Shown piece after piece: positions 1-32,000 of a DNA stretch of 32,000 bases. How positions within the stretch are numbered: position 1 is the stretch's first letter; every line of letters begins with the position of its first letter. The DNA is taken from NCBI GenBank assembly GCA_038889235.1, contig JAWAHN010000001.1, forward strand, positions 434,499 through 466,498. Direction: 5' to 3'. Below the pieces are notes generated by a model. The model did not search any database, was not told where the DNA came from, and worked only from the letters and a program-made list of their open reading frames with translations. The translations under genes were made by a program, and so were the position numbers. Origin of the DNA: Candidatus Jordarchaeales archaeon. GTDB taxonomy: Archaea; Asgardarchaeota; Jordiarchaeia; Jordiarchaeales; Freyrarchaeaceae.

Positions 1-751
1 CCACTTTGTCCCGTTTCTCAGCTAGCCTTGAACCATAAGATATGACTAGGTCTTTTCCATCTATTGTGACCTTGGCTAGGAGACCTTCTGGAGATTCAAA
101 CGTGAAAAATGGTTTTCCCTCTTCTACTTTGCAGCTAACGAGAAGCTCGGGAAACTCCTCCGAGAGCAGGGTGAACAATAACCCGAGCTTGGCTTTACCT
201 ATCAGCTCGGGTTCTACTTCAGTTGGCTTCGCTTCAACGATTTTTTCGACCTCAGGTTGGGGTGGTAGTGTCGGAGCTTCCCTAACAAGTTGGGCCTGCG
301 GAGTCCTAGCAGTTACTTCAGCCTTAGTAGGGGGCGGGGCGGGTATTTCAGCACTTGGCGGAGGCGACTCAACGACTGCTTCAACGAGCACCTTGTCTTT
401 GGCTACGTAGTGCCTTTTAAAGATGGCATTGAGGGCGTCAAATTTCTCTTTAACTTCGGGCTCGGAGAGCTTGGACTCGTCTATTTCAACCAGTTCTTTC
501 AAATTCCGTCCCACGTTTAGTTTACCGTACGAAAAACCACCTTTCATAACAGATTGAGCAATTCTTGCGGCGGCTCTCTTATCGACCATGCTTCTGTTCT
601 TTCCCATCCACAAGTAGAGTCGGCTGTCCACTTCGTCTATAAGTAGAATTAGCGAGTCGCTATTTATTGCGTCTTGGCTGAAGGGAATTGGTGCTTTATC
701 ACCTGACTCAACCTTAACCATAAGCATATATTTAGGCACGGAAGCAGACAC
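1..751 (-). CDS. Gelsolin-like domain protein (one gelsolin domain, Pro-rich linker, C-terminal domain; Asgard 1DGelX-like), 3'-truncated by the window edge
   Basis: Absent from the ORF track because it has no stop in the window. Hand translation from GTG 751 (SD-like AGGTGGT upstream) gives an open frame to position 1: MSASVPKYMLMVKVESG...DSLILLIDEVDSRLYLWMGKNRSMVDKRAAARIAQSV, matching the gelsolin pattern, then PPPSAEIPAPPPT. Confidence 0.75.
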   Translation of the reverse strand, partial: MSASVPKYMLMVKVESGDKAPIPFSQDAINSDSLILLIDEVDSRLYLWMGKNRSMVDKRAAARIAQSVMKGGFSYGKLNVGRNLKELVEIDESKLSEPEVKEKFDALNAIFKRHYVAKDKVLVEAVVESPPPSAEIPAPPPTKAEVTARTPQAQLVREAPTLPPQPEVEKIVEAKPTEVEPELIGKAKLGLLFTLLSEEFPELLVSCKVEEGKPFFTFESPEGLLAKVTIDGKDLVISYGSRLAEKRDKV

Positions 752-1154
752 AAAAGACCACCTACCAAGACTTCTCTGTTAAAACACCCGATTCAAATAG
801 TATTGGTTCCGGTACTATTTAAGGATTACATTTAAAAAAGGGGAGAGACTGCAGCAAACGGTAAAACACTTACTTCCCTTCTAAAAGAGATGCCTAAAAA
901 CGGATGTTTGCCGTAATAGGTGCTTGAAGGAGCTAGTACATTAAGAGGGGGCGCACCAAACGTTCTTAGGCGTCACGGGAAAGAATACGCTGCTTGAAAA
1001 GTTGGTGAAAGATAGAGACACTTGGGAGTGTTTTAAGGTGTCTAGAGGGGCGATTACTTCTCTGAGGGAGAGGGGTCGTCGATGATCTTTCCGTGTGAAT
1101 GGAACCTTAAAGGATTCAAGTCGGAGATGTGGGGAGCGAAAAAAAGAAGGGGGT

Positions 1155-3584
1155 TTAAAGTGGGGGTTTCTTTTGCACGGTTACTTGGCGTACCACAGCG
1201 AAAGGTTTGAACTCACGCCCGGTACCATGGTAGAATTTCATGAACCACTCTACCCAGTGAAGCCTTAGTGTATGCAGGAATGATAGGAGCCCCTCGAAGG
1301 ACAATATGAGCAGCGAGATCAATATTGCCCCTATCAGGGATTCCTGTACTATCACAGGTATCTTTATGTTGAGAAACTCTTGCGTTGAAAGTGCTACTGC
1401 TAGTGTTGGCGTGTATGGGGGGATTTGTAGTCCTAGATGCGAGAATAGGTAGTGTACTGCCGCTAGAGCGAATATTCGTGCGAAGCTCACCGTGTGTGAC
1501 AGGAGTGATAACAGCTGGTCGAATATTTCCGAGAAACCTTCTGACTTGTCATGGGACACCGCTATTGTTCCAACAAGTGCCAGTATTGCCGGTAATAGTA
1601 CGAGGAAGAACACGCTTATTGATGCTGGAGGCAAGTGTATTTCAAAGCGGGAGGTCGAGTTCCAAAGGAAGAGCTGCTCAACTAAGTGGAGGGTCTCTGA
1701 CATTTTCTCTGGGAGAAGGTGTAATGCTTCGAGGAACTCTAAGGTGTGCCAGATTCCCTTGTCTAAAAGGTTGGGTGCTAGAGGCTCGAATACCTTTAAC
1801 GGCCTTACAGTCATGTAGGAAGTTATTGAAAGTCTCGTTATGAGTTCTTGCGCTGTGCGGGAAGCTTCGATCGCGTTAGCTAGGAGCCCAGCCGGGGTTT
1901 CGTGGTGGGCGTGAAGCAACTCTGTTAAATGCTTGTATAAGGCCTCTGCTGTCGGATCTAGGAACAGTGGAGTGTTTGTTAACGGGTTTACGATTAGCGG
2001 GGGCGTTGTGGAGAACCATTTCACGAAGTCTAATCCATACTGGTCGCTGAAAATTATGGTCATAGCTCCTATATGCGTCCACATTAGGCATATAGGCATG
2101 AAGAAAGCTTCCTTGAGTTTCCCCTCGTGGTAAAGGTTTACTACTCTGAGCAGGAAGCCGAAGTTTATTTCTATTATCGCGACGACTATGACGAGCCTTA
2201 GGAATCTGAAGTTTCCTTCTGGCGTGAACGGGTTAAACCAAAGTGGATCTATGACGTGATGTGAGCCGAAGAACGAGCCGTAAAGGAAGCCGAAAAGCAC
2301 TGACGCTAAGCCGCACCAGAAGAGGAGGGCGCCGGCCTTTAGACCATAGTTCATGATTTCGCCGACAACGGGTTTTCTAGTGCGCCACGCGACTAGAGCA
2401 AGCCCTATTAAGGCTAGTATTGCCCCGTGGGCTACATCTCCAAACATCATGCCGAATATCAGTGGGAAGGTTATTACCATGAACTTTGTTGGGTCGATCT
2501 CGTTATAATTTGGTATTCCGAAGCTCTTCACCAGGGCCTCGTATGGTTCTGCTATCTTCGGGTTTTCTAGCTTCGTCGGGCGCTCCTCTTCAGGCACAGT
2601 TGGCTCTATTACTTCTATAACCGCTGTTCTTTCAGTCGCCGCGTCTATTGCTTGGACGACTTTTTTCGCCGATTTCAGCGGGACCCAGCCCCATAGCTCA
2701 ACTGTGGTCTCGGTTCTCCTAAGGTAGTTTTTGACCTCTATTCTTTCTTTCTCTATGGATAGGATTTCCTTGCAGGCAAGTAGCTTGTAGCCGTACCGTT
2801 CTATTATCTTCCACTTTTCGTCTTCAAGCTTCTTAAGGCGGTCTTCCAGGGATTTAATTTGTTTGCGTGTTTTCTCGATTATTTTTTCAGTTGTCCCTTC
2901 AACCTCTGACGGAATCTTGAACTCTTCGAAGCCGAAGGCGGTTAAGAGACGTTGAACAATTTCCTTTTGCTCCTTGAAGACTGCTACTAGTAGAACTGCT
3001 CTACCTCCGCCTATGCTGGCGTGATGGAAGATGTAGTCACCTTTAGTCACCTCTGCTAGTCTCCATCTCAGCATGCCTATTTTGTCTTCAGAAATTGTTC
3101 CGGCGACTGCGTAAACGTAGCGCCCTTCCCCTATGTGAGCCAGCTCTATTCCAAGTGGTTTAACTGTTTCAGCTATCTTGAGAAGTGCACGCCGCTGCTC
3201 AAGCTCCTGGTTTGCCTTGGTAAATTCTTCTCTGAGCGCGTCAATTTTCGGTGCCGCAGCTTCGAGGGTCTCGCGCGCCATTGCCACTACGCTTGAGAGT
3301 TTTTCGTCGTCCACCGCCATCTTTTTGCTTTCAGGTAGGCGTGCAATGTATGGCACGTATTTCTCGATGTCTAAGTAGTCCACGTATTTTTGGATGTCGC
3401 TGAGCAGCTGTAGTGCCTCTTTCTCATCGTCACTCAGTTTGACTGGTACGACGCCACCCTTCTCTTCTATGTCTATTAATTCGACTTCTCCAAGCTCGTG
3501 TATGCAGCGGATGAGGGCACGCTCGTAATCTTTGTGGCAGACGACCTTCAGTATCCCTTGTTTAGCTGGACGTGGCCAAACCAT
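1155..3584 (-). CDS. atpI: A/V-type ATP synthase subunit I (a), about 809 aa, with a long loop insertion
   Basis: Motifs YNEIDPT, FGMMFGDVAHG, SHTVSFARIFAL and LHTLRLHWVEWFMKFY. Start moved from 3605 to ATG 3584 based on the SD-like GAGGGAG. Confidence 0.95.
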   Translation of the reverse strand: MVWPRPAKQGILKVVCHKDYERALIRCIHELGEVELIDIEEKGGVVPVKLSDDEKEALQLLSDIQKYVDYLDIEKYVPYIARLPESKKMAVDDEKLSSVVAMARETLEAAAPKIDALREEFTKANQELEQRRALLKIAETVKPLGIELAHIGEGRYVYAVAGTISEDKIGMLRWRLAEVTKGDYIFHHASIGGGRAVLLVAVFKEQKEIVQRLLTAFGFEEFKIPSEVEGTTEKIIEKTRKQIKSLEDRLKKLEDEKWKIIERYGYKLLACKEILSIEKERIEVKNYLRRTETTVELWGWVPLKSAKKVVQAIDAATERTAVIEVIEPTVPEEERPTKLENPKIAEPYEALVKSFGIPNYNEIDPTKFMVITFPLIFGMMFGDVAHGAILALIGLALVAWRTRKPVVGEIMNYGLKAGALLFWCGLASVLFGFLYGSFFGSHHVIDPLWFNPFTPEGNFRFLRLVIVVAIIEINFGFLLRVVNLYHEGKLKEAFFMPICLMWTHIGAMTIIFSDQYGLDFVKWFSTTPPLIVNPLTNTPLFLDPTAEALYKHLTELLHAHHETPAGLLANAIEASRTAQELITRLSITSYMTVRPLKVFEPLAPNLLDKGIWHTLEFLEALHLLPEKMSETLHLVEQLFLWNSTSRFEIHLPPASISVFFLVLLPAILALVGTIAVSHDKSEGFSEIFDQLLSLLSHTVSFARIFALAAVHYLFSHLGLQIPPYTPTLAVALSTQEFLNIKIPVIVQESLIGAILISLLILSFEGLLSFLHTLRLHWVEWFMKFYHGTGREFKPFAVVRQVTVQKKPPL

Positions 3585-3656
3585 TGTCGCTCCCTCATCG
3601 AACAATGTGAAAGAGGTTAATCTTCGAGGGACAGGCAGAAATCGATCAAATACATG

Positions 3657-4538
3657 TTATATACCTTTTGTTTCTTTGGAAGCCTTTTCCTCCTTCATGT
3701 TTGCAAGCTCCCTTAACAATTTTTCTTCTTCTTCTTTTGGGAGCTCGTAAGAGTGTTCTATGGTTGGATAGGCCCCGCTTCTCACTTCGCTAATGTACTT
3801 CTCTACAGCGTCCATTATGAACCTTTTAATGTTGCAGTACTGCTTCACGAACTTCGGCCTAAAGCCCTCGAAGAAGCCCAGTAGGTCGTGTGTCACCAGA
3901 ACTTGACCGTCACAGTGCACTCCAGCCCCTATACCTATCGTTGGGACGGAAACTGATTCCGTTATGATCTTGGCCACCTTCCAAGGGATGCATTCGAGGA
4001 CTATCGAAAATACGCCTGCTTTCTCTAGAATCTTAGCGTCTTCTATGAGTTTCTTTGCGGCCTCAGCTGTCCTACCCTGAACTTTGTATCCACCAAACTT
4101 GTGGATGGACTGTGGGGTTAAACCTATGTGCCCCATGACGGGGATACCGTTGTCCACAAGGAGCTTTACTATTGAAGCCATTTCTCTGCCTCCCTCAAGT
4201 TTAACGGCTTCAACGCCCCCCTCCTGCATGAGGCGGCCTGCGTTCTTGATAGCCAGTTCAGGTGTAGCATACGACATGAAAGGCATGTCTCCGACTACCA
4301 GCGCCCGCTTAACTCCTCTACTAACAGCTGCGCAATGTCTTACCATGTCGTCCATGGTTACTGGTATCGTGTTGGGGTAGCCTAGGATTACGTTGCCCAG
4401 AGAGTCGCCTACGAGTATCACGTCCACTCCAGCTTCGTCGAGAATAAGGGCGGTTGGGTAGTCGTAAGCGGTGAGCATTGTTATCTTCCTGCCTTCCTCT
4501 TTCATTAAGCGTAAGTCTATCACCGTTAACTTACCCAA
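3657..4538 (-). CDS. panB: 3-methyl-2-oxobutanoate hydroxymethyltransferase (ketopantoate hydroxymethyltransferase)
   Basis: Motifs KITMLTAYD, LVGDSLG, GDMPF, VKLEGG, GHIGLTPQ and IGIGAG. Probable TTG start at 4538 after GGAGGG. Confidence 0.97.
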   Translation of the reverse strand: MGKLTVIDLRLMKEEGRKITMLTAYDYPTALILDEAGVDVILVGDSLGNVILGYPNTIPVTMDDMVRHCAAVSRGVKRALVVGDMPFMSYATPELAIKNAGRLMQEGGVEAVKLEGGREMASIVKLLVDNGIPVMGHIGLTPQSIHKFGGYKVQGRTAEAAKKLIEDAKILEKAGVFSIVLECIPWKVAKIITESVSVPTIGIGAGVHCDGQVLVTHDLLGFFEGFRPKFVKQYCNIKRFIMDAVEKYISEVRSGAYPTIEHSYELPKEEEEKLLRELANMKEEKASKETKGI

Positions 4539-4694
4539 GACGATTGCCCTCCACGGCACACTCTGAGTGGAGAAAGTCGTTTATACGTTTTAAGCGTTTT
4601 CAAAATGGGTGCAGGGTCAATAGTTTCATTCTTTCCCTAAGTCAGGGGCTAGATTTCTGATGTTAAGTTTTAATCCGAGCGTTCTTTGACAATC

Positions 4695-4702
4695 TTTAAA
4701 TA
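4695..4702 (+). promoter_or_regulatory. Candidate TATA box of the hdrA operon
   Basis: TTTAAATA in the AT-rich intergenic region about 50 nt upstream of the hdrA start. Confidence 0.4.
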
Positions 4703-4752
4703 AAAATAGATCTTTGTTAAGACGGACAGCATGGAGGAGGTGTTAAAGAGGT

Positions 4753-6693
4753 TTGGGAAGTGAAATTACTCCTCGCATAGGTGTCTTCATATGCCACTGA
4801 GGCAAGAACATAGCTGGCGTCATCGATGTCGAAGCGCTCAAAGACTATGTTTCAACGCTGAAGGATGTCGTCTGGGTTGAGACCTACATTTCTCTCTGCA
4901 CACACGCCGGGGCGGAGCTGATAAAGGCGAGGGTGGAGGAGCACGAGCTGAACAGGGTGGTTGTCGCGGCGTGCACCCCTAAAACCCACGAAGAAGTCTT
5001 TAGGAGAGTGTTGCTCGAGGCTGGTCTGAGCCCCAGCATGTTGGAGTTCGTGAATATCAGGGAACACGATTCCTTCGTCCATATGACGGATCCCAAAAGC
5101 GCCTTAGAAATGGCTAAGGACGTTATAAGGGGAGCGGTGGCTAAGGCGAGACTTCTTGAAGAGATACCACGCATGCTACTTCCCGTGACCCCCAGTGTCC
5201 TCGTGATAGGGGGAGGCATAAGTGGCATACGGGCTGCGCTCGAAGTGGCTGAAAGCGGGTTCAAAGTGTACTTGGTTGAAAAAAGTCCGACGATCGGCGG
5301 GAGAATGGCGATGCTTGACAGAACTTTTCCAACGAATGACTGTGCCATCTGAATACTTGGCCCGTTAATGCTTGAGACTGCCAGGAGGGAGGAAGTGGAA
5401 ATTCTCACTTATAGCGAGGTCGAGTCGGTTGAAGGAAACGTGGGGGACTTCAAGGTTAAGGTTAGGAAGAAACCGAGGTATGTTAACGAGGAGCTCTGCA
5501 ATAGCTGTGGGGCATGCGCTGAGGTCTGCCCTGTTTTCATACCGAGTAGCTTCGATCTAGGGCTTGGAGTGAAGAAGGCGATACACCAGCCGTTTCCACA
5601 GGCTGTCCCACAAACGTACCTCATAGACATTGAGAGGTGTATAAGGTGCGGGCTGTGCGAGAAGGTGTGTGACAAGAAGGCTATAGACTTCAACCAAAAG
5701 GAGCAGGTAATTGAGCTGGAGGTCGGAGCTATAATAGTGGCTTGTGGCGGTGATTCCTATACGCCGAGGTTCGGTGAGTATGGCTACGGCAAGTATGCCA
5801 ACGTGATAACTCAGTTCCACTTGGAGAGAATGCTTGCCCCGAACGGACCAACGGGTGGAGAGGTTGTGAGGCCATCTGACGGAAAGAAACCTAGAAGAGT
5901 TGTCATGATCCAGTGCGTTGGCTTTAGAGATATGAAGAGGAACGAGTATTGTTCCAACGTGTGCTGCATGGTGGCTATCAAAAACGCGATGCTATTAAAG
6001 CAGCACTTGCAGGATGTCGAGGTCTTTGTCTGCTATACTGACGTGAGGTCGTACGGTAAGGGCTACGAGGAGTTCTATGTTCAGGCGAGGGAACATGGTG
6101 TTATATTCCTAAGGGGGCGCGTTGGAGAGGTCGTCGAGGACGCCGATACAGGTGAGCTCTTAGTAGTGGTCGAGGACACGCTTTCAGGCAGAGTAATTGA
6201 GCTAAGAGCTGACCTAGTCGTCCTCTCAACAGGAGTTGTGCCATCAAGTGACTTAAGCAGGATAGCCGAGATTCTGAAGCTCGAGCGGAGCCCAGATGGA
6301 TTCATAAAGGAGTTACACTCACGCTTAGCTCCAACAGACACTAAAATGCGCGGCATATATGTCTGCGGCGATGCGCAGGGGCCAAAGGCCATAGATGCGT
6401 GTGTAGCTCAGGCGAAAGCTGCCGCGGCATCTGTCATCAGCCTTCTTTCTATCGGAAAGGTGGAGCTCGAGCTTGCTACAGCAGTCGTCAAGGATGACAA
6501 GTGTAGTGGCTGTGGGCTTTGCGAGCTCGTCTGCCCCTACAACGCTATAAGCGTCGGCGACGTCGCAACGGTAAACGAGCTCCTGTGTAGGGGGTGCGGT
6601 AAGTGCGCTGCAACATGTCCCTCTAAGGCGATTTATAGGAGGGGTTACAGGGAGGAGCAGCTTGAAGCATACATAGATGAGATCGCGAAATAG
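4753..6693 (+). CDS. hdrA: Heterodisulfide reductase subunit A, selenoprotein with two in-frame UGA (Sec16 at 4798-4800, Sec200 at 5350-5352), 646 aa
   Basis: One frame runs from TTG 4753 (SD GGAGGTG) through GVFICH-TGA-GKNIAG, VVVAACTP, VLVIGGGISG, FPTNDCAI-TGA-ILGP and the ferredoxin motifs to TAG 6693. It joins track ORFs 4933..5352 and 5368..6693. Both TGA codons sit where HdrA has Cys. Confidence 0.93.
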
Positions 6694-6704
6694 GAGGATG
6701 ATGG

Positions 6705-7187
6705 ATGACTGAACCCAAAATCGGGGCCTTCCTCTGCTGGAAAGGGTTTGACAGCCCCCAGAAATGAGGTTATGGTGCTGCAGACATGGCGGGGACGATG
6801 AGGCTGCAGTATCCCGCTGCAATTAGGCCGATAAGAGTGCCGTGCGCCGGCAGAGTTTCAGCGGACTTGATAGCTAGGTTACTGTGGAAAGGTGCGGATG
6901 GCGTAATGGTTGTAGGGTGACGAGTCGGTGAGTGTGCGTTTGAAAACGGGAACATTATGGCAGCAAGGCACGTCGAGATAGTTCAAGACCTGCTGGAACT
7001 TATGGGTCTTGGCGCGGGGAGGGTGACGATGGTTTACTGCTCCTCGGCTGAGGGCAAATACTTCGCTGAGGCGGTTAGAGAAGTAAGCGAAAAAGTGAAG
7101 GCCTTGGGTCCTAACCCTTTAAAGGCGAAAAAAGCGGATGAGCTTGGAGCCAAAAGCGCACGAGCTCCAAGTGACCCCCTCAGCTAA
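6705..7187 (+). CDS. mvhD: MvhD/VhuD [2Fe-2S] subunit, selenoprotein with two UGA (6765-6767, 6918-6920) and a predicted 21-nt intron; join(6705..6742,6764..7187), 153 aa
   Basis: ATG 6705 follows GGAGG. The spliced product reads MTEPKIGAFLCWK-U-GYGAADMAGTMRLQYP...RVPCAGRV...GADGVMVVG-U-RVGECAFENGN...LGPNPL. The track shows only the last 76 aa. Confidence 0.92.
6743..6763 (+). other. Predicted BHB intron (21 nt) in mvhD mRNA
   Basis: Central helix CUGG(6737-40)/CCAG(6758-61), bulges AAA(6741-43) and AAA(6762-64), inner stem GGGUU/AGCCC with a UGAC loop, outer pairing CCUC/GAGG. Cutting after the second base of each bulge restores CxxU spacing. Confidence 0.8.
7136..7177 (+). promoter_or_regulatory. 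Eukaryote-like SECIS candidate inside the mvhD 3' coding region
   Basis: A-UGAG (7138-7142), 8-bp stem CUUGGAGC/GCUCCAAG (7143-50/7164-71), apical loop containing AAAA (7152-55), then UGAC (7172-75). This gives the tandem G.A/A.G core. Confidence 0.75.
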
Positions 7188-7272
7188 CGCGTGGGGGCTT
7201 TCATCTCCCACCGATATCTCAATAAAAGTTTCAATGGTTGGTTGTAGTGTGTAACAAAAATGTTCTCTCGGG

Positions 7273-8295
7273 TTGATGGGTGTGAGCGACAAAGGAGTCG
7301 AGTGGTTAGCATGTAAGAGTGATGTATACGCCTTGCTGCGTAGTTTGGTTAGGTGTTTACTGGAGGAAGGGGAAGTCTCAGGTGTCGCTTCAGGAGAGGT
7401 TAAAGAAGAAAAGATTTCACTGCGCATAGTTAGGGATGTTAAGGAAGTCGACGAGGCGCCTTTAGACCGTGTTTTGCTTTACGGTTACCGTGGACTGGAA
7501 TCGCCTGTCAGAGCCGTTAGAGATAGGAAGGGGGAAAGACTAGCTATTCTTGTGAAGCCGTGCGAAGCGAGAGCCTTGATTGAGCTCTCAAAAAGGAAGC
7601 AAGTTAGCCTAAGTTCGACGTTCGTTGCAGGTTTTGATTGTCCCGGAGTGAGCGTGAACAACACCGAGGGTAGCTTACTGGCTTTGAGCGACGCACCAGA
7701 ATACGAGGTTCTGAGGGAGGCATGTAAAAGGTGTGAGGTGCACACACCCCCATATAGCGACGTGGTGATAAGCCTGCTTGCATCAGCCGACATACCCCTC
7801 GTGAGGGCTGGGACCGAAAGGGGAGTGAAGATGCTCAGGATCCTTGAAAGAAAGGGGATTCGCTTCGGTAATCCGAGCCGAGAGCTTCTTTCGAAAAGGG
7901 AGGAAAAGTTAAAGATGCTGAACGAGAACGGTAAAAGGAGACTGGAGGAAGAGGAGAAGGAGCTGCTTTCAAAACCTGCCGCTGAGAGATTCTCTTGCTT
8001 CATGAGCTGGCTTGACTCATGCATTAAGTGTGGTGCGTGCATAAGGGCTTGTCCAATTTGTTACTGTAAGGATTGCATAGTTACGGCTAGACGAAAAGAT
8101 TACGCTCCTTCATTCTTCCTAGTTACGAAAATGCTCCACATGGCGGATTCCTGCGTTTGCTGCGGTAAGTGCGATGAAGTCTGCCCGAAAAGCATACCGT
8201 TATCGTATATATTCTACCACCTGGGAAGGAGGTTTGCCTCCAGATACAACTACCTAGCAGGAGTAGACTTCTCGAACCCTCCAAGAATAATCTGA
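7273..8295 (+). CDS. FdhB/FrhB-family protein with a C-terminal 2x[4Fe-4S] domain
   Basis: Motifs LAILVKPCEARALIEL, CKRC, CIKCGACIRACPICYC and HMADSCVCCGKCDEVCP. Lies directly downstream of hdrA-mvhD. Confidence 0.8.
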   Translation: MMGVSDKGVEWLACKSDVYALLRSLVRCLLEEGEVSGVASGEVKEEKISLRIVRDVKEVDEAPLDRVLLYGYRGLESPVRAVRDRKGERLAILVKPCEARALIELSKRKQVSLSSTFVAGFDCPGVSVNNTEGSLLALSDAPEYEVLREACKRCEVHTPPYSDVVISLLASADIPLVRAGTERGVKMLRILERKGIRFGNPSRELLSKREEKLKMLNENGKRRLEEEEKELLSKPAAERFSCFMSWLDSCIKCGACIRACPICYCKDCIVTARRKDYAPSFFLVTKMLHMADSCVCCGKCDEVCPKSIPLSYIFYHLGRRFASRYNYLAGVDFSNPPRII

Positions 8296-8462
8296 AAACA
8301 CTCTCTAAAATCCAAAAGACTAAACTTTAAAGGGGTTTAGGCGTTTCTAAGTGTGTAAATTGGGAAGGAAGGAGGTTTCACGGGGTTCTTTGCTTTTTTG
8401 GGACTTTTCGGGGAGCTAGGAGGGTTCGTTTAAAAATTGTTTAAAAAATGGATGAGATAGGA

Positions 8463-8744
8463 TTAATCGTATTTTTCGTCCCCTTCAACAATGTAAACTG
8501 CGAATACTCCGTCGTCGAACTCTTCGAACTTATCGATCCGCACTCTTATTCCGAGGTCTTCAAGTATGATGCGTAAGTCATCCAGGTAGTCGTAAACACC
8601 ACATGAGCGGCACCAGAAGGATCCGCTGAAAAATACGCCAAAATCCTTTTCACCTACTTGGACCAGTTCGGCAACCACTTCTGGAGCACGGTACTTGTTG
8701 TATTCCTGAATTGCAGCATGGAGTTTTTCCTTAAAGAGGTTCAA
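8463..8744 (-). CDS. Small hypothetical protein with a CxxC motif
   Basis: ORF containing FSGSFWCRSCGVYDYLDD. Probable TTG start at 8744 after GGAGG (track start 8762). Confidence 0.65.
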   Translation of the reverse strand: MNLFKEKLHAAIQEYNKYRAPEVVAELVQVGEKDFGVFFSGSFWCRSCGVYDYLDDLRIILEDLGIRVRIDKFEEFDDGVFAVYIVEGDEKYD

Positions 8745-8806
8745 GCAACTACTCCTCCGCAAATGTTGGGAAAAGTAGGGTGTTGGTAGCCCGGCCCAGA
8801 TTCGAA

Positions 8807-8818
8807 TTCCTCCCGTGT
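8807..8818 (-). other. tRNA intron 2 (12 nt, T-arm, position 53/54)
   Basis: Sequence ACACGGGAGGAA between G53 and T54, bulges AGA/AAU, CCCC/GAGG helix with one mismatch. Confidence 0.75.
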
Positions 8819-8856
8819 CTGGGGTCCCGGGGTCCAGAGCCCCGGATGCTTGGCCG

Positions 8857-8876
8857 CTCCGCGCCCCCTAAAGGCT
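8857..8876 (-). other. tRNA intron 1 (20 nt, D-arm, position 15/16)
   Basis: Sequence AGCCTTTAGGGGGCGCGGAG, bulges AGA/AGC, relaxed GUGU/GCGG helix, inner GCCU/GGGC hairpin. Confidence 0.8.
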
Positions 8877-8919
8877 CTACACCACCGGGCTTCCAGTTTT
8901 AGGAGAATAACGAAGAATT

Positions 8920-8933
8920 TTATATAATTTTCG
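8920..8933 (-). promoter_or_regulatory. BRE-TATA promoter of tRNA-Gln
   Basis: Minus strand reads CGAAAA-TTATATAA about 30 nt upstream of the tRNA 5' end. Confidence 0.65.
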
Positions 8934-9072
8934 AGGGCGCCGACTTTCTGTCCAAGTTAATTATTCTTCATAAACCTAGCCACATGTTCTGAAAACTAGC
9001 ACGATAAACCTCTGACCCCTCTGCACGAAGAAGTTCAGCACTCATGTTTAAAGATGCGTGGCTCACACTTGA

Positions 9073-9390
9073 CTAGATTTCCTCGAGGTACCGTTTCCCC
9101 TTGCTTGTTATCTCCCACACCTCTATTTTGTTCACAAAGCCCTTTTCCTCAAGGCCTTTAAGCATCGAAACTATCTGCTCTTTAGATGCGAGCTCTTTAC
9201 CCGTCGCTTTCCGCGGAGCATTGAACTCCGTCATTATTTGGTCGAGGAGTTTTCTCTGGTTAGAGAGTATTTCGAGCAGGAAAAGCTCATCGTCGCTAAG
9301 TTTTTCTTCGAGAGGGGGGTGTTTCAGCTTTTCCTTAGCCCCCACCCACTCTGGCACTTTTCCAGGGACCTCCCCACTTTTCCCGCTCAT
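9073..9390 (-). CDS. Winged-helix domain protein
   Basis: C-terminal LKGLEEKGFV...WEITSKGKRYLE wHTH pattern. Probable ATG start at 9390. Confidence 0.65.
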   Translation of the reverse strand: MSGKSGEVPGKVPEWVGAKEKLKHPPLEEKLSDDELFLLEILSNQRKLLDQIMTEFNAPRKATGKELASKEQIVSMLKGLEEKGFVNKIEVWEITSKGKRYLEEI

Positions 9391-9529
9391 AAAGGCAACT
9401 CTCCTCCCCAACACACAGGTACCATTAGGTAACCATTCTCACATCTTCTACTTATTACTTTCTATGCGCACTTGGCCACGCGCAAAAATAGAAAGAGGGG
9501 ACATGAAAAGATTCTGGGTGTCTGGAGGG

Positions 9530-11763
9530 TTACAGCGTGTCTATGTACTCCTCAGGTTTCGGCGGTTCTGGTTTCAGTCCTTTTCTCTTCCGGATTTCAG
9601 CTATTACTTCACTTAGCAGAGACTTTGGAACTTCAGCCCACCTTGAGAACTGTGTTTGCCAGAAAGCTCTGCCAGAAGTCTTTGACCGCAAGTCATTTGC
9701 AAGCCCGAAGCTTTCTCTTACCGGTATCTCTCCATTCACGAATACTAGCGGGCCACGCTGCTCTATGTTTATAACATGACCTCTGCGCTGGGATAGTATG
9801 CTTGAAACCGCCCCTATGTACTCTGGTGGGACCATTACTTGGATCTTGTATATTGGCTCGAGCAGGGTTGGCTTGGCGCTTAGGAATGCACCCCACGTGG
9901 CACGCCTGCTCATAGGCATGATTTGCGCTGGCCCTCTGTGAACGGGGTCCTCGTGCAGCTGGCAGTCCGTCACTATTACTTTAACGCCTCTCATGGGCTC
10001 CTCGGCAAGGGGACCTGCTTCGCAAGCCCATTTTATCCCTGATATTATTGTCTCCTTCACCTCACGTAGGTACTGGATGCCACGCGTCCTGTCAACTATC
10101 ACATTGCCGTACTCGTCAATCGCCCAAATGTTCCTGGCGTCATGAGGGTCCCAACCAGCTTTTTCTCTCAGAATCTTCGCCCTCTCATCTCTCTCTTGGT
10201 ACTCCGATATTTCGCCCTCCGTGAGCAGGTTTACCGTCTCCTCGTTAAGCGGCTCAACCATGATCCAAATCCTGTTGTGCTTGTTCGGGCTTTTTCCTAG
10301 TACCGGCTGGGAGGACGAGGTGACCGTTTCCCTGTAGACCACTATTGGCGGTGAGACTGTGATATCAACTTCTGACTGGATTTCCTTCAGAGCTATTTCG
10401 AGGTGTAGTTCGCCCATTCCCGAGAGCAGGTATTCTCCGGTTTCTTGATTAATCGTCGTCACTATGTTCGGGTCTTGAATCGAGATTTTCTGCATCAGTT
10501 CCACAAGTTTCGGTAGATCTTTCGGGTGTTTCGGCTCTATGGCTACGGTGACAACAGGCTCTGAAATGTACTTAATTTTTTCAAATGGAACCACGATGTC
10601 CTTTATGTTTTCGGCTACCACGGTTTCTCCAGCTCTAGCCAGCTCCAGTCCGAGCAGAGCCGCTATGTTGCCAGCTGGTATGGAACTGACTATGGCTCGT
10701 TTGGCACCCATGTAAATGCTCGTCTGCTGAACCCTGTAACCTTTCTTAGCTGTGAGCAGGTAAACTTGGTCTCCTTCACTTATCGTGCCGGAGAAAACTC
10801 TCCCCGTCGATACTATTCCCGCGTGGGGGTCGACTATAACCTTGTTTAGACAAATTACAGTTGGGCCGTTCTCATCGCACTCAAGCATCGCTTTTCCTAT
10901 CTCGCTGTTAAGGTCCCCGTGCCAGATCTTCGGCACTCTGTAGCGTTGAGCCTCAATCGGGTTGGGAAGGTGGTCGACGACCATGTCCAACACAGCAGCA
11001 TGAACCGGGAGAAGCTTCTTGAGCTCGTCTACCCTATCTTCCTTGTAATAGGCGACTATGTCACTAAACTTCAACCCTAACTCGAGCATTTGAGGAACAG
11101 TAAACCCCCACCTGTGAAGGGCTGAACCAAAGGCCACGCTACCATTAGCCGGATTAACCTTCCACTTGTTGGCGAACTCCTTCTCACCATAAATGTCGAT
11201 TAAACCATTAAAATCTCGAATAATCCTGTTAAGCTTCTCTTGGACGCCGCGCTCGTCAAGCCTTAACTCGCGGATTAAACGGTCAATCTTATTAATAAAC
11301 AATACGGGTCTGACACGCTCAGATAAAGCCTGTCGAGTAACGGTTTCCGTTTGGACGCCTATCTCCTCTACGGCATCTACCACTACGACCGCGCCGTCAA
11401 TTACTCTTAAAGCTCTCGTAACGTGCCCGGTGAAGTTTACGCGAGCGAGCCAGCCGGCTCGTTCTCTACGTGTCCGGGCGTGTCTATGAGGTTTATGAGG
11501 TACTCTTTCCCGTCGAACTTGTGCACTAGAGATATGTTAGCGGCTTTTATTGTTATCCCTCTTTTCTGCTCCTCTTCAAGGTAGTCCAATGCCCTTGCTT
11601 CTCCCGCTATCGTTGGGGAGAGTAGCCCAGCTTCAGCAAGCAGGGAGTCGCTTAGCGTTGTTTTGCCGTGGTCGACGTGTGCTATTATTCCGAAGTTCCT
11701 TATCTGCTCTTTCACTCGCATCATTCTTTCAACTTCTTCAATGTACTTCATCCTTGCAGACAA
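9530..11763 (-). CDS. fusA: Translation elongation factor 2 (aEF-2 family), spliced: complement(join(9530..11436,11466..11763)), 734 aa
   Basis: Exon 1 has [15 protein letters not shown] and DTPGHV. Exon 2 continues [28 protein letters not shown] and [12 protein letters not shown]. The exons total 298+1907=2205 nt, which is 735 codons. Confidence 0.93.
11437..11465 (-). other. Predicted BHB intron (29 nt) in EF-2 mRNA
   Basis: Helix ACGU/GCGU, bulges AGA (11467-65) and AAA (11438-36), inner stem GAACGAGCC/GGCUCGCUC (8 of 9 bp) with a GGCU loop, outer CCCGG/CCGGG. The intron contains an in-frame TAA. Confidence 0.88.
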
Positions 11764-12022
11764 AGATTTCCACCTCTCACCTTCTTAATGGTGAGATTAA
11801 GATAACAGCTTTTAAACCTTTTTTTAAACCTTTTCAAGTTTAAAAAGCTGCAAGCCCCCGGCCTAGGGGACTTATACCTTAATCAGGAGCTTCTAGTGTT
11901 TTACTGGGGCGCAAACCGCTCACTTTCCGAGTTTTGCACCACGTTCTTTAAATTGGTAAAGGTTAAATAGGTCGCCACTTTCATCTTGTTGACGAAAATT
12001 TCGTTAACAAAGGGGGGCATGT

Positions 12023-13108
12023 TTGCACCCTACGCGTTTGAAGGTCGAAGTTTTGTGCCGAGGACTAAGAGTTGAGGGAGAAGTTGGCGGTGTAAGAAAG
12101 GTGGGAGCTGGCCCGGCTGGCGGTAGACACATTCTCCTGGAAAGAGATGTGGTGGTTAACGCGCCCGTATCCGCTTACTTTGCAAAGAAATCTAGTCTGG
12201 TTTTGAGGAAAGAGGGTGGAAAGTGGTTTATTTTTGACGGGGGGAAGAGGGTCAGCGAGGTGGAGTTTGTCCCTGTGCCCGAGTTTTACTATAAGGTTAC
12301 TTCTAGTGGCATCCCTATGTGGAAAATTGCCCTTCTACATGGAAAGGACTGTGTTGCGACTACGCTCCTTCAAGTGTGTGAACGACAGAGCGTGGGGTTG
12401 GGGTGCAAGTTTTGCGGAATTTCCCTTTCTCTCAAGAGCGGGTTAACCGTTGCCCGTAAGAGGGCTGAAGACCTGGTTGAAGTTGTTGGGGCGGCAGTGG
12501 AGGAGGGGGTTTGCAGGCATGTGACTATAACTACGGGGACACCTGCTTCCCCCGATAGGGGGGCTCGGCTTCTCGCTGAAGCTGCGAGGGCGTTAAAGGG
12601 TAGTTACGATGTTCCCGTGCACGTTCAACTGGAGCCACCGAGGGGAGGGGGCGCCTTCGAAGTATTGGTTAATGCGGGTGTTGACACGGTCGGAGTACAC
12701 GTTGAAACGTTTGACGAGAATGTTAGGAGGAAAGTTTGCCCGGGTAAGTCTGAGGTCTCTCTGCAAGAGTACTTTGATGCTTGGAGGAGGGCCGTCGACG
12801 CTTTTGGAGAGGCGCAGGTTAGCACTTATGTTATTGCGGGTTTAGGGGAGAGCGATGACTGCTTGCTGTGGGGCTTTGAGGAGGCTGCCAGAATAGGCGT
12901 TGTGCCTTTTCTTGTTCCGTTGATCCCGATAGTTGGAACGGAGATGGAGTGGGCGGCTCCGCCGCCGCCGGACAGAATGCTTAGGCTCTATGCCGCCCTG
13001 AGGAGGATCCTTTTGGATTACGGTGTTAACCCTCTAGATAATAAGGCTGGGTGTGTTAGGTGCTCGTCGTGTTCTGCGCTCAGGGAAGCCATAGTTTGGG
13101 GGGTTTAA
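12023..13108 (+). CDS. Radical SAM protein, MSMEG_0568-like
   Basis: GAGPAGG, IALLHGKDCVATTLLQVC-x8-CKFC, ITTGT, VHVQLEPP and a C-terminal GCVRCSSCS motif. Confidence 0.8.
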   Translation: MHPTRLKVEVLCRGLRVEGEVGGVRKVGAGPAGGRHILLERDVVVNAPVSAYFAKKSSLVLRKEGGKWFIFDGGKRVSEVEFVPVPEFYYKVTSSGIPMWKIALLHGKDCVATTLLQVCERQSVGLGCKFCGISLSLKSGLTVARKRAEDLVEVVGAAVEEGVCRHVTITTGTPASPDRGARLLAEAARALKGSYDVPVHVQLEPPRGGGAFEVLVNAGVDTVGVHVETFDENVRRKVCPGKSEVSLQEYFDAWRRAVDAFGEAQVSTYVIAGLGESDDCLLWGFEEAARIGVVPFLVPLIPIVGTEMEWAAPPPPDRMLRLYAALRRILLDYGVNPLDNKAGCVRCSSCSALREAIVWGV

Positions 13109-13111
13109 TGT

Positions 13112-14449
13112 TTGATGCTGGACGAATTTTTTAATCCTACGAGTGTTGTGATCGTTGGCGGTTCTCCTGTTGACAGGAAATTTGGCCACCAAATAATTAA
13201 GAACATTGTTAGCTTGGGGTTTAGGGGTAAGGTCTACGTTGTTAATTTGAAAGGGGAAAGCGTGCTGGGCGTTCCGGCAGTACCAAGGGTTGACATGCTC
13301 AGTGAAGTGCCAGAGTTAGGGGTTGTTGTTCTTCCACCCGACGCGGCTGTTGACGCTTTCTTCGAGCTTTCAGATATTGGTGTTAAGAGAGTGATCATGG
13401 CGTCTTCAGGCTTCTCAGAGGCTGGGTTGGAGGGAAAGGAGAGAGAGGAGGCGATCGTCGAGGAGGCGAGGAGGAAAGGGATCCGCATCCTAGGGCCGAA
13501 CACCATTGGCTTGGTGAACTTTTCCGGGGGTTTCGCTCCAATGCTGACTCCGGTGAGAAAGTTTAGCGCTGGGAGTGTGAGCTATGTGGGGCATAGTGGG
13601 GGGTTGACGTGTGGTCTGGGTTGGTGGCAGCCAGAAGGGGTGCGGTTTAGCAAACTGGTCCATGTGGGAAACGCTTGCGATATCAGTGAGAGAGACGTTT
13701 TGGAGTACTTGTCGGCAGACAAGGAAACGAAGGTTATTCTTTGCCAGCTCTGCAGACTGACGGAGAGCGTCATGAGGGGGGTCGAGGAGGCTGCTAAAGC
13801 AAAGCCCGTTATCGTTCATTACATCCGTGGAGAATCCAGCGTTTTAGAGGATGTGGGTGCTATATGTGTTTCACATTACAGTGAGATGTTCGAGGCTGCA
13901 AGGGTGTTGCTAAGCAGAGTTCCTAGGGGGAACAAGGTTGCCGTTGTCGGCCCCTCTTCTGGAGCGATCTCAATAGTTACGTCTTGTTTTGAAAGATACG
14001 GCTTGGAGCTGGCCCGCCTTTCGGAGGGAACCGAAAAGGTTCTTAGGGAGAAGGTTTTAACGCCTCTTAGCCCGAGCGTCAATCCTGTTGATTACTGGCC
14101 TCCGTCGAGGCTGGATGGTGGGGAGGTAGGTGAGAAGAACAGTGTTGCTGTAAAAGCGCTTGTAGACGACGACGGAGTGGACATTGTGTTTGTGGTGCTG
14201 GAACTCATGGAGGAAATTGCCTTTGACGTTGAGGAGGCTTTTCGGGAGGCTGTTAAGTCAGGAAAAACGTTGATCGCCATCCTCCTTCAAGTGGAGGAGG
14301 GAGTTTCGAGAAGGGTGCAAAGGGGGTTAAAGAAGCTCAATATACCATACTTTTGGGATGCAGAAAGAGCTGTTAGAGTTGTGGGGGAGGTAGTTAAGTG
14401 GGTTAGGCGTAAAGCCTGCAAGGAGCAAAGCGTCGTCATGGTTGAATGA
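13112..14449 (+). CDS. Acyl-CoA synthetase (NDP-forming) alpha-subunit homolog lacking the phospho-His segment
   Basis: CoA-binding fold with SSGFSEAG, RILGPNTIG, VGNACDI and NPVD. The SHTG loop is absent. Confidence 0.8.
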   Translation: MMLDEFFNPTSVVIVGGSPVDRKFGHQIIKNIVSLGFRGKVYVVNLKGESVLGVPAVPRVDMLSEVPELGVVVLPPDAAVDAFFELSDIGVKRVIMASSGFSEAGLEGKEREEAIVEEARRKGIRILGPNTIGLVNFSGGFAPMLTPVRKFSAGSVSYVGHSGGLTCGLGWWQPEGVRFSKLVHVGNACDISERDVLEYLSADKETKVILCQLCRLTESVMRGVEEAAKAKPVIVHYIRGESSVLEDVGAICVSHYSEMFEAARVLLSRVPRGNKVAVVGPSSGAISIVTSCFERYGLELARLSEGTEKVLREKVLTPLSPSVNPVDYWPPSRLDGGEVGEKNSVAVKALVDDDGVDIVFVVLELMEEIAFDVEEAFREAVKSGKTLIAILLQVEEGVSRRVQRGLKKLNIPYFWDAERAVRVVGEVVKWVRRKACKEQSVVMVE

Positions 14450-14458
14450 ATGCCAGGA

Positions 14459-15247
14459 TTAGGCTTTTAAGATGCCTCTTCTCAGGGCAAGCAAATGCAC
14501 TGCGAGCGTAAAGAGAGGAGTTAAGGCTAGCATATATGGATCCTTCCGGTAGTTGTGTCTTAGGTGCGCGAACCTAGTTGCGTGCTTGCACATCCATCCT
14601 TTGAGGGAGAGGGGGATTTTGTTGACAGGCAAACGCTTCCTGAAGACGTAGTAGTAGGAGGCCATTGTGCTCCACTTTACTGCTTCCATGGAGTACTTTG
14701 TGGCTCCTAGGGTGAATGGGGCTATTAGGAGGGCCGCTGTGGAGAGGAGGAGGTTCATGGCGAGGCTTTTAACCAACTGCAATGGGCTGGGGGTTCGAGG
14801 AGGGGGGAGCTCGGCTTCTCCGTAAACCACCTTTGCTCCGTTGAACGCGCTGCTGAGAACTAGCTTTGATGGGGCTAGAAGGGCGGACATCACGCGGCTG
14901 AGCGAGAATATAGAGGAAAAGTCGCCTTTCCTCAGGTCCTCTTCACGGCAGACGAAAAAGGATTTGAACATTCCTGTCTTCATATTAACAGCATCAAGAA
15001 CTTTTTCGATAAACGGAGAAGGGGGTTCAGCTTTTTCAATCCCTCTTAGGGCTGCTGCCACCTTCTTGACAATTCCCTTGTCACCGCTCTTAAGTACGAT
15101 TAGCACATCCACATCACTTAAGGGCGACATTCCTCCATCGAGGACGCTCCCGAAGAAGATGACCGATGAAACGGAGCTTTCTCCCGCAATTTTGGAGACG
15201 AAATCAACTAGTCTGATAGCCATTTTCTCGCAAGAAGCTTCATTCAC
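14459..15247 (-). CDS. Pol-beta-type nucleotidyltransferase domain protein with a helical C-terminal domain
   Basis: VIFFGSVLDGGMSPLSDVDVLIV (GS...DxD signature). Confidence 0.75.
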   Translation of the reverse strand: MNEASCEKMAIRLVDFVSKIAGESSVSSVIFFGSVLDGGMSPLSDVDVLIVLKSGDKGIVKKVAAALRGIEKAEPPSPFIEKVLDAVNMKTGMFKSFFVCREEDLRKGDFSSIFSLSRVMSALLAPSKLVLSSAFNGAKVVYGEAELPPPRTPSPLQLVKSLAMNLLLSTAALLIAPFTLGATKYSMEAVKWSTMASYYYVFRKRLPVNKIPLSLKGWMCKHATRFAHLRHNYRKDPYMLALTPLFTLAVHLLALRRGILKA

Positions 15248-15249
15248 GT

Positions 15250-15765
15250 CTAATACGCCTCCAACAATCTTAGGACAAGCTTGTTAAGTATGCGAGTTAA
15301 ACCGATAAGCTCGAGTAAAGCGTCAAACTTGTCGGCAATCCAAACTATGAGTGCTTCCCTCGTTCTGGGAGGGCTTCCAAGGGGGAACATGTGTGTCTTT
15401 ATGGCTTCAACCACTGCTCGCGGCTCCCCTATTGAGGCGGCAAGCTTAGCTCCTCTCTCAGCGTGGCTTAAAAGCTGTTTCAATGGGCTCGCTAGGTTTT
15501 CGGCGTCATAGCCTGCATCGTGTAAGACGCCTGCTCTAGCGCATGTAAAGGGGTCACACCTAGTGAGCATGGCTAACGAGAAGCTTAAGTAGCCTACGCG
15601 CAGCGAGTGAGTGAAGCGTCCGGAGCCCTTACGCGCCAAGTGTTCAGAAAAAGAGTGGGAAGGGTAATTTTTCAGGTGCGATATCACAGGAACCAGGTTA
15701 GCTACAATGCTGCGAAATGAGCGAGCAGGGTTCAAGGTGGGAACCCTCAGAAGTCGTAGGGCCAT
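15250..15765 (-). CDS. HD-domain phosphohydrolase
   Basis: HSLRV, GVLHDAG, HAERGA, AIKTHMFPL and IADK. Confidence 0.85.
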   Translation of the reverse strand: MALRLLRVPTLNPARSFRSIVANLVPVISHLKNYPSHSFSEHLARKGSGRFTHSLRVGYLSFSLAMLTRCDPFTCARAGVLHDAGYDAENLASPLKQLLSHAERGAKLAASIGEPRAVVEAIKTHMFPLGSPPRTREALIVWIADKFDALLELIGLTRILNKLVLRLLEAY

Positions 15766-17672
15766 CTGTATGGTTCTCCTCCCAGCGGCGGTCCGGGCTC
15801 AACTGGTTCAGGCGGGAACATCTCTTCCGGAGGGGCACGTCTCATCTTGTAGATTGCGAACGCGAGAAGAAGTGCAGCTGTCGCCATGGGAACCACTAGT
15901 ATTACGAGCATCATTGTAAAGTAGAATGATGAGGCTTCTTGACTTAAGAGGTAGAGTAGCAGAAAGACCGTTGGACCCACGCCCTGTATCTTTACCTCAG
16001 CTATCGTCTCGTTGTTACTGTTAACGAACTTTATTGAGCCAGAGAAGAATGGAGCCATGTATGATGACGGGATGTAAATCGTGGCGGTAACAAACTTATG
16101 CGTGTTGTTAAGATCAAATGGTCCCCCCGGTGACAGAGTTATTAGGCTTGAAATACCGCCTTCAACTTCGACCTTCACGTTGCTTAGGCTATTGTCTCGA
16201 GCCAAACCGCCAACTATAGTGAAGTTTACTGTTACGAGTAACTGGGAGCCGAAACTAGTCAATCTAATCCTGGGAGGGGACACTGCCACTGGAACTTTTC
16301 CGCTGCAAAGCAGTTCGTAAGCTGCTGACACATTGACTAAACCACAACCCTGCGCATACGTATCCTCATCCAAGTCGACCGCAGTAGCCATGAGAGCCGC
16401 CTTCACCGTATGAGGAGTTAAATTTGGATTGTAGCTTAAAAGTAGGGCGACTGCCCCTGAAACGTGGGGGGTCGCCTGGCTGGTGCCACTCATAGCCACA
16501 TAACCCTGGGTATTGTTGTAGCTGAGAGAGATTATGTTCACTCCTGGAGCTACAAGGGTCACGCCTGTCCTATGGTCACGTGTTGGTCCACGGCTCGAGA
16601 AGGAGGGTATATAATAGGAGGGTATATAATTAGAGGATGTGACCGCACCCACACATATTGCGAATGCTGCTTCAGCCGGAGCATTTATCGTACCACTGTC
16701 AGGACCATCATTACCAGCAGCAGCGACCACAACGACTCCTCTTAAAGTAGCATTGTTAACCGCCAGACAAACAGGATCGTTAGGATCATTTATTAAGGCG
16801 CCAGCAGAAATAGAAATAACTTTAGCTCCATTATCCACAGCGTCTTGAATTCCTTCGATCAAGTAATTAAGGTCTCCTTTACCGTCTTTGTTTAACACTT
16901 TTATGTTTAGTAGTAGGGCGCCGGGCGCGACGCCGACATACCTTCCTTCACAGTATCCCGCTATTATGCCGGCTACGTGAGTCCCATGACCGTTAAAGTC
17001 AGCGGGGTCATTTTCGTTCTTGACAAAGCTACGGTTATATATTATCTTACTGGAGGGTAGTGCTTCATGGGTGTTTATTCCTGTGTCGAGGACCGCGACT
17101 TTGACTCCTGTCCCGTTTATGCCTAGCTCGTGTAAGCGTCTTGCGCCTATTTGGTCTATTCCTGCGGAGTAGGTTGTAGTTGCCTGCAGTACGCTGTGTG
17201 CTGTGCTGTGAATTTTGATTTCACGGTTATATGTCACTGATTTCACAAAGTCTAAGGATGCCATGTTTGCCGCCATCCCTATGGGAGCCTTAACCAGGAC
17301 GCCGCTTATTATAGTGTATGTTCTGAGCACCGTGACGGCTTCAAGCGACTTGAAGAGTTCAGCTCCCTCCATAGAGGTGACTCCTTGAAACGTTACGATC
17401 ATTTCGACTTCACGGTTCGGGTCTCCTCCGTTCATCAACGATGCTAATTCCGGATCGATTTTTGACACCTGGTTATTTGTTGGCTGGACGCCCGGTTGGA
17501 GTATCACTACGGCTTGAGCTGGTTGGATGCTTGAAGGCTGAGTTAACATGAGTGATGCAAAGAGGGTCAACAGTAGTATGATGAAAAACAACACCGAATT
17601 TTTTCTTCTAGCAGTCAATCTTGCAACCCCTTTCCACTTTTGGTTTCTCCTCTTTGATATGAGGAGGACCAT
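15747..17672 (-). CDS. Membrane-anchored subtilisin-like S8 serine protease (signal/TM, I9-like propeptide, catalytic domain, C-terminal TM, Pro-rich tail)
   Basis: Catalytic motifs VAVLDTG, GHGTHVAG, AAGNDG and SGTSQATP, with hydrophobic segments at both ends. Confidence 0.92.
   Translation of the reverse strand: MVLLISKRRNQKWKGVARLTARRKNSVLFFIILLLTLFASLMLTQPSSIQPAQAVVILQPGVQPTNNQVSKIDPELASLMNGGDPNREVEMIVTFQGVTSMEGAELFKSLEAVTVLRTYTIISGVLVKAPIGMAANMASLDFVKSVTYNREIKIHSTAHSVLQATTTYSAGIDQIGARRLHELGINGTGVKVAVLDTGINTHEALPSSKIIYNRSFVKNENDPADFNGHGTHVAGIIAGYCEGRYVGVAPGALLLNIKVLNKDGKGDLNYLIEGIQDAVDNGAKVISISAGALINDPNDPVCLAVNNATLRGVVVVAAAGNDGPDSGTINAPAEAAFAICVGAVTSSNYIPSYYIPSFSSRGPTRDHRTGVTLVAPGVNIISLSYNNTQGYVAMSGTSQATPHVSGAVALLLSYNPNLTPHTVKAALMATAVDLDEDTYAQGCGLVNVSAAYELLCSGKVPVAVSPPRIRLTSFGSQLLVTVNFTIVGGLARDNSLSNVKVEVEGGISSLITLSPGGPFDLNNTHKFVTATIYIPSSYMAPFFSGSIKFVNSNNETIAEVKIQGVGPTVFLLLYLLSQEASSFYFTMMLVILVVPMATAALLLAFAIYKMRRAPPEEMFPPEPVEPGPPLGGEPYRWPYDF
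16601..16630. repeat. Perfect 15-bp tandem duplication inside the S8 gene
   Basis: aggagggtatataat occurs twice and gives NYIPSYYIPSF in the protein. Confidence 0.9.
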
Positions 17673-17792
17673 TAGCCCATAAAATTTTTGTCTTATACCT
17701 TCCCTATGGAGAGAAAGGTTATTAAAGGGGGTCTGTGACTGCCTCTCATAACATTCCTCTTTTCTCTGTTTCCTTTAAAAGGGGGATCCTCC

Positions 17793-18449
17793 ATGGAAGC
17801 AGATAGGGTTAGGACGCTGTTCTCCCTTAGGGGGTACAAGGTTGTTGAGTTGAAGGAGACTGCCAAGGAAGGGCTTTTTGTTGTTGACGCTGAAAAAGGT
17901 GGGGTGAGCCAAAAATTTGTCGTTAAAGTAGTTCCGTCAAACAAGATAATTGGGACTGCTGTCGTCCGGGAAGTTAGGGAGAAAATTAAGGAGATTGGTG
18001 CTGGTAAGGGAATAATTGTTGGGGGTAAAAGGAGCACACCTATTGCCGAGGATATGGCTGACGAAAGCGGCATCGAGCTACTTGTCGATTACCCGCCCTT
18101 CAATATATTCGAGCATGAACTGGTCCCAAAGCACGAAGTTCTCAGCGAAGAGGAAAAGAAATTGTTGCTTGAAACGTTCCACGTGAAGGAAGACCAGCTG
18201 CCTAAGATAAAGGATACTGATCCAGCTGTCAAAGCCATAGGGGCTAAGCCGGGAGACATAATCAGAATAATAAGAAAAAGTCCGACTGCAGGGGGAACGG
18301 TGTTTTACAGGTATGTAGTTAAAGCAAGGTACGCTCCACAGATAGCCAAGGAGGAGATGGTCACCAGTAGGGGAGCATACATTTTCGCAGAAGAAGAGGA
18401 AGCTGTAGAAGAAAGGGAGGAAAGGGAAGAGGAGTGGGAAGAGCTGTAA
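17793..18449 (+). CDS. rpo5: RNA polymerase subunit Rpo5 (H) with an N-terminal RPB5-like extra domain and an acidic tail
   Basis: C-terminal [10 protein letters not shown]...[10 protein letters not shown]...[14 protein letters not shown]...YRYV, preceded by about 100 aa of alpha/beta domain. Confidence 0.93.
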
Positions 18450-18518
18450 TGGAAACCGACGCCTCCACCTTTTGAAGAGCTGTTCTCAAAAGAGTATAAC
18501 AGGTTTGAGTGGTGAAGC

Positions 18519-19193
18519 TTAAAGGGAGCCTAGTGTGAGCTCAGCATACTTTAGTGAGAGGGCTATTTGCTCCCGTCCCCTCTTGGTCTCTATGTCAAGA
18601 TGTCCTGGGAGAAGATATGTGACATTTAGCGCGCTTAGCTTTCTGAGGGAGGATATGAGTTGTTGCGGGTCTCCTGTAGGAAAGTCTACTCTCCCGAAGC
18701 TTCCACCGGTGAACACAGTGTCTCCGGAGAAGAGCATTTTTCTCTGGGGCTCGTAGAGACATATTGACCCGGCGGTGTGCCCCGGAGTATTTATGATCTT
18801 AAGAGAGAAGTCTCCTATTTCAATAATGTCGCCATCTTTCAGGCGCACGTGAACCTTCGTAGGGGTGAATGGGAGGCCGAACATATCGGACAAAGTGAGC
18901 TCTCCTCCCTTCTCTATGGACTCTGCCTCGCTGTGAAAAACATAAACTTCGGGGGAGGATTCTTCAACTATTTTAGAAAGGCCGCCGCTGTGGTCGATGT
19001 GCACGTGTGTTAGAACTACTTTTGCCACTTTCTTCATGTCTAACCCGTCTCTTTCCATTTGCCTTTTAAGGGTATTGTGGAATAAACCTGTCCCAGTGTC
19101 GATTACGAGGAGTTCACCTTGACTAGAAATAACGAAGACGTTAGAGTCGAACATTTGTCCCGGGTAATAGTAAACTCCGTCTGCTACTTTCAA
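18519..19193 (-). CDS. MBL-fold metallo-hydrolase (glyoxalase II-like)
   Basis: THVHIDHSGG, TPGHTAG, SGDTVF and PGH. Probable TTG start at 19193 after GGAGGA (track start 19262). Confidence 0.9.
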   Translation of the reverse strand: MKVADGVYYYPGQMFDSNVFVISSQGELLVIDTGTGLFHNTLKRQMERDGLDMKKVAKVVLTHVHIDHSGGLSKIVEESSPEVYVFHSEAESIEKGGELTLSDMFGLPFTPTKVHVRLKDGDIIEIGDFSLKIINTPGHTAGSICLYEPQRKMLFSGDTVFTGGSFGRVDFPTGDPQQLISSLRKLSALNVTYLLPGHLDIETKRGREQIALSLKYAELTLGSL

Positions 19194-19329
19194 GGTTTCA
19201 ACATCCTCCGACGGCTTGTCGTTAGCGAGGTAACTTGTTCCCCCTTCCTGGCTACAAGTCACCCAACAAGAATATATAGTTCACTCTCTCTTAGGAGAGG
19301 TAGGCTTTTTCGATTGGGGGGAGTCGGTT

Positions 19330-19797
19330 ATGCCTTTTCGTAGAAGGAATTTGGAGAGGAGGAAGGAAGGGGGAGAACTGAAGCTCGGCTTGGTTAGAGA
19401 GAAGTTAGATGCGATAGCAGGTATGATAGTGAAATACACGGGAGAGGTTGAGCGCAGGCTTGAAGTTCTAGAAAAAGTGCTTTTTGGATTCGAGAGGAGA
19501 GTTGCCGAAATCGAGGGGAGGGTGTCCTTGCTCGAAAAGAGGATAGAAGAGCACATTGCGGAGGGGAAAGTGATTAAGGTGCCATCTTTCTTAGTGGAGG
19601 AAGCTAAGGCGCAGCCACCATCTGTAGTGATCGGCGGAAAAGAAGAGGAAAAAATGGCGACTGTTTCAAGTAAAGCAAAGCAAGCTGTAGAAGAATTTGA
19701 TGATTTAAGAAAGGGGTGGGAAGTGGCTGGAGAAAAGGAGGGATTCACTAGTGTAATTGAGGAGTTCAAGAAGCTTCTAGACGACGAAGCGGACTAG
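19330..19797 (+). CDS. Hypothetical coiled-coil protein
   Basis: Heptad-like VERRLEVLE...VAEIEGRVSLLEKRIEE and an SD-like GGGGAG upstream. Confidence 0.6.
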   Translation: MPFRRRNLERRKEGGELKLGLVREKLDAIAGMIVKYTGEVERRLEVLEKVLFGFERRVAEIEGRVSLLEKRIEEHIAEGKVIKVPSFLVEEAKAQPPSVVIGGKEEEKMATVSSKAKQAVEEFDDLRKGWEVAGEKEGFTSVIEEFKKLLDDEAD

Positions 19798-19800
19798 CGC

Positions 19801-20286
19801 CTATATGGTCAGTAGGAAGGAGTTGGGGGGTGTCGTGAACCCTACAAGTTCATCCTTATCATCGAACATGGCATATACTATGCCGACTTCCAAATCTCGG
19901 TCTTTGTCGTAGACGTTGAGCAGCGCCCTAGCATACTTAAGCTTTCCTGCAGTGCGCTCCTCTAGGTATTTAACCTGGAAGTTCCCCCTGAAGAGCAGGG
20001 GGTATGCTATTATCACGCATACCTTTTTAGACAATATTTCGTCGTGAGGGAATGAAGCTATGTCGTCGAATATGGAGGCAACGCCTATGTGATCGCTGAA
20101 AGCAGTGTTTATTTCCGATATGGTGTAAATTTCACTCAGCGAAGCCAAGTCTCCTTTGAGAAGACGTAAATCCGAAGTCTTAGAGTAAGAGTCAAGTTTT
20201 TGAAGGTCTACTTGTATTTTCCACATCCAATTCTTGGGGTCAACTTGAAGTGTGCCGCTCACCTTCTTTTTCAGGTCAAACTTCAA
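19801..20286 (-). CDS. Hypothetical protein
   Basis: 161-aa ORF converging on the previous gene with a 3-nt gap. No recognised motif. Confidence 0.55.
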   Translation of the reverse strand: MKFDLKKKVSGTLQVDPKNWMWKIQVDLQKLDSYSKTSDLRLLKGDLASLSEIYTISEINTAFSDHIGVASIFDDIASFPHDEILSKKVCVIIAYPLLFRGNFQVKYLEERTAGKLKYARALLNVYDKDRDLEVGIVYAMFDDKDELVGFTTPPNSFLLTI

Positions 20287-20577
20287 CTTGTAGCACCTTC
20301 CCGGATTGCTTACTGGATTTTTAAAGTTCGGAATATTGAGAGGTTTCTTGAATTATTAAAACTTGTGGAAAGCTAATTTGTGGAAATGAAGTTTCCAGAC
20401 AAGTGGGATGAACAAAGTTCCGAGAAAAGACTGCCCGGTCGATTTGACCTTGTTGTGAAAATGGAGCAGTTCAGCTCTCCCTAGTTGCCATTAAGGCTAC
20501 TTTTATATCCTACGTGTAAACTAATTCTTACTAAGAGACAAATTGGGTTAAATGTTCTAGAAAAAAGGGTGGATTTC

Positions 20578-21357
20578 ATGCCGGAAGTAGTGAGAGTGTT
20601 GATGGACGAGTTTCACAATGAAGAAACCAGGCTTAGAGTATACGATGATCTAAAGAACACTATAGTGGGCACGTGGAAGATAGACTTGTATATAAACACT
20701 TCGGGGCCACTTACATCCAATCTTTTGAAGGATTATTCTGCGTTAGTGATTATAGGCCCTAGAAAGGGAGCGAGAGGAACGGAATTCAAGCTTGATGAAC
20801 TGCAAGCAATTACAGAATTCGTTCATGACGGAGGAATAGTACTGTTTACCCCAAGTTATAATAGCAAGGAGTATAAGGAAAACTTCGTCAACAAGCTGGG
20901 TATAGATTACCTTGGTGCAAGCTCTAAGATTGCAACGGATTTTTCAACACACCCATTCGTAAAGGGCGTTAGTAAACTGCAAGCGCCGTGGTTCAGGACT
21001 ACGCTAATGACTTTTGAGTGGCAGTCTATTGCAAGAGTACCTCTAGGTGTCAGGTCGTTCCCCGTCGTGGCGGTTAGGGATTATGGGAGTGGAAAGTTCG
21101 TTTATGTGGCAAGCACCATGCTGTTCTCTAAAAGCTTCCTCGGAAAATTCGACAACGACAGACTAGTTGAAAACATATTCACATGGATACGGGACTCGGG
21201 AAAAACCATCCTAGTTGAAGAAAAGAAGACGCAAGTGCCGAAGGGAAAGTTTATACAGACAGCGCCAAGTAAAAAGCACTGCCCGCATTGTGGTTACGAG
21301 GCACCATCATATGCTTTGTACTGTCCGAATTGTGGGGCTTACATTGGGGAGGAATAG
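20578..21357 (+). CDS. GldG/DUF4350/IFT52-N-like (class I glutamine amidotransferase-like fold) protein with a C-terminal double zinc ribbon
   Basis: VLMDEFHNE, LVIIGP...F...EL.AI.EFV..GG, GKFVYVAS..LFS and CPHCG...CPNCG. ATG 20578 preferred over the track start. Confidence 0.6.
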   Translation: MPEVVRVLMDEFHNEETRLRVYDDLKNTIVGTWKIDLYINTSGPLTSNLLKDYSALVIIGPRKGARGTEFKLDELQAITEFVHDGGIVLFTPSYNSKEYKENFVNKLGIDYLGASSKIATDFSTHPFVKGVSKLQAPWFRTTLMTFEWQSIARVPLGVRSFPVVAVRDYGSGKFVYVASTMLFSKSFLGKFDNDRLVENIFTWIRDSGKTILVEEKKTQVPKGKFIQTAPSKKHCPHCGYEAPSYALYCPNCGAYIGEE

Positions 21358-21513
21358 GAGTCAAGAATAGAGGCCGCGTCTAAAGAAATATTGAAGGTAT
21401 TTCCCACCTACCCTTTTTTCTCTAATTTTATTTGCTCCCAAAGAGGATAAACTTAAGTTAACAAAAGAGCTAATTTCAGTGAAAGGAGTAGTGATAAGTG
21501 GAGTGAAGGGGAG

Positions 21514-23319
21514 TTGATAAGAGTTAGCGGGGTTTTCGGTAACGGTCGACTTCTTGGGGTTCTTGATAAGAAGGGTGATATGAGGTGGCTTTCGTGGCCT
21601 ATGGTGGACTCGCCGAATCACATTGAAAAATTGGTTTTTAGATTTCACCGAGAAAGGCAAATTTACGATGCTTGGAAGCATAGTGCTAGCTACGTGGAGA
21701 GGACTAATGTTATCTTTTTTGTCAGCCGGGGTCGGGGTTTGCAGGTTGACAGATACGTTTTTGCCTTACCAGAGGATGATGTAGTTGTTTTTTACTTTAA
21801 CATTTTTGGAGGGAAAGGGGAACAGAGGGGTGTTGCAATAAATTTTTGGGGTCATTTTAGAGTGGCCGAGAGTAGTATAGGGAACGCCGCATTCTATGAC
21901 GAGGAAAAAGAGGCTCTTGTATTTTACAAGAAGGGGTATTACTTTGCCGTTGGAGGCGATAGACCTGTTAACGAATATTCCTGTTTTAGAGTGGATGAAA
22001 GGAGGGGGGGTGGTTTCGGGCGGAGGGCGGTAAAGGGAAAAGGTGTTTGCTATACGCTGGGAGATGTTGGAGGTTACCTAAAGTGGGATCTGGGGAGACT
22101 GTCTAGTGGGAGAGGGGAGGTCGCAGTGTATATTTGCTGTGGGAAGAACATTGACGAAGCAATTTCTCTTCTCAACGAAAAAACTAAGAGGCATGCTAGG
22201 AAGCATCTAGAAGAAGCCATTAGTGATGGAGAAAAGTTTACATTTAAGAGTAAGTTGTCCGGAGCCGCTGTTACACGCTCTTTACTGGCAATGCGTTTGT
22301 TGTGCGATCGTGGCGGCGGGATTATTGCTGCTCCAGAGTTTGACCCCAGGTTCCGGCGTAGTGGCGGTTACAGGTATGTTTGGGGGAGGGATGGAGCGTT
22401 CGTTGCCTACGCATTTGACATTGCCGGGCACCATGAGCTGTCAAGAAAATTCTATGCCTGGTGCTCTGGGCTCGAGAAAAAGAATGGTTTACTCTTTCAG
22501 AGGTACTGTTGTGATGGAACGCTTGCATCCCAGTGGAGGGAAGTCCAGTTGGATGAGACCGGAACAGTTCTGTGGGGACTAGAGAAACACGTTGAAATGA
22601 CTGGCGATTACAAGTTCCTCTCTTCTGTCTTAAACATGGTTGAGGAAATGGCTGATGGGTTGGCAAGCTCCGTGGATGAAAGAGGACTCCTATCGCCATG
22701 CTTCGACTTATGGGAGGAGAGGAAGGGAATCCACGCTTACTCTACTGCAGCAGCCCATGCTGGGCTTGAAAGCGCCGTGAAGATGATAGAGGAAGTGGGT
22801 GGAAGCGAAAAGGTGGAAGTGTGGCGTGGTGCGGCTCGTAGGTTGAGGGAAAGCTTTAATAACTTCTTTTGGAACGGGAAGCACTTTGTTCGAACATTGA
22901 ACCAGAGAGATTTGAAAGCGGACACGACACCAGACTCATCTCTCTTAGGGTTAGCGGTCCCGTTTAGTTTTGTAGAACCAACTAATTTCAAAATGAGAGC
23001 AACCGCAGAGTGGATTGAAAAAGAGTTAATGCGTGGAGGAGGTGTTTTGAGGTATAAAAGAGACAAATACTTTGGAGGGAACCCTTGGACCGTCACGACA
23101 CTCTGGTTGGCTCTCTACAAAGCGGAACTAGGACTGGAGGAGGAGGCTATGAAGCTGGCTGAGTGGTGTCTATCACACTCGAACGAACTTGGACTGCTTC
23201 CTGAGCAAGTTCACAGGAGGAAGGGGACACCGCTGTCGGCGACCCCGCTAGGATGGGCTCATGCTTTCCTCGTAATGTTTTTCGATAAACTGGGGGAATT
23301 AAAATGGCAGAGACGCTGA
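21514..23319 (+). CDS. Glycoside hydrolase family 15 (glucoamylase/trehalase-like)
   Basis: GGIIAAP, GGYRYVWGRD, QLDETG, DLWEE and LLPEQV. Confidence 0.92.
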   Translation: MIRVSGVFGNGRLLGVLDKKGDMRWLSWPMVDSPNHIEKLVFRFHRERQIYDAWKHSASYVERTNVIFFVSRGRGLQVDRYVFALPEDDVVVFYFNIFGGKGEQRGVAINFWGHFRVAESSIGNAAFYDEEKEALVFYKKGYYFAVGGDRPVNEYSCFRVDERRGGGFGRRAVKGKGVCYTLGDVGGYLKWDLGRLSSGRGEVAVYICCGKNIDEAISLLNEKTKRHARKHLEEAISDGEKFTFKSKLSGAAVTRSLLAMRLLCDRGGGIIAAPEFDPRFRRSGGYRYVWGRDGAFVAYAFDIAGHHELSRKFYAWCSGLEKKNGLLFQRYCCDGTLASQWREVQLDETGTVLWGLEKHVEMTGDYKFLSSVLNMVEEMADGLASSVDERGLLSPCFDLWEERKGIHAYSTAAAHAGLESAVKMIEEVGGSEKVEVWRGAARRLRESFNNFFWNGKHFVRTLNQRDLKADTTPDSSLLGLAVPFSFVEPTNFKMRATAEWIEKELMRGGGVLRYKRDKYFGGNPWTVTTLWLALYKAELGLEEEAMKLAEWCLSHSNELGLLPEQVHRRKGTPLSATPLGWAHAFLVMFFDKLGELKWQRR

Positions 23320-24047
23320 ACGCGGAGGAACTTGAAAGGTACTGTAGACAAATAGCTATCGAAGGATGGGGGGAGGAGGGGCAAAAACGGCTTAAGAAAT
23401 CGACTGTAGCTGTAATAGGGGTTGGTGGTTTAGGATCACCTGTTTCGCTTTACCTTGCGGCGGCGGGTGTGGGTAAACTGATTCTCGTCGATGACGGCAA
23501 AGTAGAGTTAAGTAACTTGAACAGACAAGTGCTCCACTGGAGTAAGGACGTTGGAAGACCCAAGGTTGAAAGCGCCATGGAGAAAATTAGGGAGCTAAAC
23601 CCCAAGGTCATAGTTGAAAGTATTAAGGGGAGGGTTAGCGAGGGAAACGTTTACGAGATAGTTAGGAAAGCGGATGTAGTAGTTGACGCCATGGATAACT
23701 TTGCGTCCAGAATGCTGGTTAACAAGGCATGCATTGACGAGGGGAAAGTTTTCGTTCACGCTGGGGTTTATGGATTTCAAGGTCAGTTGACGACGATAAT
23801 TCCAGGGGAGGGGCCATGCCTCCAGTGCATCTTCCCTAACCCACCGCCTGTTGAAGACGCTATCCCCGTGGCGGCACCAATCCCCGGTATATTGGGTTGC
23901 ATGCAGGCAAACGAAGTGATAAAAGTTGTGACGGGGATAGGTAGACCCCTCGTCGGGCGACTGTTAATATATGACGGGGAGGACTCCAGCTTTATCATCG
24001 TTGACGTGAAAAGAGAAGAGAAATGCCCTGTGTGCGGCGTCACCTAA
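23304..24047 (+). CDS. ThiF/MoeB/UbaA-family E1-like adenylyltransferase
   Basis: RYCRQI, VIGVGGLGS, SNLNRQ, DAMDNF, GPCLQC and CPVC. Confidence 0.92.
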   Translation: MAETLNAEELERYCRQIAIEGWGEEGQKRLKKSTVAVIGVGGLGSPVSLYLAAAGVGKLILVDDGKVELSNLNRQVLHWSKDVGRPKVESAMEKIRELNPKVIVESIKGRVSEGNVYEIVRKADVVVDAMDNFASRMLVNKACIDEGKVFVHAGVYGFQGQLTTIIPGEGPCLQCIFPNPPPVEDAIPVAAPIPGILGCMQANEVIKVVTGIGRPLVGRLLIYDGEDSSFIIVDVKREEKCPVCGVT

Positions 24048-24061
24048 TGAGTTGTGAGGCT

Positions 24062-24568
24062 TCACAATTTGGTTCCACAGTTTGGACAGTAGATAGCCCA
24101 TTCAGGGGGTTCAAAGCCGCACAGCGGGCATGCACGCTTTTTCAGGGGGGAATATTCCACTGTTCCGAAAACGTAGAACTGAGCTGCTTCAAGCGCACTC
24201 CAGATCTCGCTTTCAGCTTTTTCAATATTCCAGAAACCTACCACTAATGGGAATAAGAAGAGGAAGAATATGAAGCCGAAAAGGAAGAACAGTAAGGATA
24301 CCGTGATGGAAGCGACGGCTATAAGAAGCGACAGTGCTAGTGGGATTCTGCTCAGCCCTAACGAGAACTCGTAGTGTAGATCGTCGTATACGCGAGACAG
24401 GCGGAGGGAGCCCTTAACTCCAAGCCCCATGCGTAGCTTCCACTCGTAAACCCCAACTCTTTTAGCTTTCAGGCTGCTAAATGAAAGCTCGCGGTCGAGC
24501 GCGTCTGCAAAAGCATCTATGCGGCTTCCTCCGCCTACTATCACACCGCTATAGTTGCGCTCCATCAA
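24062..24568 (-). CDS. Membrane protein with a C-terminal double zinc ribbon
   Basis: Two hydrophobic segments and CPLCG...CPNCG. Confidence 0.7.
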   Translation of the reverse strand: MMERNYSGVIVGGGSRIDAFADALDRELSFSSLKAKRVGVYEWKLRMGLGVKGSLRLSRVYDDLHYEFSLGLSRIPLALSLLIAVASITVSLLFFLFGFIFFLFLFPLVVGFWNIEKAESEIWSALEAAQFYVFGTVEYSPLKKRACPLCGFEPPEWAIYCPNCGTKL

Positions 24569-24601
24569 ATGAGACCACCACTAGGCGAGACTTCCTCAAC
24601 T

Positions 24602-25093
24602 CTAATGCGTTTTCGATTTCTGTAAAGCTTTCGGGTTTATTTTTCCGTCTGGAAGGAAAAGCCCTCTTTTTATGACCTGTATGAGGACGCCGTGAGCATG
24701 CTTCGGATGGAAAAACACTGAAAAAGTTTCGCCTATAGGGTTTTCTCCTGCGATTGGAATACCGGCTTCCGCGAACCTTTCAACCACAGACTGCACGTCG
24801 TCCGTTTCAAAAGCGACGTGAAAGAGTCCTTCACCTTTCTTTTTGAGAAATCTCATAGTGGGCCCATCACTTATAGGCGACACGAGTTCTATAAAAACAC
24901 CATTGCCTAGGGGGATGAAAGCGTACTCGAACTCTTCCACTTCACCGCTACTAGAAGAGTAAATGCCGTGGTGCACTGTCACTTTATCATTTTCCATGCC
25001 AAGCGCGCGGCAAAACTTCGAAACTGCAGACTTTAAATCTTTCACCACAATCCCGACGTGGTGCAGGCTAAGCAAGCGCATTCCACCGCTCAA
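24602..25093 (-). CDS. VOC-family protein (methylmalonyl-CoA epimerase-like)
   Basis: HHVGIVV, IELVSP, GEGLFHVAF and FFHPKHAHGVLIQ. Confidence 0.85.
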   Translation of the reverse strand: MSGGMRLLSLHHVGIVVKDLKSAVSKFCRALGMENDKVTVHHGIYSSSSGEVEEFEYAFIPLGNGVFIELVSPISDGPTMRFLKKKGEGLFHVAFETDDVQSVVERFAEAGIPIAGENPIGETFSVFFHPKHAHGVLIQVIKRGLFLPDGKINPKALQKSKTH

Positions 25094-25257
25094 CAGCTCA
25101 AGTAAAAGATGTGCTGCGAAAAATGATAAAGCTTTTCATAAAGTGATGTACAACGTATCCCCTAGATAAGCTGTGGCTCCTTGTGCCCTTCAGCATTATT
25201 GATCGAAAAGTTAATGTGCTTGTGCCTCTCTTTGAGGACGCGTAAGAGGTGGTTGCA

Positions 25258-25575
25258 ATGGCTTCCGAGGTACTCAAGAGAATCAGAAATTTTGAAGCTG
25301 AAGCAGGAAAGAGAATTATCGATGCAAATGAGGAGGCAAAAAGGATAGAGAAAGAAGCGGAGGAGAAGGCGAAGGAGATAGAGAGCGAAAAAATTGAGAG
25401 AGCAAAGAAAGAGGCGGAGGAAAAGCTGAAAACGGCAAGAGAGGAGGCACGCAAGGAAGAAGAAAAAATTATTAGAGAAGCTGAGGAGGAAGTAGCGGCA
25501 ATTAAGAGTCAGGTGGAGAAGAAGCTTAAGGAGGCGGTCGAAGAAATTTTGAATTCAATACTGGCAGGGGGATAA
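25258..25575 (+). CDS. atpH: A/V-type ATP synthase subunit H (peripheral stalk)
   Basis: E/K/A-rich helix (LKRIRNFEAEA...AEEEVAAIK) immediately upstream of subunit E. ATG 25258 follows GAGGTGG. Confidence 0.8.
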   Translation: MASEVLKRIRNFEAEAGKRIIDANEEAKRIEKEAEEKAKEIESEKIERAKKEAEEKLKTAREEARKEEEKIIREAEEEVAAIKSQVEKKLKEAVEEILNSILAGG

Positions 25576-25577
25576 AG

Positions 25578-26237
25578 TTGAGCGAGGAAGTTGAGGTCAA
25601 AGTTTTTGAAGAAACACCTTTGGAGGAGCGGCTTGAAAGGATAAAGAGTAAAATTATGGAGCAGGCAGAGAAGCAAGCTAATGAGATTTTAGAAGAGGCA
25701 CGTAAAAGAGCAGCCAAGGTTATTGAGGAGGCCGAGAAAAGGGCGGAAAGGAAGGCTAATGAAATACTGAGGAGGGGTAGTGAAGAAGCTGAAAGGGAGA
25801 AGCGAAAAATAATAGCCGAGGCGAAGCTGAAAGCTAGACAAATGGTGACAAAAGCTAAAGAGGAAGGAATAAAGAGAGCGTTTGAAGAGGCGAGGAAAAA
25901 GCTTGAAGAAATTGCATCATCAAAGGACTACGCACAGATCCTTGAAAAGATCATCGAAAGAAGTGCGGTAACGTTAGGCGGCGGAGAACTAGAGGTCGTC
26001 CTTCCAGTGCAGCACGCAGACATAAACTTAAACCTAGGGAAAATATCGGAGGAAGTAAGTAAGAAAACCGGGGTAAAAACAACACTAGAAAAAGCAAAAG
26101 AAACAGTCTACGCTACTGGCGGTGCAATAGTTCGAAAAAAGGACGGAAGCCTACTAATAAATAACACGTTCGAAGCGATATTCGAAAGAGAAGAGAAAAA
26201 TTTCAGAATCAAGACAGCGAAGATATTGTTCGGCTAG
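25578..26237 (+). CDS. atpE: A/V-type ATP synthase subunit E
   Basis: Coiled-coil N-terminus and GGAIV...INNTFEA C-terminal motif. Confidence 0.92.
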   Translation: MSEEVEVKVFEETPLEERLERIKSKIMEQAEKQANEILEEARKRAAKVIEEAEKRAERKANEILRRGSEEAEREKRKIIAEAKLKARQMVTKAKEEGIKRAFEEARKKLEEIASSKDYAQILEKIIERSAVTLGGGELEVVLPVQHADINLNLGKISEEVSKKTGVKTTLEKAKETVYATGGAIVRKKDGSLLINNTFEAIFEREEKNFRIKTAKILFG

Positions 26238-26432
26238 TTCCAATTAATCTTTTAAATAATTCCCATTAAATTTTCCTCCGTTATTTTTACGTAAAAAGGG
26301 CGGCACTCCTATTTTTGGGGATTTTTGAAAAAATGGGAGCCTTAAAAAGATAGCTAGGCAAGTTTGATCGTTTTTCCTGTAAACTTTTCCTGTAAAAAAT
26401 GTAGAGAAAGATGATGAAAGAATGTTTTGTTT

Positions 26433-26765
26433 TTATATGAGCATGAACGCAACAACCAGTCCGTAGATTGCAATAGCCTCTATGAAGACTATGTATATCA
26501 TCGTCCTACCGAAAACTTCGGGCCTCTCTGTTATCGCTCCAATTGCTGCTGCACCCGCAGTCCCCATGCCTACTCCTGCACCAAGACCTGCTAAGCCGAT
26601 GGCCAATCCAGCACCAATGCCTCTCAGAGCAGACTCAAGAGACGGCTGCTGTATTATGTATAATTCTTGTGCTACTACGAGTGACGTCGCATAGGCTAAT
26701 GCCATTGCTAAGGCTATCACTGCAATTTGTAGCAAAAGCATTCTTTTAAGTGGAGACAGGGCCAT
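26433..26765 (-). CDS. atpK: A/V-type ATP synthase proteolipid subunit K (c), single hairpin with an N-terminal hydrophobic leader
   Basis: IGAGLAIGLAGLGAGVG...ERPEVFG...FIEAIAIYGL. Ala follows the carboxylate Glu and there is no Gln in helix 1, which suggests H+ rather than Na+ coupling. Confidence 0.95.
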   Translation of the reverse strand: MALSPLKRMLLLQIAVIALAMALAYATSLVVAQELYIIQQPSLESALRGIGAGLAIGLAGLGAGVGMGTAGAAAIGAITERPEVFGRTMIYIVFIEAIAIYGLVVAFMLI

Positions 26766-26784
26766 TTAAACCACCTTTGAATTT

Positions 26785-27858
26785 TCATGGCGTTACTAAT
26801 ATTAGTTCGCGTATTATTGAGGGGTTCACGCCTTCACTTTTCCCTACGAGGATTATTTTAATGTTTCGTATTTCGTAGTATTTGATGTCGAAGTAGGCGA
26901 GTACAGTGCCTATGTGGAATGGGTAGCCGACCGTGAGGAGGTATGTCTCCTGAATAGAGTACTCTTCAAACGCGTGCTCAAGTGACATTACGGTTGGGTT
27001 TTTTTCATATGCTTCTTTAAGTCTGTGAGCGAGTTCTCTATACGGGGTCGTAGCAAGCATGTTTAAGGCTTCTTCTATGTTTCTAGCAGCTAGTAAGCTT
27101 CTGGCTATTAAAGCCGCTTGAAGAGTGACAACTATCAGGAGGTTTTCGATTACTTGGGGCTCTATTCCCCGCATTTTAGCCCTTATAACAGTCATTATGT
27201 TCGATAGGTCTATTCGTAACCTGAAAAGCTCGTAAGCGTATTTTCGGTCAGCGTGATCTAAGCGCTTTATTGCTTCCCAAATGTCACTATAGAAGTGCTT
27301 GTCTAACTCGGCCTCGAGGGGTATTGTAGACTTTGTTGTCTCGTAACTCTGAAGCGCTTCTTGAAGACGTCTTTTAAGACGCGGGTCGGAGATTCTATCC
27401 ACGAACTGAGTAATATTTTGCGCTGCCAGTAGGCGCTCGTATTCCTCGCTTTCTTCCGGTGTTATGGCGATGAGGTGCTTCTTTACGTGGTCCCTAGGTT
27501 CGCCGCTGTGTATAGCCCGCATTATGGTTTTCAGATTACTGTAGTAGTAAGCACCTTTTAGGTATTTTAAAGTGAAATCCTTAATTTTTTTAGGCAAACC
27601 TTTTATCAAAGAGCTTATTTCCTTCGTGTATACTCGTCTCAGCGCAGCATCCACTTCTTCCATGTCCACTCGGGGCTGTGAAAGAAGCCCAGATAACTCA
27701 TCCCAGTAAGGTGTCGTACTTAGAATGTTTATTGCTTCATTTAAATCTGAGGCTTGGATCATTTTCTCATACTGGGAGATTGTAAGCATCTTCGATTTGA
27801 GGCCCTTTACCCTGGCATTTACAAACGCGTAGTTTCTTGGACCTTTCAGAAAAGACAT
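26785..27858 (-). CDS. atpC: A/V-type ATP synthase subunit C (d/AC39)
   Basis: YAFVNARVKGLKSKML, IDLSNI..VIRAK and EIRNIKII. Confidence 0.92.
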   Translation of the reverse strand: MSFLKGPRNYAFVNARVKGLKSKMLTISQYEKMIQASDLNEAINILSTTPYWDELSGLLSQPRVDMEEVDAALRRVYTKEISSLIKGLPKKIKDFTLKYLKGAYYYSNLKTIMRAIHSGEPRDHVKKHLIAITPEESEEYERLLAAQNITQFVDRISDPRLKRRLQEALQSYETTKSTIPLEAELDKHFYSDIWEAIKRLDHADRKYAYELFRLRIDLSNIMTVIRAKMRGIEPQVIENLLIVVTLQAALIARSLLAARNIEEALNMLATTPYRELAHRLKEAYEKNPTVMSLEHAFEEYSIQETYLLTVGYPFHIGTVLAYFDIKYYEIRNIKIILVGKSEGVNPSIIRELILVTP

Positions 27859-27944
27859 CCCAGACCACCGTCTCCACCTGTGTAAAAGGCGGCCGCCTTA
27901 AATACCACGCTTCAATTTAACCAGCCTGATTCTTAAAAAAATTT

Positions 27945-28337
27945 TTATTCATGGCTCCCTGAGGGTCGCTTGGCGGCTCGCTGGGGCTCGGTCTCAGCGT
28001 CTTTCTGTTGCAATCTTAGTAGTTCGAGTATTTCTGAAGAGCGACTACCAGCCTTCCTCTTGTCAACCTCGCTCCTCATGCGTGTCCTTCCAGCAACGGG
28101 CGTCACACTCAGTCTCTCTTTCCTTTCTAGAACTTGGATAAGTTTATAGGTATTGTATACTCCAAGCATGAATCCTAGAAAGGCTCCAAGGAACGTCGAG
28201 AACGGTTCAACCCACGGAATCTGTTTTCCTATGTAGTATCCTATGTAGGCTCCCGCAACAACCATTACAGGTATCTCGCTTCCAACCATAATCCAACGTC
28301 CAACACTCACCTTAGTGAACCTATCGCTCCTCGGCAA
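27945..28337 (-). CDS. AtpZ/AtpI (ATPase gene 1)-like small membrane protein
   Basis: Two TM helices with G-x3-G patterns (VVAGAYIGYYIGK; FLGAFLGFMLG). Leads the C-K operon. Confidence 0.65.
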   Translation of the reverse strand: MPRSDRFTKVSVGRWIMVGSEIPVMVVAGAYIGYYIGKQIPWVEPFSTFLGAFLGFMLGVYNTYKLIQVLERKERLSVTPVAGRTRMRSEVDKRKAGSRSSEILELLRLQQKDAETEPQRAAKRPSGSHE

Positions 28338-28473
28338 AGTAAAACCTCGCCACTAAAAAGTAGACTTTAAGAAGTTTTAAATTATTCTCTTTTACTTTTA
28401 GATTTAATGGGGGGAGGGGTAGGATTAATAAACTTAGGGCGCTCAATAGGTAATTTACTTGGGGGGCCGTAGC

Positions 28474-31400
28474 ATGGTAAGTAGGCTTAGGGACTTCGGA
28501 GATAAATGGTCCCTTGAAAAGGCTAATAAGTTGTTTGTTAAGGGGGTGGAGGCGGAGGCAAGGGGAGATTTAAGGGAGGCCATTAAGAGGTTCAAGGAGG
28601 CGAGCGAGGGATATGCTTTTCTTGGTGAAAGAATAGCCCTAGCCGACTCCGAGCTGCGTCGGGGCCACTGCACTGCTTTCCAAGCTTTTTCCGAGTGTTT
28701 TGCTGACAAGTTTAAAAGGACCATTGGAGAAGCTATTGAAATAATTAATGAAGCTAGGAAAATATACATTAAAGATTACACGTTGAAGAACGCTGAAAGG
28801 GAGGTTTTAATCAATTGCTGCGTGAATTTCATTAACGCCCTGCAATGTTTGGTGGAAGAAAACATACCAGTCAGATTGGAGATATGTGAAAGGGTTATGA
28901 GGGAGGGAGAAGCGTGCACCGAGCGGCTAGAAAAATTGGAGGATGTCGAAAAGGCAGGCATACTCCTCTTCTGGATTGGACTTGTGTGTTTAAGGTGCGC
29001 GCCGTGGTTTGAAGGAAAAAAGAGGATTAACGTCCTGCAAAAGGCTGCTGAGAGCTTCAGTAAAGCGAAAAAGTATTTTGAAGCAGTTAAGCGGCCGCGT
29101 ACATATCTTTGCCTTGAACAAATGCAAAAGTTATGTGAAGTTATGGTTGTCGTGGAGGGGGCAAACGAGTCGTTTCATCTCCCAACAATGGAGCCGAAAG
29201 ATGAGCGCTGCAGGAGGGTACACAGGTATAGCCTCGCATTTTTAGAGTTAGAAACAGCTGTGAAGGAGAAGTTTTTCGCCGGGAGATGGCAGAGGGTAAG
29301 CGATGTTTTGAACAAGATGAGAGAGATTGTTAGGGAGGTAGAGAACAGTAAAGACTACGTTTTAGCCGCAGACGTTTACTACCTTTTAGCGAAGGCATAC
29401 TGTGAGGCTTTCAAGCTAACCACTTCGAACAATAGGAGAAGAGAGTGGTTAGAGAAGTGTTATGATGTGCTTAAAAAAGCTTACATGTACGCGAAGGGAC
29501 ACATGAGAAGTGACTTAGTGCTCGAAGCCCTCATCATGATGATCAAAGTTATATCGGAATACGTTAGACTAGCTGAGAGCAACGCGTTAAAAATCAGGCT
29601 AGTTAATGAGGGGGCCACGTACAGCCGCGAGGCTTTAAACGAGTTGAAGAAGCTGCATGAAGAAGCAATGGTTATTGGCAAGTTCTACAACAACGTGATT
29701 GGTTACTTGGTTGCCGCAACCGAAATTGAAACAGATGAAAATAAAGCCAGGGAGTTATTGGAAAGCGCGGTTGAGTATAGTGAAGTGGCGTTAGAATACC
29801 TGGAAAAGCTTCCGGAAAAGAGCCCAATAAAAGGAGAACAACTGTACAATCTAGCTGAGGCATACTACAGGCTTGGTAGGAGTGGGATGGGGGAGCTACT
29901 TGAAAAAGCTGCAGAACTAGCTAAGAAGGCGCATGAAAGCTTTGTTATAACTGAGGACCTGGTGGGTGTTATCAGATCATCCATTCTTTCCGGAGACATA
30001 CACAGAGGTATTTTGAAGTGGAGTGGAGAAGAAAGGTATCTTAGGGCGCGACAAGACTACCTAGAAGCCTTGAGGGGGGCTGCAGTCATAGACTGGAAAG
30101 AAATGGAGGGGGAGGTGTTAGTTAGACTAGCGGAGTTGGAGGATGAAGCGGGTAATTATGTTCAATCATCTGAGTATTACATGCAAGCTCTTGAAAAGTT
30201 CAGTAAGGTGATAATTGAAGACAATGAAGTAAAAAATAGGAAGAAAGAGGTCGAGGCGAGAGCTAACATAGAAAAGGGCAAGGATTTGTTGAAAAAGGAA
30301 CCCTTCGAGGCGGCATCTTACTTCAAGAAGGGAGGCGAGCTGCTACTGGGTATTAGCCAGAGAGAGGCGGCGTTCTATCAAGTTTTCGGTGAATTTTTAG
30401 AGGCGGAAGCGGTGGGAATATTGAAGCCAAGTGAGGCTGTGGAACGGCTAAGGAAAGTTGGCAGGCAACTTAAAACCTTGGAGGAAAAGGCCATTAACGG
30501 AAAGGTAAAAACCCTCTTAAAAGTTTGTGAAGGGAGGGAGTACTTGGAGGAGGGGTTGGCGTTTTACGCTAGTGGAGAGAACGCGGCTGCGCTTGTAAAG
30601 TTTTCTATGGCTGCGAAAACACTAGAGGAGGCTGCAAAAACTGAGAGCGACTGGGAAAAAATTGAGGGATACGTGTACTTTGCAAAAGGATTGGAGCGGT
30701 TTGCTAAAGGACAATTAGGATTCAAAGAAGAGTTTTTAGAGGCCGCCAATTTCTTCAAGGAAAGTGTCAAAGTGTTTGTGACCAATAAAATGAAAAATGC
30801 GTCTCTTGGATTCACAGACCTGTGTTATGGATGGTACAAGCTTTTGGAGTTTTCTGAGGAGAGGGGAGAAGAAAACGACTATATTGAGGCGAGGACGCAC
30901 CTAGAAAGGTGCCTGAAGTTTTTCATGAACGCCGGACTGGAGAACTACATTAAGTATGTTGAGGGGTTAGGGTTTCTGCTCGATGGAGAAAGGTACGTTA
31001 AAAAAGGAACAGAGGGAGGGGACTCTGCTGAGAAGTACTATTCGCTCGCAGAGGAGAGTTACGGTAAAGCGAGAGAAAGATTCTTAGAGGCGGGCTATAC
31101 TGGATTAAAAAAGTTGATGGAGGAAAAAATACAAAAATTAAGAGAGGAAAGGGCGAGAAAGGAGTACATTGAGGTTATTTTTGGCAGTCCGACCAGTGAG
31201 GTCCTAGAGGAATTAAAGGATGGTTTTGCTGTCATAAAAATTGAGGAGCCAGCTGATAAAAGCGTCTTCAAAATGGGGGACAAAGTCGACTTGAAATTAG
31301 AGCTGGTGAACGTTGGGGAGGCAAGCGTCCTACTAGAAAGATTGGAGAATGCCGTTCCACAGGAATTTAGAACTATAAGTTCGTCCACGGTGACTATAAA

Positions 31401-31584
31401 AGACGGTGATATAGTCCTCGGTAAAGAGGTGGCACCGTGGGAAAAAACCACTATAGAGTTAAGAGTTGTGGCTGAGAGGAAAGGAGAAGTAATGTACCAG
31501 CCGGTGCTTATTTTTAGGGATAGTAAGAACAGGAAACGGTACTTTAAACCAAGGGGAGTCTCAATACTTATTAGGGAGGATTAG
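28474..31584 (+). CDS. Large alpha-solenoid/TPR-like protein with a C-terminal Ig-like beta-sandwich
   Basis: About 900 aa of helical repeats (A..Y..AA patterns), then VDLKLELVNVG...IELRVVA..KGEVMYQPVLIFRD. ATG at 28474. Confidence 0.75.
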   Translation: MVSRLRDFGDKWSLEKANKLFVKGVEAEARGDLREAIKRFKEASEGYAFLGERIALADSELRRGHCTAFQAFSECFADKFKRTIGEAIEIINEARKIYIKDYTLKNAEREVLINCCVNFINALQCLVEENIPVRLEICERVMREGEACTERLEKLEDVEKAGILLFWIGLVCLRCAPWFEGKKRINVLQKAAESFSKAKKYFEAVKRPRTYLCLEQMQKLCEVMVVVEGANESFHLPTMEPKDERCRRVHRYSLAFLELETAVKEKFFAGRWQRVSDVLNKMREIVREVENSKDYVLAADVYYLLAKAYCEAFKLTTSNNRRREWLEKCYDVLKKAYMYAKGHMRSDLVLEALIMMIKVISEYVRLAESNALKIRLVNEGATYSREALNELKKLHEEAMVIGKFYNNVIGYLVAATEIETDENKARELLESAVEYSEVALEYLEKLPEKSPIKGEQLYNLAEAYYRLGRSGMGELLEKAAELAKKAHESFVITEDLVGVIRSSILSGDIHRGILKWSGEERYLRARQDYLEALRGAAVIDWKEMEGEVLVRLAELEDEAGNYVQSSEYYMQALEKFSKVIIEDNEVKNRKKEVEARANIEKGKDLLKKEPFEAASYFKKGGELLLGISQREAAFYQVFGEFLEAEAVGILKPSEAVERLRKVGRQLKTLEEKAINGKVKTLLKVCEGREYLEEGLAFYASGENAAALVKFSMAAKTLEEAAKTESDWEKIEGYVYFAKGLERFAKGQLGFKEEFLEAANFFKESVKVFVTNKMKNASLGFTDLCYGWYKLLEFSEERGEENDYIEARTHLERCLKFFMNAGLENYIKYVEGLGFLLDGERYVKKGTEGGDSAEKYYSLAEESYGKARERFLEAGYTGLKKLMEEKIQKLREERARKEYIEVIFGSPTSEVLEELKDGFAVIKIEEPADKSVFKMGDKVDLKLELVNVGEASVLLERLENAVPQEFRTISSSTVTIKDGDIVLGKEVAPWEKTTIELRVVAERKGEVMYQPVLIFRDSKNRKRYFKPRGVSILIRED

Positions 31585-31587
31585 ACG

Positions 31588-31962
31588 TTGATACGCGCCG
31601 TGTGGATAATAGATGAGAAGAACTCCTTTTTCAGGTCGTACGAGAAGAGCGATGTAGATTATAGTTTGATAAGCGGGCTTTTAACAGCGATCAAAACGTT
31701 TGTCAAAGACATGTCAGGAGGAAATGTGTCGTCAATAGATCTTGAGGATAGGACGTTCGTGTACAAGATAACGGGGGAAAAAATATTCATAATTTATAGT
31801 GATGAGAAGGAAGAGTTGGATAAAGTATTCGAAAAACTGGAAGAGCTATGCTTATCGATTGGAGAGAAGGAAGAACTGTCTAGAAGGATAGACAAAGTGA
31901 TTGAGAGTTATAATAGAAGGAAGAGGCTTGAGAAGCTCGATGAGCTTCTTCAAAAAATATAG
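31588..31962 (+). CDS. Longin-domain protein
   Basis: MIRAVWII...FFRSY...LISGLLTAI..F...G.VSSI...FVY...FII, a longin beta-beta-alpha-beta-beta-beta-alpha pattern. Confidence 0.75.
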   Translation: MIRAVWIIDEKNSFFRSYEKSDVDYSLISGLLTAIKTFVKDMSGGNVSSIDLEDRTFVYKITGEKIFIIYSDEKEELDKVFEKLEELCLSIGEKEELSRRIDKVIESYNRRKRLEKLDELLQKI

Positions 31963-32000
31963 TCAAAAAATATAGTTCGATTCATAATGCTTTTTAGTGA

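What the first reader, a model, noticed from the sequence alone, without database searches (positions are those of the whole stretch)
6731..11476. Possible endonuclease-spliced mRNA intron system: two BHB introns in protein genes plus two non-canonical tRNA introns within 5 kb
Four independent 12-29-nt inserts (mvhD, tRNA-Gln twice, EF-2) share one geometry: a 4-bp helix followed on each strand by a 3-nt purine-rich bulge (AGA/AAA). In each case, cutting after the second bulge base exactly restores the conserved sequence. Established knowledge: this is the archaeal tRNA splicing endonuclease rule, and the classic archaeal mRNA intron example is cbf5. Inference: this probably Asgard lineage routinely splices mRNAs with EndA plus an RtcB-type ligase. 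Two cases in 32 kb would imply many more genome-wide, missed as frameshifts or in-frame insertions. This would parallel, by analogy only, non-spliceosomal Hac1/XBP1 splicing.
Basis: partly seen in the sequence, partly recalled or inferred. Interest (0 to 1): 0.95.

Follow-up and report, generated by a model that had tools for sequence, protein, structure and literature searches.

The report
tRNA-type introns spliced from Asgard mRNAs
In this hot-spring Asgard archaeon (Candidatus Jordarchaeum), the genes for elongation factor EF-2 and the hydrogenase subunit MvhD are each interrupted by a tiny tRNA-type intron that is missing, exactly, from RNA-derived contigs, and at least a dozen more protein genes in the genome are split the same way; the papers I could search describe this inside a coding sequence only for cbf5.

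Summary

**mRNA introns in the window**
- mvhD carries a 21-nt insert (6743-6763, + strand).
- EF-2 carries a 29-nt insert (11437-11465, - strand).
- Both fit the bulge-helix-bulge cut rule: a 4-bp helix, 3-nt purine bulges, and a cut after the second bulge base.
- Relatives give clean natural controls. The EF-2 insert is present in two Jordarchaeum genomes and precisely absent in a third and in six order-mates.
- The mvhD insert is present in all five family genomes. It is 22 nt long, and so frame-breaking, in four of them. It is absent in other families.
- A metatranscriptome from another study, from a strain about 98% identical, has contigs lacking exactly these 21 and 29 nt. The source DNA, at about 105x depth, keeps both.

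**Supporting findings**
- tRNA-Gln(CUG) has two non-canonical introns. This trait is already published for this class.
- The genome encodes two EndA paralogues, RtcB and SepSecS.
- The TGA next to the mvhD intron is a selenocysteine codon.
- A homology census plus my own checks give at least 14 mRNA introns in 2.14 Mb.

Motif-only scans showed no enrichment because the motif is too degenerate. Earlier notes of this scan had already flagged other mRNA introns in this genome. I found no publication describing them.

The parts
6705..6742 (+). mvhD exon 1 (MTEPKIGAFLCWK, ending two bases into the 5' bulge)
6737..6740 (+). 5' strand (CUGG) of the 4-bp central helix of the mvhD BHB. Its partner is CCAG at 6758-6761. 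The bulges are AAA at 6741-6743 and AAA at 6762-6764.
   Evidence: All 64 pair cells of the structure form standard pairs in 5 genomes, with one compensatory G-C to A-U change.
6743..6763 (+). mvhD intron, 21 nt (in frame here; 22 nt and frame-breaking in G001-G004)
   Evidence: present in all 5 family genomes and absent in 8 genomes of other families; exactly 21 nt are left out in an RNA-library contig at depth 23, and not in source DNA at depth 107.
6764..7187 (+). mvhD exon 2. Selenocysteine codons (TGA) lie at 6765-6767 and 6918-6920, at positions of conserved Cys.
   Evidence: ('2 TGA' in most Asgard orthologues). SepSecS is present.
8784..8891 (-). tRNA-Gln(CUG) gene with encoded CCA, interrupted by two non-canonical introns
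   Evidence: It is missed by ARAGORN and by Rfam at gathering threshold.
8859..8876 (-). tRNA-Gln intron 1, 18 nt, between positions 15 and 16 (D-loop). Central helix GUGU/GCGC, bulges AGA/GGA.
   Evidence: 18 nt in G001 and 16 nt with a different sequence in G003.
8807..8818 (-). tRNA-Gln intron 2, 12 nt, between positions 53 and 54 (T-arm). Relaxed motif: 3 of 4 central pairs here.
   Evidence: 13 nt in G001, 15 nt in G003, absent in G004.
11466..11763 (-). EF-2 exon 1 (start at TTG 11763 or ATG 11751), ending ...DTPGHV
   Evidence: (GTP_EFTU profile positions 1-81).
11437..11465 (-). EF-2 intron, 29 nt. It is frame-breaking: unspliced mRNA stops at the TAA inside the intron.
   Evidence: present in G000, G001 and G003; precisely absent in G002, G004 and G006-G010; exactly 29 nt are left out in an RNA-library contig at depth 19.6, and not in source DNA at depth 103..
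9530..11436 (-). EF-2 exon 2 ([10 protein letters not shown]... to the stop codon)
   Evidence: (GTP_EFTU profile positions 80-176, continuing from exon 1).

Best explanation
The inserts in mvhD and EF-2 are bulge-helix-bulge introns of the kind found in archaeal tRNA genes. The gene is transcribed with the insert. The pre-mRNA folds so that four exon bases just upstream of the 5' splice site pair with the last bases of the intron. The tRNA splicing endonuclease cuts two bases into the unpaired stretch on each strand. This genome has two EndA paralogues, so the enzyme is probably the broad-specificity (alpha-beta)2 type. RtcB then joins the exons, giving an mRNA with an intact reading frame.

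For EF-2, and for mvhD in four of five related genomes, no full-length protein can be made without this step. The two introns in tRNA-Gln are removed by the same machinery.

What is shown:
- The insert is in DNA.
- It is exactly absent in intron-less natural alleles.
- It is exactly absent from RNA-library contigs.
- The fold is BHB-like and conserved.
- The enzyme genes are present.

What is inferred: EndA is the nuclease and RtcB the ligase. Splicing efficiency and any regulatory role are unknown.
For: - The 29-nt EF-2 insert is shared by three Jordarchaeum genomes and differs among them at several intron positions. It is missing to the base in a fourth member of the genus and in six genomes of the family and order.
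- The mvhD insert sits at one site in all five family genomes. It is 22 nt, and frame-breaking, in four of them. The conserved motif is uninterrupted elsewhere.
- 100% and 96.5% of pair cells form standard pairs, against 10-55% when partners are slid. There is one compensatory G-C to A-U change and several wobble-compatible changes.
- RNA run X4 comes from a different study and a strain with about 2% divergence. One contig (2418 nt, depth 23) has 21 nt left out at the mvhD site. Another (1951 nt, depth 19.6) has 29 nt left out at the EF-2 site. DNA run X1 shows neither. X4 depth is 0 to 2.5 over the neighbouring gene at 7320-8423, so its coverage looks like expression, not DNA carry-over.
- In JGI metagenome contigs the spliced EF-2 junction is found 0 times and the unspliced form once.
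- There are two EndA-domain ORFs and an intact RtcB.
- The same architecture interrupts at least 12 further protein genes in this genome. BHB scores at homology-defined split sites exceed random positions.
Against: - The RNA evidence comes from assembled contigs of one RNA library, from a closely related strain. No DNA from that sample is available, so an intron-less DNA allele in that strain is not formally excluded.
- Two raw-read metatranscriptomes from the source study gave no reads on the stretch. This is no test.
- The 3' splice sites are not clean 3-nt bulges in the minimum-free-energy folds.
- The mvhD fold is not better than shuffles by much (z = -1.5).
- The covariation statistics are weak, with only 3-5 sequences (103 of 500 shuffles reach the observed value).
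- Motif-based genome scans found no excess of frame-restoring BHB candidates.
- The tRNA region appears unspliced in the RNA contigs. This is expected for precursors but gives no positive support.
Confidence: 0.88

Rival explanations
1. The inserts are never removed from RNA. The RNA-library contigs come from a strain whose DNA lacks both inserts, and in this genome the genes are either broken or rescued during translation by frameshifting or ribosomal bypass.
For: Intron-less DNA alleles do exist in the genus for EF-2 (G002). No DNA run from the X4 sample could be checked.
Against: - A strain 98% identical would have to have lost both inserts precisely. Yet the mvhD insert is kept in every family genome examined, including another genus.
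- EF-2 is essential and is single-copy in this form.
- The insert boundaries obey the endonuclease cut rule, and the helices are conserved through sequence change.
- A bypass of 21, 22 and 29 nt at many genes has no precedent.
- The spliced junction was not found in DNA metagenome contigs, while the unspliced form was.
Confidence: 0.05
2. The inserts are removed from RNA, but by a nuclease and ligase other than EndA and RtcB, or by some self-processing.
For: No enzyme assay exists for this organism. The 3' sites are relaxed rather than canonical bulges.
Against: - Introns of 14-34 nt are far too small for group I or group II self-splicing.
- The geometry and cut positions match those of the tRNA introns in the same genome.
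- By the literature, (alpha-beta)2 EndA with the L1 loop in TACK and Asgard archaea accepts relaxed motifs (PMC5829648).
- cbf5 pre-mRNA is processed this way in Crenarchaeota (PMC2738675; PMC7714728).
Confidence: 0.05
3. The inserts are assembly or sequencing artefacts, or pseudogene scars.
For: The genome is a metagenome-assembled genome in 8 contigs.
Against: - The source DNA contigs cover both sites at about 105x without variants.
- Independent assemblies from other sites carry the same inserts.
- The flanking coding sequence is conserved, as expected under purifying selection.
Confidence: 0.01

Closest known systems
BHB intron in the cbf5 pre-mRNA of Crenarchaeota (Watanabe et al. 2002; Yoshinari et al. 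2006; Yokobori et al. 2009, PMC2738675)
   Same: It is a short intron inside a protein-coding sequence. It is defined by a bulge-helix-bulge fold and removed by the tRNA splicing endonuclease of the hetero-oligomeric type. Gain and loss are seen among relatives. This genome's own cbf5 is also split, by a 29-nt insert inside GHAGTL|DPKVTG.
   Different: Here the host genes are EF-2 and mvhD, plus at least a dozen others, in an Asgard archaeon rather than a crenarchaeon. Several genes per genome are affected, not one. As of 2020 the literature I could read stated that cbf5 was the only coding-sequence example (PMC7714728).
BHB intron in the 5' UTR of Haloferax volcanii HVO_1309 mRNA (Schwarz et al. 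2020, PMC7714728)
   Same: It is an mRNA substrate of the archaeal splicing endonuclease, confirmed in vivo and in vitro.
   Different: That intron lies in the untranslated leader, so the reading frame does not depend on it. Here the frame itself is restored by splicing.
Multi-intron tRNA genes of Jordiarchaeia (Freyr-/Jordiarchaeaceae) and Atabeyarchaeia (Valentin-Alvarado et al. 2024, PMC11291895; bioRxiv 10.64898/2026.10.13.758758)
   Same: The tRNA-Gln gene here has two introns at non-canonical positions (D-loop and T-arm) and is missed by standard tRNA finders, exactly as those papers describe for this class.
   Different: Neither paper mentions introns in protein-coding genes. 'mRNA' occurs 0 times in the 2026 preprint, and the 2024 paper discusses only tRNA introns.
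Non-spliceosomal HAC1/XBP1 mRNA splicing in eukaryotes (from general knowledge)
   Same: An mRNA is cut at two stem-loop sites by a protein endonuclease and rejoined by a tRNA-type ligase (RtcB in metazoa), which changes the reading frame.
   Different: The nuclease is different (Ire1, not the tRNA endonuclease). There is one regulated target rather than many. No evolutionary link is shown; this is an analogy only.

Membership tests
Archaeal bulge-helix-bulge (splicing-endonuclease) intron | A 4-bp central helix flanked by two 3-nt bulges on opposite strands | tested here: met
   The central helices are CUGG/CCAG (mvhD), ACGU/GCGU (EF-2) and GUGU/GCGC (tRNA D-loop), with 3-nt purine stretches 3' of each strand. 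The motif is relaxed at the 3' site: the minimum-free-energy fold shows 4x2 and 8x2 internal loops. The 12-nt T-arm intron has only 3 of 4 central pairs.
Archaeal bulge-helix-bulge (splicing-endonuclease) intron | Cuts two bases into each bulge give the exact exon junction | tested here: met
   The junctions predicted by the rule equal the sequence of natural intron-less alleles and of the RNA-library contigs. They restore the tRNA cloverleaf.
Archaeal bulge-helix-bulge (splicing-endonuclease) intron | The insert is present in DNA and absent from mature RNA | tested here: met
   21 nt and 29 nt are left out in contigs of RNA run X4, and not in DNA run X1. Caveat: the RNA and DNA are from different samples and from strains about 98% identical.
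Archaeal bulge-helix-bulge (splicing-endonuclease) intron | Cleavage by EndA and ligation by RtcB; the excised intron is circularised | not testable with these tools
   Only the genes could be shown: two EndA-domain ORFs (C1:1056473, C3:444309) and RtcB (C1:704115-705422).
Archaeal bulge-helix-bulge (splicing-endonuclease) intron | Helices are kept through sequence change in relatives | tested here: met
   100% and 96.5% of cells are paired, against 10-55% for slid partners, with one compensatory change. Statistical weight is low because only 3-5 sequences are available.
Selenoprotein MvhD/VhuD | In-frame TGA at positions of conserved Cys, in a genome with Sec machinery | tested here: met
   The two TGA codons align with Cys of the Cys-containing homologue (G016) and with TGA in most Asgard orthologues. 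SepSecS scores 412 bits. SECIS and tRNA-Sec were not searched for.
Multi-intron tRNA genes of Jordiarchaeia | Removing the intervening sequences gives a canonical tRNA; the inserts vary or are absent in relatives | tested here: met
   the 75-nt product folds as a cloverleaf with anticodon CUG. The T-arm insert is 12, 13, 15 or 0 nt in four genomes. The D-loop insert is 18, 18 or 16 nt.
Group I / group II self-splicing introns, inteins | A ribozyme core of hundreds of nt, or an in-frame protein-splicing domain | tested here: not met
   The inserts are 12-29 nt. Rfam finds nothing in the window.

The most novel reading that the evidence does not exclude
In Jordarchaeia, endonuclease splicing of mRNA may be a regular layer of gene expression rather than a curiosity.

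- Mini-introns sit inside the most conserved codons of core genes. About half of those I found share one build: 29-30 nt, with a roughly 9-bp stem and a 3-5-nt loop.
- The affected genes include three translational GTPases (EF-2, aIF5B, eIF2-gamma), cbf5, kae1, rpl44e and alba.
- Output of the translation apparatus would therefore depend on the tRNA-splicing machinery.
- The introns may spread by an insertion mechanism aimed at conserved sequence. An independent 217-nt BHB-like insert lies 6 nt away in the EF-2 gene of a Freyrarchaeaceae genome.

This would be a protein-enzyme-based, non-spliceosomal form of split genes in the closest prokaryotic relatives of eukaryotes.
Probability: 0.3. Interest if true: 0.9.

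Novelty: new variant of a known kind. Interest (0 to 1): 0.8.

Why it matters
- **Scale.** The papers I could search describe archaeal mRNA splicing by the tRNA endonuclease as a one-gene oddity (cbf5), plus one 5'-UTR case. Here an essential translation factor and an energy-metabolism selenoprotein depend on it, within a genome carrying at least 14 such introns, in Asgard archaea.
- **Annotation.** Such genes are called as frameshifted pseudogenes or as two ORFs. Completeness and metabolic reconstructions of these lineages are therefore biased.
- **Substrate range.** The enzyme acts on many mRNAs, not just tRNAs.
- **A testable system.** It offers a way to study how interrupted protein genes can be tolerated without a spliceosome when transcription and translation are thought to be coupled.
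- **Intron gain.** The tendency of the introns to sit in highly conserved motif codons, and their common 29-nt build, raise a concrete question about how they are gained.

Tried and rejected
1. **ARAGORN and Rfam (gathering threshold) on the window**. Both found no tRNA. The tRNA-Gln was parsed by hand and by folding.
2. **Genome-wide motif plus ORF-fusion scans.**
   - Strict central and inner helix, L 16-300.
   - Purine-bulge filter, L 12-90.
   - Coding-potential-filtered gene junctions with best-BHB scoring.
   - In all of these, frame-restoring candidates were no more frequent than frame-wrong controls (for example 84 vs 81 at score >= 15).
   - The strict descriptor also missed real cases: EF-2 has an A.C mismatch in its inner stem, and gatE has a mismatch in its central helix.
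   - I conclude that the motif is too degenerate to count introns. I do not conclude that introns are rare.
3. **Raw-read metatranscriptomes X14 and X15 from the source study.** No reads were laid from the ~3% of each run that was read. This is no test.
4. **Contig breaks inside the tRNA gene.** They occur in both the RNA and the DNA contigs. The DNA depth doubles there, which points to a paralogous tRNA-Gln copy. I therefore did not read them as splicing evidence.
5. **Fetching the whole reference genome G006.** The census is a lower bound and misses introns shared with G006.
6. **A more sensitive tblastn setting.** It timed out and was rerun with default seeding.
7. **Spliced-junction search in JGI metagenome contigs.** 0 hits, against 1 hit for the unspliced form. 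This is weak evidence because the collection holds few relatives.
8. **Programmed frameshifting, ribosomal bypass, inteins and self-splicing introns.** I considered and set these aside for the reasons given under the rival explanations.

Full report
**What is in the window.**
The region holds an hdrA-mvhD-frhB-like cluster on the + strand, then a tRNA gene and the EF-2 gene on the - strand (Pfam; ORFs).

mvhD (6705-7187) reads through two in-frame TGA codons. Most Asgard orthologues also show '2 TGA' at the same places. A Cys-containing homologue (G016) has Cys there. SepSecS is encoded in the genome.

EF-2 is split into two frames at ...DTPGHV / DFTGH.... The GTP_EFTU profile continues from position 81 in one frame to position 80 in the other.

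**The mRNA inserts and their natural controls.**

*EF-2.*
- Three Jordarchaeum genomes (own, G001, G003) carry a 29-nt insert at the same bond.
- A fourth member of the genus (G002), the other genus of the family (G004) and five Freyrarchaeaceae genomes lack it to the base.
- A sixth Freyrarchaeaceae genome (G005) has a 217-nt insert 6 nt upstream. It also fits the rule CCGG-AC|U ... ACGG-AA|A and has a 9-of-10-bp inner stem.

*mvhD.*
- All five genomes of the family carry an insert directly before the Sec codon. It is 21 nt here and 22 nt, frame-breaking, in the other four.
- Eight genomes of other families read FLC(W/L)K-U-GYGAAD without interruption.
- Inside the inserts the sequence varies far more than in the exons, yet pairing is kept.
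- For mvhD, 64 of 64 pair cells are standard, with one G-C to A-U double change. For EF-2, 96.5% are standard. Slid partners give 10-55%.
- With 3-5 sequences the shuffle statistics are weak, and I do not lean on them.

**Geometry.**
In both mRNAs, four exon bases pair with the last four intron bases before a purine triplet. A second purine triplet follows the exon strand. Cutting after the second base of each triplet gives exactly the junction seen in the intron-less alleles.

ViennaRNA recovers the central helix and the inner hairpin. The EF-2 fold has z = -3.9 and the mvhD fold z = -1.5. It places the 3' sites in small asymmetric internal loops, so these are relaxed BHB motifs. According to the literature, the (alpha-beta)2 endonuclease of TACK and Asgard archaea accepts that kind (PMC5829648).

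**RNA evidence.**
Of the runs holding this DNA, I laid four on 6400-11900.

- The RNA run X4 is a metatranscriptome of another study, from a strain differing at about 2% of positions. It yields a 2418-nt contig with exactly 21 nt left out at the mvhD site, and a 1951-nt contig with exactly 29 nt left out at the EF-2 site.
- The DNA run X1 (possibly the source) covers both sites at about 105x with no such gap.
- X4 depth is about 20 over mvhD and EF-2 but 0-2.5 over the gene between them. That pattern fits transcripts rather than contaminating DNA.
- The caveat is that no DNA from the X4 sample is available. A double precise loss in a 98%-identical strain seems unlikely, because the mvhD insert is kept across two genera.
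- In JGI DNA contigs the unspliced EF-2 form occurs once and the spliced junction never.
- Two raw-read RNA runs gave no reads and are no test.

**The tRNA.**
The minus strand at 8784-8891 is tRNA-Gln(CUG). It has an 18-nt intron at 15/16 and a 12-nt intron at 53/54.

- Removing both gives a 75-nt cloverleaf.
- In relatives the T-arm insert is 13, 15 or 0 nt, and the D-loop insert is 18 or 16 nt with a different sequence.
- This is the heavy, annotator-invisible tRNA interruption already published for Jordiarchaeia and Atabeyarchaeia. It is not new.

**Who and with what.**
The nearest public records are titled Candidatus Jordarchaeum, Jordarchaeia or Jordarchaeales. The genome encodes two EndA-domain proteins and RtcB.

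**How common.**

*Motif scans.* Motif-only scans could not answer this (no excess over frame-wrong controls).

*Homology census.* I compared six-frame ORFs of 78% of an order-mate's closed genome (G006) with this genome. Frame-switching splits with 26-44 extra nt appear at the following sites:
- EF-2
- an aIF5B-like GTPase (29 nt, inside GHIDHGKT|S)
- rpl44e (29 nt)
- a site beside eIF2-gamma
- a dnaG-like gene (34 nt)
- a Rab-like GTPase
- C1:1035681-1035712 (32 nt)
- C2:145.9k (29 nt)
- leuC (29 nt)

*In-frame inserts.* In-frame, stop-containing inserts with strong BHBs appear in the Rab-like gene (30 nt), an Fe-S protein gene (30 nt) and alba (27 nt).

*Leads from earlier notes.* I checked four leads myself. 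Each restores a long frame and a conserved motif:
- kae1 (14 nt)
- hypD (17 nt)
- cbf5 (29 nt)
- gatE (31 nt)

*Significance at homology-defined sites.* At the nine sites chosen by homology alone, seven have a BHB score with empirical p <= 0.05 against random positions. For leuC this holds only at L = 29, chosen after the fact (p = 0.84 at the homology-derived 26 nt). I combined the nine p-values by Fisher's method by hand, using the conservative leuC value, and obtained about 5e-6.

*Count.* This gives at least 14 solid and about 3 probable mRNA introns in 2.14 Mb. It is a lower bound. About half are 29-30 nt with a roughly 9-bp stem and a 3-5-nt loop, with no sequence similarity among them.

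**Comparison with the known.**
The mechanism is that of the crenarchaeal cbf5 intron. As of 2020, a primary paper states that cbf5 is the only coding-region BHB intron reported, and it adds one 5'-UTR case in Haloferax. My searches of open papers and preprints up to autumn 2026 found no report of mRNA introns in Asgard archaea. Subscription-only papers could not be searched.

Earlier notes of this scan had already flagged other mRNA introns in this same genome. I used them as leads and re-tested those I cite.

**Verdict.**
One of the four motifs is only 3 of 4 paired, and the 3' sites are relaxed. It is a known mechanism, used at a scale, in gene targets and in a lineage that the searchable literature does not describe.

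Noticed in passing
window 4801-6693 (+), TGA at 5350-5352: The hdrA-like gene is read as two same-frame ORFs separated by a single TGA (...FPTNDCAI-TGA-ILGPLM...). The FAD-binding part lies upstream and the Fer4 parts downstream. This is very probably a third selenocysteine codon in the window.
   Followed up: partly
L010 (G005, Freyrarchaeaceae), minus strand, about 1815-2032: The EF-2 gene of this order-mate carries an independent 217-nt insert 6 nt upstream of the Jordarchaeum intron site, in the same DTPGHVDF codons. Its ends are CCGG-AC|U and ACGG-AA|A, with a 9-of-10-bp inner stem. It is probably a long BHB intron. All three frames of the insert hold stops.
   Followed up: partly
genome G000: C1:806573-806601, C1:849352-849933, C1:445934-445964, C1:996131-996270: Three of the translational GTPase genes (EF-2, aIF5B-like, eIF2-gamma) and one of seven Ras/Rab-like genes are interrupted inside G-domain motif codons (P-loop, switch I, G3). 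Introns seem to favour the most conserved codons, though detection bias is not excluded.
   Followed up: partly
genome G000, mRNA introns listed in the report: About half of the mRNA introns are 29-30 nt with one build: third bulge base, a roughly 9-bp stem, a 3-5-nt loop, 4 central-helix bases and 2 bulge bases. They share no sequence similarity.
   Followed up: partly
G020:C23:39102-40623 and G040:C61:7054-7645 (another Asgard family): An EF-2 paralogue in two genomes of a different Asgard family is split into frames about 13-28 nt apart near residue 69. mRNA mini-introns may therefore occur beyond Jordarchaeia.
   Followed up: no
window 8768-8895: In the source DNA run the depth doubles (about 200 vs 100) and the contigs fragment with two variants over the tRNA-Gln gene. 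This points to a second, near-identical tRNA-Gln copy. ARAGORN reports a tRNA-Gln(CUG) candidate at C1:988589-988715.
   Followed up: no
G012:C29 and G023:C137: EF-2 in these two genomes has an in-frame gap of about 500 nt between residues ~42 and ~34, within one 919-924-aa open frame. This looks like an intein rather than an RNA intron.
   Followed up: no

What the first reader, a model, noticed from the sequence alone, without database searches (positions are those of the whole stretch)
6731..6770. 21-nt BHB intron ending 1 nt before a selenocysteine UGA in mvhD
Unspliced mvhD reads C-W-K-G-F-D-S-P-Q-K-U, stretching the conserved CxxC/CxxU motif by exactly 7 residues. The extra 21 nt form a BHB with perfect CUGG/CCAG helix, two AAA bulges and a GGGUU/AGCCC hairpin. 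Removal gives C-W-K-U-G-Y-G-A-A-D. The UGA lies in the outer stem (CCUC/GAGG) of the precursor. Inference: splicing may gate Sec insertion or [2Fe-2S] assembly. Because the intron is in frame, annotation pipelines cannot see it.
Basis: partly seen in the sequence, partly recalled or inferred. Interest (0 to 1): 0.9.

Follow-up and report, generated by a model that had tools for sequence, protein, structure and literature searches.

The report
tRNA-type intron in Asgard mvhD
A 21-base intron of the kind normally cut out of tRNAs interrupts the selenoprotein gene mvhD of a hot-spring Asgard archaeon (Jordarchaeales), and a metatranscriptome contig lacks exactly these 21 bases, which is rare direct RNA support for mRNA splicing in an archaeon.

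Summary

- **Structure.** Window 6743-6763 is a 21-nt insert in mvhD (6705-7187). It has bulge-helix-bulge geometry: a 4-bp helix CUGG/CCAG, two AAA bulges on opposite strands and a 5-bp intron hairpin. The Sec UGA sits in the outer helix.
- **Product.** Removal gives C-W-K-U-G-Y-G. An intron-less paralog in the same genome, 15 of the 17 other ortholog loci read (the other two have CLKU) and the solved selenoprotein VhuD (PDB 9sfi) all show this CxxU spacing.
- **Relatives.** The four other species of the family carry an insert at the same site. There it is 22 nt, so it breaks the frame. The helices are kept, with one compensatory GC>AU change, and the loops differ.
- **RNA.** A 2418-nt contig from an RNA-seq run of a ~97%-identical strain lacks exactly these 21 nt. 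A second contig lacks a 29-nt BHB intron in EF-2.
- **Machinery.** The genome encodes two EndA paralogs and RtcB.
- **Not supported.** Nothing supports the idea that splicing gates Sec insertion.
- **Earlier scan notes.** This scan has already noted BHB introns in other genes of this genome (leuD, rpl44e, alba, cbf5, queE and others).
- **Literature.** In the papers I searched, only crenarchaeal cbf5 has a confirmed intron of this kind.

Verdict: a new member of a known kind, of high interest.

The parts
4753..6695 (+). hdrA, immediately upstream and on the same RNA contig. It has two in-frame Sec TGA codons, at 4798 and 5350.
   Evidence: Translation reads GVFICHUG and DCAIU. An hdrA homolog lies upstream of mvhD in all relatives (tblastn). 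The X4 RNA contig spans 4803-7238.
6705..6742 (+). mvhD exon 1 (M-T-E-P-K-I-G-A-F-L-C-W-K, ending with the first two bases of the Lys codon).
   Evidence: The peptide xPKI(G/A)AFLCWK is conserved in its own frame in all 5 species, with synonymous differences in the Gly/Ala codons.
6743..6763 (+). The 21-nt BHB intron. The cut is placed after the 2nd nucleotide of each bulge. Because both bulges are AAA, any register from 6741-6761 to 6744-6764 gives the same product.
   Evidence: RNA contig: '21 left out at 6740'. A 7-residue gap against the paralog, the orthologs and PDB 9sfi_K.
6737..6740 (+). Central helix H, 5' strand (CUGG, exon 1). It pairs with 6758-6761.
   Evidence: All 5 sequences pair at all 4 positions (UA/UG and GC/GU variants).
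6758..6761 (+). Central helix H, 3' strand (CCAG, the intron's 3' end).
6741..6743 (+). Bulge 1 (AAA), carrying the 5' splice site.
   Evidence: Invariant in 5 species.
6762..6764 (+). Bulge 2 (AAA; AAG in the other genus), carrying the 3' splice site.
6744..6757 (+). Intron hairpin h' (GGGUU / loop UGAC / AGCCC).
   Evidence: The stem is kept in all 5 species, with one compensatory GC>AU change and CG>UG changes. The loops differ in sequence and are 5 nt in the relatives against 4 nt here.
6731..6736 (+). Outer helix h, 5' strand (CCUC, bulged U6735, G6736), all exon 1.
   Evidence: Invariant, so it says nothing on covariation. These bases are also under coding constraint.
6765..6769 (+). Outer helix h, 3' strand (U6765 and GAGG). 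It includes the Sec codon TGA at 6765-6767.
6764..7187 (+). mvhD exon 2 (last base of the Lys codon, then U-G-Y-G-A-A-D and on to the stop). A second Sec TGA lies at 6918-6920.
   Evidence: Pfam FlpD PF02662, E = 1.5e-39. PDB 9sfi_K has Sec (X) at both aligned positions.

Best explanation
Window 6743-6763 is a genuine bulge-helix-bulge (BHB) intron in the coding region of the selenoprotein gene mvhD (FlpD family). mvhD encodes the [2Fe-2S] subunit that follows hdrA, in a Candidatus Jordarchaeum-like Asgard archaeon.

In the pre-mRNA, exon bases CUGG pair with the intron's 3' end CCAG to form the 4-bp central helix. The intron interior folds into a 5-bp hairpin. Exon bases CCUC and G pair with U and GAGG, which includes the Sec UGA, to form the outer helix. 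This leaves two AAA bulges on opposite strands.

The inferred mechanism is as follows. The archaeal splicing endonuclease cuts in each bulge; two EndA paralogs are encoded, consistent with a heteromeric (alpha-beta)2 enzyme. RtcB then joins the exons. The mature mRNA reads UGC UGG AAA UGA GGU, that is C-W-K-U-G, the CxxU spacing of intron-less MvhD/VhuD.

Shown here: the structure, its conservation, the frame-breaking 22-nt versions in relatives, and an RNA contig without the 21 nt. Inferred: which enzymes act, and the exact cut positions within the AAA bulges.

The intron was probably gained in the ancestor of the family. The in-frame length of 21 nt is a derived loss of one base in this genome, from the hairpin loop (5 nt in the relatives, 4 here) as the alignment suggests.
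For: 1. Geometry. The MFE fold gives h / H (4 bp) / 3-nt bulge / h' hairpin, with the second 3-4-nt unpaired stretch on the other strand.
2. Paralog and orthologs. The own-genome paralog L002 reads FCCWK-U-GYGASD with no insert. Of 17 ortholog loci from other families, 15 read CWK-U (or CWH-C) and two read CLK-U, all with the same spacing and no insert.
3. Relatives. All four other species of the family (three of the same genus, one of another genus) have an insert at the identical site, but of 22 nt. Exon 1 (xPKIGAFLCWK) and exon 2 (UGYGAAD...) therefore lie in different frames, and only excision gives an MvhD. Independent metagenome contigs reproduce the three 22-nt variants that were found again.
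4. Pairing. 69 of 69 pair cells are standard pairs, against 39-51% when the partners are slid. There is one compensatory GC>AU change plus wobble-compatible changes, while the loops vary.
5. RNA. In RNA-seq run X4, a 2418-nt contig (depth 23) over 4803-7238 has exactly '21 left out at 6740'. Coverage differs strongly between neighbouring genes (0 at 7317-7563 and 8058-8304), as expected of RNA. In the same run the EF-2 contig lacks a 29-nt BHB intron (anatomy).
6. Solved structure. VhuD (PDB 9sfi_K), with Sec at both sites, aligns with a 7-residue gap at the insert.
7. Machinery. The genome has two EndA paralogs, RtcB and SepSecS.
8. Chance. The rate of such a motif at a fixed site and length is 2e-6 to 3e-5.
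Against: - The RNA evidence is an assembled contig, not raw reads. It comes from a ~97%-identical strain in another study, and no DNA from that sample was available. A DNA allele without the intron is therefore not formally excluded, and the unspliced fraction cannot be measured.
- Raw-read metatranscriptomes X8-X10 gave no usable coverage.
- With only five distinct sequences, the covariation statistics are weak: 101 of 500 shuffles reach the observed score.
- The outer helix is invariant and coding-constrained, and it is displaced by a bulged U.
- The fold energy is not exceptional (z = -1.29).
- Cleavage by EndA and ligation by RtcB were not tested.
Confidence: 0.9

Rival explanations
1. The 21 nt are an ordinary translated in-frame insertion. 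On this reading they are a 7-residue loop (GFDSPQK) between the Cys and the Sec of MvhD, and the BHB-like fold is coincidental.
For: In this genome the insert is in frame and free of stop codons, so a full-length protein could be made without splicing. The fold z-score is only -1.29.
Against: The same-site inserts in four relatives are 22 nt and break the frame. The RNA contig lacks the 21 nt. The insert sequence is conserved as paired RNA, not as peptide. It separates two residues of a CxxU motif whose spacing is fixed in the paralog, the orthologs and PDB 9sfi.
Confidence: 0.03
2. The strain sampled in RNA run X4 simply lacks the insert in its DNA (precise intron loss). On this reading the contig does not show splicing. 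The insert may still be an intron in this genome.
For: The X4 contig differs from the window at 65 of 2418 positions, and no DNA run of that study could be laid. The tool warns that DNA can be present in RNA libraries.
Against: Two different introns (mvhD 21 nt, EF-2 29 nt) are both missing precisely in that run. All five species of the family keep the mvhD intron in DNA, although they are far more divergent (69-77% protein identity). Depth jumps from 23 to 0 between adjacent genes, which is unlike genomic DNA.
Confidence: 0.05
3. The frame break in the relatives is overcome at translation rather than by RNA splicing. This could be programmed frameshifting or ribosomal bypass over a hairpin. 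Alternatively, the relatives' genes are pseudogenes.
For: A stable hairpin next to a UGA resembles recoding sites. Rfam gave a weak sub-threshold match to a frameshift element (RF01097, 20.5 bits against a cut-off of 43, E = 0.41).
Against: The Rfam match is at chance level. Both exons are under purifying selection in all five species, and both Sec codons are kept in four of them. The geometry is specifically BHB, and the excised form exists as RNA. The same genome splices a BHB intron out of EF-2.
Confidence: 0.02

Closest known systems
BHB intron in the cbf5 pre-mRNA of Crenarchaeota (Watanabe 2002; Yoshinari 2006; Yokobori 2009, PMC2738675)
   Same: Both are short BHB introns inside a protein-coding region, removed by the tRNA-splicing machinery. 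Both are lineage-specific in presence and go with a hetero-oligomeric EndA. Gene callers miss or mis-handle both.
   Different: The gene differs (an energy-metabolism selenoprotein, not an RNA-modification enzyme) and so does the lineage (Asgard, Jordarchaeales). The splice junction lies 1 nt before a Sec UGA that forms part of the outer helix. The intron is in frame in this genome and breaks the frame in its relatives. RNA support is from a metatranscriptome contig, not RT-PCR.
Multi-intron tRNA genes of Asgard archaea (Valentin-Alvarado 2024, PMC11291895; bioRxiv 10.64898/2026.10.13.758758)
   Same: The motif is the same, as is the presumed enzyme pair (two EndA paralogs in most Asgard genomes). 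The intron-rich lineages are the same too: the preprint names Jordiarchaeaceae among the richest.
   Different: Those papers treat tRNA genes only. [quoted passage not shown]
Unconventional splicing of HAC1/XBP1 mRNA in eukaryotes (IRE1 plus tRNA ligase). This comparison is from my own knowledge.
   Same: Both are non-spliceosomal removals of a very short intron from an mRNA (26 nt in XBP1) by an endonuclease plus the tRNA ligase. In both, the reading frame downstream depends on the splice.
   Different: IRE1 recognises paired stem-loops, not a BHB. That splicing is a regulated stress switch, and no regulation is shown here.
Selenoprotein VhuD/MvhD of Methanococcus (PDB 9sfi; PMC13518236)
   Same: The fold family is the same (FlpD). 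Sec sits at the same two Cys positions (CxxU and G-U-xxxEC). The gene is a partner of HdrA.
   Different: The methanococcal gene has no intron. The organism here is a non-methanogenic Asgard archaeon.

Membership tests
BHB intron (substrate of the archaeal splicing endonuclease) | [quoted passage not shown] | tested here: met
   CUGG/CCAG with AAA at 6741-43 and 6762-64. The same holds in 4 relatives, and all H cells pair.
BHB intron (substrate of the archaeal splicing endonuclease) | Flanking helices: h' within the intron and h between the exons (strict hBHBh' form) | tested here: inconclusive
   h' is a perfect 5-bp stem in all species, with one compensatory change. h (CCUC/GAGG) exists but is offset by a bulged U plus a G.U pair, which the MFE fold draws as a 2x4 loop. 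The motif is therefore strict on the intron side and relaxed on the exon side.
BHB intron (substrate of the archaeal splicing endonuclease) | Excision at the bulges restores the functional reading frame or sequence | tested here: met
   Excision gives CWKUGYG, matching the paralog and 15 of 17 ortholog loci in sequence and PDB 9sfi_K in spacing. It restores the frame in the four 22-nt relatives.
BHB intron (substrate of the archaeal splicing endonuclease) | The excised form exists as RNA while the DNA keeps the insert | tested here: met
   The RNA-seq contig lacks exactly 21 nt. DNA of 5 species and of independent metagenome contigs keeps the insert. Caveat: the RNA and the DNA are not from the same sample.
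BHB intron (substrate of the archaeal splicing endonuclease) | The genome encodes EndA and an RNA ligase (RtcB) | tested here: met
   Two PF01974 matches above the cut-off (ORFs of 205 and 195 aa) and one RtcB match at E = 1.6e-180.
BHB intron (substrate of the archaeal splicing endonuclease) | Cleavage by EndA at the predicted phosphodiester bonds | not testable with these tools
   This needs an in-vitro assay or end-mapping of the intron and exon halves.
MvhD/VhuD (Pfam FlpD PF02662) selenoprotein | Family profile match and the conserved Cys/Sec set | tested here: met
   PF02662, E = 1.5e-39. The TGA codons lie at the positions of Sec in PDB 9sfi_K and of the TGA codons in 15 or more relatives.
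MvhD/VhuD (Pfam FlpD PF02662) selenoprotein | Sec-decoding machinery in the genome | tested here: inconclusive
   SepSecS is found at E = 1e-123. The tRNA-Sec candidate is below the gathering score (30.7 bits, 108 nt against a 91-position model). No SECIS family is matched in Rfam. EFsec and PSTK were not searched.

The most novel reading that the evidence does not exclude
In this genome the intron has become in-frame and free of stops. Spliced and unspliced mRNAs could therefore both be translated, the unspliced one into an MvhD with 7 extra residues inside the CxxU motif. The Sec UGA is base-paired in the precursor. Splicing efficiency could thus act as a switch on the active selenoprotein. 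That would be an archaeal case of regulated or alternative mRNA splicing coupled to Sec decoding.
Probability: 0.06. Interest if true: 0.9.

Novelty: new member of a known kind. Interest (0 to 1): 0.75.

Why it matters
For two decades, cbf5 of Crenarchaeota has been the only archaeal protein-coding gene with a confirmed BHB intron. This report gives a second kind of gene, in the Asgard lineage. The case rests on comparative proof (frame-breaking versions in relatives) and on RNA-level support for two genes, mvhD and EF-2.

Earlier notes of this scan list similar introns in about ten further genes of the same genome. Taken together, this suggests that the tRNA-splicing enzymes process many mRNAs in Jordarchaeales.

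- **Annotation.** Such genes are called truncated, split or carrying a false insert.
- **Selenoproteome surveys.** The same mis-calls will distort counts of selenoproteins.
- **Evolution.** An archaeon has to keep translation away from unspliced mRNA, a problem often invoked in discussions of how introns and the nucleus arose in eukaryotes.

Tried and rejected
- **Rfam.** The gathering-threshold search of the whole window found nothing. A permissive search of 6650-7350 gave only chance-level hits: RF01097 at E = 0.41, RF03163 and RF01131.
- **Raw-read metatranscriptomes.** X8 and X9 gave no reads, and X10 gave 5 partial reads. This is no test.
- **My own genome-wide search for further mRNA BHB introns.** Requiring a 4-bp H and at least 4 contiguous h' pairs gave 161,366 motifs. 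Requiring in addition that the splice join open frames left 6,535, and the search missed the EF-2 control, whose h' has a mismatch. It was too unspecific and I dropped it.
- **Mobile-element test.** blastn-short of the five intron variants and the EF-2 intron against the genome gave only self-hits. The intron is not a repeated element.
- **Covariation shuffles.** 101 of 500 shuffles reach the observed score. Five sequences are too few.
- **Fold energy.** The z-score of -1.29 is not informative on its own.

Full report
**What is in the sequence**

mvhD occupies window 6705-7187 on the + strand, directly after hdrA (4753-6695). Read with TGA as Sec it gives a 160-residue protein with Sec at residues 21 and 72. 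It matches Pfam FlpD (PF02662, the methyl-viologen-reducing hydrogenase delta subunit) at E = 1.5e-39. The Pfam match starts only at residue 19, after the insert. hdrA also carries two in-frame TGA codons at conserved Cys positions.

- CCUC 6731-34 and GAGG 6766-69
- CUGG 6737-40 and CCAG 6758-61
- AAA 6741-43 and AAA 6762-64
- GGGUU 6744-48 and AGCCC 6753-57, around the loop UGAC
- the Sec TGA at 6765-67

The minimum-free-energy fold of 6720-6785 forms exactly these helices. The 5' AAA is a bulge between the 4-bp helix and the intron hairpin. The 3' AAA lies on the other strand, between the 4-bp helix and the outer helix. This is the bulge-helix-bulge arrangement of archaeal tRNA introns, as described in bioRxiv 10.64898/2026.10.13.758758:
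- the outer helix h is exon with exon;
- the central helix H is exon with the intron's 3' end;
- the inner helix h' is intron with intron.

The outer helix is offset by a bulged U6735 and a G6736.U6765 pair, so the motif is strict on the intron side and somewhat relaxed on the exon side.

**Is it more than chance?**

The fold energy alone is not remarkable (z = -1.29). The geometry is. In a scan of both strands of the organism's own 2.14-Mb genome, I counted motifs with a 4-bp H, an h' of at least 5 bp, at least 2 outer pairs and an interior that is entirely one hairpin. These occur at 1.9e-6 of all (site, length) combinations, or 2.7e-5 without the last condition. Here the site and the length are fixed independently by the protein alignment described next.

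**Comparative evidence**

The same genome holds a paralogous hdrA-mvhD pair (locus L002). Its MvhD reads F-C-C-W-K-U-G-Y-G-A-S-D, with no insert.

I read 17 ortholog loci from other families of the order and phylum, each with hdrA upstream wherever I checked. Fifteen read C-W-K-U-G-Y-G (C-W-H-C in one Cys form) and two read C-L-K-U. All have the same CxxU spacing and no insert.

The solved selenoprotein VhuD (PDB 9sfi_K) has Sec at both positions. It aligns to the window's protein with a 7-residue gap exactly at the insert.

The four other species of the family are three of the same genus (G001-G003) and one of a second genus (G004). All have an insert at the identical place, but of 22 nt. As a result:
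- exon 1 (start codon, then xPKI(G/A)AFLCWK) and exon 2 (UGYGAADMAG...) lie in different reading frames;
- the unspliced message ends within a few codons;
- only removal of the 22 nt gives an MvhD.

Both exons are clearly under purifying selection. MvhD identity is 69-77%, there are synonymous differences in exon 1, and both Sec codons are kept in four of the five species.

Independent JGI metagenome contigs (L058-L061) and GenBank MAG records (L036-L038) reproduce the three 22-nt variants that were found again, so assembly error is not the cause. The record titles name the organisms as Candidatus Jordarchaeum / Jordarchaeales, and the DNA-holding runs are hot-spring metagenomes.

**Structure conservation**

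I aligned the five distinct sequences (A1) and counted pairs.
- All 69 pair cells of the proposed structure are standard pairs. When the 3' partners are slid by 1-3 columns, only 39-51% are.
- The intron stem shows one compensatory change (G-C to A-U in G004) and C-G to U-G changes.
- The central helix shows U-A/U-G and G-C/G-U variants.
- The hairpin loops differ in every species (UGAC, AGCCA, UGUCA, CAUCG, CUUCA).
- RNAalifold independently predicts the same helices.

With five sequences the shuffle control is not significant (101 of 500). I therefore rest the case on the frame argument and the kept geometry, not on covariation statistics.

Parsimony makes 22 nt the ancestral length. The 21 nt of this genome reflect a derived loss of one base, from the hairpin loop (5 nt in the relatives, 4 here) as the alignment suggests.

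**RNA evidence**

Of the public runs that hold this stretch, X4 is a metatranscriptomic RNA-seq library. I laid it on window 4600-12000.
- A 2418-nt contig (depth 23.3) covers 4803-7238. It has 65 substitutions (about 97% identity) and exactly '21 left out at 6740'. Given the AAA repeats, this is the predicted excision.
- A 1951-nt contig covers 9516-11495 and has '29 left out at 11436'.
- On the minus strand this second place has BHB anatomy. H is ACGU/GCGU, the bulges are AGA and AAA, and the inner stem has 9 positions with one mismatch.
- Cutting after the second bulge base joins CACGUAG to ACUUC. This restores H-V-D-F-T-G in the G3 motif of EF-2.
- Depth falls from about 23 to 0 between adjacent genes (7317-7563 and 8058-8304). 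This fits transcripts rather than contaminating DNA.

The limits of this evidence are that it is an assembled contig from a closely related strain in another study, without matched DNA. It shows that the spliced form exists, not what fraction is spliced. The three raw-read libraries gave no usable coverage.

**Machinery**

The genome encodes two EndA-family proteins above the Pfam cut-off. This is consistent with the heteromeric, broad-specificity (alpha-beta)2 enzyme that was linked to cbf5 mRNA splicing (Yoshinari 2006, cited in PMC2738675). It also encodes RtcB and SepSecS. A tRNA-Sec candidate scores below threshold and is 17 nt longer than the model, so it may itself be interrupted.

**Mechanism**

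Shown: the precursor structure, its conservation, and the existence of the excised RNA form.

Inferred: EndA cuts after the second base of each bulge (A6742|A6743 and A6763|A6764). RtcB then joins the exons to give UGC-UGG-AAA-UGA-GGU.

The exon-derived halves of the motif (CCUC, CUGG, UGAGG) are also present in the intron-less orthologs, because they encode F-L-C-W-K-U-G. The site was therefore predisposed to hold a BHB. A Cys codon in place of UGA would weaken the outer helix; this last point is inference only.

In the Asgard lineages studied, eukaryote-like SECIS elements have been reported (PMC11291895), and such elements act from a distance. I keep the regulatory reading only as a low-probability novel case.

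**What is known**

[quoted passage not shown] Yokobori 2009 states that splicing was not confirmed for any other gene. The Asgard papers on intron-rich tRNA genes do not mention protein-coding genes.

Within this scan, earlier notes on the same genome report BHB introns in leuD, rpl44e, alba, cbf5, kae1, eIF2-gamma, queE, a Rab-like GTPase and EF-2. I tested only EF-2 myself. The phenomenon has therefore been found before by this scan on other DNA of this genome. What this report adds is the mvhD case, its frame-breaking relatives and the RNA-level support.

**Verdict**

This is a real BHB intron in a selenoprotein mRNA (confidence about 0.9). It is a new member of a known kind. Interest is high, because it extends archaeal mRNA splicing to Asgard archaea and to metabolic genes, and because it has RNA support.

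Noticed in passing
window 11437-11465 (minus strand): A 29-nt frame-breaking BHB intron lies in the G3 motif of EF-2. H is ACGU/GCGU and the bulges are AGA and AAA. An RNA-seq contig of run X4 lacks exactly these 29 nt, which restores H-V-D-F-T-G.
   Followed up: yes
window 4798-4800 and 5350-5352: hdrA has two in-frame TGA codons at conserved Cys positions (GVFICH-U-G and DCAI-U). It is therefore a double-Sec HdrA, lying next to a double-Sec MvhD.
   Followed up: partly
window 7117 and 7127: The X4 RNA contig has one extra T behind 7117 and one extra A behind 7127 (net +2) in the C-terminal tail of mvhD. This would shift the frame of a tail that is conserved across the genus. It could be strain difference, contig error or something else, and is unexplained.
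   Followed up: no
ARAGORN finds no tRNA in the window, and the X4 contigs over this place (8478-8836 and 8807-9195) show no excision. They may come from precursor or antisense RNA.
   Followed up: partly
L071 (G000:C2:40794-40901): The only tRNA-Sec candidate of the genome scores below the Rfam threshold (30.7 bits). It spans 108 nt against a 91-position model, so it may itself carry an intron.
   Followed up: no
L018, L019, L020 (order-level relatives): In some genomes of the sister family, the open frame runs from the hdrA C-terminus into mvhD (open frames of about 600 aa). This suggests an HdrA-MvhD fusion there.
   Followed up: no
L007 (G002), second Sec position: One species of the genus has Cys (VVG-C-RAGEC) where the others have the second Sec, while the first Sec next to the intron is kept.
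   Followed up: no

Follow-up and report, generated by a model that had tools for sequence, protein, structure and literature searches.

Eukaryote-like SECIS elements of Asgard archaea and their sharing by hdrA–vhuD gene pairs have been described previously (Mariotti 2016, PMC4989117; Sun 2021; Huang 2024, PMC11227280). The lokiSECIS consists of an AUGA, a 9-bp stem, an A-rich loop and a GA, and in the published Loki model a single element behind VhuD is shared with HdrA over about 2 kb, a partial overlap with the coding region having been noted already by Mariotti et al. (PMC4989117). Jordarchaeia selenoproteins reported in Sun 2021 include HdrA, Prx and MvhD, with a SECIS noted for the Sec-containing HdrA and MvhD. 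Among archaeal SECIS elements, experimental support exists for the methanogen type only; a SECIS from Lokiarchaeota did not work in Methanococcus maripaludis (PMC11881835).

Here, a window of 32,000 nucleotides (the whole stretch of DNA under analysis) from a hot-spring Asgard archaeon of the genus Ca. Jordarchaeum was analyzed, in which hdrA is followed by mvhD. Judging from the sequence and its comparison among relatives, the hairpin at the 3' end of mvhD is a genuine, conserved selenocysteine-insertion signal of the eukaryote-like Asgard kind. Furthermore, we consider it probable, with good confidence, that positions 7138-7197 constitute the SECIS of the hdrA–mvhD mRNA, of the kind published as lokiSECIS or as Asgard type I eSECIS-like element. 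The type itself and its sharing by hdrA–vhuD pairs were known already and the accepted picture is left unchanged; the peculiarities of this locus are the full translation of the element, the stop codon in an accessory loop, the missing closing helix and the presence of an apparently shared and a separate SECIS arrangement in one genome.

In common with the lokiSECIS (PMC4989117; the type I eSECIS-like element of hdrA/frhD in PMC11227280), the element of the window exhibits the AUGA, the 9-bp stem, the A-rich start of the loop and the GA(C), lies at the 3' end of vhuD/mvhD, appears as a single element for a tightly linked hdrA–vhuD pair with several UGAs over about 2 kb, and occurs without SBP2. 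The loop of the lokiSECIS is, however, fixed at 11 nt and ends in AG, whereas that of the window comprises 13 nt and ends in GA, which fits the general model of 2024 but not the Loki geometry. Moreover, the core, helix II and half of an accessory hairpin (P3) are located wholly inside the reading frame and, unlike in most other lineages, a closing helix is at chance level. With the eukaryotic SECIS of form 1 (RF00031) the element shares the AUGA/GA quartet, the unpaired apical adenosines and the predicted action from the 3' side of the UGA, but its helix II is shorter, helix I is unsupported, a hairpin is inserted directly after the GA, SBP2 is absent and no Rfam SECIS model matches even at E <= 10. 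The vhuD SECIS of Methanococcales and Methanopyrus (GAA_A plus an AUGA...GAC frame) likewise follows vhuD with two UGAs 50 codons apart, its stem being flanked by AUGA and GAC/AAC, but the GAA_A bulge with G-C clamps is absent from the window's element, both by descriptor and on inspection of the letters. As in the bacterial, SelB-binding SECIS hairpin, the element resides inside the reading frame and would be melted by the ribosome, but it is found 220-2340 nt downstream of the UGAs rather than 11-37 nt, and its core is a kink-turn.

The Asgard type I eSECIS-like class is defined by AUGA (or GUGA) 5' and GA or AA 3' of the upper stem, an upper stem that comprises 7-15 bp and contains no more than 2 mismatches, a loop of 8-20 nt whose first nucleotides are mostly A, and a position at the 3' end of a gene with an in-frame UGA at a conserved Cys. 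Each of these features was found, with 9/9 positions of the upper stem paired. By its predicted structure the element agrees with this class in every structural criterion and falls outside the curated eukaryotic, methanogen and bacterial definitions.

Structure of the element and its specificity in the genome

The features of the locus are summarized in Table 1. The TTG start of hdrA is preceded by GGAGGAGGTG (GGAGG box), and the Pfam matches of the gene comprise FAD/pyridine-nucleotide oxidoreductase and 4Fe-4S domains. Both hdrA and mvhD contain two in-frame UGAs, all at conserved Cys positions; U21 and U72 of mvhD both align with Cys of a Cys-type MvhD homologue.

Table 1 Positions of the genes, in-frame UGAs and elements of the predicted SECIS within the window.
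Feature	Positions	Strand	Basis or remark
hdrA (heterodisulfide reductase subunit A)	4753-6693	+	Translation with TGA=U; Pfam domains; stop codon 6691-6693
hdrA UGA (CH-U-G)	4798-4800	+	2340 nt upstream of AUGA
hdrA UGA (DCAI-U)	5350-5352	+	1788 nt upstream of AUGA
mvhD/vhuD (FlpD family)	6705-7187	+	Pfam PF02662, 135 bits, residues 19-135 of 160; ATG at 6705, stop TAA (UAA) at 7185-7187
mvhD UGA (U21)	6765-6767	+	373 nt upstream of AUGA
mvhD UGA (U72)	6918-6920	+	220 nt upstream of AUGA
AUGA, 5' half of kink-turn core	7138-7141	+	Sequence; read in frame within GAT GAG (Asp-Glu)
Helix II and apical loop	7142-7172	+	Fold; pair changes on both sides
Helix II, paired strands	7142-7150 with 7164-7172	+	GCUUGGAGC with GCUCCAAGU; 9 bp including basal G-U
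Apical loop	7151-7163	+	CAAAAGCGCACGA, 13 nt, begins CAAAA
GA(C), 3' half of kink-turn core	7173-7175	+	GA 7173-7174, then C
Accessory hairpin P3	7177-7197	+	CCCUCA (7177-7182)/UGGGGG (7192-7197), loop GCUAACGCG
Full match of covariance model R2 (kink-turn hairpin and P3)	7130-7201	+	55.1 bits, E = 1.7e-16

In the proposed fold, AUGA and GA would form the tandem sheared G-A pairs of a kink-turn, with the 9-bp helix II and the A-rich apical loop following this core. An earlier note on this DNA had described an AUGA/GA kink-turn hairpin with apical adenosines of the Lokiarchaeota type, which agrees with the sequence as read and with the published descriptor. Its stem length of 8 bp is correct for the Watson-Crick pairs, the basal G-U bringing the total to 9 pairs, and the label 'eukaryote-type' holds as a resemblance but not as a match to the eukaryotic models of Rfam. 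The weakness of helix I, which it had also pointed out, was confirmed, as the best flanking helix comprises 4 bp and corresponds to the chance level of the trans control. Individual helix I candidates, namely AAAG/CUUU, GGCGA (7124-7128)/UCUCC (7204-7208) with one mismatch and GGAUGA (7136-7141)/UCAUCU (7201-7206), were rejected as being at chance level and not kept in the genus. A kissing interaction of the two loops, considered by eye, was also discarded, the complementary triplet being lost in relatives. Compared to shuffled sequences, the folding energy is unexceptional for the element (z = -1.6) and for a wider stretch (z = -1.1).

A strict descriptor (AUGA, at least 9 contiguous pairs, AAA early in the loop, then GA/AA) matched three sites in the 2.14-Mb genome, each located directly 3' of a selenoprotein gene: the window's element, a site after the second mvhD and a site after a vhuU-like Sec gene. 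The same descriptor gave no match in the reversed genome and none in five shuffled genomes, which places the pattern well beyond chance. Covariance model R2 rests on 8 elements from other loci and genomes, five belonging to mvhD2 and three being orthologues from the genus, with the window's sequence excluded. Within the genome, its matches were limited to the window's element and the mvhD2 element; in distant relatives it retrieved their elements as well. Nothing above 9 bits was obtained at seven control mvhD loci, five without an in-frame UGA and two with one. The next best R2 match in the window, at 16421-16474 and outside the operon, scored 10.2 bits (E = 0.06) without a helix II and was attributed to chance. 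A further model (R1; 8 elements from two distant families), which is AT-rich, has an 11-nt loop and is too sequence-specific, did not detect the window's element and was discounted either way. An Rfam scan of the window at the gathering score, and of 4400-8500 at E <= 10, revealed no SECIS family, in agreement with literature reports that eukaryotic and archaeal SECIS tools fail on Asgard genes.

The genome encodes EFSec (C1:350598; 306 bits), SepSecS (498 bits), a PSTK-like gene (E = 8e-57) and a Sec-containing selD. Of the 581 positions of the bacterial family model, the SelB homologue covers just 2-292, which form the EF-Tu-like half. A tRNA-Sec was found neither with Rfam RF01852 above the cut-off nor with ARAGORN in the assembly and its four nearest relatives, a result which is uninformative because only 14 tRNAs in all were recovered in this intron-rich genome. 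The top match is an intron-bearing tRNA-Leu, and the 'tRNA-SeC' reported by ARAGORN at C2:40794 is better read as tRNA-Leu(UAA) with an intron. Only two L7Ae-family genes, presumably L7Ae (C1:612950) and L30e (C1:1077075), are present and no SBP2-like paralogue was found in the genome; SBP2 is reported absent from Asgard archaea. If the mechanism resembles that of eukaryotes and methanogens, the element, once folded near the 3' terminus of a bicistronic transcript, would recruit EFSec, the elongation factor of archaeal/eukaryotic type, with Sec-tRNA(Sec), directly or via a kink-turn-binding protein, to ribosomes meeting a UGA.

Conservation of the element and of an accessory hairpin

In a six-frame search of 60 relatives, many genomes of the phylum proved to contain an mvhD homologue with two in-frame TGA, and all of these homologues carry the same module directly after GPNP(L). 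Within a 22-sequence alignment (A1) the UGA of the core is invariant, as is the C after the GA, while the core begins with A in every row except L013, which has G (21 versus 1); all four letters of AUGA are invariant in an 8-sequence alignment (A5). GA or AA follows the stem in nearly all of the 39 related elements, one row (L017) having UA.

For these 39 elements helix II was fixed on AUGA and GA, and pairing was counted with no alignment program involved. This anchored count gave 89% pairing in cis as compared to 51% in trans and 32-45% in shifted registers. In a model-fitted alignment, which is biased towards structure whereas the anchored count is free of that bias, 94.5% of the cells are paired versus 60.5% in shuffles, none of 500 shuffles reached the observed score, and changes on both sides occur in 13/13 modelled pairs (helix II 9/9, P3 4/4). 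Within the genus, the compensatory changes of helix II comprise A-U to G-C and C-G to U-A. On this comparative evidence the element is conserved among orthologues with compensatory changes, and the covariation in related genomes that the earlier note had proposed to look for is evidently present.

A structure with three arms is seen in most lineages, composed of the kink-turn hairpin, P3 on the 3' side of the GA(C), and a closing helix (P1) between the flanks. P3 comprises at least 5 bp in 34/39 related elements as compared to 33% of shuffles, and covariation of its stem is evident from versions such as CCCCU/AGGGG, UACCCUG/CAGGGUA, AAUCCUC/GAGGAUU and UGGCCC/GGGCCA. In the loop, (G)UAAGCG is frequent and recurs in several lineages; other loops end in GCG or GCA. 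Located directly 3' of the GA, P3 would be part of the conserved module, and it is present in all five SECIS-like elements of the genome (mvhD1, mvhD2, hdrA2, selD and vhuU). P1 reaches at least 6 bp in 24/39 elements versus 18% in trans, with 0/5000 permutations attaining the observed mean. This closing helix is present in most relatives outside Jordarchaeum; in the window's element, where P3 is clear, P1 does not rise above chance (3-5 bp), and the same holds for the four closest orthologues. The main texts consulted describe only the core, the upper stem and the apical loop, or a generic lower stem; the accessory hairpin is absent from them.

Two hairpins at the end of an operon could also represent an ordinary structure for 3'-end stability or termination without any role in UGA recoding, and both the unremarkable folding energy and a metatranscriptome contig that ends 41 nt past P3 (see below) would suit such a function. 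A terminator does not need AUGA and GA on either side of a covarying helix, though, and in the related elements the core UGA is invariant and the GA/AA nearly so. Furthermore, the element occurs only beside genes with an in-frame UGA and is absent beside the control mvhD loci, and the copy belonging to the paralogous hdrA2 is internal to its operon. A mere 3'-end structure is therefore regarded as highly improbable, and we retain the reading of the element as a SECIS.

Probable sharing of the element by hdrA and mvhD

The earlier note had suggested that a single element might serve UGAs up to about 2.3 kb upstream in a second gene, citing an 11-nt gap between hdrA and mvhD and the lack of any other candidate by eye. 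The gap between the hdrA stop and the mvhD ATG and the distance of the farthest hdrA UGA (Table 1) agree with these figures. Within 4400-8400 no rival SECIS was detected by covariance model, loose descriptor or methanogen-type descriptor, the last of these (GAA_A) giving 0 matches on both strands, and R2 found nothing above 5.5 bits elsewhere in the operon, so that no better-scoring SECIS competes with the element. For the 63 nt that start at each UGA of the two genes, folding was not superior to that of shuffled sequences (z -1.35 to +0.41).

A metatranscriptome contig of 2418 nt, from a strain about 97% identical, is colinear with 4803-7238 and covers hdrA through the element. The contig is without a 21-nt stretch of mvhD after 6740 (an intron), which indicates that it derives from processed RNA, and it carries no indel inside 7130-7238. 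A contig across two genes falls short of proving one transcript. In order-level relatives, hdrA and mvhD are fused in one ORF with a single element.

The same genome harbours a paralogous pair, hdrA2 (3 UGA) and mvhD2 (2 UGA), which is equipped with two separate SECIS elements; the one of hdrA2 is located 15 nt after the hdrA2 stop, and three relatives from the genus retain it with compensatory changes. Altogether, SECIS-like elements also follow selD, the vhuU-like Sec gene, hdrA2 and mvhD2. The separate, conserved SECIS of hdrA2 indicates that sharing is not the rule in this genome. It is thus conceivable that the window's element acts on the two mvhD UGAs only and that the hdrA UGAs depend on another signal or on a different transcript. 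The organism is evidently able to equip hdrA separately, and no experiment has yet demonstrated that a SECIS acts at a distance of 2.3 kb and beyond a cistron boundary. Such a restriction to mvhD is nevertheless unlikely in our view. It is opposed by the gap of just 11 nt between hdrA1 and mvhD, by the emptiness of 4400-8400 on either strand with respect to SECIS-like elements of both archaeal types, by the lack of an unusual hairpin after any UGA, by the fused arrangement of the order-level relatives, by the one RNA contig spanning both genes and the element, and by published surveys, which conclude sharing.

Because the operon offers no alternative element for hdrA1, we infer that the window's element is likely to be shared by hdrA and mvhD. 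The UGAs served would then be the two of mvhD and, most likely, also the two of hdrA. With a UGA as early as codon 16 of hdrA, the element at the 3' end must exist before hdrA translation passes that UGA, which implies that for this mRNA translation would not be tightly coupled to transcription. The same coupling puzzle applies to the published Loki pairs.

Overlap with the mvhD reading frame

The first stop of the mvhD frame is that at 7185-7187, within the P3 loop, so that translation extends through AUGA, helix II, GA and the 5' half of P3. The earlier note had placed the element upstream of the mvhD stop, in a tail past LGPNPL, and this position inside the ORF recurs in all four genomes of the genus. 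The last 16 mvhD codons overlap the element, whose AUGA precedes the stop by 47 nt; beyond GPNPL, the SECIS region codes for residues about 146-160, which read KAKKADELGAKSARAPSDPLS (...GPNPLKAKKADELGAKSARAPSDPLS).

The mvhD stop was located in 22 orthologous loci. It lies 4-16 nt before the AUGA in 8 of them, coincides with the UGA of the AUGA itself in 7, is found inside helix II or its loop in 3, and is situated in the P3 loop, at +47 from AUGA, in the remaining 4. These four are exactly the Jordarchaeum genomes, which makes the window the extreme of a continuum. Translation of the whole kink-turn hairpin is specific to this genus.

Several observations suggest that, at the sequence level, the tail is not conserved as a protein. 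Its residues change where helix II covaries (GAKSARAPS versus GVESKQTPN), and the RNA contig runs through the element in another frame owing to two 1-nt insertions, after 7117 and after 7127, the element itself being free of indels. The paralogue mvhD2 ends with GPNPLKAKK* and is followed by 24 nt more before its AUGA, which fits the loss of a stop-containing stretch in mvhD1. The survey of Huang 2024 (PMC11227280) searched from 30 nt upstream of the gene end, so that with the AUGA 47 nt upstream of the stop such a search window would cut the element in its apical loop; the Jordarchaeia genome of that survey (GCA_019056875) corresponds to the order-level relatives and not to the window's genus.

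Without a stop ahead of the element in this genus, ribosomes finishing mvhD must read through and melt it. They would open the kink-turn and helix II together with half of P3 and terminate at the UAA within the P3 loop, and the added 16-residue tail would be a by-product without a function of its own. Alternatively, the in-frame position could itself be functional, translation unfolding the element and thereby tuning or limiting Sec insertion or recycling a bound factor, with a tail that is not neutral. The stop is found at the identical place (+47, P3 loop) in all four genus genomes, that of the sister genus lies in the apical loop, and the UAA belongs to the (G)UAAGCG loop motif, which is conserved in lineages where it is untranslated. 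However, the stop positions across the 22 loci grade into one another in a manner suggestive of drift, two 1-nt insertions in the strain of about 97% identity alter the frame in which the element is read, and mvhD2 stops 24 nt before its SECIS. A functional role of the in-frame position appears improbable on this balance, and the tail is preferably considered a by-product of read-through.

Taking the accessory hairpin and the reading frame together, we tentatively put forward, with considerable doubt, a joint reading. The functional Asgard SECIS would be larger than the hairpin published so far and consist of the kink-turn hairpin and the accessory hairpin with its AAGCG-like loop motif, usually closed by a third helix, an architecture similar to a k-junction; in Jordarchaeum this unit would have been drawn into the mvhD frame with the UAA of the accessory loop as stop, such that terminating ribosomes dismantle the signal for four upstream UGAs. 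If true, Sec decoding of hdrA and mvhD would be coupled to the ribosome traffic at the 3' end, and the failure of minimal Loki hairpins in heterologous tests could be explained as well.

For the annotation of Asgard selenoproteins, search windows that begin 30 nt upstream of the gene end, as well as minimal-hairpin models, would miss or truncate such elements and the accessory hairpin. The locus represents a compact test object of about 70 nt with RNA support and with both arrangements in one genome. It indicates that a distal SECIS of the 3' type can tolerate translation through it, in a group of elements which is the proposed link between archaeal and eukaryotic selenocysteine decoding.

SECIS elements of paralogous and related genes

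As outlined in the table below, the genome that holds the window carries further SECIS elements at other loci. The paralogous pair hdrA2-mvhD2, with three in-frame UGAs in hdrA2 and two in mvhD2, possesses two SECIS elements, whereas the hdrA-mvhD pair of the window has a single one, probably shared, so that both arrangements occur within one genome. The element belonging to hdrA2 itself exhibits an AUGA...AA core; its loop contains a ministem, and its closing helix is formed by 8 bp without irregularities. Comparison with three genus relatives unveiled the conservation of this element together with compensatory changes. A further SECIS, which bears a CCCCC/GGGGG accessory hairpin, was found 3' of a small vhuU-like ORF (MVELD...RAYDCULGCAAH...) containing one Sec and located downstream of a [NiFe]-hydrogenase large-subunit gene. 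In three order-level relatives (L014, L015 and L016 of the genomes G010, G006 and G009, respectively) hdrA and mvhD are fused into a single open frame of ~590-600 codons with one SECIS each, the stop codon being the UGA of its AUGA.

Coordinates of the additional features in G000, the genome holding the window (C1 and C3, its contigs)
Feature	Position	Strand	Locus
SECIS after vhuU-like ORF	G000:C3:428374-428410	-	L087
Two SECIS elements of the hdrA2-mvhD2 pair	G000:C1:748700-748742 and 749302-749336		L072, outside window
Insert in selD	G000:C1, about 553441-553471		outside window

Possible origin and reading frame of the in-frame SECIS

Comparison of the two mvhD copies (L072:677-704 vs window 7110-7137) revealed that the 3' UTR of mvhD2 (UAACCCACUUUAAAAGCG...) is similar to the GPNPLKA-coding stretch, and that mvhD1, the copy of the window, lacks 24 nt present in mvhD2, including the stop. 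Because of these two features, the in-frame SECIS of mvhD1 may have originated from a deletion between short repeats. The metatranscriptome contig of a ~97% identical strain contains two single-nucleotide additions, a T and an A, at window 7117 and 7127, both just upstream of the AUGA, and therefore the frame through the SECIS must differ in this strain.

Introns in tRNAs and candidate introns in mRNAs

Over the whole genome ARAGORN recovered only 7 tRNAs without and 14 with introns allowed, many of them carrying introns at non-canonical sites; among the tRNAs recovered, tRNA-Sec was not located. In mvhD exactly 21 nt (window 6741-6761), located immediately ahead of the first in-frame UGA, are absent from the same metatranscriptome contig, which accounts for the additional residues GFDSPQK that appear when the unspliced sequence is translated. 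The selD gene, which itself contains Sec (HG-U-ACK), is broken after ...SDVY by a ~31-nt insert that shifts the frame, the protein picking up again as AKGATEIVGF...; this insert is a candidate tRNA-type (BHB) mRNA intron.

Follow-up and report, generated by a model that had tools for sequence, protein, structure and literature searches.

A highly probable 29-nt BHB intron in the single-copy EF-2 gene of a Jordarchaeales-like archaeon, located at an intron hot spot of Asgard archaea

Introns of the endonuclease type have been demonstrated, in the literature searched, in only one archaeal coding sequence, cbf5 (PMC7714728, PMC2738675), where they interrupt the pre-mRNA of Crenarchaeota (Watanabe 2002; Yokobori 2009, PMC2738675). 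Beyond tRNA and rRNA, the splicing endonuclease also acts on an mRNA of Haloferax volcanii: CRISPRi knock-down together with in vitro cleavage established the BHB intron of HVO_1309, which, unlike the insert described here, lies in a 5' UTR and interrupts no reading frame (PMC7714728). In Asgard archaea, the tRNA introns of Freyarchaeia and Atabeyarchaeia are non-canonical and multiple, and repeated independent gains have been proposed for them (PMC11291895; preprint 10.64898/2026.10.13.758758). These tRNA introns resemble the present insert in lineage, in size (11-60 nt), in motif and in the two-subunit EndA; however, the papers reporting them concern tRNA genes only and leave protein-coding introns unmentioned (PMC11291895; 10.64898/2026.10.13.758758).

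Short non-triplet hairpin inserts within essential ORFs are also known as bypass elements, such as those of T4 gene 60 and the yeast mitochondrial byps, and are considered below as an alternative. In HAC1/XBP1, a short frame-changing mRNA intron is likewise excised by an endonuclease producing 2',3'-cyclic phosphate and joined by a tRNA ligase, and the full protein depends on its removal; in contrast to the archaeal systems, the nuclease is IRE1 (acting with tRNA ligase/RtcB), the signal is another stem-loop, and splicing serves as a regulated stress switch.

Here we report a 29-nt insert at 11465-11437 in the single-copy aEF-2 gene of a hot-spring Jordarchaeales-like Asgard archaeon, which is in all likelihood an archaeal BHB (splicing-endonuclease) intron of the pre-mRNA. 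The gene occupies 9530-11763 on the minus strand of a 32,000-nt stretch of contig JAWAHN010000001.1, hereafter the window. We found no report of an EF-2 intron in the literature searched. With cbf5, the EF-2 intron shares the expected dependence on a heteromeric EndA, the patchy gain and loss, and the frequent misannotation as a frameshift, but the site differs, being the catalytic Asp of Cbf5 in Thermoprotei and switch II of EF-2 in Asgard archaea; moreover, spliced cbf5 cDNA has been sequenced, whereas the EF-2 intron is known here from sequence comparison. It is thus a further case of a known kind of BHB intron, and the new part is an Asgard hot spot, with other EF-2 introns 4 and 6 nt upstream of the present site. 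The Asgard lineage belongs to the closest prokaryotic relatives of eukaryotes, and an obligatory EF-2 intron would imply that these archaea routinely use the tRNA machinery to splice mRNAs when expressing their genes.

On the minus strand, the break reads CACGUAG, followed by AGAACGAGCCGGCUGGCUCGCUCGCGUAA and then ACUUC, and the aEF-2 frame is interrupted after DTPGHV. The features of the gene are as follows.

11466..11751, minus strand: aEF-2 exon 1, MKYIEEV...LIDTPGHV plus the first base of the Asp codon
11437..11465, minus strand: candidate BHB intron of 29 nt, AGAACGAGCC GGCU GGCUCGCUC GCGU AA, with an in-frame UAA at its 3' end
9530..11436, minus strand: aEF-2 exon 2, the AC of the Asp codon and FTGHVTRAL... 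to the stop, covering the rest of the G domain and domains II-V

In the unspliced frame, LIDTPGHV continues as ENEPAGSLA and meets the UAA at 11439-11437 within the insert. The N-terminal ORF (11437-11763, minus strand) thus ends after 108 aa when counted from the in-frame TTG at 11763, which is the first start listed, or after 104 aa when counted from the ATG at 11751, which is the likelier start. The remaining 634 codons lie in a different frame that extends down to 9530. When 11465-11437 is left out, GUAG meets ACUUC, HVDFTGHV is restored, and a protein of 734 residues (with the break read as X) carries the full EF-2 domain set; its GTP_EFTU domain aligns with positions 1-187 of the 188-position Pfam profile without a break at the junction. 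The initial annotation had proposed exactly this insert, the stop after 108 aa in the unspliced mRNA, and HVDFTG with a 734-aa EF-2 upon removal, and both the sequence and the Pfam span agree with it; its placement of the insert inside the G3 motif needs a small correction, as the site lies two codons past DTPG, in switch II. Full-length EF-2 can very probably be obtained only after the mRNA has been cut and rejoined. The cut may also be drawn one base to the right with an identical product, because both sides continue with A.

In public annotation, the locus appears as two CDS, a 'GTP-binding protein' of 108 aa and an 'elongation factor EF-2' of 623 or 666 aa, and NCBI gives the names of both ORFs under Candidatus Jordarchaeales. 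The intron would account for this division of the gene between a 'GTP-binding protein' and a truncated 'EF-2', with consequences for marker-gene phylogenies and completeness estimates.

The borders of the insert can be drawn from two relatives that lack it. Genome G002, which represents a fourth species of the genus, and JGI contig L064 read CACGTAG|ACTTT at this position; this absence is precise, so the borders are fixed independently of any fold. Splicing is predicted to give GUAG+ACUUC, identical to the congener without the intron (CACGTAGACTTT), and to bring back HVDF. Around these borders, the minus strand contains the following elements of a BHB motif.

11468..11471, minus strand: 5' strand of the central helix H, ACGU, in the exon (codons CAC GUA), with 4/4 pairs to 11439-11442
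11439..11442, minus strand: 3' strand of the central helix H', GCGU, in the intron, invariant in five variants
11465..11467, minus strand: 5' bulge AG|A, predicted cut 11466/11465
11436..11438, minus strand: 3' bulge AA|A, predicted cut 11437/11436; in the MFE fold it lies within an 8-nt internal loop
11443..11464, minus strand: intron hairpin h', GAACGAGCC at 11464-11456, loop GGCU at 11455-11452, GGCUCGCUC at 11451-11443
11425..11479, minus strand: outer exon-exon helix closing the motif, GCCCGG at 11479-11474 with CCGGGC at 11430-11425, strong
11475-11473 with 11434-11432, minus strand: proximal alternative of the outer helix, GGA/UUC, weak, 3 bp

All elements named in the initial annotation, namely the ACGU/GCGU helix, the AGA and AAA bulges and the hairpin with 8/9 pairs, are found, and the hairpin has 9/9 pairs in two relatives. 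Both cuts fall after the second bulge base at borders defined by homology, in the register of intronless G002 and L064. The cbf5 intron is described as being cut at this same place in its bulges (PMC2738675).

The fold as originally drawn stands in its BHB elements but not in every pair. The MFE fold redraws the 5' bulge, with GAG/CUC pairs leaving a 1-nt and a 2-nt bulge, and shifts three hairpin pairs, while the strict BHB conformer with the outer helix lies above the MFE by 1.6 kcal/mol at 70 C and by 4.5 kcal/mol at 37 C. On the 3' side, AAA is closed either by a 3-bp helix, which is weak and lies beyond a C.C mismatch, or, as part of the 8-nt internal loop, by GCCCGG/CCGGGC. Since the 3' AAA is poorly closed and the MFE fold differs, the motif as modelled is a relaxed BHB, whose predicted 3' half is not canonical.

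As an estimate of chance, the fold has a z-score of -2.86, and at L=29 7.5e-5 of genome positions combine a 4/4 helix with at least 8/9 hairpin pairs in the same register. Across five variants from the genus, 96.3% of pair cells are paired, versus 24-39% after shifting the partner by 1-3 columns. Each of the five stem substitutions in the genus keeps or improves pairing (A-U to G.U, C-G to U.G, G-C to G.U twice, and A.C to A-U). The sister genomes, in which the initial annotation had suggested looking for compensatory stem changes, show one-sided, pair-keeping substitutions; no two-sided pair change occurs among the five genus variants, which falls short of covariation in the strict sense.

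In the mechanism that we propose, the exon sequence ACGU, which encodes His-Val, would pair with GCGU near the 3' end of the intron, whereby AG|A and AA|A would bulge on either side of the 4-bp helix, and the intron hairpin and the GC-rich exon-exon helix would stabilise the fold. The two-subunit EndA would then cut each strand after the second bulge base, and RtcB would join GUAG to ACUUC, recreating the GAC (Asp) codon and the reading frame. Without splicing, the mRNA would yield just the fragment of 104-108 aa.

The genome encodes the machinery that this mechanism calls for. Two genes contain the endonuclease catalytic domain PF01974: one product has its best match in the catalytic subunit of the Aeropyrum pernix heterotetramer (3p1z_B, E 4e-47), is also near the Pyrobaculum catalytic subunit, and aligns without gaps over the Crenarchaea-specific loop region, while the second is divergent. 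RtcB is present as well (600 bits). A two-subunit EndA architecture accepts relaxed motifs (PMC5829648), and from its sequence the gene pair appears to fit this two-subunit, broad-specificity architecture. ARAGORN with introns allowed detects only 14 tRNA genes in the genome, most of them with introns at unusual positions; in related Asgard classes, 92-95% of tRNA genes carry introns (PMC11291895).

Other genes of the genome are broken in a similar way. The kae1 gene is split by 14 nt that form a perfect helix GGGG/CUCC with a 6-bp outer helix, and GPGLGPCLR is restored upon removal; rpl44e and cbf5 are split at the Pfam level. The EF-2 intron would thus be one of a set. These named genes were checked instead of relying on a genome-wide scan for BHB motifs joining two open frames, the background of which was far too high: the scan returned 4320 loci versus 4361 wrong-frame control loci, with no excess, and other settings gave similar results.

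At the sequence level, the cut register, the restored HVDF, the absence from congeners, the kept length and pairing, the presence of EndA and RtcB and the other split genes all agree with the BHB-intron reading, and we infer that cleavage and ligation of the EF-2 transcript do occur. EF-2 supply would then formally depend on EndA and RtcB. The regulatory link to tRNA-splicing capacity suggested in the initial annotation is hypothetical; with almost every tRNA of the lineage relying on the same enzymes, the intron may just as well be a passenger that is tolerated. The simplest view is that of a passenger which this intron-rich lineage tolerates and whose structure is constrained.

In other lineages, too, there are N-terminal EF-2 ORFs whose stop comes immediately after DTPGH, and three classes of insert can be told apart by position.

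Class a: insertion past base 1 of the His codon; G005 (217 nt) and G033 (33 nt); helix CCGG/ACGG, 3/4 paired
Class b: insertion at the boundary of the His and Val codons, 4 nt upstream of the position used in the window; 29-32 nt; helix GGYC/GRCY, full 4-bp outer helix; one contig each from Jordarchaeaceae, Lokiarchaeota, Helarchaeota, JGI and ENA
Class c: insertion past base 1 of the Asp codon; the genus of the window; 29 nt; helix ACGU/GCGU

The EF-2 switch II/G3 motif is therefore an intron hot spot in Asgard archaea, with three insertion points within 6 nt. In 11 of 11 EF-2 inserts, which represent all three classes and have unrelated helix sequences, the cut falls after the second bulge base at homology-defined borders; this set omits P0274 (L041), in which the fragment is followed by unrelated DNA, and P0310 (L042), which ends at the contig end. 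In the class b central helix, one compensatory change from C-G to U-A was observed, with a U.G intermediate. In-frame stops in EF-2 matches of other genomes turned out to be natural stop codons.

The distribution of the inserts is patchy. Among 400 sampled Asgard genomes, the majority lack an insert at the EF-2 site, and close relatives differ: G006 has none, the contig nearest to G006 has a class b insert, and G005, from the same genus as G006, has a class a insert. Judged from these sequences, the pattern suggests repeated gains or fast turnover at the EF-2 site. Within the genus of the window, the tree is a polytomy, compatible both with loss from G002 and with G002 never having had the intron. 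The exon codons at the site are conserved and self-complementary (CCNGGNCAYGU) and can supply the exon half of the motif. The three neighbouring insertion points offer a natural system for studying how such introns arise.

The informative RNA records of the locus comprise one contig from a sediment metatranscriptome, run X5.

11466..11765, minus strand: RNA contig of 330 nt, 98% identical

The contig differs from the window at five positions in 300 nt and thus comes from the same species. It stops exactly at 11466, the predicted 5' cut; its other 30 letters fall on 11466-11495 again, with one mismatch, so that a head-to-tail joint connects 11466 to 11765. A cyclic path in a k=31 graph would produce this length of 300+30 (k-1), and the underlying reads joining 11466 to 11765 would stem either from a circle of exon-1 RNA or from a discrete fragment copied head-to-tail into cDNA. 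The discontinuity at the predicted 5' cut supports cleavage there, as far as a single contig goes, since contigs cannot prove RNA ends. A second BHB at 11766|11765 was sought as an explanation of the head-to-tail joint, and only A/U-rich matches at chance level were obtained. The 300 nt amount to 100 codons and are stop-free across the joint, which may be a coincidence.

Joining of the two exons was searched for in RNA, protein and contig collections. The exon-exon joint is not in the X5 contig, which stems from a single run and a tool that filters conserved contigs, and the raw metatranscriptomes X9 and X12 gave zero reads on this stretch at about 3% sampling, too thin a coverage to judge. 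In the protein collection, with full-length and short entries, no spliced or intronless protein more than 84% identical spans the junction; exon-1-sized matches are all unspliced ORFs, and the exon-2 cluster contains a single protein of 734 aa, which is the intronless G002-like allele. Similarly, the exact spliced-junction pattern in JGI contigs matched only the G002-like allele and one unrelated organism.

Taking the hot spot and the RNA contig together, one may speculate that the EF-2 switch II/G3 codons preferentially receive unrelated introns of 29-217 nt, pointing to active, structure-directed gain of mRNA introns, for example by the EndA/RtcB reaction running backwards on BHB-like exon sites, with the product then copied into DNA again, and that exon 1 accumulates as a 300-nt circular RNA with an unbroken frame; we regard this combined scenario as rather doubtful.

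Among the alternatives to an ordinary spliced intron, the one that fares best is that EndA does cut the motif, mainly as a throttle or decay route in which exon 1 is released and circularised and only a fraction of transcripts is rejoined. It would explain why the sole RNA contig stops at the 5' cut and has the 11466 to 11765 joint instead of the joint between exon 1 and exon 2, and a relaxed 3' site would suit it. Nevertheless, we find it unlikely, as full-length EF-2 is indispensable and no other copy exists, and as selection on exon 2 in its own frame (dN/dS 0.02-0.03) is as strong as that on exon 1 (0.02-0.05 versus congeners). The RNA evidence for it comes from one contig of a single run, and with conserved contigs being filtered by the tool, nothing can be concluded from the missing joint.

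Even less likely is that the ribosome, rather than the splicing machinery, deals with the insert, either by bypass with take-off at GUA (Val) and landing on the GUA inside GCGUAAAC, or by a -1 frameshift stimulated by the hairpin. The GUA before the insert is indeed matched by another GUA 27 nt downstream, there is a stable hairpin beyond the take-off site, and the exon-2 frame is open through the insert. However, landing on this GUA would give HVNF, with Asn for Asp, whereas all intronless relatives have HVDF, and a -1 shift would add about 10 non-conserved residues to switch II. The codon after the take-off is GAG and, unlike in the known bypass elements, not a stop, and there is no slippery heptamer. 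Moreover, the peptide encoded by the insert varies freely, and the inserts of classes a and b have no matched codons, yet they show the same BHB geometry as the present intron.

The remaining suspicion, that the insert is an assembly error or EF-2 a decaying pseudogene, finds its only encouragement in the two CDS of the public annotation and can practically be set aside, given that the insert is seen across many independent assemblies and runs and is itself conserved in length and pairing, and that this essential gene has one copy, both halves of which evolve at dN/dS of 0.02-0.05 at dS above 1. EF-2 is single-copy in the genome (2.14 Mb in 8 contigs, 95% complete). The same 29-nt insert occurs at the same site in G001, G003, L044, L063 and ten further contigs, in five distinct variants; altogether it was found in more than 25 contigs of the genus, and its carriers beyond this genome include two other species-level genomes of the genus and contigs from Logan, NCBI and JGI. 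The 108-aa and 617-aa ORFs are recorded on 7-19 contigs each. Between intron-bearing species, both exons, each in its own frame, have dN/dS of 0.017-0.046 (dS 0.7-2.1), indicating strong purifying selection, and 23 of the 29 intron bases are kept at the same dS; the introns of this genome (G000) and G003 show six differences, three of which lie in the 4-nt loop. The insert of the EF-2 gene is neither an artefact nor a sign of a pseudogene, and the comparison with sister genomes that the initial annotation had proposed came out in its favour, the insert being present in relatives and precisely absent from G002 and L064.

Other kinds of insertion elements do not apply to this locus. Group I and group II introns have a ribozyme core of hundreds of nt, and an intein is an in-frame protein insert; these were ruled out for an insert of 29 nt, a length not divisible by 3, for which Rfam gives no match. 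The reading as a repeat or mobile element was ruled out too, since the 29-nt insert is unique in the genome. Rfam and ARAGORN searches of the window gave no match, including for a tRNA-Gln claimed in the initial annotation.

Upstream of the ATG of the EF-2 gene, the minus strand contains two A/T-rich TATA-like boxes at approximately 11831-11810 and a purine-rich stretch, GGUGAGAGGUGG, at 11781-11770, which are putative expression signals of the interrupted gene.

The RNA contig recovered from the sediment metatranscriptome run X5 (330 nt, 98% identical) covers exactly 11466-11765 on the minus strand: exon 1 of the aEF-2 gene, starting at 11765 and stopping where the 5' cut is predicted. The initial 30 letters of the contig are a second copy of 11466-11495. 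This arrangement suggests a 300-nt exon-1 RNA, either circular or joined head-to-tail, with the reading frame open through the joint.

Further interruptions and fragments were located in the EF-2 genes of other genomes, as well as in kae1 of the genome of the window (G000):

L011 (Freyarchaeum-like genome G005), ~1819-2035, minus strand: 217-nt EF-2 insert
L045 (G033:C76), ~15850-16060: two breaks in one EF-2 gene
G000:C1:846094-846107, minus strand: 14-nt insert interrupting kae1
L035 (Bathyarchaeota CP070828.1), 3001-3762: N-terminal EF-2 fragment of 254 aa, annotated as 'GTP-binding protein, partial'

The G005 insert, which far exceeds mini-introns in length, has a terminal helix of 10 bp and a 3/4 central helix; relative to the 29-nt insert in the EF-2 gene of the window, its position is 6 nt further upstream. 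In G033, a 33-nt in-frame insert containing a stop occupies the G3 site, and an additional break of ~220 nt lies between residues 218 and 238. The kae1 insert folds with a GGGG/CUCC helix, UU|A and AA|A bulges and an outer helix of 6 bp, and its removal restores GPGLGPCLR. The Bathyarchaeota fragment lies well inside a contig of 1.3 Mb, and the genes that come after it are unrelated and run on the opposite strand; numerous comparable EF-2 fragments labelled 'partial' are found on long Bathyarchaeia contigs. Separately, EF-2 of G012 (L015) and G023 (L018) carries an in-frame insertion of ~173 aa in the P-loop region (between residues ~49 and 44-50) within an open frame of 919-924 aa, and this insertion looks like an intein.

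Across the 2.14 Mb of G000, ARAGORN with introns allowed detected only 14 tRNA genes, of which nine carry introns at positions 26-42. The strict motif with a 29-nt insert (4/4 central helix and at least 8/9 hairpin pairs) was observed 320 times in the whole genome versus ~238 expected when its two parts are treated as independent.

Elsewhere in the window, an mvhD/FlpD-like gene (6704-7187, plus strand) reads TGA in frame at two positions that are occupied by Cys in relatives, and ~24 additional in-frame bases separate ...FLCW from (TGA)GYGAAD. No clean 4/4 BHB that would yield this product was found. The ORF at 6957-7187 (plus strand) matched only positions 74-123 of the FlpD profile. The TGA codons possibly encode selenocysteine.
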